A stretch of 64,000 nt of DNA from Octopus vulgaris (Eukaryota). Under the pieces are notes generated by a model, which was not told the DNA's origin, did no database searches, and saw nothing but the letters and a program-made list of their open reading frames with translations. The stretch spans positions 55,552,001 to 55,616,000 of the forward strand of contig OX597828.1 of the NCBI GenBank assembly GCA_951406725.2, in the 5' to 3' direction. Shown here piece by piece: positions 1 through 64,000 of the stretch. Within the stretch, counting starts at the first letter, position 1, and each line of letters opens with the position of its first letter. The position numbers and the translations under genes are program-made.

Positions 1-3
1 ATC

Positions 4-393
<390 letters not shown>

Positions 394-628
394 GCAATCT
401 GGCCAGCCACAAGGAAAAACTAAGCTACGAGCAGTAGATTCCTTGGAAAAAGGATCGAATACATACGAAACAAGGACAAAAAAACGGACGATGTTACACG
501 AATATAAATAAAAAAAAAACAAAACAAAAAATAATACGAATATAAATACAAAAAAAACAATAATAATAATAATAACAGGACATAACAACAGGCGTCTTTC
601 GACTCAGACGAATTGAATTCAGCTGGCG
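394..628. repeat. Unclassified interspersed repeat fragment, possibly Penelope-derived
   Basis: Homologous to ~13285-13455 (caatctgg..aaggaaaaactaa..tagattccttggaa..aacaggac..aacagg). Confidence 0.5.
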
Positions 629-654
629 TATATATATATATATATGCATGTATT

Positions 655-898
655 ATTTTTTGCTTGTTTCAGTCATTAGACTGTGGGCATGCTGGGGCAC
701 CACATTAAAGATGTTTTAGTACCTATACTTACCTTTAAAATACGGCTATTAATTCTACGGACTACTTTTGCCGAAGTGGTAAGTTATGGGAACGTGAACA
801 CACACAACAACACCGGTTTACAAGCTGTTTAGGAAGATAAACACAAAGACAAACACACATACACGCGCGCACGCACACACACATGCATGTGAATATAC

Positions 899-934
<36 letters not shown>

Positions 935-1095
935 CATACACCGGGCTTCTTTCAGTTTCCGTCTACGGAATTCACTCAGAAGGATTTGGTTGACCTATGG
1001 CTAAGGTGGAAGATACTAGACTAAGATACAACGCAGTGGTACTGAGCCCGGGATCATGTCGTTGAGAAGTCAGCCTCTTATCATACAGTCAATCT
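655..1095 (-). mobile_element. tRNA-derived SINE with internal microsatellite (family of 52811-53240)
   Basis: Reverse complement matches the head (gtagacggaaactgaaagaagccc) and tail (gccccagcatg..tgactgaaacaag) of the full-length copy. Confidence 0.75.
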
Positions 1096-1106
1096 ACACC
1101 GATGAT

Positions 1107-1177
<71 letters not shown>

Positions 1178-1734
1178 AACGTTCACACATCCACCTACGC
1201 GCGCGCGCACACACACACACACACATATATATATCTGCAAGCTTTCAAATATGAATTCTAACTCGCGTCGGATATTCAAATCATTTGTAGCTAATACCTT
1301 GTTCTGGTCTCTTGTCACAAATTAACAGCATTGCTACCTGTGTAATAAAGTGAAATGTTAATGGATTCTTTAGATGAGATTACCGTTGCTTATTGGAAAA
1401 TTAGTAATTAAGTGTCTGTAGCTTTGCATATCTTTAATTCACACTTGATATCAAAATGAGAGTTGTTAACAAGAAAATTAATTTATTAAACACAATCATT
1501 AATTAAAGCTTTGGATATTGAAGCAGTTATTGACAAAGTCGACAACTTTCATTTGCAAGGTCTTCATATATAGCAGAAAAGGGAACAAATTTATAAGAAA
1601 AGAAAAAGAAGAAATATCGCTATCCTGTATATTCCAACTGTAATTAAACAAAAGTGTGTGGCATACTGACTGACGATATTGACAGAAATGAGGCTTAATT
1701 AGATCCAAACGCACCGTCGTCGACAATGTGTCTA

Positions 1735-1926
1735 TTCCCTTCTAATGTAGGCACAAGTCCTGAAATTTTGGGGAGGAGTTAAGTCGATTACATCGACTCC
1801 AGTGTTTTACTGGTACTTAAATTATCGACTCCGAAATGATGAAAGGCAAATCAACCTCGGCGTAATTTGAATTGAGAACGTAGCGGCGGGTGAAATACCG
1901 CTAAGCTTGTCGTCCAGCTCACCGCC

Positions 1927-1929
<3 letters not shown>
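1735..1929 (-). mobile_element. tRNA-derived SINE with GCCTTTCATC..GTCGATAA..AAGTACCAG core (Meta-like), tail type 1
   Basis: rc reads ggcggtgagctgg..gcctttcatcatttcggagtcgataatttaagtaccag..aaaatttcaggacttgtgcctac. Confidence 0.8.
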
Positions 1930-1993
<64 letters not shown>

Positions 1994-1994
1994 T
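1929..1994 (+). repeat. (TAA)n microsatellite
   Basis: Direct inspection. Confidence 0.95.
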
Positions 1995-2546
1995 AGGCTT
2001 CTGATCTTAACTGATGCTCTCATGGCTTCTGATCTTAACTGATTGGAAGTGTTATCATGTACATTGTTTTGTCTTGGTATAAAAGATGGGCTACAGCAAA
2101 TATTCTGCTCAATACCACAGATTTGCTTGTCAGTTGTTTGACCTTAACCAGTTGAGCATGTCCCTTAGTGGCTGATGATATGTGTATCTCTGATCACAAG
2201 CAGAAGTAGTGGGGGAGCATCATAGCCATGTGTTGAGAGGGATTCTTTGGGGTTTGAATAGTTCGCCTCTGGAAACATGGGTGGTTCTTTCAACATCCTT
2301 AAACAACCCTTATTCAGAGACCGTTTGAGCGGGATGAACTACTCAACCTGAAGAAAATTCTAACAGGGCCCCACCTGCAAGGTCATGTGCTGTTTATCTT
2401 GATATGAGATCACCATGCCGCGCACATATGGTTGTGATGCATGTGCCTGGTGTACCTTTATCAGACGGGTAGTCATGATGGGTATATTGGGCTTCGTATA
2501 TTTTACCCCAGTGTCACCTTGATGGCATGAACTGTTCTCTCACTCA
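1995..2546 (+). mobile_element. Probable 3' UTR of a (TAA)n-associated non-LTR retrotransposon
   Basis: Higher-GC non-coding block bounded on both sides by (TAA)n and ending ctctcactc-aataataat; adjacent to an R4/Dong-like ORF fragment. Confidence 0.55.
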
Positions 2547-2571
2547 ATAATAATAATAATAATAATAAAAT

Positions 2572-2602
<31 letters not shown>

Positions 2603-2620
2603 TATGATAATAATAATAAC

Positions 2621-2664
<44 letters not shown>

Positions 2665-2675
2665 TAATAATAATG

Positions 2676-2750
<75 letters not shown>
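2547..2750 (+). repeat. (TAA)n/(TGA) microsatellite
   Basis: Direct inspection. Confidence 0.95.
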
Positions 2751-2751
<1 letters not shown>

Positions 2752-3443
2752 CTGAAAAACTCTGAGGACTGGATGTTAGAACTTGTTTCAAAACATGAAA
2801 ACAAGAAAGCATCATACTCAGGAACAAAACAGGCAAAGGAATATCTAAGTGAATTCCGAATACAACAAATTTCGGAATTAGACATACAAAAATCAAGCAC
2901 AGAAAAAGCTAGGCGCATGAAAACCCGTGCTAAAACTGCGGCCTTAGATATTCTGAATGATAAATGGCAAGAAAAACCTCTCTATGGCAAATATCCAAAG
3001 AGAGCGAATAATGCAGATGTTGACAAAGCCCTTACCCATCAATACTTAGTGGCTTCTGGCTTAAAATCTGAAACAGAAGAGTTTATCATAGCAGCTGAAG
3101 ATCAATGCCTACCTACAAGGAACTACCAGGCCAACATATTAAAGAACGGCAGTAGCCCAACATGTCGTGTATGTCAACAACAAAAGGAAACTATTGATCA
3201 TGTTGTCTCCAAGTGCAGTCTTCTTGCGCCTACAGAGTATCTCAACAGGCATGATAGAGCTGCACAATATATTCACTGGGTAATTTGCAGAAGCCTGGAC
3301 TTGCCCCATGATAAAAACTGGTGGAAACACAAAAACCACTTCCAGTGCTTGAAAATGATCTCATCTCACTCCTCTGGAACTTCACCATTCAAACTGACTG
3401 AAAGATTGATGCAAATAGGCCAGACATTATATTGAAAGACTTT
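2751..3443 (+). mobile_element. R4/Dong-like LINE fragment (C-terminal CCHC knuckle and start of restriction-like endonuclease), frameshifted
   Basis: ORF 2773-3435 has CRVCQQQKETIDHVVSKC and RHD; a shifted frame continues LLWNFTIQTD*KIDANRPDIILKD (RLE PD motif); 5' end abuts (TAA)n. Confidence 0.85.
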
Positions 3444-3449
3444 AATTAA

Positions 3450-4130
3450 TGATTGTGTTTAATAAATTAATTGATTACACATTCACTAACTTTGTTTTCT
3501 TATACCATTCATAGAATCAAACGCCACAAAAATATGCTATTTAAAAAAAAAAGTTTCATAATGTCCACTAAATTTCCCAAGCCTCATATAGTCTTCAAAA
3601 TAATTGTGGAATTTCTATGGGAACTTCTAGTTCTGTATGAATTCCTTATACGTATTTGGTATTATGGGTATATGGGTATTTAGAGGAGATTTACAGGGGA
3701 TTGTGCGGATAAACAAATGTGCAATTTTTTCGATTTAAACAATGGTGTAATTTGTTTTTGAACTAAGTGTTTTTCTTCTGTTATTTAACCGATTTGTAAT
3801 GCCTTCACGTGATTAGGTGAAGAGAAAGGCGAAGAGCGAGAGAAAACGAGAGCGAAAAAGAGGGTGAGGCGAAGAGTGACAGAGAAAGAGGGCGAGTGCT
3901 GCATATTAATCTATATAATTGTGCATAAAGTATATAAAGTTTATATATAAAGTGCATTAAGTAATCATTCTATTCTAATTTCCTTCACTTTCCAATGATT
4001 AGCAGATGAGCGACTCTCTTTTGATACAGACACAAAACAGGCTACACTTTCAGGCTTTTTGGATGACGTTTTCAGAAATAGCCCAATAAGTTTACCATTA
4101 ATTGCGTGATATATTCACGGGTCCCGCTAG
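3450..4130 (+). mobile_element. Non-autonomous Helitron remnant (3' end; 5' boundary uncertain)
   Basis: Hairpin cgtga-tatat-tcacg followed by CTAG|T at 4127-4131. Confidence 0.55.
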
Positions 4131-5185
4131 TTTATGTTAATAAGTTTAACTTACACATAATACAAATGACAGGGGAAATTAAAGGGGTAGAAGAAAAGTA
4201 TTATAAGCCAAACAGTTCTTTCTGGGGGTTCGGAGATTCGTGATAATGTCGGTGGATGCAGTTCAGCACAGTATGCAGCCGTATGGAAGCCATTATCATT
4301 AGGTAAGACGAGCCACCGTCATCAGGCTAGAGATCTTACTTTTCCGATCTTAATGCAGAGAGGTTCAAATGTGTGGACTTTTTAATATGTCGGTACTTAT
4401 GTGTTTAAGCGTTATCCAATCTTGCATTATCATGGATTAAAAAAAAAATCACTCTTGTGTGAGAAAGATGAAAAGCTTGATTTGTTTTCAGTATAAAATG
4501 AAATGTTTCTCTGGGTATTTCAGCAACTAAGTTATCTCCGTAACTTTATCAATATATTACAAAATATATTACAAAATTGCAATCAGTTGATGCCAATGTC
4601 AAGTAAGAACTTGGGGAGGGGTTATCACTCCGAATTTCATTGCAAAACAGAACTATATATTTTGAAACAAAAACAGAACTATATATATGTTAAAAAAAAA
4701 ATTCATGAGTTTTTTATGGATTAGTGACAAAAAGCACGCCTGAGAAAGTTAATGAACCAAATTAGACATTAAATGAGTTTAGGGATAAAACCTCTATCAA
4801 CACTGAGCTGTATTGGAAACAATGTATCAATATTTCAACTTGAGTAGATCTAATCTGACTGGATGTCAAAACTATTTTATTTCTGGTCTGATTGAATAGA
4901 ACCTATTGATATCTAGTATTTATCATTCGCTACGTTAAAAGAAAAGTTCAAAAAACATCTGTCACATTAACGTCTCGATTAACGAATTGATTCTGCTTAA
5001 AAAGCTCACGCAATTTCAAACCAATTAGACCTCGTCAGCTCCTAATTGCGAAGAACATGACAACTGTCGTCCTCTCCCCCACTGCATTCTCTCTAGTGAT
5101 TCTAACGCCAGATTATTTAAAAATAAGTCTCAAATGAATGGTTTTATATGAAATTGTAAGCAGTCGTAGAATAAAATGCAAAAAA

Positions 5186-5222
<37 letters not shown>

Positions 5223-5814
5223 AAAGGAAAAAGGAGAAGTGAGTGATAGAAATGGTAAGAGAAAGAGTGAGTTAAAAAAATGAGGGTTTATGGGGTTCAA
5301 AATGCTGCGTAGAAAAGTAGATTCCACTTCGTCGCTACATTTCAGTTGATTTATGTATACATTAAGGCGGTAAATCAACAGGTGACAGATATATTTTGTT
5401 TCGCACAAATCACTATACAATGTTACTGCTTACTTTATAGAAGACATTTAAAGTTCTGATTCACTCTCTCATATTTTCTTCTATATATTTTCTTCTACAC
5501 AGTTATTTTTCTGTGTTTTGTGCGTGTATATATATATATATATGACTATGCGTGTGAGTGCGTGTATCTATGTAAGTGCGCTTGCGTGCGCTTATCTGTA
5601 TGGTTTAAGTGAGTGTGTGATTTTAACTGATAACATTTTCGAATGCATTTGATGTTTTTCTTTATTCTTCAATTCACACACCAACAATTCTTCGAGCCAG
5701 TGGGAACTTAATTTCCTACACTTCGTTTATCACTCTTTATTACTTTCTTCTTTCATTTTCTTTTAGTCGCTTCACTTGATAGGAAGTTCTCTGCTTTATT
5801 TCCTATCTTAACAT

Positions 5815-5848
5815 TTTATTATTATTATTTTTGTTATTATTATTATTA

Positions 5849-5911
<63 letters not shown>

Positions 5912-5928
5912 TTCTTCTTCTTCTTCTT

Positions 5929-5987
<59 letters not shown>

Positions 5988-5988
5988 C
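5815..5988 (+). repeat. (TTA)n(TTC)n(TTA)n compound microsatellite
   Basis: Direct inspection. Confidence 0.95.
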
Positions 5989-6534
5989 ATTTCACTTTTT
6001 ATTTCCATTGATATTAAAGCAAAAACGACAAAACAACAAAACGGACTTGAAATGAAACGATACTCATAATGGAAAAAAATTAAACAGGCAAAACGAAATC
6101 AACTAAAAATTCAGAGCAAAAAACACATAAAAAATCCCCCAAACATTTACTAGGAAATGAAAAAAAAAATGAAAATAAACTAGAGAAACGCTACAGGTTA
6201 AAGAGAGAGAAAGTAGAATGTTATAAAGAAGATAAGAAAATCATCAAAGAGTGATGAATATTGAGACAGAAGCCTACATTAGAAGGAAAATAATATTTCT
6301 GACTGTTTTGCATTTTCTTACTTTAAGTAATTTTGCACTCTTAGTCAATGTGTTGCAAAAAAAATTTCATTACTTTTTTATATCACAAATGGTGTCATCG
6401 AATAGCATCAGTAGGTTGAGTTTAATCTACGTTATATAGAGTGAATTACAAGTGGTTAGTCATTTTGTAGGGGTTCAGTTTGCTAGAAACAATAACCAAA
6501 ACTCCTTCAGATCTTATCATCTCACAACAAGAAT

Positions 6535-6860
6535 TTTTCACTTGCTACATTCAGTGGGCTGCGGCCATACTGGGGCATCATCTTGATGGGTATTCTTTTT
6601 TTTTTGCGATTTTAGTCGAACAAATCGAATCCACAAATTAGTCTTTATCAAGTCTGGTACTTATTCTATTGGTCTCTTCTTTCACTATGTTACGAAGACT
6701 TGAACAAACCGACAAAGTTGTCAATTGGTGGTGGTGGTGGTGGGTACAAACACAAGCACATATACATATATGTATACACCTCACTGGATGGAGTACTCGT
6801 TCATCGATCCTATCTATAAGAGATCAGTAAACTACATATATACGTGTGTATATGTACGTG

Positions 6861-6901
<41 letters not shown>

Positions 6902-6956
6902 TGATAGATAGATATATGCATATATGCGTACATATACATATACATGTTTGTGCATG

Positions 6957-6990
<34 letters not shown>

Positions 6991-7190
6991 CGTATGTGTG
7001 TGTGCGTGCGTGCGTTATATATACCATGAGCTTCCGAAGTTTCCATCAAACATATTTACACACATGGCATTCATTAATCGGCCCGAGGCTATTGCAGAAG
7101 ACACTTGCACAAAGTACTACGCACTGAGCCTGAACCTGCAATCAAGTGGTCGAAAAGACAACTTCTCAGCCATACAGCCATACCTGCAAC
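6535..7190 (-). mobile_element. Degenerate SINE of the 52811 family with expanded internal microsatellites
   Basis: Tail homology at ~6545-6760 and head homology at ~7025-7190. Confidence 0.6.
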
Positions 7191-7330
7191 TATGTGGTGA
7201 GAAAAAAAAGTGTGTATGTGGGTGGGTGAGATACAGAAGCATCATGAAATAAAAAGCTCATTGAAGGTCATAGGCGTAATAGTCCAAGCTAAGCGAAATA
7301 TAGAAATATATGTGAGACAGAAAGCTTATA

Positions 7331-7562
7331 TTTTTCTTTACTACCCACAAGGGGCTAAACACAGAGGGGACAAACAAGGACAGACAAAGGGATCAAGTCG
7401 ATTACATCGACCCCAGTGCGTAACTGGTACTTAATTTATCGACCCCGAAAGGATGAAAGGCAAAGTCAACCTCGGCGGAATTTGAACTCGGAACATAAGG
7501 ACAGACGATATATGGCTACGCATTTCGCCCGGCATGCTAACGTTTCTGCCAGCTCACCGCCT
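7331..7562 (-). mobile_element. Full-length Meta-like SINE with Tx1-like 3' tail (tail type 2) and 18-bp TSD
   Basis: TSD tgagacagaaagcttata at 7313-7330 and 7563-7580; rc tail tttgtcccctctgtgtttagccccttgtgggtagtaaagaaa. Confidence 0.9.
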
Positions 7563-7584
7563 TGAGACAGAAAGCTTATAGTAG

Positions 7585-7641
7585 TATTATTTTTATTATT
7601 ATTATTATTAGTAGTAGTAGTAGTAATAGTAGTAGTAGTAA

Positions 7642-7692
<51 letters not shown>

Positions 7693-7732
7693 AAGCAGTA
7701 GTATTAGTAGTAGTAGTAGTAGTAGTAGTAGC

Positions 7733-7797
<65 letters not shown>

Positions 7798-7820
7798 TAG
7801 TAGTAACTGCAGCAGCAGCA
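7585..7820 (+). repeat. (TTA)/(TAG)/(CAG) compound trinucleotide repeat
   Basis: Direct inspection. Confidence 0.95.
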
Positions 7821-8555
7821 GAAGTGGTTTCCTCGATTTCTTTGCAGCTATGATACAAGATTCGCTTCCTTAAGCGTGCATTTGTCTTTCTCAGCTGAAG
7901 AAATGAAGATCGAATGTTATACAAAACGTAAGAAAAAATCGTTTCATAGACGTACCTGCATATATCATATAACTTTCGTGTATCGATGAATGAAAAGAAG
8001 TATAAAAAATATAAGAAGTATTTCTCCTCTCTTCCTCACATACTTACTTACGCTGTATCTCTGTCTATCTAACTATTGATCGATCGTTCGATTAAAATCT
8101 GTCGATTGATCGAGGTATGCCTTCACATCTATAATTTCTTTGCGTAGCTGTTCCAGGTAGGCAGTGACCGAGAAAAATAGTTATCGTACCAAATATGACA
8201 GTTCCGTGGCCTTGTATATGAAAGTTTTTTTTAAAAGAGGAGCTGCATGACTTGAAGAACAATGGGCTGTTATTTTTAGCAATTCTAAAATCATAATAAG
8301 GCTTACCCCATCTCATACCAAGTTCGTCTAGTAATTTGAAAGGAGGTCTGTTTATTATTTAGCTAATCACCTATCTATCTATCTGTCTATCTATCTATCT
8401 GTTTGTCTATCTATCTATCTATCTATTTATGTGTCTTTCTGTCTGTCTATCTACTTATCTATGTACTTAACGACCAGCTAAATATGCACATATGTATATA
8501 TGTATGCAAGTATATGTATGTATATATGCATATAAATATATATATACACACACAT

Positions 8556-8588
<33 letters not shown>

Positions 8589-9148
8589 CCTACATAATAT
8601 AAACGCATATATCTGTAGACATGCATGCATGCGAGTGTGAATGTATGTATGTGTGTGTATTCGTATGTGTGTATGTGTGTATGTGTATATCTGTTGTGTG
8701 AGAAGCATAAAGGAAGTATTAAATTCCTCAAGAGTATTTTTAGTCAAGAACTTATTTGGCACCAAGCAGAAGTGTCAAAAGGTCACAGCGACCTTGCCAG
8801 CTTGGATTTATTGATATATAATATCGTGACATTCACCTACATTAACAATAGACACACGTGCACTTACTTCCACTAACGCTTGCATGACTGTATAATCAAA
8901 GTCATAAAAATGTGGACAGTTTGACATACACATGAACATAATACATTCATATTAGCATAGACAGACATACACACACACATCCGCACACGCATGCAGATGC
9001 ACACACATAGATATATATGCACACACACACAAAGACACACACATATATATATACATATATAAATAAAAACATACATAATATATAGGCATTGTATGTGCAT
9101 GTAACATATGTATATATATATTTGTGTGTATATATGTATGTGTATATG

Positions 9149-9187
<39 letters not shown>

Positions 9188-9344
9188 TAACATATGGTAC
9201 AATTACAAACGGCAAATTTTTATCCATTTCTCCACAGACTGAAAAATATGAAGAACCTTAATCAATACGTTTATTCTTTTATTCCTTTACTTGTTTCAGT
9301 CATTTGACTGTGGCCATGCTGGAGCACCACTTTGCAATGTATAT

Positions 9345-9390
<46 letters not shown>

Positions 9391-9471
9391 AATAATATAT
9401 AAATATATGCATATATACATACATATATGTACATAACTACATATATATATATATGTATATATACATGCATA

Positions 9472-9772
9472 TAGGGGTGCAAGACATCAAAAACACGTTG
9501 AACACAATGAAAAACGAAAACATAGAAACGAAATTGTTTTCGAGCAACGAAAATAAACCCAAAGAAAATAGAGAAACGAGACATACAACATAAAGAATAT
9601 TCCCCTTCTTCAGCTGTCCCTGTTTCAACTACTCCACGTCCCGAAGTCAAGGACAAGACGCGACTTAGTTGAAACAATCCTTCCCACAAAGCAAATTAAA
9701 TAAACGTTGGGTTTTTGCGGAGGGTGAAAGTGTTAACAAGAACAGGGCAGTGACAAAACAGTAAAAACAGTA
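9472..9772. repeat. Unclassified interspersed repeat embedded in (TA)n
   Basis: Complex block flanked by TA tracts; internal inverted repeat tgtttcaacta/tagttgaaaca. Confidence 0.4.
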
Positions 9773-9783
9773 ATATATATATA

Positions 9784-10045
<262 letters not shown>

Positions 10046-10659
10046 AAAATATAGCGGCGTACGTACACTTTGGTCTCTGATATATATATATATATGTACA
10101 CACGCATTCACACACACACGCACATGTATATGACGTCTTTTGAATAGAGTCTAGTAACCTCTTGCTGGAAAGTAAACAAAATATCATCAATACGTCAATA
10201 TATTTGCTGGCAAGTTTCATTCAGATCTTCTGTGAACATTTGAAACCTGACTAATGCCGACATCTAACGGGAACTGGAAGCCGTAGGCTGCTTTGTGGGA
10301 AGTCAATGGCTTGACAGGTGAGCGTCGGTCGTCGGAGAGATATCAGGACGAGATAGACAGACAGGCAGACAGGCAGCTAGGCTGGCAAATAGGCAGACAA
10401 GAAGGCAGACATGTAGGCATCTTGCCAGGCAAGTAGGCAAGTAGGCAAGTAGGCAGCCAGGCAATTAGACGAACAACAGCAAATTGGCAGACAAGCAAAT
10501 CAGTCAGTCAGTCTGTCAAACGGTCAGACGACAGCATGGTCGGAAATGACGGCCCAGACTGTCACTTACACATACATGTTATGCACTTTCGGTTTGTAAC
10601 GGTTATGGTCTCAATCATATTGATGATGATGATGATGATGATGACAGGAGCCTCTGGAT

Positions 10660-10935
10660 CAGTGTTTCTTAACCGTTGCTAAACCATGGACTCCTTCGGT
10701 TACTATTTTCCTCTCGCGACTCCCAAAGCCATGCGATGTTTAAATACCGGTTTTATAAATATTTCTTTCGAAATTCCCATATTGTTTCTCACCCTTTCCT
10801 TTCTCTAAGCTGAATTATGAATAATGCTTGAGAAATAAATAATAAAAATAAAACAAGCTGTTTCTTGCAATAAAAGCATCTAAATCACAAATTTTAATGG
10901 ACCTTTAAAATACAACTATGGATCCTTAATTTACT
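10660..10935. mobile_element. Possible hAT-type non-autonomous element remnant
   Basis: Begins cagtgtttcttaacc (Charlie-like TIR); second TIR not found. Confidence 0.3.
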
Positions 10936-11237
10936 CTTTTATCTTTGTTTCCCCCCCACCCCCACCCCAGACATGACCGACTTTACTTTCAACATTACTG
11001 AAATCGATAAAATAAAGTATCAATCAAATACTCGAGTATATGCACAGATGTAATCGAATATACTCTTTTTCCATTACTCGTGGACACGTATCTCTCACAA
11101 AAATCACTGTTTGTATTGAATGTATGCATGTCACTTAGTAAAAACTTATTGACTTTCTTATCAAACTAAAAGCAGAGAAGTATGTATTTGTTATAATTCA
11201 TCGTGAATCGTGTGACTCGCACCCCTTTTGTGTGTGT

Positions 11238-11291
<54 letters not shown>

Positions 11292-11293
<2 letters not shown>

Positions 11294-11486
11294 CGAAGCC
11301 GCATGGGTCAGTGGTTAGAAAGTCGAGCTCTCGATCGGGAGGTTGTGAGTTCGAATCCCAGACCGGGCTGTGTATTGTATTCTTGAGCAAGACACTTTAT
11401 TTCACGTTGCTCCAGTTCAGTCAGGTGTAGAAATGAGTTGCGTCGCCACAGGTGCAAAGCTGAATCGGTCTTTGCCTTTCCCATGG

Positions 11487-11490
<4 letters not shown>
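11292..11490 (+). mobile_element. tRNA-derived SINE (head type B)
   Basis: tgggtcagtggttag..gagttcgaatccc boxes; cttgagcaagacactttatttcacgttgctccagt body shared with 60369-60634. Confidence 0.8.
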
Positions 11491-11579
<89 letters not shown>

Positions 11580-11580
<1 letters not shown>

Positions 11581-11845
11581 CATGGACTCTCCCGTTTTTA
11601 GATGACGTATGAGGTTTCGGCAATTTCTTGCCGAACAACCACACCGATGATTTGTTTATAGTGATCAAATGTTTGTGTACACATGAGCTCTCCCTCCATC
11701 AAATTGCTATTACCTGTACAGGTGCACTGTGCGCCACATGTCAGATGACCAAGTAATCGCAGAGCAACGCCTAATCTGGCAACCGAACTCACCATCTCCC
11801 AATCGTCAATGCAACACCCGTAACCACTAAGCCATGCACCTTCGC
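11580..11845 (-). mobile_element. tRNA-derived SINE with a distinct body/tail
   Basis: rc starts gaaggtgcatggcttagtggtta..gagttcggtt. Confidence 0.65.
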
Positions 11846-12607
11846 ACACACATGCAAACACACACACGCGCGCGCGCGCGCACATGCACACAAACACACG
11901 TACACACACATATAACACATGCAGGTACACGGACACACCTACACACATAGAGATGGGTGTTGTGTGATTGCGTATATGCAATATGCACTAAGTATGTGTT
12001 TATATATCAAAAATATTCAAATCAAGAACTGTTGATATGTTTTGCAAACCTTCGCCCTATTATTGATTGGAAGAATCTGAAACTGCGAATTAATCATAAT
12101 TATTTCTGATCTTTTAGACAGAATCTCAGAATTTTGACGCAAATTCAATGAGTTTAGACAATAAATTAAAGGCAAAGTGCCGAGTAAATGTCAACGTGTC
12201 AGCGAAAGATTGTTTGCATTTATGCACAAAACCGATTTTCAATCCGTTTGTGTTCTCCGCTAAACTCTTGGTATAGATTTCACAGTAGTTCACCGTAAAT
12301 GCCTTATTTCTCAGAAGCTTTAAGCAAGACCTTTATATCTGCTGTCTTATTTTGAGTGAATTTGCAATGACTGGCGATTTTATCCCGTGTATAGGAGAGA
12401 GATATGCGCAATCATATAATGTGTGCAAATATATTCACACATACAATTACATATAAGATATATATCTCCTTTGAGTTTGTTTACGGAAAAAGTTTATGAA
12501 TATGCATATAAAAGTTTCTATTTTATTATGCCGGCTACAGCCAAATGATAGCAACATACAATAGCAGTTTTTCTGGGTACCACCAAGCCCTGCAGACATT
12601 TTGTAGG

Positions 12608-12609
<2 letters not shown>

Positions 12610-12678
<69 letters not shown>
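12610..12678 (+). repeat. (TAA)n microsatellite
   Basis: Direct inspection. Confidence 0.95.
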
Positions 12679-12940
12679 CCATGGATGCAATTTATAAATA
12701 TTTTAATGCACCACTACGCGCGTTTCCACAATTCTCATGTTTCTTACGAGTATAGTCTGTATTCCAGTACCGTAATCATTCCAGGAATACAGTCTATGTC
12801 GTAAGTAGCATGCAATGTGTAGAAACGCGCGTAGCGATGCGTTGAAATATTCTATCCAAGTACCGATCGAGAATTCCTTATACTGACGTCTGGCAAACGG
12901 AAATTGCGGAAAATGACGTCAGTATAAGGATTTCTCGGTT
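12679..12940. repeat. Double-hairpin repeat element
   Basis: Inverted arms ~12696-12851 and ~12868-12936; partial second copy at ~50258-50360. Confidence 0.7.
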
Positions 12941-13099
12941 AGCATTTTCGTACAACGAAGGTCCTTGTTAGAGAATATGTTTACATTTACGTGAGTTGAC
13001 TATAGCATTAGCTTTTATTTCTTGCAATGTCGCTATTTTCTAGCACCTCAGGCACCCAGGCATATTTGGTGACAATAATACACACACACACACATATAT

Positions 13100-13600
13100 A
13101 TATAATACAAAATGATTGGACAAGAACGCAAAACACTCGGACAGCTAAGTGATAGATACAAGGACAACAAATCATCCAGATAGATGATACAAAGAAAACA
13201 AGGACGGGTCATCCGAAGTTTTCTTTCCTCGGTCAAGCACCAGATTATCCTCGCAATTTCGGCTGATTATTCTTGAGGTTGCTCCAATCTGGACATCCCA
13301 AAGGAAAAACTAAACTAAGTGCATTAGATTCCTTGGAAGAAAGCAGTGAATGTATACAAAAACAAGGTTACACAAATATAAAAACAATAAAAATAATAAC
13401 AGGACAGAACAACAGGTGTGTTTCGACTAGGGACGAATTGAATTAAGCTGGCGCGTGTGGAAACGAAGCCTTACGACAGAGATACAAAAGTTTCACAAGC
13501 GCACGGAAGAATATCGATGTTGCACGGACAACGGTCAGTCCAAGAAAGAAAGAGCAGGCTTGGCCGAATGGCGGTTTCGTGGGAAGAAAAGAGAGAGAAG
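13100..13600. repeat. Unclassified interspersed repeat next to (TA)n, possibly Penelope-derived
   Basis: Shares segments with 394-628 and 9880-10045. Confidence 0.55.
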
Positions 13601-14140
13601 TAGAAGTTAAATTTTTGCTGCATTTAGATTTTAAAATCCAAATCTTTAAAGTAAATCATGATTCAACGGTTACAAATACAAGAGAGGCTACACTTCTGAT
13701 GACTACGGCTTGCATGTGTATGTAAATGTGTATATATGAAAGATGTTATGCAATGATGATGGCATCAGCGTTTGTTTGCTTCCAATTTAACGACTGATGT
13801 TGGTAGGATTTCAACTGGGTAGTGCTGTTGCTAAAGGTGGTGCCGTTTTCAATGTCGGATATAAAGTGAAGTTCTACATAGCCAAAAATGTTTCTTACAA
13901 TCCGGTTTGGATGACACTAAGAAAGTCTGTAAACAAAAGATGTTTCTCTTAGTTACAATAGCAAAAAAAAAAAAAAAATAATCAAGAAAGAAAGAATAAA
14001 TCATTAAAAAAATCATATTTTTGACGATCGCCTACGCTTGGAAGTCTGTTGTGAGGGTGTCATCCATCCGTCCGTCCGTCCGTCCATCCATCTGTCCGTC
14101 AGTCTGATCGTCTGTGTGTCTGTGTGTCTGTGTGTCTGTG

Positions 14141-14210
<70 letters not shown>

Positions 14211-14265
14211 ATCTATATATCTATCAATGTATCTGTCTATCTGTCTGTCTGTCTCTCACCCCCCC

Positions 14266-14296
<31 letters not shown>

Positions 14297-14819
14297 AAGG
14301 CAAGAGCGTATGAACGTGTATTCATGTGTGCGCGTCTGTGCGCTTGTGTGACTAAGAAGGATGAGTAAACATAGTGAAAAATTGAACGTAATGCTTCGAC
14401 TGGTTTTTGTCATTCTGTACACTGAGACATTACCATCAATCAATACCGTGTACCATTGAGAAATTATTGACGTCTTGCCAACTATTAATCACACATTACA
14501 TTGAAAACGTATTATATAATGATAGAACCATGTCATGTCATTCCATTTCATATATCATTCATTCATTCTTTCATTCATTCATTCTTTCATTTATTCTTTT
14601 ATTCTCTTATTCATTCATTCCTAAACTGATTAAATTACGTATTTCTTCATTTACTCATTTATTCGCTAGTTAGTTTGTATGTTCGTTGATAGATTTGCGA
14701 ACTCATTCGATTATTTATTGATTTAAATATTCGTTCATTTAAAAAATTTATTTATTTATTCATTATTTTAAAAAAATGTTTCATTCATTCGCGTGTTCGT
14801 TCAGTTTTAGATTCATTCA

Positions 14820-14943
14820 AGCACAGGCGTGATCGTGCGGTACAAAGTGTACTTCCCACCCACATAATTCCGTGTTCAGTCCCACTGCGGCGTAGTAGTT
14901 TGGGTGAGTGTCGCCTATCATAGCCTCGGACCAACCAACGACT
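14820..14943 (+). mobile_element. SINE head fragment (52811 family)
   Basis: gcacaggcgtg..ccacataattccgtgttcagtcccactgc..gcctcggaccaacc. Confidence 0.65.
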
Positions 14944-15211
14944 TGGCCTAGTGGTTAGAGCAGCGGACTCCCGGTCTCAGACCGGGCGTTGTCTGTGTTT
15001 ATGAGCGAAAAACCTAAGCTCCACGCGGGTCCAGCAGAAGGTAATGGCGAAACTTCTGCTGACTCTTTCGCCACAACTTTCTCTCTCTCTTTCCTCCTGC
15101 ATCTTGCAGCTCACTTGCGACGGACCGGCGTCCAGTCCAGGTGGGGCACCTATACGCCAAGAAAACCGGCCCTAAGAGCCAGGCGTGGCTCGAGAAGGAA
15201 CAAGTAACAAA

Positions 15212-15220
<9 letters not shown>
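14944..15220 (+). mobile_element. tRNA-derived SINE (head A) with V-domain-like segment
   Basis: tggcctagtggttag head; body as in 103-393; gcgacggaccggcgtccagtccagg segment; (AAC)n tail. Confidence 0.75.
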
Positions 15221-15293
<73 letters not shown>

Positions 15294-15334
15294 TTTAAAT
15301 GATGCCTATTAAATAAATACCAGGATAAAAAAAA

Positions 15335-15700
15335 CAAACGTGTTGGGGTCGATTCATTTGGCTAAAATTCTTCTACTTGATGCCCCAGCATGGACGTAGT
15401 CTAGTGACTGAAACAAGAGGATGATAAAAGATCCAATTATAATTCATTCGGTCGTGCAGGCGCTCATTTGCTAGTTTGCTGATTTATTTATTTACTTATT
15501 TATTTATATAGGCTCAGTTGTGGCTGTGTGGTAAGAAGTTTGCTTCCCAACCACATATTGCCAGGTGAAGTTCCATTGCTTTTCATCTTGGACAAATGAC
15601 TTCTAATATAACCCGGACCAACTAAAGAACTGTGAGTGGATTTGATAGGCGTAAACACAAAGAAGCAATTCGTGTATATGTGTGTGCATGTATGAGTATG
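15335..15700 (+). mobile_element. SINE tail and head fragments (52811 family)
   Basis: Tail ~15335-15430, head ~15510-15690. Confidence 0.55.
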
Positions 15701-15789
15701 TGTGTTATTTTATAAATAATGCAAGTTTCAGTTTGCCTGTTGCGTTATGTATTAGCTTCCACATGGTTTTTGGTGCAGAAATTCTCAAC

Positions 15790-15985
15790 GGTGGTATTTT
15801 AGAGTTATTAAAACTTTACATCTGGTTTAAAGCAGCATCTCTTCCGGTTTTACGTTCCTTGTACAAATGCGCAAAGGTCGATTTTGCCTTTCATTCTTTC
15901 GGGATCGACAAATAAGTACCACCCAAGCAATCGTCTAAGCTCCTCCCTGCAAATCTCAAACCTTTTGCTTATAGTAGAAAAGAAT
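15790..15985 (+). mobile_element. Degenerate Meta-like SINE
   Basis: aggtcgattttgcctttcattctttcgggatcgacaaataagtacc. Confidence 0.6.
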
Positions 15986-16393
15986 TTAGCTAAATACAAC
16001 GCCTTATCGAGTCTCACTGATATCATTTTCGTTTCATAGATAATATGATAATGGGTGTTTGCGTAGATATCCGTGTATTTTTATCTGGTGTTATTCTTTC
16101 AAGACGTAAGTGTTTCTTAAGCAGCTTTGTATCAACATTTTGTTTTGTCTGAAAATATTTAGATTTTCCTAGAGTTCTTGATACAGATGTATATTTGTTT
16201 ATGATAAACATATGTATATGTGTGTGTGCCTGTTAGTGTGTGTACGCACACATACTATAATTTCGTAAATATACACGTATATATTTATATATGCATATAT
16301 AATATATAGTATATATATATATGTGTATATATATGTGTGTGTGTCTATACATACATAAACATACACATACACATATATATATATATATGTTAT

Positions 16394-16431
<38 letters not shown>

Positions 16432-17559
16432 CACACTATAATATTGAAATATGCAAATATATACATACATATACAGGTGCATACATCGACATCTATAAAC
16501 ACGCGTACATACATTTGTAGTGACATATGTGCGCGCGACCGCTGTTAATTATGCTCAGCTAAGAGAGGTTCCCTGCTTCGACTGCCGGAAGCGATCGTGA
16601 GATGTTTTGATATAAGCTTGACAACAACAGCTGCTGTATCAGTCACGGTTGTATTTGTAGTTTGTGAACTTTAGGTTATATTCCGGCCTTCATAATAGAA
16701 TTAATTACGCCTTTTTAGATGAACGAAGAAAGCTACAAATGGCCCAGAGGTTTAACTTGCAAATGACTACCCCCCACCCCACACACTACACATATGATGC
16801 TATTTGTGTTTCATATTAGATACAGATACACCGTTGAACAGCATAATGTTATGGATTTTGCCTGAGAAAAAGTCTCTGCATAGACACGATGTGTGAAGAA
16901 CATAATATGTATTGGAGTGCGGCGAATAGCTTCGTAGCAGTGATATCTCGTACATTATAGACGGATTTGGTTCTGCTTGGGGCTTGTCAGTGTCGTGCAC
17001 TCGTTTGTCATGTGCTGAGGCGAAAGTCGTACGCCGACACATAGGAAGCAGTGAATAATACATTCACTGGTTTGAGGAAGAAAAATTCACTGAACGCAAT
17101 CGCGAGAGCATTTTATTAAAATTGCTATCCGTGTACCATACTAAATGTATATACAACATTAAAATATATTGTTTTTGGGTGAGTGGCATGCTGTGTTAAA
17201 ACGCGACTTCTGTGCTCATCGATTTCTTTTACTGTCCACACACACGCGCGCGCATACACACGCACGCGCGCAACATACTCAAACGCACATAGATATATAC
17301 ATACATATGTCGTGTTGTTAAAAGAACTTATTTTTGAAAATCTTCTCTCAGACAAAAACCACAGCTTCATACCTTCCAACGGTGTACGTAAATTTAGCAT
17401 GATGCAAATGTCGATTTTAATTTAATGCTGCTTCGGTTGCGTTCACAGAGTTATTACATATACATATTACTTACACACACACACACACACACACACTCTC
17501 TCTCTCTCTCTCTCTCCCTCAGACAGACACACAGACATACACACACATGTATATATATA

Positions 17560-18535
17560 TTAGGTCATCCAATACATAATGCAGTTTTTTTTTATACCTC
17601 TTTTAGTTTTCAAAATTAAGATAAACAGAGTTCTTTTTTAATCTAAAATATACTTTCCTTCATCTTCTACAATGTCCTTCAATCTATCTGGTAAACTTCC
17701 AAAATAAATTTGTCCGTGTCGAAAAATACTCTCCACTACTGTTCTGACCTCGTCTAGAGAATTCATATTTTTCCTGTCCAAATGATTTTGAAGACTGCAG
17801 AATAAATGATAATCAGATGGGGCAATGTCCGGCGAATATGGTTAGTGGGACATCGTTTAATATTCAAACTGCTCCAGCCTTCGGAATGCCATCCTCGCTG
17901 TATGTGGCCGAGCATTATCCTCATGGAAGAACACATTTCGTCTTGGAAGCAAAGATAGTCATTTTTCTTCAAGCGCTGATTTAAGACGCTTAAGCTGCTC
18001 GCAGTAGATCTCCTTTGTTATCGTTTGGTTTAGATTTAAAAGTTCAAAGTGGACTAAACCTTTCATATCCAACCAAACAGGTAACAGCACTTTACGTGAA
18101 TGAAGATCTTCTTTAGCCTGTGTTTGCCGGTCTTTCTCCTTTCCCTACCACTGCCTTCGGCGCGTGACGTATTTATAGAGAATCCATTTCTCGTCATCAG
18201 TAACTACTCGGTCCAACAAAAAATTCATTCGTGAGATGTGACAGCACAAAGAAGAGTACATATTCACTCTCTGCGGGAGATCAGACTCGGAAAGTTTGTG
18301 AGGAACCCATTGAGCCAATGTGTTGCCTTTTCCGATGGCAAGCAAGAATCGATGAATGGTTGAATGACCAAATCCAAGCTTCTCTGCTTCTTCCCCAACA
18401 GTTGCTATGGGATTTTGTTCCACCAGGTTTTGCTGGACGTCTTCGTCGAGCTCTACAGATCTTACAGAACGAGGCTTGTCTTCTATGCAGTAGGTTCTGA
18501 CTCGAAATTTCTGAAACCACCGTTGCGACATTTGT
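17560..18535 (-). mobile_element. Mariner transposon fossil (disrupted transposase and 3' terminus)
   Basis: rc encodes WVPHKL, VTDDEKW, HEDNARPH and PYSPDIAPSDYHL motifs with frameshifts; TA-flanked terminus ttaggtcatcc. Confidence 0.9.
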
Positions 18536-18614
18536 GTGAAATATTTTCCTATAGAAAAAATCTTGCCAAGTAATGTTAAATGTTCTTCTTATAATAACAA
18601 TGACACTTGCTGAA

Positions 18615-18821
18615 ACTAGACATTACTAGCAAATCTGAATGGAAGAGGGAAGCCAATTTTCATCGATTCCAGCACTAAGGTGGTTGTTTATTTTATTTAA
18701 CCACGAAGAGATGAAATGCCAAGTTGAATTCAGCGGCATTTGAACTCAGGATGGAAACAGCCGGAAGAAATACTGCTTTGCATTTTTCCAACGTACTAAA
18801 AATTCTATCTGCACACCGCCT

Positions 18822-18822
<1 letters not shown>
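18615..18822 (-). mobile_element. Degenerate Meta-like SINE
   Basis: gatgaaatgccaagttgaattcagcggcatttgaactcag..caccgcctt. Confidence 0.6.
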
Positions 18823-18861
<39 letters not shown>

Positions 18862-19551
18862 CTCTCTCTCTCTCTCTCTCTCCCTCTCTCTCCCTCTCTT
18901 TCTTTCTCTCTCTATCATATACACAGTTATATATAAGTTTTTGTGTGTGTATTGTTCTTCAAATGTAAACCCTGACCAAACATAGAAAGCTACTAAACGA
19001 AACTAGTATAAACTACAGAAACAAATAGCGAATATTGATTTCTGCTGCGGGTTTTTTTAAATTCCACGCTGAAGTAGAGATGTATTACTCTTAAAAACAG
19101 ACCGTCAGCAAAATATTCGTAATATCTGCTTTCTGGAGTGCGCATTGTTTGTTGTAATAACAAACAGAGGCAGAGAAGTAAGTGGTCTGAAGCATGTAAA
19201 GTTGTTAGGTTCTCATAGCTACATGGTTTCAAATTGGTATACGTTTACCTATACATATGATATACATACAAAAATACAAGAGATCAATACTGCATACCGC
19301 AATCAATTACAGACACACACACACACTCACACATACACACACACACACACATGCGCGAATGCACATACAACTACTACACCAAGGACAACATTAATAGCTA
19401 TAATAAAAGAAAAAACAATGTTAGAGCTTATAAAGAGATTAATGAATGGTTTTTAGATGCAAAAGCATGACTGGCGATGCCAACGTAAGAAAAACAAGAA
19501 GCATACTGACAGCTGATTATATATGTATATATATATATATACATACATACA

Positions 19552-20050
<499 letters not shown>

Positions 20051-20051
20051 A

Positions 20052-20492
<441 letters not shown>

Positions 20493-20839
20493 TATTGATA
20501 ATTGAGATAGATAGATAGGTAGACAAATGTAGATTTATGCAAAAACAAATAGGATAGTAAACTTAATTATTAGAGAAAAGTGGTCGATTTTCCTAAGTAG
20601 AACAGGGCTGGAAGATGCAAGTGGTACAAGGTAGGATTCTATGGAGCTGGTAGATTTAGTTAGTCACTGATCACTCGATCAAAAGAGCAAGCGTACACAC
20701 GCACATACAAACTGACATACGGTATGTGTATGTGTATGTGTGTATGTGTGGGGGTGTGTGCATGTGTGTATGTATGTGTGCGTGTGTATCTGTATTGTGT
20801 ATGACATATTTATAACATATTTATACAGCCAACAATGTT

Positions 20840-21243
20840 GCGGTACATGGAGATATTAAGCATATCGGTTACATTCCCCCTAAAACTCTTAAGATACGTT
20901 CTATAGCACATTATAGTGCTGCCCTGGTCAAGAAGGTGGCTGCTGGAAGAACCTATGTCTGGCAGCAGGACTCTGTGCTGCCATTACACATAGGCTGGAG
21001 AGGAACAGAAGGCAAAAAAGGCAAGGATTATGGCAGTATTCACCAACTTAAACAAGGAGACCATCCCAAAAATTTGCAGGAGATTCCGAAGTCAACTGGA
21101 GGCCGTGGTTGAAGCCAATGGCGATTTTATTGAATAGATTTATTCGTTACTATTTCAAGATATTTTTTATGTGATATTTTTAAATATACGAGATGTCAGT
21201 GTTATTTTCATTTTTGCGTAATTTAGACACATTATTCACCTGG

Positions 21244-21245
<2 letters not shown>
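20840..21245 (+). mobile_element. Tc1/mariner superfamily 3' fragment, internally deleted
   Basis: YVWQQDS motif and C-terminal CRRFRSQLEAVVEANGDFIE*; ends at a (TA)n tract. Confidence 0.7.
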
Positions 21246-21317
<72 letters not shown>

Positions 21318-21319
<2 letters not shown>

Positions 21320-21602
21320 ATGTGGTTTGATTAATAAGTATCCGACTGTTGCCATAGAAACGAAGCTAAAGCACGTAGAGTGAAGCCACTTGGTACAGAT
21401 TGACCATGAACGCTGCCGTGCATGCGCATTAAGATTTAACGAGTAGCTTACTTCCGCTGTTTACAGCAGTCCTTGAGAAAAGGTGTGTAGCATGTGATCG
21501 TCGCATGACAGAGAAAGCTTTCATTGCGATAACTGACTCAGACGACTACGCAAAGTTGTAGAAAGTGTATGGAGAGGAGTGTATGAGCCACTCACAAGTT
21601 TC
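21318..21602 (+). mobile_element. Mariner-like 5' fragment
   Basis: TIR-like gtggtttgattaataagtatccgact after TA; KVYGEECMS helix-turn-helix remnant. Confidence 0.6.
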
Positions 21603-21879
21603 TCTCTAGTAATGACTTCACTGTATTTTGCCAAAAGTAATTCTTTTCTCCCTATCAATTGCACTTCATATTCGAGGCTCCGATGAAACTAAGGGATGTT
21701 ATTCAGGCGCTCGGTTACGTATCGATTGCTTCCCAAAACAGAAACAGCTGTCAGCTAATGATGTTCATAACATAACCAGTTTTTCCTATGTCATCTCCTT
21801 TTCTTATTGCTGCACTATACTCATCTATCATTTGTTCTGAAACATACGTTTATTGATTTCTACATTATATACTCACGTC

Positions 21880-22071
21880 CACCTATCCATCCATCCATCC
21901 ATCCATCCATCCATCCATCCATCCATCCATCCATCCATCCATCCATCCATCCATCCATCCATACATCCATACATGTATACATACACACATACACACATAC
22001 ACACATACATACATACATACATACATACATACATACATACATACATACATACATGCATGCATTCATACATA
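21880..22071 (+). repeat. (CCAT)n(CATA)n microsatellite
   Basis: Direct inspection. Confidence 0.95.
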
Positions 22072-23435
22072 CCTTTTTAAGAATATTACAGCTGAAAAAA
22101 TAAAATTTGGATCTAAGAAATCTCTGCATTCAATGAAACAGCGGCCCAAAATGTGCTTGCAGTGCCTGTACTCATACCAACATTTGGGCTGCTTGATAGG
22201 ATGATTAATGAAATCCGAGCCAATGATGTGAAAACCCTAAAAATACTAACAAGCATACATAATTTCCACATAAACAGTGACGTAGATCGTCCCTGCCTTA
22301 AACGAAAACAAAGAAGAGACTTAGCGTCGATCCAAAATGTCTTTGAGTGTCGCATCATATCCCTTCGGCAACATCTTTTAACTACTCAGTGTCGAAGTGC
22401 ATCCCTTGACCAAGTTGCATGAGGCTGATAACATCATAAGTCTTGGAAGGCAGCTCCTTGAGCAACACTCTTTGTCTGATAACCTAGAATACATGCCCAA
22501 AGAAGTCGCTCGACTCTACAACAACGTATCATCAGATGAAAGGATGAGCCTATATGAGCAGAAGACTATGCATGGATATATTACTAGAAGGCTTCGTGAT
22601 GATAGTAACATCGATCATCAAAGCAGTTTATCATGGACCAATAGCCGGATTACTGTTTCCCACTTTGAAGAGTATGCGTTTGCAATCCAGGAACAAGAAA
22701 TATCAGCCAAGTACCTGATGAACACAATGGTTAGAGATGCAGGTAAAGCCGTAAAGTGTGACAACCGATGCCGACATTGTGGAGCTCACACTGAAGATAT
22801 CACCCACATCATAAGCAGTTGTCCGAAGATGTCATCACGGTATTATCTACCGATGAGACATGACGTTGTAGCAAGGACACTCTATAATGGAATCCGTCGG
22901 AAGGATAATCCCGAGGACAGAGAAATAAGAACCCACAATATGGTAAAAGCCAATGCCACTCATAATAAAAAGGATTACTGGTGGAATGTACGAGTGAAGG
23001 CCTCAATAAAATGTAAGCAAGTCAGACCTGATAGGATGATTTGAGACACAGAAGAGAAACTATGCAGAGTTGTGGAAGTTAACTGCCCAGCGGATGTTAA
23101 CATAAAACTGAAGATCCGTGAAAAAGAGAACACCTATGCTGAACTATTGAGAAATCCGTAGTTACTCTATCCAGATTACAAGTTCAGGTTTATACCTGCA
23201 ATTATTGAGCCCTGGGATATGTAACACACTGCCTGAATATTAATCTTGAGAAATTAGGCCTCTCAAACCAGAAACAGGAAAGCCAATCCGAAGTTTACAG
23301 ACTTCCAATCCATCACTGGAACTTTACAAATATGCATAACTTTCCAGAAGTTTATCATTTAAATATATATGAGCATGTTTAGATATGCAGCTCTATGCAT
23401 GAGAATACATACATAAAACATACAAACTTGCACCT
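22072..23435 (+). mobile_element. R4-clade-like LINE, 5'-truncated and degenerate, flanked by (CATA)n
   Basis: FAIQEQEI, CRHCGAHTEDITHIISSC, RHD, RPDRMI.D..VVEVNCP and KENTYAEL (RLE domain); short 3' UTR merging into (CATA)n. Confidence 0.85.
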
Positions 23436-23578
23436 ACATACATATATACATACATACATACATACATACATACATACATACATACATGCATGCATACATA
23501 CATATATACATACATACATATATATATATATATACATACATACATATATATATATATATACATACATACATACATGCA

Positions 23579-23612
<34 letters not shown>

Positions 23613-23693
23613 CATACATACATACATACATACATACATACATACATACATACATACATACATACATACATACATACATACATACATACATAC
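23436..23693 (+). repeat. (CATA)n microsatellite
   Basis: Direct inspection. Confidence 0.95.
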
Positions 23694-23800
23694 AAAAATA
23701 GTATGTCGTTGATGTTGAATTTCCAATGAAGGAGCTTTGGATCTAGGCAAGAAACCGGATCTTTATTGGCAAGAAATCTTGAAATAAACTGAATGTCATC
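23694..23800 (+). mobile_element. Short repeat (probable LINE 3' end) in (CATA)n
   Basis: Homologous to rc of 37465-37578; both copies have CATA-like flanks. Confidence 0.6.
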
Positions 23801-23817
23801 CATACATACATGAATGC

Positions 23818-23859
<42 letters not shown>

Positions 23860-24166
23860 CACCATGTAAACATTTACGTGTGCATATCCACGTAAGTACA
23901 GGCGCCCCTGCATCTGTATGTCTGACTGTACGCATATATAGGCTTCGCTATTGAATATGTGCAGGATTATAGTGATTTTCCATTGCCCTGGTATATGCGT
24001 GTGTGTGTGTATGTGTATATGTGTGTATGTGTGTGTAACTGAGAGCGAGAGAGAGAGTGAGTGAGAGAGGGTGTATGTGTGTAGGGAAGAGGTGTCTGTA
24101 GTTTCTATGGCAACAACACATTGTTTGTTAACTAATGGATACATATTGACTTCATATTTGTTTTTC

Positions 24167-24213
<47 letters not shown>

Positions 24214-24509
24214 GATTATGAACGGATCTTACCTGTCGGTCAGTAAGGTTGAAGTCACTTGACGGGAAACCCATTGCTAACTCGGCTGAGTAAAGAAGTA
24301 TAGAAAAAGAGAGACGAAGGAATGACAAGGAGAGAGAGAGAGAGAAAGAAGAGGAGAGAGGTGGAGGGAGGGGGTACTTCACGATGAATATACATCCTCA
24401 CCCTAAACAAACTTATCTTCTGCCATGCGGAGATATCATTATGGACATTTCTTCGTTATCATCTTCAGGATGGATGCAATAAGTACCATCCACTCATGGA
24501 CGCACCAAA

Positions 24510-24841
24510 CTCGTCGCCGTCATCATCATCATCATCGTCGTCGTCGTCCTCCTCCTTCTCCTCCTTCTCTGCCTCATCCTCTCCTCCTTCCTTTGTTCCT
24601 TCCCCTTCTTCCGTCCGCCTCTTATTCGTCGCCGTCACCATCATCATACTTATCCACCTCTCCATAGTTCTTATCCTCCTTCTCCATCTCCTCCACATCT
24701 TCCTCCTTCTCCACTACCACCACCACCATCTCCTCTACCTCCTCTTCCTCCTCCTCCACCCTTCCGCCCCTCCTCCCTTTCATCCTCCTCCTCCCTTTCA
24801 TCCTCCTCCTCCCCGTCATCTTCCACCGCCTCCTCTTCCAT

Positions 24842-24873
<32 letters not shown>
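24510..24873 (+). repeat. Pyrimidine-rich low-complexity (TCC/TCA/CTA) tract
   Basis: Direct inspection. Confidence 0.85.
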
Positions 24874-25250
24874 GCGATTTTACTATTATATACATATGTA
24901 TGAATATATGTGTACAGGCATTTATATATGTGTATATATGCATGTATGCTTGTGTGCGCTTCTGTATGTGCGTCTGCAAGCTAATAGATGCAAGATAAAA
25001 AGAAACTGGAAAAGCCCCGCTGCTGCGCGCGCACAAGGCTCAAACACACACACACATATACGCATTCCTACTCACGCACGCACACACACTACAACCATAG
25101 ATGCATTGAAAAATCTTTTAAACAAAGTGTTATTCAACTAAATTGCTAAAGTGCTGAACAACTAATGAAAAAATAATGGAGCTCCACCTTAATCAAATGT
25201 GACAGGAATATAAAAGAAACATACAGTATCCATCTACCTTTCTATCTCTC

Positions 25251-25325
<75 letters not shown>

Positions 25326-25358
25326 GTCTGTCTATCTATCCATCTATCTATCTGTCTG

Positions 25359-25432
<74 letters not shown>

Positions 25433-26695
25433 AGGCTCTTCGTAGACGATGGTGAACAGGTGTGGTCGCCGTTTGTGAGCACGCTTTCCGCAGCTCGTCC
25501 TCATGACCGAAGTGCAGTTGTGGATCAAAAAGAGGCCGAGGAAGGGCTAATGGCACCGCGAGTGTCGCGTTGTTCTCAAGCAACTCTGCCGTCCTGGGTC
25601 GACCTTGAGTGACTTCATCACAACCAAAGCATTCTATAGGGGATTGGTGGAGGGGAGGTACGACGACGAGCTCGGGGCGAACCTGGACGTCGACGAGGAG
25701 TACCTGACCCGCCTGTTCGGGACGACTTTCGGGCCAGGGCCCATGGACAACTTCCAGAGATCCCTGGACTGGCAGTGCTACCGAGAAGCGCTACCCGTTC
25801 GGAATAAGCTCTACAGACACGGCTCGAAAAACACGGGGCCGACCTGCCCGAGATGCGGTCAGAGCGACGAAACCGTTCTGCACGCAATCGTGCAATATCC
25901 AACAATTTCCGATCTGTGGGCTCATGTCGAACAACTGCTGTCACGTGTGGGACGAGTCGGTTTATCAGCTGAGTCTATCGTCAATATTGTCACGCTTCCT
26001 TCCTTCAAACGGGAAGGAAAGTTATTTTCATCATCCTTGTGGCTATGGCGAAAGAATGTATCTGGTGGACGCGTCTGAAAGGATTGGAGACAAACACTTT
26101 CCTCTCTGATCAATCTCTCATCAACTTCTTCAAGTACCACTTGAAAAGGAAAGTGAGAGTAGAGGCAAGTTTTGTCTAGCGAATGTTTTAAAAAAGATGG
26201 TTGAATGTAGCAAGGATGGCAAGTATGAATGACGAAGCCACCTTGAGCACAATCCTATGAACCCAGAAATTGAAAACAGAGGGTTACCCACTTGCAAACA
26301 AATGTGGTAACATATAACAATATTGACCAAGGTTACCGTGGTCTTTTTCGTAGGCTTTTCTTCCCACGGATGAACCTTACTTGCTTTCCCCTTTACACCA
26401 TACATCATAACACTGTGATACACGATCCCTATTGATCGTTTTTTTTACTCTTCCTCTTTTTTTCCTCTCTTTTTCTTCTTTTTTCATTTCTCTTTTCTTT
26501 TGTTCCTTTTCCTTTTTTTCTTTTTTTTTAATTTTATTTTTGTTCTTCTTTTTCCCTTTTACGATCCCTTTTGATCGAAAACCTACACCACCTATTTTTT
26601 CTTTTGTTTTTGTTTTTTTCATCCCCACCAAAAGAAAAGCTCTACCTTGTAACTTGTCCCATCTGTGTGCAGCCCTGTGTGGCCAATAAAGAAAC
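25433..26695 (+). mobile_element. Tx1/L1-like LINE copy 1, 5'-truncated and degenerate
   Basis: zf-RVT-like EALPV..CPRCGQSDETVLHAIVQYP; frameshifts; T-rich 3' UTR ending AATAAAGAAA; (TCTA)n on both sides. Confidence 0.88.
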
Positions 26696-26775
<80 letters not shown>

Positions 26776-26818
26776 CTATCTATCTGTCTGTCTATCTATC
26801 CATCTATCTATCTGTCTG

Positions 26819-26909
<91 letters not shown>

Positions 26910-28162
26910 GTCGCGCTGAGACGCGCTGAGACTGCGGCATCTCTGGCTCTATGTAGACGACGGTGAACAGGTGTGGTCGCCGTTTGTGAGGCACGCTTTC
27001 CCGCAGCTCGTCTCCATGACCGAACTGCAGTCGTGGATCAAAAAGAGGCCGAGGAAGGGCGAATGGCACCGCGAGTGTCGCGTTGCTCTCAAGCAACTCT
27101 GCCGTCCTGGGTCGACCTTAAGTGACTTCAACACAACCAAAGCATTCTATAGGGGTTTAGTGGAGGGGAGGTACGACGACGAGCTCGGGGCGAACCTGGA
27201 CGTCGACGAGGAGTACCTGACCCGCCTGTTCAGGACGACTTTCGGGCCAGGGCCCATGGACAACTTCCAGAGATCCCTGGCCTGGCAGTGCTACCGAGAA
27301 GCGCTACCCGTTCGGGATAAGCTCTACAGACACGGCTCGAGAAACACGGGGCCGACCTGCCCGAGATGCGGTCAGAGCGACGAAACCGTTCTGCACGCAC
27401 TCGTTCAGTGTCCAACAATTTCCGACCTGTGGGCTTATGTCGAACAACTGCTGTCACGTGTGGGACGAGTCGGTTTATCAGCTGAGTCTATCGTCAATAT
27501 TGTCACGCCTCCTTCCTTCAAACGGGAAGGAAGAGCTATTTTCATCATCCTTGTGGCTATGGCGAAAGAATGTATCTGGTGGACGCGTCTGAAAGGATTG
27601 GAGACAAACACTTTCCTCTCTGGTCAATCTCTCATCAACTTCTTCAAGTACCACTTGAAAAGGAAAGTGAGAATAGAGAGGCAAGTTTTGTCTAGCGAAT
27701 GTTTTAAAAAAAGATGGGTGAATGTAGCAAGAATGGCACGTATGAATGACGAAGCCACCTTGAGCATAGTCCTATGAACCCAGAAATCGAAAACAGAGAG
27801 TTGCTTATTTGCAAAAAAAAAAAAAAAAAAAAAGAAATATAAAATGTGACATCATTGACCGAGGTTACCGTGGTCTTTTCCGTAGGCTTTTCTTTGCACG
27901 GGTAAACCTCACCTGTCCTCCCCTTTACACTTCATATTGACATTTCTGTGATAACGATCCCTATTGATCAATTTTTTTCCTCCCCCCTTTTTTTTAAACC
28001 CCCCTTTTTTTGTCCTCTTTCTCTCCTTTTACGATCCCTTTTGATCGAAACTCCCCCTTCCTTTTTTTTTTTTTTTTTTTTCTTTCTTAAACCTTCAAAA
28101 GAAAAGCTCTACCTTGTAATTTGTTCTATCTGTGTGCAGCCCTGTGTGGCTAATAAAGAAAC
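26910..28162 (+). mobile_element. Tx1/L1-like LINE copy 2, 5'-truncated with open ORF2 C-terminus
   Basis: ORF 26971-27777 with CPRCGQSDETVLHALVQCP (CCHC); same 3' end; (TCTA)n on both sides. Confidence 0.9.
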
Positions 28163-28172
28163 ATATCTGTCT

Positions 28173-28646
<474 letters not shown>

Positions 28647-29162
28647 AATAATATATATAGATTCAACATCGATTTTCCGAACTACTGATTGATCTGAATC
28701 AGGAGTGCTCAGATTGGTCGCGCTCACATTGGTCGACACGGTCTAAATTAAAGAAATATTAAACTTAATTAGGTAATTAAATGTAATATCCGTATTTTAG
28801 TGTAAATTATTTGAGGCTCAGGACCATCAGAATCTGTAATGTCTGTGTTGCATCTCTAATGTATCTATATTGTGTGTTTGCCTTCTCTGTATCTGGCCAT
28901 AGGTTTCCTCTTTGCGTATTGCATGCGCATCGACACTTGAGAATGGCTACATACCCGTTACGCAAGGAAAACAAACAAAATCCAATTATTATGCCTTAAG
29001 CCAATTTGGTTGTTCGTTCGTTACAAGTAGACAGACCCACACACGCATCCAGATATTCACACACCAACACACACACACACATACAAACACACACAAAGAA
29101 ACAGACACACACACAGAGCAAGATGAATGAATGAAACAAAATGATAGATATAAGTATATATA

Positions 29163-29199
<37 letters not shown>

Positions 29200-29367
29200 T
29201 CACACACACATATGTGTGTTTGTTGTGTATGCGTGTGTTTTGTGTGTGTGTACGTATGTATGTGTATATACATATATACATATATATATACATGTATATT
29301 TATGTATATATATATATATGATAATATACGAATATATAGACTCAGCATATGTATATGTATATATATG

Positions 29368-29447
<80 letters not shown>

Positions 29448-29887
29448 TCTCTTATTATAAAAGGCAGATTTTATCTGCCTCCCTTTGGGAGTTATACAAA
29501 TCTACAATATAGGATTTCTTCAATTACAATTTACCTGGCATTTTTAAGAGTACAATGCATCGCGTCATGCCAGGTCCAGTTTTTAAAATTTAAACTCCAA
29601 TTAAGCAAAATTTACAGAAAACTCACATTCTGGTGTGTGTGTCAAATGCTTTTCTTAGTCTGGTTTACACCACACGCAAACGCACACACACAGTGGGCAA
29701 CGAATAAAATGAAAGTAAATAGCGGACAGAGTGATTTGAGGAAGACTAAAGTGAAAGTATTCTGTCTATGACGATGATAGATACATGAGTAAAATGTATG
29801 GGAAGCTAAGAGCTAAGAGTGAGTGAAAATGTTCTTGGAAGAGAGTAATTAGTAATAAAGTAAACATACACTCATACATACATACAT

Positions 29888-29922
<35 letters not shown>

Positions 29923-30161
29923 TACACACACACATACATACACACACACATACATACATACATACATATACATACATAATACATACATATACATACATAC
30001 ATACACACACACACATACACACACACACAGTATTGAAGCTTGAGAACAATCAGATACATTTGCAACACATCTGTTGAAAATATTATTGTTCACACACATA
30101 CATATACATATATACATACAGACAGACAGACAGATAGACACACACACACACACACACACAC

Positions 30162-30580
30162 ATGATCCAGCATGGCCACAACCTCAAGGCTGAAACATAT
30201 AAAAGAATAACAGAATATAAATGTGTGCAAAGTACAAGAAATATTAATGCAGTATATGGGGATTGGACAATAAGCGTAAGGCAGTGTCAATGGTGGTTCC
30301 AGAAATCCCGAGCCATAAACTACAGCCTAGAAGACGAGCCTCATCCTGAAAGATCTGTAGAACTCGACAAGGACATCCTGAAAACCCTGGTGGAACAAAA
30401 TATCATCGTAACTGTTGAGGAACTAGCAGAGAAGCTTGGATTTGGTCATTCAACCATTCATTGACACCTGTGTGCTATCGGAAAAGTAAGCAAATTGGGT
30501 CAATGGGTTCCTCACGAACTTTCCGAGTCTAATTGCATGCAGAGAGTGAATGTATGCTTTTCTTTGCTGTCATATCTCAC
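30162..30580 (+). mobile_element. Mariner fragment (N-terminal HTH region), same family as 17560-18535
   Basis: SLEDEPHPERSVELDKDIL..AEKLGFGHSTIH..QWVPHEL matches the other copy. Confidence 0.85.
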
Positions 30581-30599
30581 CACTACTGCGCTATGTATA

Positions 30600-31232
30600 T
30601 CTATATATATAAAACTGTAGTTGTGTGAGTGTCTGTCCCCTTCGATTTAGATTCCTAACTACTCCCACATTTTGCGGTACAGTTTAACCAAATTCGGGTA
30701 GCTTATAGTCGTGATTCATATCGAGCCCGTCTGAATATTAGCGCGCGTCTACGATGAGTCTACGATTTTTAAAATAATTTAACATTTTTTATTCCATTTT
30801 AATGCATAATTTTTCGTGTGTCGATGGCAGCGGAGTTGGCGTCCACGCTCACACCTGCACCTGTGGGGAAGGGAGTGTAAGGAAATCAACGTCGTAATGC
30901 GTTGTCAAGGAGACCAGTGTTCTTTTAGAACAACGACTTCATGGCTTGAAGACACCAAAACAGAAATGGCTAAGAAAGCGTCTACATGAGTCTACGATTT
31001 AAAAAAAAATTTACCATCGTTTTTTTTCCATTTTAATGCATTTTTTCGCTATTATATAAGGGAAGTAACTCTCTAAAAATGTCTACGATGAGTCAACGAT
31101 TTTTAAAAAAATTACCATCATATTTTTTCCATTTTTAATGCATTTTTTGCTATTTTTTGGCTATAACTCTCTAAAAATGCTTATATAGTTATTTCCCTTA
31201 CAAACCCGAGCAACGCCGGGCGATACTGCTAG
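30600..31232 (+). mobile_element. Complete non-autonomous Helitron
   Basis: A|TC start (tctatatatataaaa), subterminal hairpin cccg-agcaacgc-cggg, CTAG|T end, no TSD; three internal subrepeats. Confidence 0.85.
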
Positions 31233-31352
31233 TATATATATATTTATATATGCGATATGATATGAAAAGTTTATGTAATCTAATACACGCACGCTTACTT
31301 GTAAATATATATGTATTTACGTCAATACCCAGCGAGGCAAACATCGCGCTCG

Positions 31353-31400
<48 letters not shown>

Positions 31401-31744
31401 CACACACACACAAAGTAAAACTAATATGGTTAGTAAGAAGACTCTCTATGAACTTGACATTGATCATCCGATAGGGACATTAATACTAGCCACTACTTGA
31501 TAGTGACTAACCTGTTAGATCACTTCGGACAGAATCAGTAAGGTTATTGATTCAATATTGTATCCAGTACATTCATACTTTATATATTTACACACGTAAT
31601 GTAGAGTCAACACTCCCACCCACACACTCACACATACATACACACATTTATATACCCACATGTGTCTTTGTGTGTGTGTGTGTCCAGGCGTGTGCAAAAG
31701 CGAATTGTGTTCTATGTTAGAGCTTTATTATGAAATAATAATTC

Positions 31745-31948
31745 CTTTTTTCTATAGGCAAAAGTGTTGAGGGGAGGGGAAATCGATTACATCGATCTTA
31801 CTGGTCGATTGTTGCTTATTTTATCGAGTCCAAATGGATGAAAGACAAAGTACACCTCAGCGACATTGTAAACTCAGAATGTAATGCCGGAAAAAGGCCG
31901 CTTAATTTTTTTGTCCGGCGCGCTAAATATACTACCAGCTCACGCCAT
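31745..31948 (-). mobile_element. Degenerate Meta-like SINE, tail type 1
   Basis: ctataggca..tcgattacatcga..ggatgaaagacaaagt..ccagctcacgcc. Confidence 0.65.
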
Positions 31949-32286
31949 TCATCATGATATAAAAGAACACAATAAAGATTCGCTTTTAATTATAGAAATC
32001 AAAGAATATAAAGCTGTAAATAAATGCGCATAAATTTTGAATTAAAACCCTATTTGGATAGAAGAAATATGGAGGACTAACCATGATGCACGAAACTATA
32101 TAACCTATAAACATTTCATCATCTCAGGGTCAATAAGATAAGTACTAGTTGAGAGCTGAGGTCAATGTAATCGTCTTACCCCGCCTCGAACTTGCTGGCC
32201 TTGTGCTGAAATTTTAAACCATTTTTATTCTTTGAACATGTTTTCTGTATTTTATTGCGAGTCTTTCTTTTCTGCTTTCCGTTTCT

Positions 32287-32702
32287 TATTTCTTTACTGC
32301 CGGCAAGAGGCTACACACAGAGGGGACAAACAAGGACAGACAAACGGATTAAGTCGATTATATCGACCCCAGTGCGTAACTGGTACTTAATTTATCGACC
32401 CCGAAAGGATGAAAGGCAAAGTCGACCTCAGTGGAATTTGAACTCAGAATGTAGCGGCAGACGAAATGCCTATTTCTTTACTACCCTCAAAGAGCTAAAC
32501 ACAGAGGGGACAAACAAGGACAGACAAAGGGATTAAGTTGATTATTTCGACCCCAGTGCGTAACTGGTAGTTAATTTATCGACCCCCGAAAGGATGAAAG
32601 GCAAAGTCGACCTCGGTGGAATTTGAACTCAGAACGTAACGGCGGGCGAAATACCGCTTAGCATTTCGCCCAGCGTGCTAACGTTTCTGCCAACTAGCCG
32701 AC
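32287..32702 (-). mobile_element. Tandem dimer of Meta-like SINE with Tx1-like tails and a shared ~17-bp TSD
   Basis: Two units; flanks ttctgctttccgtttct (32270-32286) and ttctgctttccgattct (32703-32719). Confidence 0.88.
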
Positions 32703-33070
32703 TTCTGCTTTCCGATTCTGCATTCTATTTCTGTCTTCCATTTCATTAAGTCTTTTTATACGACTGTCCCTTTAAATATTGCAAATGTTTCCTTACTTAT
32801 ATGATAAAGCACATACATACAACCACATATAAATGAGCACACACACACACACACTCATATAAATATACACATGTATTTATTTAATATATATATATATTAT
32901 AAATATATGTGCATATATTCATATATATTTGCATACAATATCATTTACGTAAATATATACACAGTCTATATATCCTTCTCTCTCTCTTTCTGTGGATATA
33001 TGTTTATAAATATGTATATGTTTATATACACATATATCGATTTATGATCGTACTATTGCAATTTTGAGAT

Positions 33071-33106
33071 ATTAATTATTCTCATTTCTTTCTATTACAG
33101 GTAAGT
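33071..33106 (+). other. Candidate recursive splice site (zero-length exon)
   Basis: attaattattctcatttctttctattacAG|GTAAGT: pyrimidine tract plus CAG directly followed by a perfect donor. Confidence 0.55.
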
Positions 33107-33648
33107 AATACAATCTTCCCAAAAGAATTGCAAACGTCGCAAGGTAACAAAAATGCAAAAAAAAAATGCATTCCAATTTTCTCCTTTCCTTTTAATATCA
33201 ATTAATTAGCAAATTAATTCCACTATTCAGTTTGAATGTTTAAATGTCTCCAATGTCTGCAATAATTCGATTATTTATTTTTCTTTTTTCACACCTGAAG
33301 GAATCATTCATAATTGTATATTTTCGGGTTTCATTATTTTCTGCTTCCATTCCATGTATGTGTGTGGATACGTCTCTTTCGTATGCACATACATGAATAA
33401 ATGCATTCGTAGAGTATATACATACATATATATGTATCTAAATATATGTATATATAGTGTATATATATATATATATATATGTATATATGTGTGTATTGAT
33501 TATATGCGATTATCTATGTATATCTTGTACATATTATATGTGTATATAGATATGTATACACACGCACATTATATAAATGAATGCTTGAAGGTATTTCAAC
33601 CTACGCGTATACAAATCAAATTTACAGTTTCTTTCTTCTCCTCTCACT

Positions 33649-33713
<65 letters not shown>

Positions 33714-35146
33714 AATCTATGTATCTATCTATCTGTGCTTGTTTGCGTGTATGTGGATTTGTCTTTCTATCTGTTACTTCATCTGATGTGTAGACAAAAA
33801 CTATAACGGCGTAACTACCATATGTTTTAAAAATTGACATTACCAACGCCCATTTACTTTTCGACGTAAAGAACAAAAATTCGAAGTCACGGTTTGGAAT
33901 TCTAGAGATAAACAAAACTAAAATATCATTTTAAACAAGTCAACAATTAAAAATGCCAACCCTTACACCATGAGTCCAACAAGTTGCTTTCAGAGCAATT
34001 TAATATCTAAATAAATTATACTATGAAATAAGCAGTCTGAACTGGTCTCACACTACCGACATCAATATTGTTATTTCCAAATAACAGTAGTCAAATCTGC
34101 TTGCGTGGATCACAAATTATATAAGGTGAGTCTTGCAAAGAATAATGAAAAGGCGTCTAATTTAACCAGTTACCTGCCTTATCTAATCCATCTTGTATAT
34201 TCATAAAATTTCTCCTTACGCACGTGTAAGAAACAAAGTTATAAACAAATGATCTGACCTGATATACAGATTTACATATATACATACATACATACATGCA
34301 TATATAAACACACTCAAATTTATCCATGCAGTAAAGGTTTATGGTAAGGGAACTCAACTCACGGTCGCAAGATGTAAATCAGGAACAGTGCGACAGACTC
34401 AGTTTCAGTCAATCAAGGTGTCTCTAGGACTGAGTCGAAAACCACGTAGTTGCAAAGCGAATTTCTTACCAATTGAGCTACGACTGTGCTTATGCAATTT
34501 TGAATTAAAAATGCAGTGTATGTCTGCTTCGTGGTCAAGTGAAGAATGTGGGATTCGAGCTCAGAACGAAAAGAAAACTAAATGTTGTATATCATTTAAT
34601 CGATTTTTGCTGCTGTGTATTATTTCCTTCTGTTGCCGATGAAAAATTCATGAACCTGTTGCATGTTTTGTTTAGTCGAAGTGCTGAGCAGTCGGCCAAT
34701 TTATCAATGAATTATTTACAGTGTGGTTCTCTTGTCAATACAACCATCCTGACTCTGAAAGCGACTTGAAATACAATTAGTAACCTTGACATAGTGACAC
34801 TTCGCTATTCTAATATTTTATGCTGTGCTGCTACTGCTGCTGCTACTTCTGCTGCTCTCGTGGCTGTAATTTTTAAACCCCAGGTCTGTCCTGATTGATA
34901 AGACCTATAATCAAAAGCTGTCGAGCTGTGACCATCCTGTCGTTTTATATCAGATATAATGTCATTTTCACGACTACCTTACGCAATATATTTTCCATAC
35001 TTCATATGTATGATATGAGGGACATTTGATTGTTATTTCTAGCAGATCAAATAGACTACAATCGAGATAATAAGAAATCTTCTATTCAGTCGATTAGCAT
35101 ATGTGGAAAGTAGTAACCAAATAAATTTCGAATTGCAAATACATTG

Positions 35147-35272
35147 AAGGCGGCAAGCTGGCAGAGTGGTTAGTGCGTCGGACAAAATGCTTAGCGGCGT
35201 TTCGTCCTTCTTTACGTTCTGATTTCAAATTCCACCGAGTTCAAATTTGCCTTTCATCCTTTCAGTTGGTAA
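35147..35272 (+). mobile_element. Meta-like SINE 5' part
   Basis: aaggcggcaagctggcagagtggttag..gcctttcatcctttc. Confidence 0.75.
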
Positions 35273-35779
35273 AATCTGACCATCACACGATTTCACATCA
35301 AGAACCTTGCAAAATATATACATACATGTGACACATTTAATAATTTTATTCATGCACCCCTGCACTCGATTTCCCATCTGTAATACAGTCGCAATAGACA
35401 AGTGGTAATTGTTTCTTATATTTGACAATAAAAAATGCGCCCCTCGTACACCGATACAGGTACCTCGTTGATGTAATAGAAACACTTAGTTGAGTAAATT
35501 CGGCAAATATAACACTGCGCAGTTAACGAGAAAATAGTTGTTTCGTTTCTGATCAACTCGATCGAGCAGACTTTTAGTCAAAATTATTTGCTTTCCAGAC
35601 AATTACGTCTAGGACTACATTATTCAAATTGTCCAATGGCAAGGTATTATAGCTTTTAGGTAAAAAAATAAACATGGATTTGATGCTGAAAAATACAGTT
35701 TATTTAATTGTCTAACTTCGACCTAATAGGAATCTGGTCCCAATACAAGAAACAGATTGAACAATATTAAACGTAACCA

Positions 35780-35860
35780 AGGGTTATATGGTAGTATAAG
35801 GCGACCGGAGTATAAGGTGGCATATGGTGGTATATGGTGATATAAGGCGACTGGAGTAAA
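35780..35860 (+). repeat. Short degenerate minisatellite
   Basis: Repeated tatatggt / tataaggcgac units. Confidence 0.6.
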
Positions 35861-36210
35861 TCTACTTCTGAAAATGTATGTCTCTACATGTATTTAAGTG
35901 TTTGTATGCATGGGTGCGATGGGTGTGTGTATGTGAATGAGGATATGTTTGTGAGTGCGTTTGTGTGTTGGTATGTTCAAGCATTTTTAATTCTTGTTTG
36001 TCTTTTATTTAACCTAGATGAACTTTCATCATGTAGATTCATTCCTGTCATGACCCTCCTGTCTTTACGTCAATCGTTGTCTCTTTAAGATAGATTATTC
36101 AACAACGTCTTTTTCAGTAGGGTGTAATCTGAGAAGAATTTAAATGATGTTTGTAGCAGATCAGGCTAAAATGTAGAGGTTCCTTTACTACATGTATGCA
36201 TATATCCATG

Positions 36211-36244
<34 letters not shown>

Positions 36245-36262
36245 TGTATGTATGTATGTATG

Positions 36263-36293
<31 letters not shown>

Positions 36294-36327
36294 GTAAGAA
36301 TGTATGCATGTATGCATGTAAATATGT

Positions 36328-36372
<45 letters not shown>

Positions 36373-37152
36373 AATGTATGTATATATATACGTATGGAGG
36401 GATGGGTGACTTTAAACTGAATTGAGTCGTAGGTAACCAGTTCGGAAGCTCCAGAGTTTTGAAGAACGTGGACCACTTCTTAGACACTATTCTTCCTTGG
36501 TCTACTCTGATCCGGAGTAGTCGCTCCTGTTCGGGTCCCAGTTATGCGTTAATCAGCATGTTATGGTAGAAACTCCAAACACAAATCCTCACTGCCTTGT
36601 AGTTACTCTGGGAAAGGCAAAAAAACTGGGGGAGTCAACCTTGACGGTGAATCAAGGAGTGGAGTAACCTCAGATAGTTTGGTGGCCTCTCTGACACTCT
36701 TCTGGCAATTCCAGAGCAAACGAAACTCTCCAGCTCTTTCAGATAATTAACTCATCTAGAAGGCTGCTCCGATATAAAACCTACAGCTTGCTTTTATCGA
36801 AGCCATCATAGACTGGTGAGTCACTATACTCAGAGCTCCAAGTCTAAAGAGTGGGATTAGATTGTGCAGACTGACTCACACTTTAAAACTACTAAGCGTT
36901 GGCAACAAGAAAGACCTCTTGCATCAAGGAAAATTTTATGTAGCCACGTGACGATGTGCCGCTTTTTCTCTTGATTTTTCAGTGACGAAGAACATGCCAT
37001 TATGTATGTGCGTATGTATGTATGTATGTATGTATGTATGTATGTATGTATGTATGTATGTATGCATGTATGTATGTATGTATGTATGTGTGTATGTATG
37101 TATGTATGTATGCATGTATGTATGTATGTTAGTTCTATCTAACTATCAATCA

Positions 37153-37229
<77 letters not shown>

Positions 37230-37464
37230 CTCTTTCTCTCTCTCTCTCTCTATCTATCTATCTATTTATCTAACAAAGCAACGCAACTTTTTGAATTAAG
37301 AGAGTTCCAGCTGTTTGTAAATATGTGATTGAGTTGGAGTCGATGCTTACATCCAAGTGTGCGCATCTATTTACATAAGACTCTCAGATGGAAAATTTTC
37401 GAAATGTGTTACAAATCTTCTCAGTGCCACTTACAGATTAGATTTGAATACGTATGTATGTACG

Positions 37465-37578
37465 TGAGTCTTCAGTATTATTTCAAGGTGTCTTGCCAAT
37501 AGAGAAAGAGCCGGTTTCTAACCTAGAACCAACGTTCATTCATTGGAATTTCAACAGAAACAACAGGGTATATTTTTT
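37465..37578 (-). mobile_element. Short repeat (probable LINE 3' end) in (TATG)n
   Basis: rc homologous to 23694-23800. Confidence 0.6.
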
Positions 37579-38718
37579 GTATGTATGTATGTATGTATGT
37601 ATGTATGTATGTATGTATGTATGTATGTATGTATGTATGTATGCATACATTGCATGCATGTATGCAAGTGTGTATGTATGGACGGACGGATGGATGGATG
37701 GATGGATAGATGCGTGTATATATTTAAGAATATATGTGTTTGTAAAGTGCGCAATTCCATATATGATTAAATGAACGCATGTTCTCGCGTTAATGCAGCT
37801 GTATATTTGTGGCAATTAGAACATACAACTAAATAATACATGTTCTCACACTCAAGGAGTTGTTGATTTATGATATTTGGAGGCTTTCTATGACAATACG
37901 CTGATGAATGAATGACTGTGTTTTCTGACGTTGAGAAGATACGAGAGTCATGGCAGCACTTGTTTCTGGTTGTACGTACAATGTTTTCATTTTGCCGCAT
38001 TTCAGACATTGTTGAGCTGGTCTATGATCAAAGATGAACCAGCCACTCAGTCAAATATTTTTTTTACTGTTAGATATAGCGCATCAATCTAGGATCTCTC
38101 CCGTGGCTGATAAAGTATATTGAAATTTCCTCCTTACAGCTTAGCTGTGGGTAAGGTAAAATTATGGAGAACAAGAAGATGGAAATAAAGCGAGTTATTA
38201 TGTCTACGACATTGCTGTCATCTTAGAACATAAAAAATCGGTAAAAATACTGCAAGGTAATTGACCCCAGGAAAATGAAATACAAAAATGACAGGGGTGG
38301 GATCTCAACTCAGAGTGTATAAAACAGGAAAACACTGTATGACCAAATAGTGGAAACCTTGTCCAATGTAATCTCTTTTCATGACAATATATCAAGACTT
38401 GAGGTATATTTACCTGTTACTTTCAGCATCTCGTTCAAACTCCCTCATTGACTTTTGCATAAATATCTGATTAAACATGCGCATTTTTGGGATATTTATA
38501 CTTGCATGGATATTTCTATGTAGAGGTTCAATGTCTCTGTGTACTTTGTGTTTCATGTTCGATTTTGATTGTGTCTGATTCATAGTTAGCTTTTGCGCGA
38601 ATAGATTCATAGAAAGTGGGACATCATCGGCGTTGTTTTTCGGTGCTTACGTATTTCTGTATATATGAAAGTGTAGGATTAAGTATGAGCGACTTTGTTT
38701 CGTTTACAACATCTGCGC

Positions 38719-38817
<99 letters not shown>

Positions 38818-38899
38818 TGTATATATGCATGTATATATATGTATACACATGTATGTATATATTTATATATACATCAACAAACATATGTATATATACATA

Positions 38900-38961
<62 letters not shown>

Positions 38962-39285
38962 TATACATATGCAGGTGACTATGTGCAAATATGTATCGAT
39001 TTGTGTCATTCATGAGCGAGATTCAGCTAATGAGTGTGTGTGTTGTGTGTGTGCATGCACATGCACGCGTATATTCGTGCGTGGCTCTGAGTAATAATAT
39101 ATATATATATATCAGTGTGTGTGTGTGTGTGTGTGCATATATACATATACAGACACTCATTGTAATGTAAGCTTTATTCTGGTTTATTATTACTCAATAT
39201 CCTGCAGAGATCGCATCAATGATGGAAATGAACTTCCTATATTAATCTGACATTACGCTCTACTGGTGTGCGTATGAATATGCAT

Positions 39286-39349
<64 letters not shown>

Positions 39350-39397
39350 TGTATATATATAAATACATACATTTGTGTGTGTGTATATATATATAAA

Positions 39398-39461
<64 letters not shown>

Positions 39462-40345
39462 CGTATTGATATACGTACATTAAAATAAGCACGTTTATAT
39501 ACAGTGATATACATAGCTTATTAACATATATATGCATAATTATACATTTATAAATATGCATCTAGATATGTGTCTGTGTGTCTACAAACGGATGTGTGTT
39601 TTATATATATATATATATATATATACGTATGTATATACATATACTACATTTGCTTATATGTATATATATATATATAGGTATGCATACACACACACACACA
39701 TTTAAACACACACATATATGTGTACGTATTTTGTATGTATGTTCTTGCAAAAATTGCAAAAATATACAGAAAATATAAACCACACAAAAAAAAGAAACAA
39801 AATAGAAACTCATGTCTTTCCTCAAAGAAATTCTATGAACAACATTCGACATTTGATCTCCTGGCATCAGCCGGATAAATCTTATTGATGCAACATCGGA
39901 AGGTGGTTTTTCTCTTTTACACTATATATGTGTAAACATATACCACCCAGACAAGGATAAAACACAAGCACACAAACGCACATAGATACACACCCACTTA
40001 TAGACACACACACAGACGCGCACACACACATGCACATTCACACACACACACACACACATATTCACTATTTATTCATATACTCTTATAAACACTGAGAAAG
40101 ATATTCCTGTGAACTATATTGTGTTTGGAACCACTCTGTATGTTGGATATATTGCAAACATTACCGATTTGAAAAATCAAAAAAATATTCCAGATCACAT
40201 ACATACATACATACATACATACATACATACATACATACATACATACAAGCATACATACACATATATATTTATATCAATATATATATATATAGATATATGT
40301 ATATGTATATATGTATGTACACATACATATATATACTTGTATGTA

Positions 40346-40376
<31 letters not shown>

Positions 40377-40909
40377 TCGTGTGTTTGCTGGCGATTGTAT
40401 ATAAACATGTAAATACATGCAATTACAGTGACAGAGAGAGAGAGCGAGAGAGAGAGAGCGAGAGAGAGAGAGAAACAAAGAGAGAACAGATAAAAAGAAA
40501 AAATACACAAAAAATTCCAAAATTTATTACTGAATTTTCCCAAATACAATATTATATTATAGTTTCACTTCAAATGGGCGATAATCACTCTAATGTCCAC
40601 GTGTAAGGATTATCCACTATTAGAACGGAAAGCTGTATGGAATTATGGATTTTGGAATAAATTAATCACAATTTAAAGATAAGCGTGCATTTTTTCATTA
40701 TATATGTTTATATATATATCGCGGCATGTGTGATATATTTTCAGAATTTCACGCGCGCGCGCACGCATATACACACACATGTATATGTAAAAGACACTGA
40801 CAAGTGTATTCTCAAGAGGGAAAAGGGAAAGATGTTCAAGAAAATAAATGACAGGTGGAGGTTCACTGCTGTGATCTGCGAGTTTGTTGTCAACAAATCT
40901 TCCATTGTT

Positions 40910-41140
40910 TTTTCTACTCTAGGGACAAAGCCTGAAATGTTTTGTGTGCGTGTGTGTGTGTGTGGGGGGGGTCCAGCCGATTAGATCAACACCACTAGAC
41001 AACTGGTACTTGATTTATCGTCCCCGAAAGGATGAAAGGCAAAGTCGACCTCGGCGGAATTTGAACTCACAACGTTGCGACAGACGAAATACTGCTGAGC
41101 ATTTCGCCCGTGCTAACGTTTCTGCCAGCTCGTTGCCTTT
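40910..41140 (-). mobile_element. Meta-like SINE, tail type 1
   Basis: ccccgaaaggatgaaaggcaaagtcgacctcggcggaatttgaactc. Confidence 0.8.
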
Positions 41141-42614
41141 CTCTGAGTCTATATTGCTCTCTGTCTGTTTCTTGCTCTATAGGTTAACTAATTGTTTAAT
41201 TCTTTCATTTGCATCCATCCATCCATCCATCCATCCATCCATCCATTCTACCTTTCGTTCCATTTACAAGTGTTTATTACTGATTCATTTATCATGGTGT
41301 TGTTTATGGAACCAAAACTTCCGTTATAAAGGAGGAGAGATGCACAATATTCTATACCAACTCCACTCTACTAATGAATAGAGGAAAATAATGCTATGGT
41401 GATCTTACATATGGAGTAAGACGTTTTCGTTTTCAACGGGTTAACTGAAAGATCATCGGTAGGATCATATATCACGTACTTGATACATTGTCATATTGTC
41501 TTTTGCGTCAATAACTCCGATGCAATCCGATGATAATCTCCGCACCAAAACTGGCAGGCAGTAGAATGCCAGTAAGGTGTAGCTTTACAAATATGGTGTA
41601 GATTTGCTAGGTGAGATCCTATGTTAATGAGGCCTGCCATTTGAAGAATACACTCGTTTCTTGTCATGTAATATTTATGTTTAAACTGAGTTGTGATAGT
41701 GCTTTACTTATGTAAATATGATGGCGTCCTTTTGAAGGAGACAAGATTGGCATGGCTCCATTGGATGAGTTCTCGAGGTCGCTGTGCGTGGATTCAATGC
41801 AACTTGACATGTAGGGTTTGAGCTACATGCAGATACGCTTGGGTTTGAACGGTTAGTGAGAGTACTAAATTAGTTTCCATGCGTTAGCCTGTCCAATTTA
41901 TTCGTACTCATTGACGGACGCAGCATATTGTATTTGAAAGGGGTCTGTTTATGAAAACAAAGAAGTAAACACAAAATGGAATTGTAGGGACTGCCGAAAA
42001 TGAAAGCTAATGTTAAAAAAAATTGTAGCAAAATTTCGCTCACAAACTAATTTATCGCGTCATTTCAATTCAGAACAAAAGCGGAACAGAACAGATTAGT
42101 GCAGTATATAGTGATCAATTCTTTGGTTAGACACTTGACATATAAGTAATAAGACATGCAACTGATGAATAAAAGTAACCGCCATAAGTATAACGTTATT
42201 TAAGATTATAACTTTTTTATTATGTATTTTAATAATCTTTATATTTACTCTATGCTTTCATTAGTTCGGTCTCCGAGATTCATCTGGTATTTTATTTCCG
42301 TATATTTACATGGTCCCTGAGTAGAAACGAACAAGGAATCTGTATTTCTAAACGTATCTAATAACTAAATGTGTAGTACGCCTCTGAATATACCGCAGAC
42401 ACGTGTACTGTTAACATAAAATTCCGACAGAATCTGTGTTAGAGCGTATAGGAAAGCTGGTCTTTTGAATCAGGCTGTAGCGTATCTGGCGGATTTCCAT
42501 AAATGTTCCCATCCCTTAAATTCTCTCACAAGTCAACTGGAGGCTACTGTAAAAGGCATTGTTCAAAGGCAATGTTTTATGGAACCGAAACCGGAATATT
42601 ATGATTGTACAACT

Positions 42615-42838
42615 TTTAAAGGCTGTAGTCGAACGAACCGACCTCAGTGTTTATTATTTTTTTAAAGTTTGTTAATTACTGTATTGATTTATCATGCTGA
42701 ACCGCTAAGTTAGGGGGTGTAAATAAACCGACACCGGTCGTGAATCGGTGGGAGGGGACAGGACAAATAGAATCAAAAATAGACGCACACGCATATACGC
42801 ACACATACAGAATACATGTATACATGTGCATACACATG

Positions 42839-42906
<68 letters not shown>

Positions 42907-43100
42907 AGTCTGTCTGTCTTTCTATATGTATACAGACACATACTCACGACGAATTTCCACGTAATTTCCGTCTATTAAATTCACACAAAAATCTTTGGTC
43001 AGCTAGGAGCTGAAGCAGAAGACACTTGGTCAAGGTGCTGTGGAGTGGAACTGAACTCGAAACCACATGGCTGGAAATTGAACCTATAAGCCATTCAGCT
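42615..43100 (-). mobile_element. SINE of the 52811 family with internal (TCTA)n
   Basis: Tail (gaaccgctaagtta..aaaccgacaccgg) and head (gaagacacttggtcaaggtg..aaaccacatgg). Confidence 0.7.
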
Positions 43101-43911
43101 GTCTTAACTCTATGAAAAATTATTAATTGGTCTGATAGCATTCTAATGCGTAGTTCATATGGCTTATAATCATTTAGAAGCTAGTGTTGGCTGAGATATA
43201 TTTGCAGACACATCATCACAAGTGGGTCAGCTTGAAAGGTTTCAAATATTCTGTTTTTGTCACGAAATATTGATTTCTTCCGTTAGCACAGCACTACAGG
43301 GAATCATAAAAGGTGAATCAGATTGTTTGCTGATTCATGCTGCTTATTTTTTTTATTCTCTTTCCCAACATTGGTGGCGGTTATACATTTGTAGAGAGAA
43401 GTACTATAGGAAATTGAATCAAACACAAAATACTGCTGTTACTGGTTTTATACTCTGACAGTGAGGTGGTGAAACGAAAATTTGAGCCCAGTCAGATTTG
43501 AACCTAGAGCATAAAGGTATGTAATTTTTATAAGTGTTAGTCATGCACTATGGTCGACTAGATACATTATTACCCTCTTCGATGAACAGGGACATTGTAC
43601 TATAGAGAACAAATTTAATTAATTAAAATAAAAGTCAAGCACTAATTGTTAGCTTCTGTGGCTTGTAAACTCAGATGTTTACCATCTACGGTTAGTGAGT
43701 AGTCAATAATGGAAGGCTATCGGCCGGAAGGAAAATTCAATTCTGTCACACACATAATTAATAACAACATCACGGGAATTATTGAAATTTTACAAAGGTT
43801 GGTGAAAATGGAAACAGGACAAATTGTCATTCAATAAACAGATGAACATTTGGTATCCAGTGTTGTATCTCTTCCTGGCGTTTCCTTAACATCCTTAGAT
43901 CAGTCAGTTAG

Positions 43912-44005
<94 letters not shown>

Positions 44006-44637
44006 CCTGCATCTTTCTATTTGCCTAACAATTCCACAGCCTTACTACGCCCCTTTCTCATTAAGTCTTGGCCGCCATTTCTGAATAAATATTGGAGTTT
44101 GAATTAAAAATGCATGACAGCAAAGTTTAACGCAGTTTGAACATATTCGGTAACTATAGATGCAAAGAAAAAAAAAAAAGAAAAAAATTAATATTGCGAA
44201 AGATGTAAATCTATTTCCTTTGCAAATAATTAGTAATTTGGGTAAATAATAAATAAACACGTGAATATGCGTTATGTATGCAAGCATATTTGGGTAATTA
44301 TGATAGATATACGTTGAAGCCGCATTCCATCAACCTGTTCCTATATATATTTATATATATATATATATATATCTGTTTCGTGTTTTCTTCTCGCTCTGAT
44401 TATAAATATTGCAATATATTAATATGCAGAGAATAGGAGAAACGAAAGGGTGTAAAACTACTCAGCTACATGTAGTAAAGTTTATTTAATCTTCCGGAGC
44501 TGATGATTCATTCTATCACAGCTCCAAAACACGAGATTTTGTGTACCCGTTCAGGTAAGCATGAAATGTGTGTGTGTGGGTGCGTGCGTGCGTGCGTGTG
44601 GATGTGTGTGTACGTGTATGTGCGCGTGTGTACGCGG

Positions 44638-44708
<71 letters not shown>

Positions 44709-44711
44709 CAT

Positions 44712-44745
<34 letters not shown>

Positions 44746-45552
44746 CTATGTGAGTGTGTGTGTGTGGGTATGTATATATATCCAAACACTTGCACGCCAA
44801 AATATATATGAAGTGCATATATATATGCGTATATATACCTATTCATACATATATGTCTATACACACATATACATATGCATATGTAAGCACACCCACATAT
44901 ATATATATACATAGCAAAAGAGAAGATGGTATTCACGAGATGCTTTATTGATCTCAACGATCGTTTCGACCCATCTTTTCTTGCAGGTTAGATGCTTGAT
45001 AAGTCGTTGTAATGCATCGTTCCATATAGATGTGTCTCGTCAGGTGACTTATGAAAATGCCCTTCACTCAATAAACTCGGTATCGCTTACTTCGATTATA
45101 AGATGGATATGTACATATATGTTTATCATCACCACCACATGTCTACGTCATCATCCTCATGTTGTTATCATCATGATTTTAATAGATTCATGCATCTCTG
45201 TATTCAAGTGATGCGAAAAATGTTATCCCTTTTCTGTGTGGAGTTTGGGCGTGAAGTATGGTTTTGTAAGAAGCATTTCTTTTACATTGCGTTCCCTCTT
45301 TTACTCTGCTTTTACTGAAATGTTTTACCTGTAATAATAATATTGTACACCGTGAGTGGTGTCATGTGTTTAGTGACGAGAAGTGATTATGTGTTCTATA
45401 TAGTGAGTGGCTTGTTTATGTGACTGAGTGCGTTTGAATCAACATTTTCTTGCATTCCCAATAAACAACAGTATACAATCACAGGTGCTAGCAATGCTAA
45501 AACCCGGAACTACTGGAACTGGAAATTCATCCGGTTCCAATGGCATTAAAGT

Positions 45553-45876
45553 CAGGTGTGTCAAACTACAAAGTCTCAATAGACTGCATTGATCCCATAT
45601 ATGTTGCCATGGGGGTAGGTGCCCATAATTTCAAACACAGGTTAACAACAAAGATTTCTACATATCAATTCTTTATTATTTAGTAAAAATCTTTTAAAAC
45701 CTTTTATTTGCTCATCAATAATCCTAATTTTATTAATCAAATTATCATTAGTTATTTTTATTATTAAATTTTGTTGGTTTCCGCATTTTAAAACTTGTTG
45801 CCACGCTACTCGTCGGCCATACTTGTATTTGAAAAGGGCCACATACGCTCCTCAGACTGTGTGTTTGACATGTCTA
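45553..45876. mobile_element. hAT (Charlie-like) MITE
   Basis: TIRs caggtgtgtcaaac / gtttgacatgtcta; TSD not clear. Confidence 0.6.
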
Positions 45877-45894
45877 GTTTGAATGATTGAGATT

Positions 45895-46116
45895 ACAATG
45901 CTTTCCCACTAAACGAGACGCTGGTCCGTTACAGGGTCAACTTCTAGAGCTATGGCTGGATCTCCTTTGGAATTCCTTTATAGGGGAGCAGATTGGAGTA
46001 ACATGAAATGAAATGTTTTGTCCAAGAGCACAAGGCACTGCCCGGCCTGGGATTCAAAACGACTATCTATCGATCGCAAATGTAACATTGTAACCACTGG
46101 GGAACAAGCCTTCACA
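45895..46116 (-). mobile_element. Degenerate SINE (head type B)
   Basis: ttggagtaacatgaaatgaaatgttttgtccaagagcacaa..taaccact..gccttcaca. Confidence 0.65.
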
Positions 46117-47716
46117 AAATGTAACACGAACACATTAGAAAACGCTGATTCTGAATGTTTTTAATTTCCTTGCAAGTCATCGTGTAAAAAAAAAAAACGT
46201 CCCAAAATCAGAGTTTGGCAAGGATCATAAATCTGGTACGAATCTCGGACGAATGTTCTTGGATTTTCAATAAAAACACATGCACGATTGTCTGCAATCT
46301 TGTAGGAATGATAAAATTGGACGAAAGAAGTCTGATTGAGGTCAATTTAAGTAACAAAATATCATCTAAGCAATATGCCACTAATGGTATTTTTATCTGT
46401 CGACGATGAGAATCTTAGGCAAACACGTGCAAGAATAAGGCAACGCATTTATATTATGATGTGGAATGACATTTATGCAAAGAGAAGACTTGGTATTTGG
46501 ATGATGCCTCAAAGCATAACCATAAACACTCGCCCAAACCTCACGGAATATTTTGAAGCATATTCTGATCATCTGTTATTGAACCAAGTATTCTATGAAA
46601 TTGGTGCATCGTATTATTCTATAAAAAGCGTTAAATTATGAATTAGAGCTTATTAGAACTTAGTATTATCTGCTAGATACTTCGTTCAGAAACTTTCCTA
46701 ACCTGACCTTATAGAAAATACAAGAAATTATAAATTAATATAATTTCAGTTTATAAGGCTTCTTCAGTTTCGGATTTAAGAGATACTGCAGGGGACAAAG
46801 CCAGAATACTCTAAAGATTTAGTTGAACGGTTATTTGATTACAATACTACAATATTACAGGCAACAAAATAAACCTAACAACTACTAAGCAATTCGATAG
46901 TGTTCTTGGTTTATTATTTTCTGTTTTCTTTAAATATATATTATTTGCTTATTATTATTGGTTTCTGATCTTCAGCTACGAAATAGGTTACAGTGTTGAG
47001 CCTGATTTTTATTAGTGTACTCATATTTAAACAGCCTTGTGTGACATATGATTTGTTAGTGACGTGAGGTCCGTGCAATAATTTTAAGACGTTGTTAGAT
47101 ACGTGTGGCGTAAAATTTGCCAAAGGCATAACAAAGAGTTGATTCAGTTGAGCGCCGGTAAAATGCAGCATAGTTGTTTCGATACGTCCTTTTACGTTTT
47201 GCGTTCAAAACTCACCAAATACCAGTTTTCATATTTACTCTTAAATAATTAATAACATACAGTACCAGTGAAGTATTAGTGTCCGATCTTAATCGATTTT
47301 TACACCTCGTCAGAAATCTATGGCCTTGTGCCACGAGTCAGATGTCATTGTTTCTAGCAGTATATTTAGCTCTTTACAGTATAAAATGATATTTATTAGG
47401 TTCTGTTTGCTAATTCAAATATTGGCAGTAACATATTCCTGATTATTTACCATGAAGTAGCGCAAGGCTTGCCAAGATGTGTTTTGATATGTCATTACAG
47501 CAATTAATGCAAATGAAGTTGGTGAATGTAATTACATGCAGTCAACCTAACACTATATTTTAAATACTGTTCTCTCTTATTACTCCAAAGAATTCACGTA
47601 AATATACATATAAATACACGCACTTACACAGAAATGAGTATATATGGATACATATATATACATACATATATATATGTGTGTATATATATGCATATTGGTA
47701 TGTGTATATGTATGTA

Positions 47717-47756
<40 letters not shown>

Positions 47757-48381
47757 AAGGTATGTATTTTAGCTAACATGTCATCTATACTGTTCGTAAT
47801 ACGACACGTTGCTTGCAATAGAACATCCACAATAGACCCATTGTCATTCCATTTTCTCTTTATATTGCGTACCATAGTTATGTTTAATCTAAGATTTCAA
47901 ATTGTATTCTGTGTCTCTTGTATTATGTCTAGATTTCACAGACATCGCTGAAAGTACGCTGAAACGCATATTTATAATGTCGACGATGCACTTTCATAGA
48001 GAACTGTATGTTGACTTGACTCCAAACAACTTGTTCTCAATTTCTACGTACATGAAGTTGCCGTTCGAGATATACCCTTCATAAAACTATAATATTCAAT
48101 GGATAGCGCTACATTGCTGCTGATGACGATGGTTGGCGTGTCAACAGGCAGTTCCCGAATGTGCAATGGCATAAGTCTGGTGATTTTCTGAATGCCAAAG
48201 TTATACTCATCTTTTTACACTTCATATGTAAAAGCTTGTAAATTCTCTCCCGAAGAAGCGGCAATGATGCAATCGGTGCGTCAAGAATTCAATTTCGTTT
48301 TTCTCGTGGTGATGAGGTATTTAATCTCTGGAGGATGTGATTGAATATCTTACGAGTAGTGGATAAGATATCTATCTATCT

Positions 48382-49297
48382 GGGGAGGTGCGGCGACGTT
48401 CTCTGGCAGAATCTGGGCGTCGATGAGGAAAACCTGACCCGCCTGTTCAAGACAACTTTCGGGCCGGGACCTATGAACAATCACCAAAGGTCCGTGGTCT
48501 GGCAGTGCTATCGAGAAGCATTACCTGTTCGGGATAAGCTCTACAGGCACGGTTCGAGACACACCGGGCCGACTTGCCCGAGATGCAGTCAGAGCGACGA
48601 AACCTTTCTGCACGCACTCGTGCAGTGTCCAACTATTTGGGACCTGTGGACTTATGCTGAACGGCTGCTGTCACGTGTCTTGTCAGCCGAGACTATCGTG
48701 ATAATTGCTCCGCCATCTTCCCTCAACCGGGAAGGCAAGGCAGTTTTCATCGTACTGGTGGCCATGGTGAAAGAATGTGTGCGGTGGACTCGAGTGAAAG
48801 GATTAGAGACAAACACTTACTTCTCTGGCCAATCGCTCATCAACTTTTTCAAATACCACTTGAAAAGGAAGGTGAGAATGGAGAGGCAGGTTTTGTCTCG
48901 TGAAAGTTTCAAAAAAAGGGGGTGAATGTAGCAAAGATAGTGCGTGCGAGCGACGAAACTACTTTGAGCATGATCCTGTAAATCGAAAAGAGAGACAGAG
49001 AGAGAGGGAGAGCACTTTGCTCTCACGTGTTTATTCTCACCTTGCCTGAGGTTACCGTGGTCTTTTCCGTAGGCTTTTCTTTCCACGGATAAACCTAAAC
49101 TTGCTTCTTACATTAAAATGTTTTTTCTGTGATACACGATCCCTTTTGATCGCCCACCCCTTTTTCCCCGATGCTTTTGATCGTAATTTTACATTCTTTT
49201 TCTCTTTCTTCCCTTTTTCTTTTTCATTTCACAAAAGAAAAGCTTTACATTTGTATTTGTCCCATCTTTGTTCAGCTCTTTGTGGCCAATAAAGAAA
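48382..49297 (+). mobile_element. Tx1/L1-like LINE copy 3 (diverged subfamily), 5'-truncated
   Basis: CPRCSQSDETFLHALVQCP; flanks tatctatctatct and tatctatctgtctatct. Confidence 0.88.
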
Positions 49298-49445
49298 GTT
49301 ATCTATCTGTCTATCTTTTTAGGATATATACACATGATGTAGGTAGTAAGTATATATATATATATAATAATAATAATAATATTAGGTAGTAAATCCAAAG
49401 TTACAGAGAAAAATTAGATTTAGGATTAAATCCAATTTTATAGTA

Positions 49446-49657
49446 TAAATATATATTATATTAAATTAGAGATAAAACCACTATTAGGCAAATCAAACAG
49501 TGAAAATGATAAGCCAATACATAGAAAAAAATTAATTAAAAAAATATAAAATATAAATATAAAAAATATAAAATATAAAATTCCAAATTAAAATATTTAA
49601 ATTAAAGTTAAAATTTTAAAATTATTTAAATAATTTAAACTTATAAATTTTAAATAA

Positions 49658-49726
<69 letters not shown>

Positions 49727-50092
49727 TAATATTTTTTATATTTTTTTTGTAAATTATATAATTATCAAAAAGTATTAAAAGTTTAATATAAGATAAATAG
49801 TAAATAGTACATACTATTTATCTTATATTAAACTTTTAATACTTTTTGAGAGTTATATAATTTACAAAAAAAAAATATATATTTTTAAAATTTATAATTT
49901 TGAATTATTTAAACAATTTTAAAATTTTAACTTTAATTTAAATATTTTAATTTGGAAGTTTATATTTTATATTTTTTATATTTATATTTTATATTTTTTT
50001 AATTTATTTATTTCTATGTATTGGCTTATGATTTTCACTGTTTGATTTGCCTAATAGTGGTTTTATCTCTAATTTAATACAATATATATATC
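49446..50092. repeat. ~640-bp AT-rich near-perfect palindrome (foldback)
   Basis: attaaattagagataaaaccactattaggcaaatcaaacagtgaaaat and its reverse complement; centre near 49810. Confidence 0.9.
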
Positions 50093-50614
50093 TTTTTAAT
50101 TTATTTATAGGATTATAGGAAACGTTTGAAAATGCAAATAAAGCTACTATTCCCTTATGCCGACCACTTTCTAATGATGCTGACTGGAGAACCAGTTTTT
50201 CGGGGTTGCAACGAGCTGTACCGATATAATATAGGATAAATATAGTAATAATAGCAATAATCCTTGGACACGGAATTTATAAACATTTAATGCATCGCTA
50301 CACGCATTTCCACACACTACATGTCTCTTAAGATCACAGTCTCTATTCCTAGGATTATTACAGCGTAGTCCCTAGTATCCGTGAGTATTGGGTAGATCAT
50401 CATGCATTCATTTCTTCAGGCGGTATCGCATTAATGGGTTGTATAACAGGGGGATGTCTATCCTATTTTACAAGTATGAAAGTTAAGCATATCATACATA
50501 CACATACACACACATGCACATACAGATAGGGCTCAGTAGATAAACAGATATGTATTGCCTGGAAGAATGCATGTATGTATATTATATACATATGCACGTA
50601 TGTAAATATATGTA

Positions 50615-50765
50615 TAGGCACATTTGTGGCTGTTTTGTAAGAAATTTGCTTCTCAGTCACATGTCCCCGGGTTCAGTTGCACGGCGTGGCACCTTGGCCT
50701 CGGGCCGAACAAAGCCTTGAGTGTGATTTGGTAGACGGTAACTGAAAGAAGCCTTTCGTGTATCT
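50615..50765 (+). mobile_element. SINE head (52811 family)
   Basis: cgtggcaccttgg..cctcgggccgaacaaagcc..ggtagacggtaactgaaagaagcc. Confidence 0.7.
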
Positions 50766-51307
50766 ATCTATCATATTATAGAACATGTGGCCATGCTTTA
50801 TGAAACTCAAATTTCATGCTCAAAGCAGAGAGTTCAGCTATAACTAGAGCCAAAACGACTCCATCTATGTCGATGCTTAAAGGTTGTTGTGACTTTCATG
50901 CTTTTCTAAAGTGTATTCAAGGAATCAGTGAAATGGTGGCGATACGGAATTTTACCTAGGCCGTAAATGTAGTTAGTTTCGAAGAAGTATATCACATGAA
51001 TCGTCATCATCATCACCGTCGTCGTCGTTTTCGTCCTCGTCTTCATAATCATCATCATCATCATCATCGTCGTCGTCGTCATCATCATCACTTTGTAATG
51101 TCTCTCCGAAGCTTACTTAGGCTTCGTTTTTCTTTCATCTCTTTCAATGTATTTAAATGAAATAATGGCAATAACATGAAATTTTAAGCAATACATGTGT
51201 ACAAACATACATACATTCATATCTATCAATCTATCAACCTACCTATACGTATATACACTTACTCATGTATATGTATATATATGTGTGTGTGTGTGTGTGA
51301 GTATAAA

Positions 51308-51363
<56 letters not shown>

Positions 51364-51706
51364 CATATATGTGTGTGTGTGTACATACACACATACAACA
51401 TATGCATACACACGCACGCCTACACACTGACACGCGTATACTCGTATATACAAAATAATCTTTTAACTAATTCGAAACAGATGTTAATACAGCGAGTAAA
51501 TAATATGTAACTTCTTAAAAACATCTTTTCATAAACATAATTTCTTTCAGAGCAGGATGAAACAAAAACAGTTTACTATTTTCCAAAGACTGTTTGATCG
51601 GGAATATGTTTTACTATCTCTGCTAATATTGAAAAATCGATTTCCCAAAATATTGAGATTTGGCTTTTAATTTTGTGGTTCATTTAATCAATTTTTTTTA
51701 TAACTT

Positions 51707-51757
<51 letters not shown>

Positions 51758-52190
51758 GAACATATATATACATACACACACACACACATATATATATCAT
51801 AAATTACATTATTCTTTATATGAAATGATCGAATTACGTTCAACGAGAGTTAATTTCTTTGGTCTTGCTGTAGATTATTTACAGAATAAGATTGGTGCAG
51901 GTTGAAATTGGTAAAACATAATCTATCTATCTGTCTGTCTGTCTGTCTGTCTGTCTATCCGTCTGTATATCTGTCTGTCCGTCTGTCTGTCTGTCCGTCT
52001 GTCTGTCCGTCTATCTGTCTGTCTGTCCGTCTGTCTGTCTAGCTTTCTATCTACTTGCCTGTCTGTGTTTGTGCCTCAGAGCGTGTGTAAAACTGTGTCT
52101 GTTTCTCTCTGTCTCTGTTAGCCCCTCTCACTCATTCATACTCTCTCTCTCTCTGACTATCGGTGCTATTACACAGATTTGTATATATTA

Positions 52191-52229
<39 letters not shown>

Positions 52230-52810
52230 TATATTTTATACACACACTTATACAAGTGTGTGTCTACATAACAACACAGACACAAGCATAAAGATGCATA
52301 TATATATATATATATATGTAAATGCACACGCACATGCACACACAGACACACACACATAACACATACACACATACACACATACACACACTCGTGCATACGA
52401 CCCAGTGTCCAGTGAACGATAATCAAGAAGAGGAAAGAAATTATATAATATGCTGGTAGCGGCAATACCTCAATCTTTGGATGCATTCCCATTTGGCAGT
52501 ATTCAGATAATAATTATTTTATTTTCACGATATCATCTTATGTGAAGTTTCTGTTTGTGTGATTGTGTTCCTTTTTTTTTATTTTTTGCATGTGCTGTTT
52601 TTACTTGGTTTGTTTTATTTTTACTTTCAGTTCGTTTACGTCTACTGTTTGTTTGGCTTATGTTTGTACGAGATTTCGTTTTTGTAGTTGATTCATTTTA
52701 AAGTTATTGCTCGTATTCCATTGACAGATAAAAGTCAGTTGGTTCAAATCACGCTTAATCAAGTCTGCATCGTTATTTATCTCGTTATTTAAAAAAAAAA
52801 ATTATTTCCG

Positions 52811-52968
52811 ATGGAGTGGCAGTGTGGTAAGTAGCTTTCTTAGCAACCACATCGTTCCGGGTTCATTCCGACTGCGTGGCACCTTGGGCAAGTGTCTTCT
52901 ACTATAACCTCGGGCCGACCAAAGCCCTGTGAGTGGATTTGGTAGACGGAAACTGAAAGACGCCCGTC

Positions 52969-53008
<40 letters not shown>

Positions 53009-53240
53009 GTGTGTGTGTATGTGTGTATGTTTGTGTGTCTGTGTTTGTCCCCCCAACATCGCTTGACAACCGATGCTGGTGCGTTTGCGTCCCCGTAACT
53101 TAGCGGTTCGGCAAAAGAGAGCGATAGAATAAGTACTAGGCTTACAAAGAATAAGTGCTGGGGTTGATTTGCTAGACTAAAGGCAGTGCTCCAGCATGGC
53201 GGCAGTCAAAATAACTGAAACATGTAAAAGAGTAAAAGAG
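52811..53240 (+). mobile_element. Full-length tRNA-derived SINE with internal (TA)n(TG)n (resembles octopus OK-type SINE)
   Basis: A/B-box head, caccttgggcaagtgtctt CORE-like motif, internal microsatellite, gtaaaaga-repeat tail; many copies in the window. Confidence 0.85.
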
Positions 53241-53487
53241 ATGTAGTTTGTTTTTTTAAATCCATTGTGGCTTTATTTTATTGTTGGTGATTAAGAAGAC
53301 GCTTAATTTGTAATGGTGGTGATTGTATTGCCTTTTGTGTTGATGGTGGTAGTGTTGGTGTTGATGTAAGAGAGTGGTGAAGAGTAAGATTGATAGATTG
53401 ACAGACCTGCAGACAGATAGATAGACTGATAGATAGGCAGACAGACAGACAGACAAATAGATAAACAGACAGACCGACAGATTGATT

Positions 53488-53533
<46 letters not shown>

Positions 53534-53588
53534 CAGAGACAGATAGACAGACAGACAGATAGATAGATAGGTATATAGATAGATAGAT

Positions 53589-53625
<37 letters not shown>

Positions 53626-53788
53626 TTAAATGTGACCTAAAAAAACTATCACATAACTCTGAAAGACACACACTCCGTGTTTTAACGGATCATACTCAAC
53701 CAAATGCACTCACACAAAGGCACACGCTTACATACACACACGTATTTATGTCTGTCTGTCTGTTTCTATCCGTCTGTCTACCTTTCTT

Positions 53789-53917
<129 letters not shown>

Positions 53918-53929
53918 AGTCTATCTATT

Positions 53930-54239
53930 TGGCACGTATGAATGACGAAGCCACCTTGAGTATGATCCTGTGAACCCGGGAAAATTTAAAACTGAGAGTT
54001 ACTTACTTGCAAATAAATGTGTTAACATGTGACACTATTGAGCGAGGTATTTGTTTCCCCCTTTACACTTTATATCATGACATTTCCATGCTACAAGATC
54101 TCTATTGATCGTTTTTTTCTTTCCTTTTTAAGATCCCTTTTGATCGAAAATCTACCCCCTTTATTTTTCTCCCACAAAAGAAAAGCTCTACCTTGTAATT
54201 TGTCCCCTCTGTGTTCAGCCCTGTGTGGCTAATAAAGAA

Positions 54240-54240
<1 letters not shown>
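53930..54240 (+). mobile_element. Tx1/L1-like LINE copy 4, 3' end only
   Basis: [13 protein letters not shown] plus 3' UTR ending AATAAAGAAA; (TCTA)n on the 5' side, (TA)n on the 3' side. Confidence 0.88.
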
Positions 54241-54280
<40 letters not shown>

Positions 54281-54824
54281 AATTTAGATGGACATTGGAC
54301 AGAATGACGCTTAACCGAGAAGCACAGAGATTCAGTTACGTAAACATACGACCTCTGGACACACATAGTGTTTTATATTGGAACTGTCTGTCTCTCCAGT
54401 CCACGATATTGGCAGCACTGCATTAACCTAGGATATTGCAGACAAGCTGGCCTTTACTTAGTTTCTGTGATATATTATGCAAAACAGTGGAATCTAATCA
54501 CGCAATTTTTTCTTGTGTCACAAAACAATGCGTGCTTGAAAGATTACTCTGCCAGGTTAAGAAACGCAAAAAGGTGCCAAATTTATATATTTGATCTTCG
54601 TACCAGTAAATATACATCTAGACAGACATATGATATCTTGATCAATACAACTTATAGAATTCTCTGTCCAATGATTTATAACAGCCTTGGGAAAGATTAT
54701 GCTTAACCGATGAAATGACACAGAATAGAAATATATCCGTTTTAGTTTCGATACCTTCTTACAGAGGTCAGTGTTTCGTACTAAGCATGAAAATTCAATA
54801 TTATCTTTGACATTTTACCAATTA

Positions 54825-54958
54825 CGTATTTCAGCCATTAGACTGTCGCCATACTGGGGCATCGCCTTGAAATATTTAATTCAACAAATCGTCCCAGGCA
54901 GTTATTTTTAAGAAAAGAAGTCCCGTACTTTTTCTATCGTTTTCTGTTGCCGAGCCAA
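54825..54958 (-). mobile_element. SINE tail fragment (52811 family)
   Basis: tttcagccattagactgtcgccatactggggcatcgccttgaa. Confidence 0.6.
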
Positions 54959-54961
54959 ATG

Positions 54962-55330
54962 CTTTTATCAACTACTTCGTCGATATTCGCTTCTGATGAG
55001 ATGGTACATCTAGAGTAATGAACTGCTGTATCGACTTCAGTTCTGTTTTGGCAGTGGTGATGTGGGTGGGGGTTGTACTTCTACATGAGGAGCTGGTTAA
55101 AGTAGGACTTCAGTCGTTTTCTAGCTTACTTCCAGCCCAAAGAGCTGGGTGGCCACTGCAAAACAGGATGTGATACGCTGCAAGGCTCTTTCTATGTGTA
55201 CACGTGCGGTATCATCTGCAAAGAGGAGGTCCTGGATCAGTTGCTCTTGGGTCTTGGTGTGGGGCTGTAGACACCGGAGGTTGAAAAGACTGCCATCCAG
55301 TTGTTACGTGATGTAAACGTCGTCTTCAGT
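54962..55330 (-). mobile_element. RTE-clade LINE reverse transcriptase fragment
   Basis: rc encodes DGSLFNLRCLQPHTKTQEQLIQDLLFADDTA..LFGLEVS*KTTEV. Confidence 0.85.
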
Positions 55331-58180
55331 ATGTAGTTACTTACTGGTACACATGTTTCAAAAGATTCACCGATCGAATATTCCGTAACTTGAAGGTGCA
55401 AAATGATGTTCAGAGTTTCTTTTCGTCAGGTATTTGTCTATTTGTTGCTTTCGAGACACTGTTAATTGTTTCGATTCAAACAATTTCATTCTGATAAAAG
55501 GTGTAGCGTGTTCCATCGAATTATGAACAAATCTAAATGTCGAAAACAAGATGTAAGGTTGGTACACCTATTTAGTCGACTTTACTTTAAGTGGTAACAC
55601 CAAAAAGGAATTTAACAAAAGGAAAAAGTCATCGAAATACCGAAGATTTCCTCGAAGCTATTTCACGAAAGCAAGTTATGCCAAATTGCGTTCTGATTCT
55701 TAGGTTTAACTCCATCTTATGAAATGCTCGTGGCCTATGAAAGGTTCGCTCATCATTTCTGATGGTCTTTTCACTGATCAGAGGGGATAATATCTCTAAT
55801 TACTGCCCAGTTTTTTTTTTATCTCTTATCTGAATTTGTCCACTCAGATAAAAATAAAAAAAACCTTCTTCATAAATTTTTTTCCTGCACTATATTTAAC
55901 AGGATAAATGTGTTTTCATTATGCTTACTTTGCTTACAATGGCCCATTAAAAGTGATGACAGCATCAATTCATGGCATTCATCTTCCTCAGCTTCCAGTC
56001 CTCACTAGGTACTCAGTCCCATACCACCTTTCTGAAAATGAATATTTATGTTAGCATCATTTGGAAAACGTAGACATTATCTCTATAATCAACTGACCTC
56101 TGTACTTGAATCTGTTTTGCTTCGAGCCATACGTCAAAACTCGATTATAATAAACTGGGTACTCTAAATGATATAAGTAGAAATAAACCGGTAGGAATAT
56201 GTGAATAATTTATGTATGATTATTTCATAAAAGATTAGCTTTTACTTTGTAATTACTAAGATGGCAGAATAGTGTGAAAGATCCTTTCGTGGAGATTTAT
56301 TAATTTTGTCTTTAAAATATTTATGATCTTATGTAGTGTCTTGTGCTTGGACATTATTAGTTTGGACTGTGTTAAAGTAAAAAGGATTATGATATTTTCA
56401 GTTGCAGCAAAGAACATAAAAAGATAGAGTTGACGTACGAACTCATCACATCCTGAATCTCTCATCATCCTTCCAAGAAATAGACACAGAAAGGAACATA
56501 CCGAACTTGTTTTCGCTTGGATATGGCTCTCTATATAATGTTACGCACGTACTAATACAAGAAATTGAATTATTACAACTAAATCGTCATTATGATCAAA
56601 TTAATTTCCTCTTAAATCGATAACATTTTGTGACAATTAGGAGGTTATCCAGATAAGGTAGAATTTGTGTGATGACAGTGCATCCTACTGAAAGTAACAA
56701 GCAGACTGAAAATCGGTGTGATTTGTCCACCCCAAAAGATAATGAGCCATGTACACACGAAGCCGACAGTATAATGAATTTTCTAGATAATTTGTGCCAC
56801 ACCGTTTTATTCGAATTCCAATAGACGCTGAAAGCTACTGTAAAAAAGAAAAAGAAAAACATTAACCATATTTGTCTATTTTAAGCAAGTGGTTTTACGA
56901 TCTGACGGGAGGGACATGATAATTTCATGCAATTGTTATAACCATGGAAACTGCCGAATATCCACAAGACATCCGAAAGGCATACACACACAGACACACG
57001 CACACAGACACACACAGACACACAGACACACACACACACATACACACACACACACAGACACACACACACAGACAAACACACACACACATACACACACACA
57101 GAGACAAACACACAGTGTTGGGGAGCAGGTCTCTTGCTACTCTGGAAATCCACTTGGGTATCCATATACGAAACTTGGGACTATATGCATAAGTATATAC
57201 ATACAAGAATACACACTCACGTATGCATTTACGTACGTACACACACACATGCATATATGTGTGTGCTTGTGTCAGCAAAGTACTTAGTTCTAAAATCTCT
57301 ATAAAATTTGTAATTAGTAACAACTTAAAAGTAATGTTCGTTGCGACTTCAAAATGTTTGTTCCGTACGGTTGTATATATATATATATATATCAAAATTT
57401 AGATTCAAATGAATATGGTACATAAGTTAGATGCACCAGAATTTTGTATGGTGTTATCCATATAAATCCATGGGGTGATTATAATCAAAATAAGCAACAA
57501 GAATAACTTCGGTAATTTGATAAAAAAAAATTTGGTACGATCGTTTCACGCTACATCATTTTATTAAATGTTGTAAGTATTACAACAGTTTTAAAATGTT
57601 GAACAATCATCAGCCATTAATAGAGGTTTTCCATTGATACATAATTTTCATATGTATTAATATATATATATATATATATATATTATAATGTACTGAATAG
57701 GCTTTAATCTGAATCACTACACTTGTTTCAGTGCGTTAATATCGTTGGTAATTGTTAAGTGTTTCATATATTATGTACATGATTGCATTAATGTGATCTA
57801 AGAATGGCTATATACCTGCATCTTATAAAGGGAAGTGAGTTCAAGAGCACTCAAACACTTCTCTCTAACCCAATCACATGACCACGTGCAGGTACAAAAC
57901 TGTTCTTGGATCATAATTAATACAACAGTATATATATGTGGAACGCCAGCAATTATCAGCTGATACTAATGCATAGAAACAATTATAGCGATTTGGATTA
58001 AATCCAGTTCATTCCATCTTCGTGTATTATAAAGTTTTATTCGAATTCTGTGGGTAGTAACGGGTTTCTATATATAAATCTCGTAAAAAGAGAATTTCTG
58101 ATGTGTGGTACCATATGGTAGCCAGTACTCAGGGTGGATCTTAGTAAAAAAAGATGCTATAAATTCATTACCCAGAATAC

Positions 58181-58213
<33 letters not shown>

Positions 58214-58304
58214 TGTATGTATGTATGTATGTATGTATGTATGTATGTATGCATGTATGCATGTATGTATGTATGTATGTATGTATGTATGTATGTATGT
58301 GTGT

Positions 58305-59365
58305 ACAGCGGTTGGGCAAAATAATGAAAACACATTAAAATATATTTTAATATGGGGTAGGACTGCCTTTGGCAGCAATTACAGCTTGAATTCTACGAGG
58401 TATGGACTTGTACAAAATTTGAATTGTTTCCAAAGGAATTTTTGTCCATTCTTCAGCTAAAACAGTCTCCAGTTCTTGTAGTGATGATGGTGGAGGATAT
58501 CGACTCCTTACTTGCTTTTCTGAAATGCACCATAAATGTTCAATAATGTTGAGATCTGGGAACTGTGGTAGCCAGATAAGATGTTCAACAACACAAGAAT
58601 GTTCCTCGCACCATTCAGTAACAACTTTATCTGTTTGAATTGGTGCATTATGAAAGGTTGCGTTTCCAAACCATAGAATGAATTTGATAAAATAAAATGC
58701 CTAAAATAGTCTTGACTAGTAATTCTAACATGAAGGGAAACCATTGGGCCGGCGGATTTCCAAGATATAACTTCTCCAGATCATCACAGATCCTCCTCCA
58801 TGTTTAAAAGTTGGAAGAAGGCAGTCTGGGCAAATGTTTCTTTTGGCTGCCTCCACACGCATACTCGGCCGGTGGTCGGAAATAAGGTAAAGGATGACTC
58901 GCCCTAGAAAATAACATTCTTCCCTTCATCTAGGGACCAATTCTGTTGGTTTTTTACTCCACTCTAAACGCTTTGAAACGTTTGTTTTTGAAAGTAGTGG
59001 TTTTTCTGATTGCAGCCCTCACGTGAAATCCAGCTTCGTGCAGCTCCCGGCGAACAGTTTTTGCGGAAACTGAGTTCTCGAGAGGTCATTAAGCTCTACA
59101 GTAACTTTGGGAGCTGTAAGTGTCTGACGGTCCCTTTCTGAAAGTTTTGGTCTTCTTCCGGAGTTTTGTTTCGACGGGGAGGTTTTCCCCTCTTTCTCAA
59201 AGGTTGTTATTACTTTGAGACAGTACTTCTTGATACACCAAACATTTCGGCTGTTTTCTTTACGCTAGCGCCTACCATATGAGCACCAACAATTTCACTT
59301 CTTTGAAAGTCCGATAGATCTGTCACTTTAATGAATTTTAATTACCTTTTTCTGACGATATAAAA
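58305..59365 (-). mobile_element. Tc1-like transposon fossil, internally deleted
   Basis: rc encodes DLSDFQRSEIVG..SGRRPKLSERD, KHGGGSVMIW, PDLNIIEHLW and SIPRRIQAVIAAKGSPTPY*; TA|cagcggttgggcaaaataatgaaaaca terminus. Confidence 0.9.
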
Positions 59366-59473
59366 TAATAATTTTTCTTATAGAAAAATTATTATTTTAT
59401 ATCGCCAGAAAAAGGTTATAGTTAAATATTTAAATAGTTAAGTAGTTAAATAAATAATATATGTTAATATATG

Positions 59474-59655
<182 letters not shown>

Positions 59656-59691
59656 ATTGTTTCGAATTTGTGTGAATGTGTATAGAATAGT

Positions 59692-59828
59692 ATCATCATC
59701 ATCATCATTGTTCAACCGTGGTCGAGACAATGGAATTTACCATGCTACGCCAGACTTCACGGTCCATCATGGCATTACGGAGGTCCTGTTGCTGGATGCA
59801 TGTATCCCTGGAGATTACATCGGGGTAG
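59692..59828 (-). mobile_element. RTE-like LINE 3' end with (GAT)n tail
   Basis: rc [40 protein letters not shown] then tgatgatga. Confidence 0.7.
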
Positions 59829-60221
59829 TATATTAGTATATAGTATATAGTATATTGGTTAAATAGATTTAAAACACAGTCTGGTTTTCACGGTATTTTA
59901 AAAGAATTAACATTTTCATACACAGTGTACTCATCAGATTTCAAATGTGTTTTACTGTATATTTCTTGTGATCAGTCATCCGTTATATAACAGTAACCTC
60001 ATTGTAAAGCGGGTATATGTAAGCTTGAGATGGAAACCATTTGAGAGGTTTGTTTCAGAGATTGCGCCCCCTCCTCCCACACATGAACACACACCAAAAG
60101 GTCATTTATTTGTTTCACTAATTCGTCTCAATCCAAATTACTTCACTGATTAATCGCTTTAGCTAGGTCGCAAACTAGACAAGGTCATAGAGTTAGAAGG
60201 CAAAATGTTTTGTTTCATATT

Positions 60222-60982
60222 CATATCTTTTATCTTTTACTCGTGTCCGTCATTTGATTGGTGTCATGCTGGGGCAATGCCTTGGAAGGGTTTAGTCGAA
60301 GAGATCGATTGCAGAATTTATTTTTAGGTCTGGTACATATTTATCGGTTTGCTTTGCTAAACATATAGATTAATAAAAAAATAAATGCGTCCTTTTTAAA
60401 TCCTAGCCAGGTTCATGGGCCCGGTTTCCCGGTTTCTATGGCGTATGTTATCCCCAGCTGGACAGGACGCCAGTACATTGCAGCGTTATTAATTTTTGCC
60501 AGCTGAGTGGACTGGAGCAACGTGAAATGAAGTGTTTTGCTCAAGAACACAACGCGTCGCCCGGTCCAGGAATCGAAACCACAATCTTACGATCATGATG
60601 CTGACACCCTAACCACTAAGCCACGCGCCTCCACAAACATATAGGTAACGAGGACATAAAGAAAACATGATCGATTTACACGGTGTGCAGAGTCATGTTA
60701 AAAACACAGGAACAAAGGTACATATACATACAGACATACACACACACACACATCGACTCACACACAAGCACTCACACACACACATGCACACATACATTCA
60801 TACACACACACAAACACATATGCGACGGGCTTCTACACTTTCCCCCGTACCAAATTCGTTCATAAGGCATTCGTCGACCAGGGGCTACAGTAGAACACGC
60901 TTGCTCAAGTTGGAACGGAGTGAGATTGAACCCAAATCACATGGTTGAAAAACCGAGCTTCTTAACGACACACTCGTGCCCG
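60222..60982 (-). mobile_element. SINE of the 52811 family interrupted by a younger SINE
   Basis: Tail 60222-60368; resumes ~60645 through the head at ~60820-60982. Confidence 0.7.
60369..60634 (-). mobile_element. tRNA-derived SINE (head B, V-like segment), nested, with 10-bp TSD
   Basis: rc gtggaggcgcgtggcttagtggttagg..gtttcgattcc; TSD aaacatatag at 60359-60368 and 60635-60644. Confidence 0.85.
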
Positions 60983-61249
60983 CGATTGTGTTGTGAGAAT
61001 AATATTCAATTCTTACCATGTGTACGTTTGAGTTCGTGTATGCATGTGAATATGTATGTTGTTATAGCATAGACATGATCGAATGTATAAGACTTACCCT
61101 TAGCAATCATGGTATCCAAAGCGCCATCCTGCCGCATCGCATCTTACGTAAGTGGCTTTTGTCAGATGCTCGAGACAATCCGAGCTTTATCAGTGAAAAA
61201 TTATATAAAGGCCAAAAGCACAAAAAGCAAAACCCAAAGATAAACACAG

Positions 61250-61298
61250 GTGAGGGAACACCAAAGTGAAGGAACACCAAAGTGAGGGAACACCAAAG
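61250..61298 (+). repeat. 16-bp tandem repeat x3
   Basis: gtga(g/a)ggaacaccaaa repeated three times. Confidence 0.9.
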
Positions 61299-61480
61299 AA
61301 GGTGTACTAGTTTGACGTTCAGGATTTAACGGAAGAAATCTATGACATTTCGAGCCTATGATCTTCTACAGAAATGTATGAGCAAAGAAAACAGATAGGG
61401 TGATGGTGGGAGAGAGAAAACACACAGGAAGAACAAAAATTGAGACTGGATTAAGTGTTGCTCAAGAAAAGACGTGTAGC
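61280..61480 (-). repeat. Degenerate copy of the hammerhead-like repeat family
   Basis: gacatttcgagcctatgatcttctacagaaa. Confidence 0.55.
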
Positions 61481-61927
61481 GACCCGGCGATGGGATCTAC
61501 GATTTACTCTTGTTACATATTGTGTTAAACTGATTCGGCCAGTTTGAGTGTTACTTTAGGTCACTGATGCCATAAAAATACTCAGCCCCTTACATTTTAA
61601 TTTAATGCTCTTACCCGCTCCATCATTGGCTCATATACATTCTGTTATCGTGGTTCTTTAACCCCAGGTCAAACGTAAGTACAACTATGAACAAAGACAT
61701 TTCCCAATGACGATTCCGTAAGGGTATCATAGATTTATTTTATATTGCCTGTTGTAGGGATTTTACTACTTTTTACAAGAAGTACCGGCTAAAGACTTTA
61801 TGTTGTCACTCAACTTGCGAGAAATAGAAGCTAAATTTTTCTCAAACCATGCCCTACGATTAAAACAAAGAAACGGCACACACGATATTGTACACGTAGA
61901 TACGAAGTCTTAAAAATGCGCTCGAGA

Positions 61928-62290
61928 TAGGTGCAGCCATGGCTGTACATTTCAAAGTGTTCTCTTTGAAACCTCATGGTCTTGAGCTCAATCCCTTTGA
62001 GCGACGCAAAACCTTTTGAGTAAATTTGGAAGTCGTAAACCGTGGATGTCAGTCATACGTACATAAGTGTGAACATGAGTCTTTGTGCTTGTGTACGTCT
62101 CCCTACCACTTGACAAACGGTGTTGTTTTGTTTACGTTCGTCTAACTTACCGGTTTAGCAAAGACACCAATAAATTGGTACCATGCTTAAAATAAATTCT
62201 GCGGTCGATTTGTTCGACTAAACCTATATATGGCAGTGCTCCTGTATAAATAATGTTTAATGACTGAAGCAATCAAAAGAATAAAAGACG
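61928..62290 (+). mobile_element. Degenerate SINE of the 52811 family
   Basis: accacttgacaaacggtgttg..gtcgatttgttcgactaaa..aatgactgaa. Confidence 0.6.
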
Positions 62291-62489
62291 TGTTAGCGCC
62301 CGGAAGGCCATAGAGTTGACATTAAACCAATGTATCAGTCTCGCATTAACCAGAGCGTCTTTATATATTCACTCGAGCAGTTCGATTAGGATGCAAAACA
62401 TCTCTGAAGTCACACACCGATTTAGGATCATCGGATATATTACAATACCATGGATTTGCGCCTGGAAACTTGCTCTTCAAGACTCACGC

Positions 62490-62720
62490 GTTATCTTTTC
62501 TGTTATCTTTTACTTATTTTAGTCATTGGACTGAGTCTATACTGGGCCACAGCATTCTAGAGATTTAGCCGAACAAATCGGCACTAGCATTGGCTTTTTT
62601 AAAGTCTGTACTCATTCCATTGGCTTCTTTTGTTTAGCTGCTAATTTGTAGAGACGTATACAAAGCAACATCGGTTATCGGGCGATGGGAAGGAAGGCAA
62701 GCACAAAACACCGCTTCACA
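62490..62720 (-). mobile_element. SINE tail half (52811 family)
   Basis: tcttttacttattttagtcattggactg..tttagccgaacaaatcg. Confidence 0.6.
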
Positions 62721-62729
62721 AGTATATAT

Positions 62730-62760
<31 letters not shown>

Positions 62761-62762
62761 CG

Positions 62763-62809
<47 letters not shown>

Positions 62810-62837
62810 GTATATGTATATATATGTATATATATAT

Positions 62838-63020
62838 AGGGAGAGTTTACGAAAAAAAAAAACAAAAGACGAAGACAGATGGTGTACAAAACAAACATAT
62901 GTATTAGTATAACGCTCAGGAATAGAAAAAAGGTTTTTTACGTTTCGAGCCTACGCTCTTCTACAGAAAGGAGCACAGAAATAAACAAAGAGGGAGCATA
63001 TGTGTGTAGTGGCTAAGGAT
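62838..63020 (-). repeat. Short interspersed repeat with hammerhead-like motif, next to (TA)n
   Basis: Copy of 20052-20262; rc ctttctgtagaagagcgtaggctcgaaacgtaaaa. Confidence 0.65.
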
Positions 63021-63370
63021 TCACTATAGCTAGTTAACATCATCGACAACAGAAGAAACGATATATAATGTTTGACTTCCGTCAAATATTTTATATGAAA
63101 GCAAACAAACGGTGAGAACAGAAAAAAAAATTAAACATTGTAAAAAACAAGAACAGGCAACCATCAAGAATTAACACATAACTAAAAGATGAATGACTTA
63201 GCAACGCAAGATTAATAATTGTCTGTAATACAAAAGTAAAAAAAAACCCCAGAAAACACATAACAGTTTATGGGATGAACCGATTTTCTAGGATTAAAAC
63301 ACGATTAACATTTGTATACAATGTAATTAGTATAGAGGATTAACCCAAATCTGTATTTCTGTCTCATTTG

Positions 63371-63481
<111 letters not shown>

Positions 63482-63574
63482 TGCATGTATGTATATATAT
63501 ATATACGTATGTATATATAGATATGCATATATATATATATATATATAGATAGATAGATATATAGATAGATATGC

Positions 63575-63662
<88 letters not shown>

Positions 63663-63771
63663 CTATATTTAATATACACGTGATCAAGCATGCACACAGA
63701 ATTTTTTTAAAATGGTGCCTATACATATCTGTCTGTCTGTCTCTCTCTCTATGTACCTATCTATCAAATTT

Positions 63772-63804
<33 letters not shown>

Positions 63805-64000
63805 ATCTATCTATCCATCTATCTACCTATCTATCTTTGCTTGCGCGCGCACGCACACAAACACAACACACACACAATTTACGGGATTCCACACAGTTTC
63901 TTAATAGAAAAGTTCCATTCCATCCATAAGGCAGCTAACAATATTCACGCACACGCTCACGACAAGATGCACCCATCTATACATATGTTCATATGTAGAT

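What the first reader, a model, noticed from the sequence alone, without database searches (positions are those of the whole stretch)
7331..7562. SINE subfamily carries the 3' end of the Tx1-like LINE: candidate SINE-LINE partner system
Seen: the SINE tail (rc) tttgtcccctctgtgtttagccccttgtgggtagtaaagaaa aligns with the last ~42 nt of the LINE copies, e.g. 54199-54240 tttgtcccctctgtgttcagccctgtgtggctaataaagaaa. Both units at 32287-32702 have the same tail. Other copies with the same head and core (1735, 31745, 40910) have an unrelated tail. Tail-2 insertions keep 17-18 bp TSDs. Known: shared 3' ends mark stringent SINE mobilisation, mostly described for L2/CR1/RTE partners and rarely for L1/Tx1. 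Inference: this SINE switched partners by capturing a Tx1-type tail, yet these copies are not in (TCTA)n, so the partner may be a related non-specific family.
Basis: partly seen in the sequence, partly recalled or inferred. Interest (0 to 1): 0.78.

Follow-up and report, generated by a model that had tools for sequence, protein, structure and literature searches.

The report
Octopus SINE with a Tx1-type tail
A short repeat present in at least 94,000 copies in this genome ends in the same 50-60 bases as a whole lineage of L1/Tx1-like jumping genes, and so likely borrows their copying enzyme, a pairing my literature searches found reported only for plants and a green alga.

Summary
Confirmed and extended. 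The 229-nt element at 7333-7561 (-), with an 18-bp TSD, shares its last 42-50 nt with the window's LINE (37/42 identical; score 60, best of 500 shuffles 28), ending at the same base. The LINE is a young, (TCTA)n-inserting L1-group element, probably Tx1. This tail (T2) marks the youngest SINE subfamily (6% divergence; older tails 12% and 18%), at least 94,572 copies. Corrections: (1) the window's LINE is not the closest donor; the tail is shared by at least five autonomous families and matches best (91-98% over about 56 nt) ORF1-only 'half-Tx1' relatives that lack reverse transcriptase; (2) TSD length does not separate tail types; (3) older tails differ in sequence but fold to a hairpin with the same 5-nt loop, so a switch between clades is unproven. 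New: T2 copies avoid (TCTA)n (0.16%, background 0.23%), but 14 of 37 targets carry, in register, the 4-mer that follows the tail in SINE multimers (background 1%), pointing to read-through RNA priming. The actual partner enzyme is unidentified. One earlier scan note described a single-copy analogue in a protist.

The parts
7333..7561 (-). SINE monomer, T2 subfamily, 229 nt
7397..7561 (-). head and core shared by all tail types; A-box-like motif at position 10; no canonical B box found by a simple pattern; no tRNA or Rfam match
7333..7396 (-). T2 tail (about 63 nt); last 50-57 nt homologous to Tx1-like 3' ends; predicted weak terminal hairpin
   Evidence: boundary at 7395/7396 also seen as loose ends in four public runs
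7563..7580 (.). TSD copy on the 5' side, 18 bp
7313..7330 (.). TSD copy on the 3' side, 18 bp, identical
32473..32700 (-). first unit of a T2 dimer (full head)
32289..32470 (-). second unit of the dimer, starting at SINE position about 48
32270..32286 (.). TSD of the dimer (other copy 32703-32719, one mismatch)
53930..54243 (+). 5'-truncated LINE family A, older subfamily; last 50 nt match T2
26910..28164 (+). 5'-truncated LINE family A, young subfamily, in (TCTA)n; open ORF2 C-terminus with zf-RVT
25433..26696 (+). 5'-truncated LINE family A copy in (TCTA)n, frameshifted
48382..49297 (+). older 5'-truncated LINE family A copy
1735..1920 (-). SINE copy with old tail T1a
40910..41136 (-). SINE copy with old tail T1a
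31745..31943 (-). decayed SINE copy with an old-type tail

Best explanation
The youngest subfamily of this SINE carries a 3' end homologous to that of an L1/Tx1-like retrotransposon lineage of the same genome, and is likely copied by the reverse transcriptase of one or more autonomous members of that lineage, which would recognise the shared terminal hairpin. Steps: (1, shown) an older SINE replaced its tail at one fixed point. (2, inferred) The new tail came, probably by template switch, from the sub-lineage now seen as ORF1-only 'half-Tx1' elements (group G/B) or from their unsampled autonomous parent, not from the (TCTA)n family in the window. (3, inferred) The protein binds the hairpin and starts cDNA synthesis 1-6 nt past the tail on read-through RNA. 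(4, correlation shown, cause inferred) About four read-through bases pair with the nicked target, so the SINE lands at GGTA- or AGAA-type sites, including position about 48 of other SINE copies, which would build the 184-bp multimers, and not in (TCTA)n.
For: All 22 non-SINE tails tested beat the best of 500 shuffles and end at the same base as the SINE. Best matches: L337 52/57, L334 49/55, L190 50/57, against 42/50 for the best family A end; L334 is 95-98% identical over 55-58 nt to SINE copies of the GGCAA subtype. L337, L338 and L226 have ORF1 followed by the tail with no ORF2. Core divergence 6.2% (63 units) for T2, 12.4% (25) and 17.7% (19) for old tails; B elements 9.3-10.7%, older family A 5.9%. 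TSD median 15 bp fits the L1-clade range of 7-18, mode 13-15 (PMC6007223, passage). Outer and inner stems predicted in 21 of 26 tails despite sequence change. Target 4-mer in register in 14 of 37 T2 insertions registered on distal bases alone, 0 of 17 old-tail insertions, background 0.96%. The AAGAA continuation occurs in 6 of 18 GGCAA-subtype tails and 0 of 76 others, so it follows the element. RNA-target pairing at priming is reported for R1Bm, SART1, I factor and R2Ol (PMC7265360, PMC6007223, passages).
Against: No autonomous family with a tail as close as group G was found, so the enzyme source is unidentified. The hairpin is weak: only 12 of 26 tails have z below -1.64, the commonest T2 form has z -0.39, and consensus folding of the 24-row alignment gave no structure. 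23 of 37 targets lack the exact 4-mer. Family E TSDs look longer (19-26 bp in 4 of 6) than T2's. Old-tail copies have similar TSDs. LINE divergences come from small, search-selected sets (4-30 copies) and are biased low. The Tx1 label rests on domain layout and target preference, not on a tree with reference Tx1 proteins. No functional test.
Confidence: 0.72

Rival explanations
1. The window's (TCTA)n family A both donated the tail and mobilised the SINE; ORF1-only elements merely resemble it.
For: A is by far the most abundant family (36,236 candidates); its older subfamily is the same age as T2; 42/50 match; 10 of 21 older A ends are not followed by three TATC units.
Against: A lacks the first 9-10 nt of the homologous block that G and B share with the SINE, and scores lower (40-60 vs 51-87 for G); T2 shows no TATC enrichment (154 of at least 94,572).
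Confidence: 0.12
2. Target choice is set by the endonuclease of a non-specific partner that prefers GGTA/AGAA-like sites; the bases after the tail are simply target, not read-through RNA.
For: A Tx1 endonuclease can be sequence-selective (PMC4494074, passage). Family E inserts outside microsatellites.
Against: The two 4-mers equal the starts of the next unit in SINE multimers; the continuation tracks the tail subtype; in several insertions the 3' flank has the read-through bases while the 5' TSD copy does not (L304, L129, L141); the five E ends examined show no such 4-mer.
Confidence: 0.25
3. No change of partner clade happened: old tails T1a/T1b are earlier Tx1-type tails, and the SINE has tracked one lineage by repeated tail replacement.
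For: T1a, T1b and T2 majority tails all fold to a 4-bp stem closing the same CTTGT loop; TSD medians 14, 12 and 15 bp.
Against: No sequence similarity above shuffles; no LINE-like carrier of T1 in 1.95 Mb or by one genome-wide pattern (2 hits, both SINE-like); T1 copies run into (ATT)n.
Confidence: 0.35
4. The tail is a passive relic of one chimera and the SINE is moved by an unrelated or relaxed enzyme.
For: Weak hairpin in the commonest T2 form.
Against: Insertions stop within a few bases of the tail although the RNA continues into further units, there is no poly(A), and T2 is the subfamily that expanded last.
Confidence: 0.08

Closest known systems
Maize ZmSINE2/ZmSINE3 with LINE1-1_ZM; Chlamydomonas SINEX-3_CR with L1-1_CR (PMC3472496, PMC3747384; passages)
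   Same: SINE shares the last 45-80 nt and a predicted hairpin with an L1-clade LINE; the review counts only 3 such SINEs among 58 pairs.
   Different: Here an animal, a target-preferring Tx1-like lineage, no poly(A), at least 94,572 copies, and the closest tail is on an ORF1-only element.
Crocodilian SINEU with Tx1-Mar (PMC4494074; passages)
   Same: SINE inferred to be moved by Tx1-clade proteins.
   Different: SINEU has snRNA heads and poly(A); the link was inferred from shared target preference and no LINE sharing the SINEU-1 3' end was found. Here the 3' end is shared and the target is not.
HAL1, HeT-A, Ag-Sponge: ORF1-only non-autonomous LINEs (PMC5786205; passage; Bao and Jurka 2010 not held)
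   Same: Groups B/G encode only an ORF1 homologue followed by the LINE 3' end.
   Different: Derived from a Tx1-like lineage, sit in head-to-tail arrays, and carry the tail closest to a SINE; that paper argues such elements are not a source of SINEs (said of the element as a whole).
Kibi and Koshi, microsatellite-specific Tx1 families (PMC4494074; passage)
   Same: Families A/C sit in (TCTA)n and D in (CT)n.
   Different: Mollusc lineage; ORF2 relationship to Kibi/Koshi not tested.
Tail exchange in SINE superfamilies; bivalve partners CR1, CR1-Zenon, L2, Nimb (PMC4824008, PMC11481361; passages)
   Same: One head and core with several tails.
   Different: No L1/Tx1 partner listed there ('tx1' 0 occurrences in both main texts).
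R1Bm and SART1 priming by RNA-target pairing (PMC7265360; passages)
   Same: Short pairing between RNA past or near the 3' end and the nicked target.
   Different: Shown there by assay for R1-clade LINEs; here inferred from genomic flanks of a SINE.

Membership tests
SINE (tRNA-headed) | Short, non-coding, dispersed, high copy | tested here: met
   229 nt; 59 T2 units in 834 kb of unselected DNA; 94,572 exact 26-nt tail matches
SINE (tRNA-headed) | Target-site duplications | tested here: met
   47 of 81 T2-ended elements, 9-26 bp; cross-pair control at most 2.7% for T2 in the smaller set
SINE (tRNA-headed) | tRNA-derived head with A and B boxes | tested here: inconclusive
   A-box-like motif at 10-20; simple B-box pattern not matched; no ARAGORN or Rfam tRNA hit
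SINE (tRNA-headed) | Pol III transcription | not testable with these tools
   only contigs were laid
SINE-LINE pair with shared tail | Significant 3' similarity ending at the same position | tested here: met
   22 of 22 tails above the best of 500 shuffles
SINE-LINE pair with shared tail | Conserved terminal stem-loop | tested here: inconclusive
   same fold in 21 of 26 single folds, weak energies, no consensus fold
SINE-LINE pair with shared tail | Overlapping activity periods | tested here: met
   T2 6.2% (1.9% minimum); older A 5.9%; E 0.4-7.5%; small biased sets
SINE-LINE pair with shared tail | Tail-dependent trans-mobilisation | not testable with these tools
   needs an assay
L1 group | ORF2 with APE endonuclease, RT and zf-RVT, closest to L1 | tested here: met
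   Pfam; human L1 ORF2p E 1.6e-52 vs R2 7e-21
Tx1 clade | RT phylogeny groups with Xenopus Tx1L, Keno, Kibi, Koshi | not testable with these tools
   no named Tx1 protein returned
Tx1 clade | Target preference in an APE-type L1-group element | tested here: met
   16 of 25 young and 11 of 21 older A ends followed by three TATC units, background 0.23%; 14 D ends (L251-L262, L266, L268) all run into CT repeats; only Tx1 and R1 hold site-specific APE LINEs (PMC6007223, passage)
Tx1 clade | ORF1 with CCHC zinc knuckle (feature recalled) | tested here: inconclusive
   zf-CCHC 17.8 bits, cut-off 20.8
HAL1-like ORF1-only elements (groups B/G) | ORF1 homologue, no ORF2, LINE-type 3' end | tested here: met
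   14 of 30 ORF1 loci have no ORF2 within 1.5 kb downstream and 7 of these reach a tail 712-1177 nt on;
Octopus OK/OR1/OR2, CORE-, Meta-, Deu- or Ceph-SINE | Match to the published consensus or central domain | not testable with these tools
   no Repbase, Dfam or SINEBase here; domain sequences are in figures; Ohshima and Okada 1994 not read

The most novel reading that the evidence does not exclude
An animal SINE parasitises a stringent Tx1-type lineage through a hairpin tail captured from an ORF1-only half-element, and in this whole lineage the landing site is set largely by read-through RNA: each family inherits its target ((TCTA)n, (CT)n, the 5' end of its own kind, or the SINE body) from what lies downstream of its source copy, so Tx1 microsatellite specificity can be self-perpetuating rather than fixed by the endonuclease.
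Probability: 0.3. Interest if true: 0.85.

Novelty: new variant of a known kind. Interest (0 to 1): 0.7.

Why it matters
SINEs with L1-clade tails were counted as 3 of 58 pairs, all in plants or algae, and the one Tx1-linked SINE I found in print shares a target, not a tail. A very abundant animal case would show stringent 3'-end recognition in the animal L1/Tx1 group, bearing on whether poly(A)-relaxed recognition is derived. It names candidate drivers for the octopus SINE expansion (SINEs 11.6% of the genome, SINE/LINE peak at divergence 0.065 in PMC13282606, close to T2's 6%). The genome offers intact young ORF2s with three different targets and a natural reporter, which makes the question 'endonuclease or RNA pairing sets Tx1 targets' directly testable.

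Tried and rejected
Chance similarity: rejected. Window family A as closest donor: rejected on scores. TSD length as a marker of the switch: rejected. Search for an autonomous element with a G-type tail: one pattern gave 80 hits, 2 of them LINE-like 3' ends (L331, L332), both 5'-truncated with no ORF upstream; a DNA search added L335, L337, L338, none with ORF2. Partner of the old tails: not found. Consensus folding: no structure, partly through misregistered 3' ends. tRNA origin of the head: no hit. Names for ORF2 homologues: none informative. TSDs of older family A copies: mostly microsatellite, uninformative. Expression: runs held as contigs cannot show it; small-share metagenome rows were ignored. 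Literature searches for a prior report of an octopus or animal SINE with a Tx1 tail found none; Repbase, Dfam and subscription papers were out of reach. One search was a script error, rerun; the profile held only LINE tails; one locus (L250) was read on the wrong strand; 2 of 28 tails failed extraction.

Full report
Setting. The genome has 2.8 Gb in 227 contigs. The only named close homologue of the LINE protein is from Argonauta hians, 69% identical, so I infer an octopod; this is an inference.

Observation. The element at 7333-7561 (-) is flanked by an exact 18-bp duplication. Its last 42 nt match 54199-54240 at 37 positions. Against the majority T2 tail that LINE end aligns 42/50, score 60, with a maximum of 28 in 500 dinucleotide shuffles. 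The dimer at 32289-32700 has the tail in both units and one shared 17-bp TSD.

The LINE. The window holds four 5'-truncated copies. A search with the open 285-aa frame gave 36,236 candidates; all 136 scored were listed at 100% identity. A full copy (L063) has a 623-aa ORF1 with a sub-threshold zinc knuckle and a 1145-aa ORF2 with endonuclease, RT and zf-RVT; the best solved match is human L1 ORF2p. 16 of 25 young and 11 of 21 older ends are followed by three TATC units, background 0.23% (21 of 30 older loci matched my pattern). L1 group is shown; Tx1 is likely, because among APE-type clades only Tx1 and R1 are said to hold site-specific members (PMC6007223, passage), but no reference tree was possible.

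The SINE. In 834 kb of unselected DNA there were 171 core hits: 59 T2, 29 T1a, 29 T1b, 37 unclassified (mostly decayed T1-like by eye), 14 3'-truncated, 3 at edges. That extrapolates to about 200,000 T2 units; exact patterns give 94,572 (26-nt tail) and 30,381 (33-nt core-tail junction of one subtype). Median core divergence from each class's majority sequence is 6.2% (63 units), 12.4% (25) and 17.7% (19) for T2, T1a and T1b, so T2 is derived. Contigs of four public runs, under four coded organism labels, cover the tail and show T1-type loose ends at 7395/7396, the same boundary. TSDs of at least 9 bp were found in 47 of 81 T2-ended elements (median 15), 14 of 46 T1a (14) and 11 of 25 T1b (12); low-complexity cases are included.

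Who else has the tail. A tail profile on the random sample found a third carrier, which led to group B: elements of about 1.3-1.9 kb with an ORF1 about 30% identical to family A's, no ORF2, often head to tail. Searching with that ORF1 gave 12,485 candidates; of 30 loci, 16 continue into ORF2 and 14 do not, 7 of the 14 reaching a tail within 712-1177 nt. The autonomous ones are family D (ORF2 about 62% to A, ends in (CT)n) and family E (53-57%, non-microsatellite flanks, TSD 19-26 bp in 4 of 6), plus C and F. All 22 non-SINE tails tested exceed every shuffle and end at the SINE's last base. The ranking is G (L337 52/57, L334 49/55) and B (50/57, 50/58) above C (46/54) and A (42/50 at best), then F, E and D; four other G copies are more decayed (scores 51-63). 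L334's tail is 95-98% identical to SINEs of one subtype. Three G loci keep ORF1 directly ahead of the 3' region (L226, L337, L338); three are 5'-truncated. In an ORF1 tree of 27 rows, 12 rows without downstream ORF2, including L226 and L338, form a clade (99/98) apart from A, D, E and F; four other ORF1-only-type rows fall elsewhere and deep branches are unresolved. B elements are 9.3-10.7% diverged, older than T2, which fits donation to the SINE. Kojima (PMC5786205, passage) lists HAL1, HeT-A and Ag-Sponge as ORF1-only elements. Such elements cannot supply RT, so donor and mobiliser differ or the autonomous parent was not sampled.

Structure. Single-sequence folding of the last 35 nt gives the same stem-loop in 21 of 26 tails, kept through changed bases and a register shift, but energies are modest (median z -1.5; 12 of 26 below -1.64; commonest T2 form -0.39), and consensus folding found nothing. 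T1a and T1b fold to a 4-bp stem with the same CTTGT loop as T2 although unalignable. Their partner was not found.

Targets. Only 154 T2 ends are followed by three TATC units, at most 0.16% of 94,572, against 0.23% background. Instead T2 ends continue most often with AGGTA (21 of 81), AAGAA (13) or ATATA (10). The first two are the starts of the next unit in multimers, where units restart at SINE position about 48 or 14. Using only the 5' TSD copy, which reports the site before insertion, the 4-mer GGTA or AGAA lies in register in 17 of 47 cases and in 14 of 37 when the register is fixed by distal bases alone; old-tail copies 0 of 17; background 0.96%. AAGAA follows 6 of 18 tails of one subtype and 0 of 76 others. 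Some T2 copies sit inside older SINEs at position about 48 with a TSD (L142, L285). I read this as priming on read-through RNA, as shown for R1Bm and SART1 (PMC7265360, passages). By the same logic A reads into TATC, D into CT and B into the next B; that extension is a hypothesis. Endonuclease preference by two different partners is the main alternative.

Literature. Ten searches found no report of this pair. Seen: PMC13282606 first third of the text and supplement passages (lists L1-Tx1 and mostly unclassified SINEs; 'tail' 0 times in its supplement); PMC4824008 one sixth of the text and passages; passages of PMC4758252, PMC4494074, PMC5786205, PMC3747384, PMC3472496, PMC10294476, PMC8967140, PMC11481361, PMC7265360, PMC6007223. 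Ohshima and Okada 1994 (octopus OK, OR1, OR2) and Bao and Jurka 2010 were not read; Repbase and Dfam entries, and supplements of the other papers, could already record the SINE or the pair. The SINE family itself is probably known; the partnership is the candidate novelty. The scan's index held no note on this genome and one single-copy analogue in a protist, not tested here.

Verdict. Shared tail by descent: about 0.95. Mobilisation by this lineage: about 0.85. Read-through priming as the main target determinant for T2: about 0.65. New variant of a known kind; interest 0.7.

Noticed in passing
window 26910-28164; L031-L063: Family A looks very recently active: 36,236 candidates, 30 sampled ORF2 ends 0.1% diverged, many full 1149-codon frames, stacked in tandem inside (TCTA)n.
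   Followed up: partly
L251-L262, L266, L268: Family D: intact two-ORF Tx1-like element, 0.8% diverged, ending in (CT)n microsatellites.
   Followed up: partly
L263-L265, L267, L269, L270: Family E: intact two-ORF relative with non-microsatellite flanks and long TSDs; a candidate SINE partner.
   Followed up: partly
L201, L202, L204, L207, L270, L337: ORF1-only half-elements in head-to-tail arrays, with several tail variants.
   Followed up: partly
window 2749-3435 and 22382-23044 (+): Fragments of another LINE with weak zf-RVT hits, one beside (AAT)n; they resemble R4/Dong (label recalled).
   Followed up: no
window 18145-18588 (-) and 30288-30580: Transposase-like fragment, mariner-like by recall; no Pfam hit.
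   Followed up: no
window 653-1094, 15520-15705, 52814-53239: A second very abundant repeat of about 410 bp, present in most loci fetched.
   Followed up: no
L217, oriented 1477-5250: Long open frames of another retroelement, Penelope-like by recall.
   Followed up: no
L142, L181, L190, L204: A 400-bp element with inverted ends inserted in B elements and SINEs, MITE-like.
   Followed up: no
L072 4214-4800: Old Tx1-like fragment whose end runs into the same CCATTATTAT-type sequence as the T1b SINE tail; single copy, not tested.
   Followed up: no
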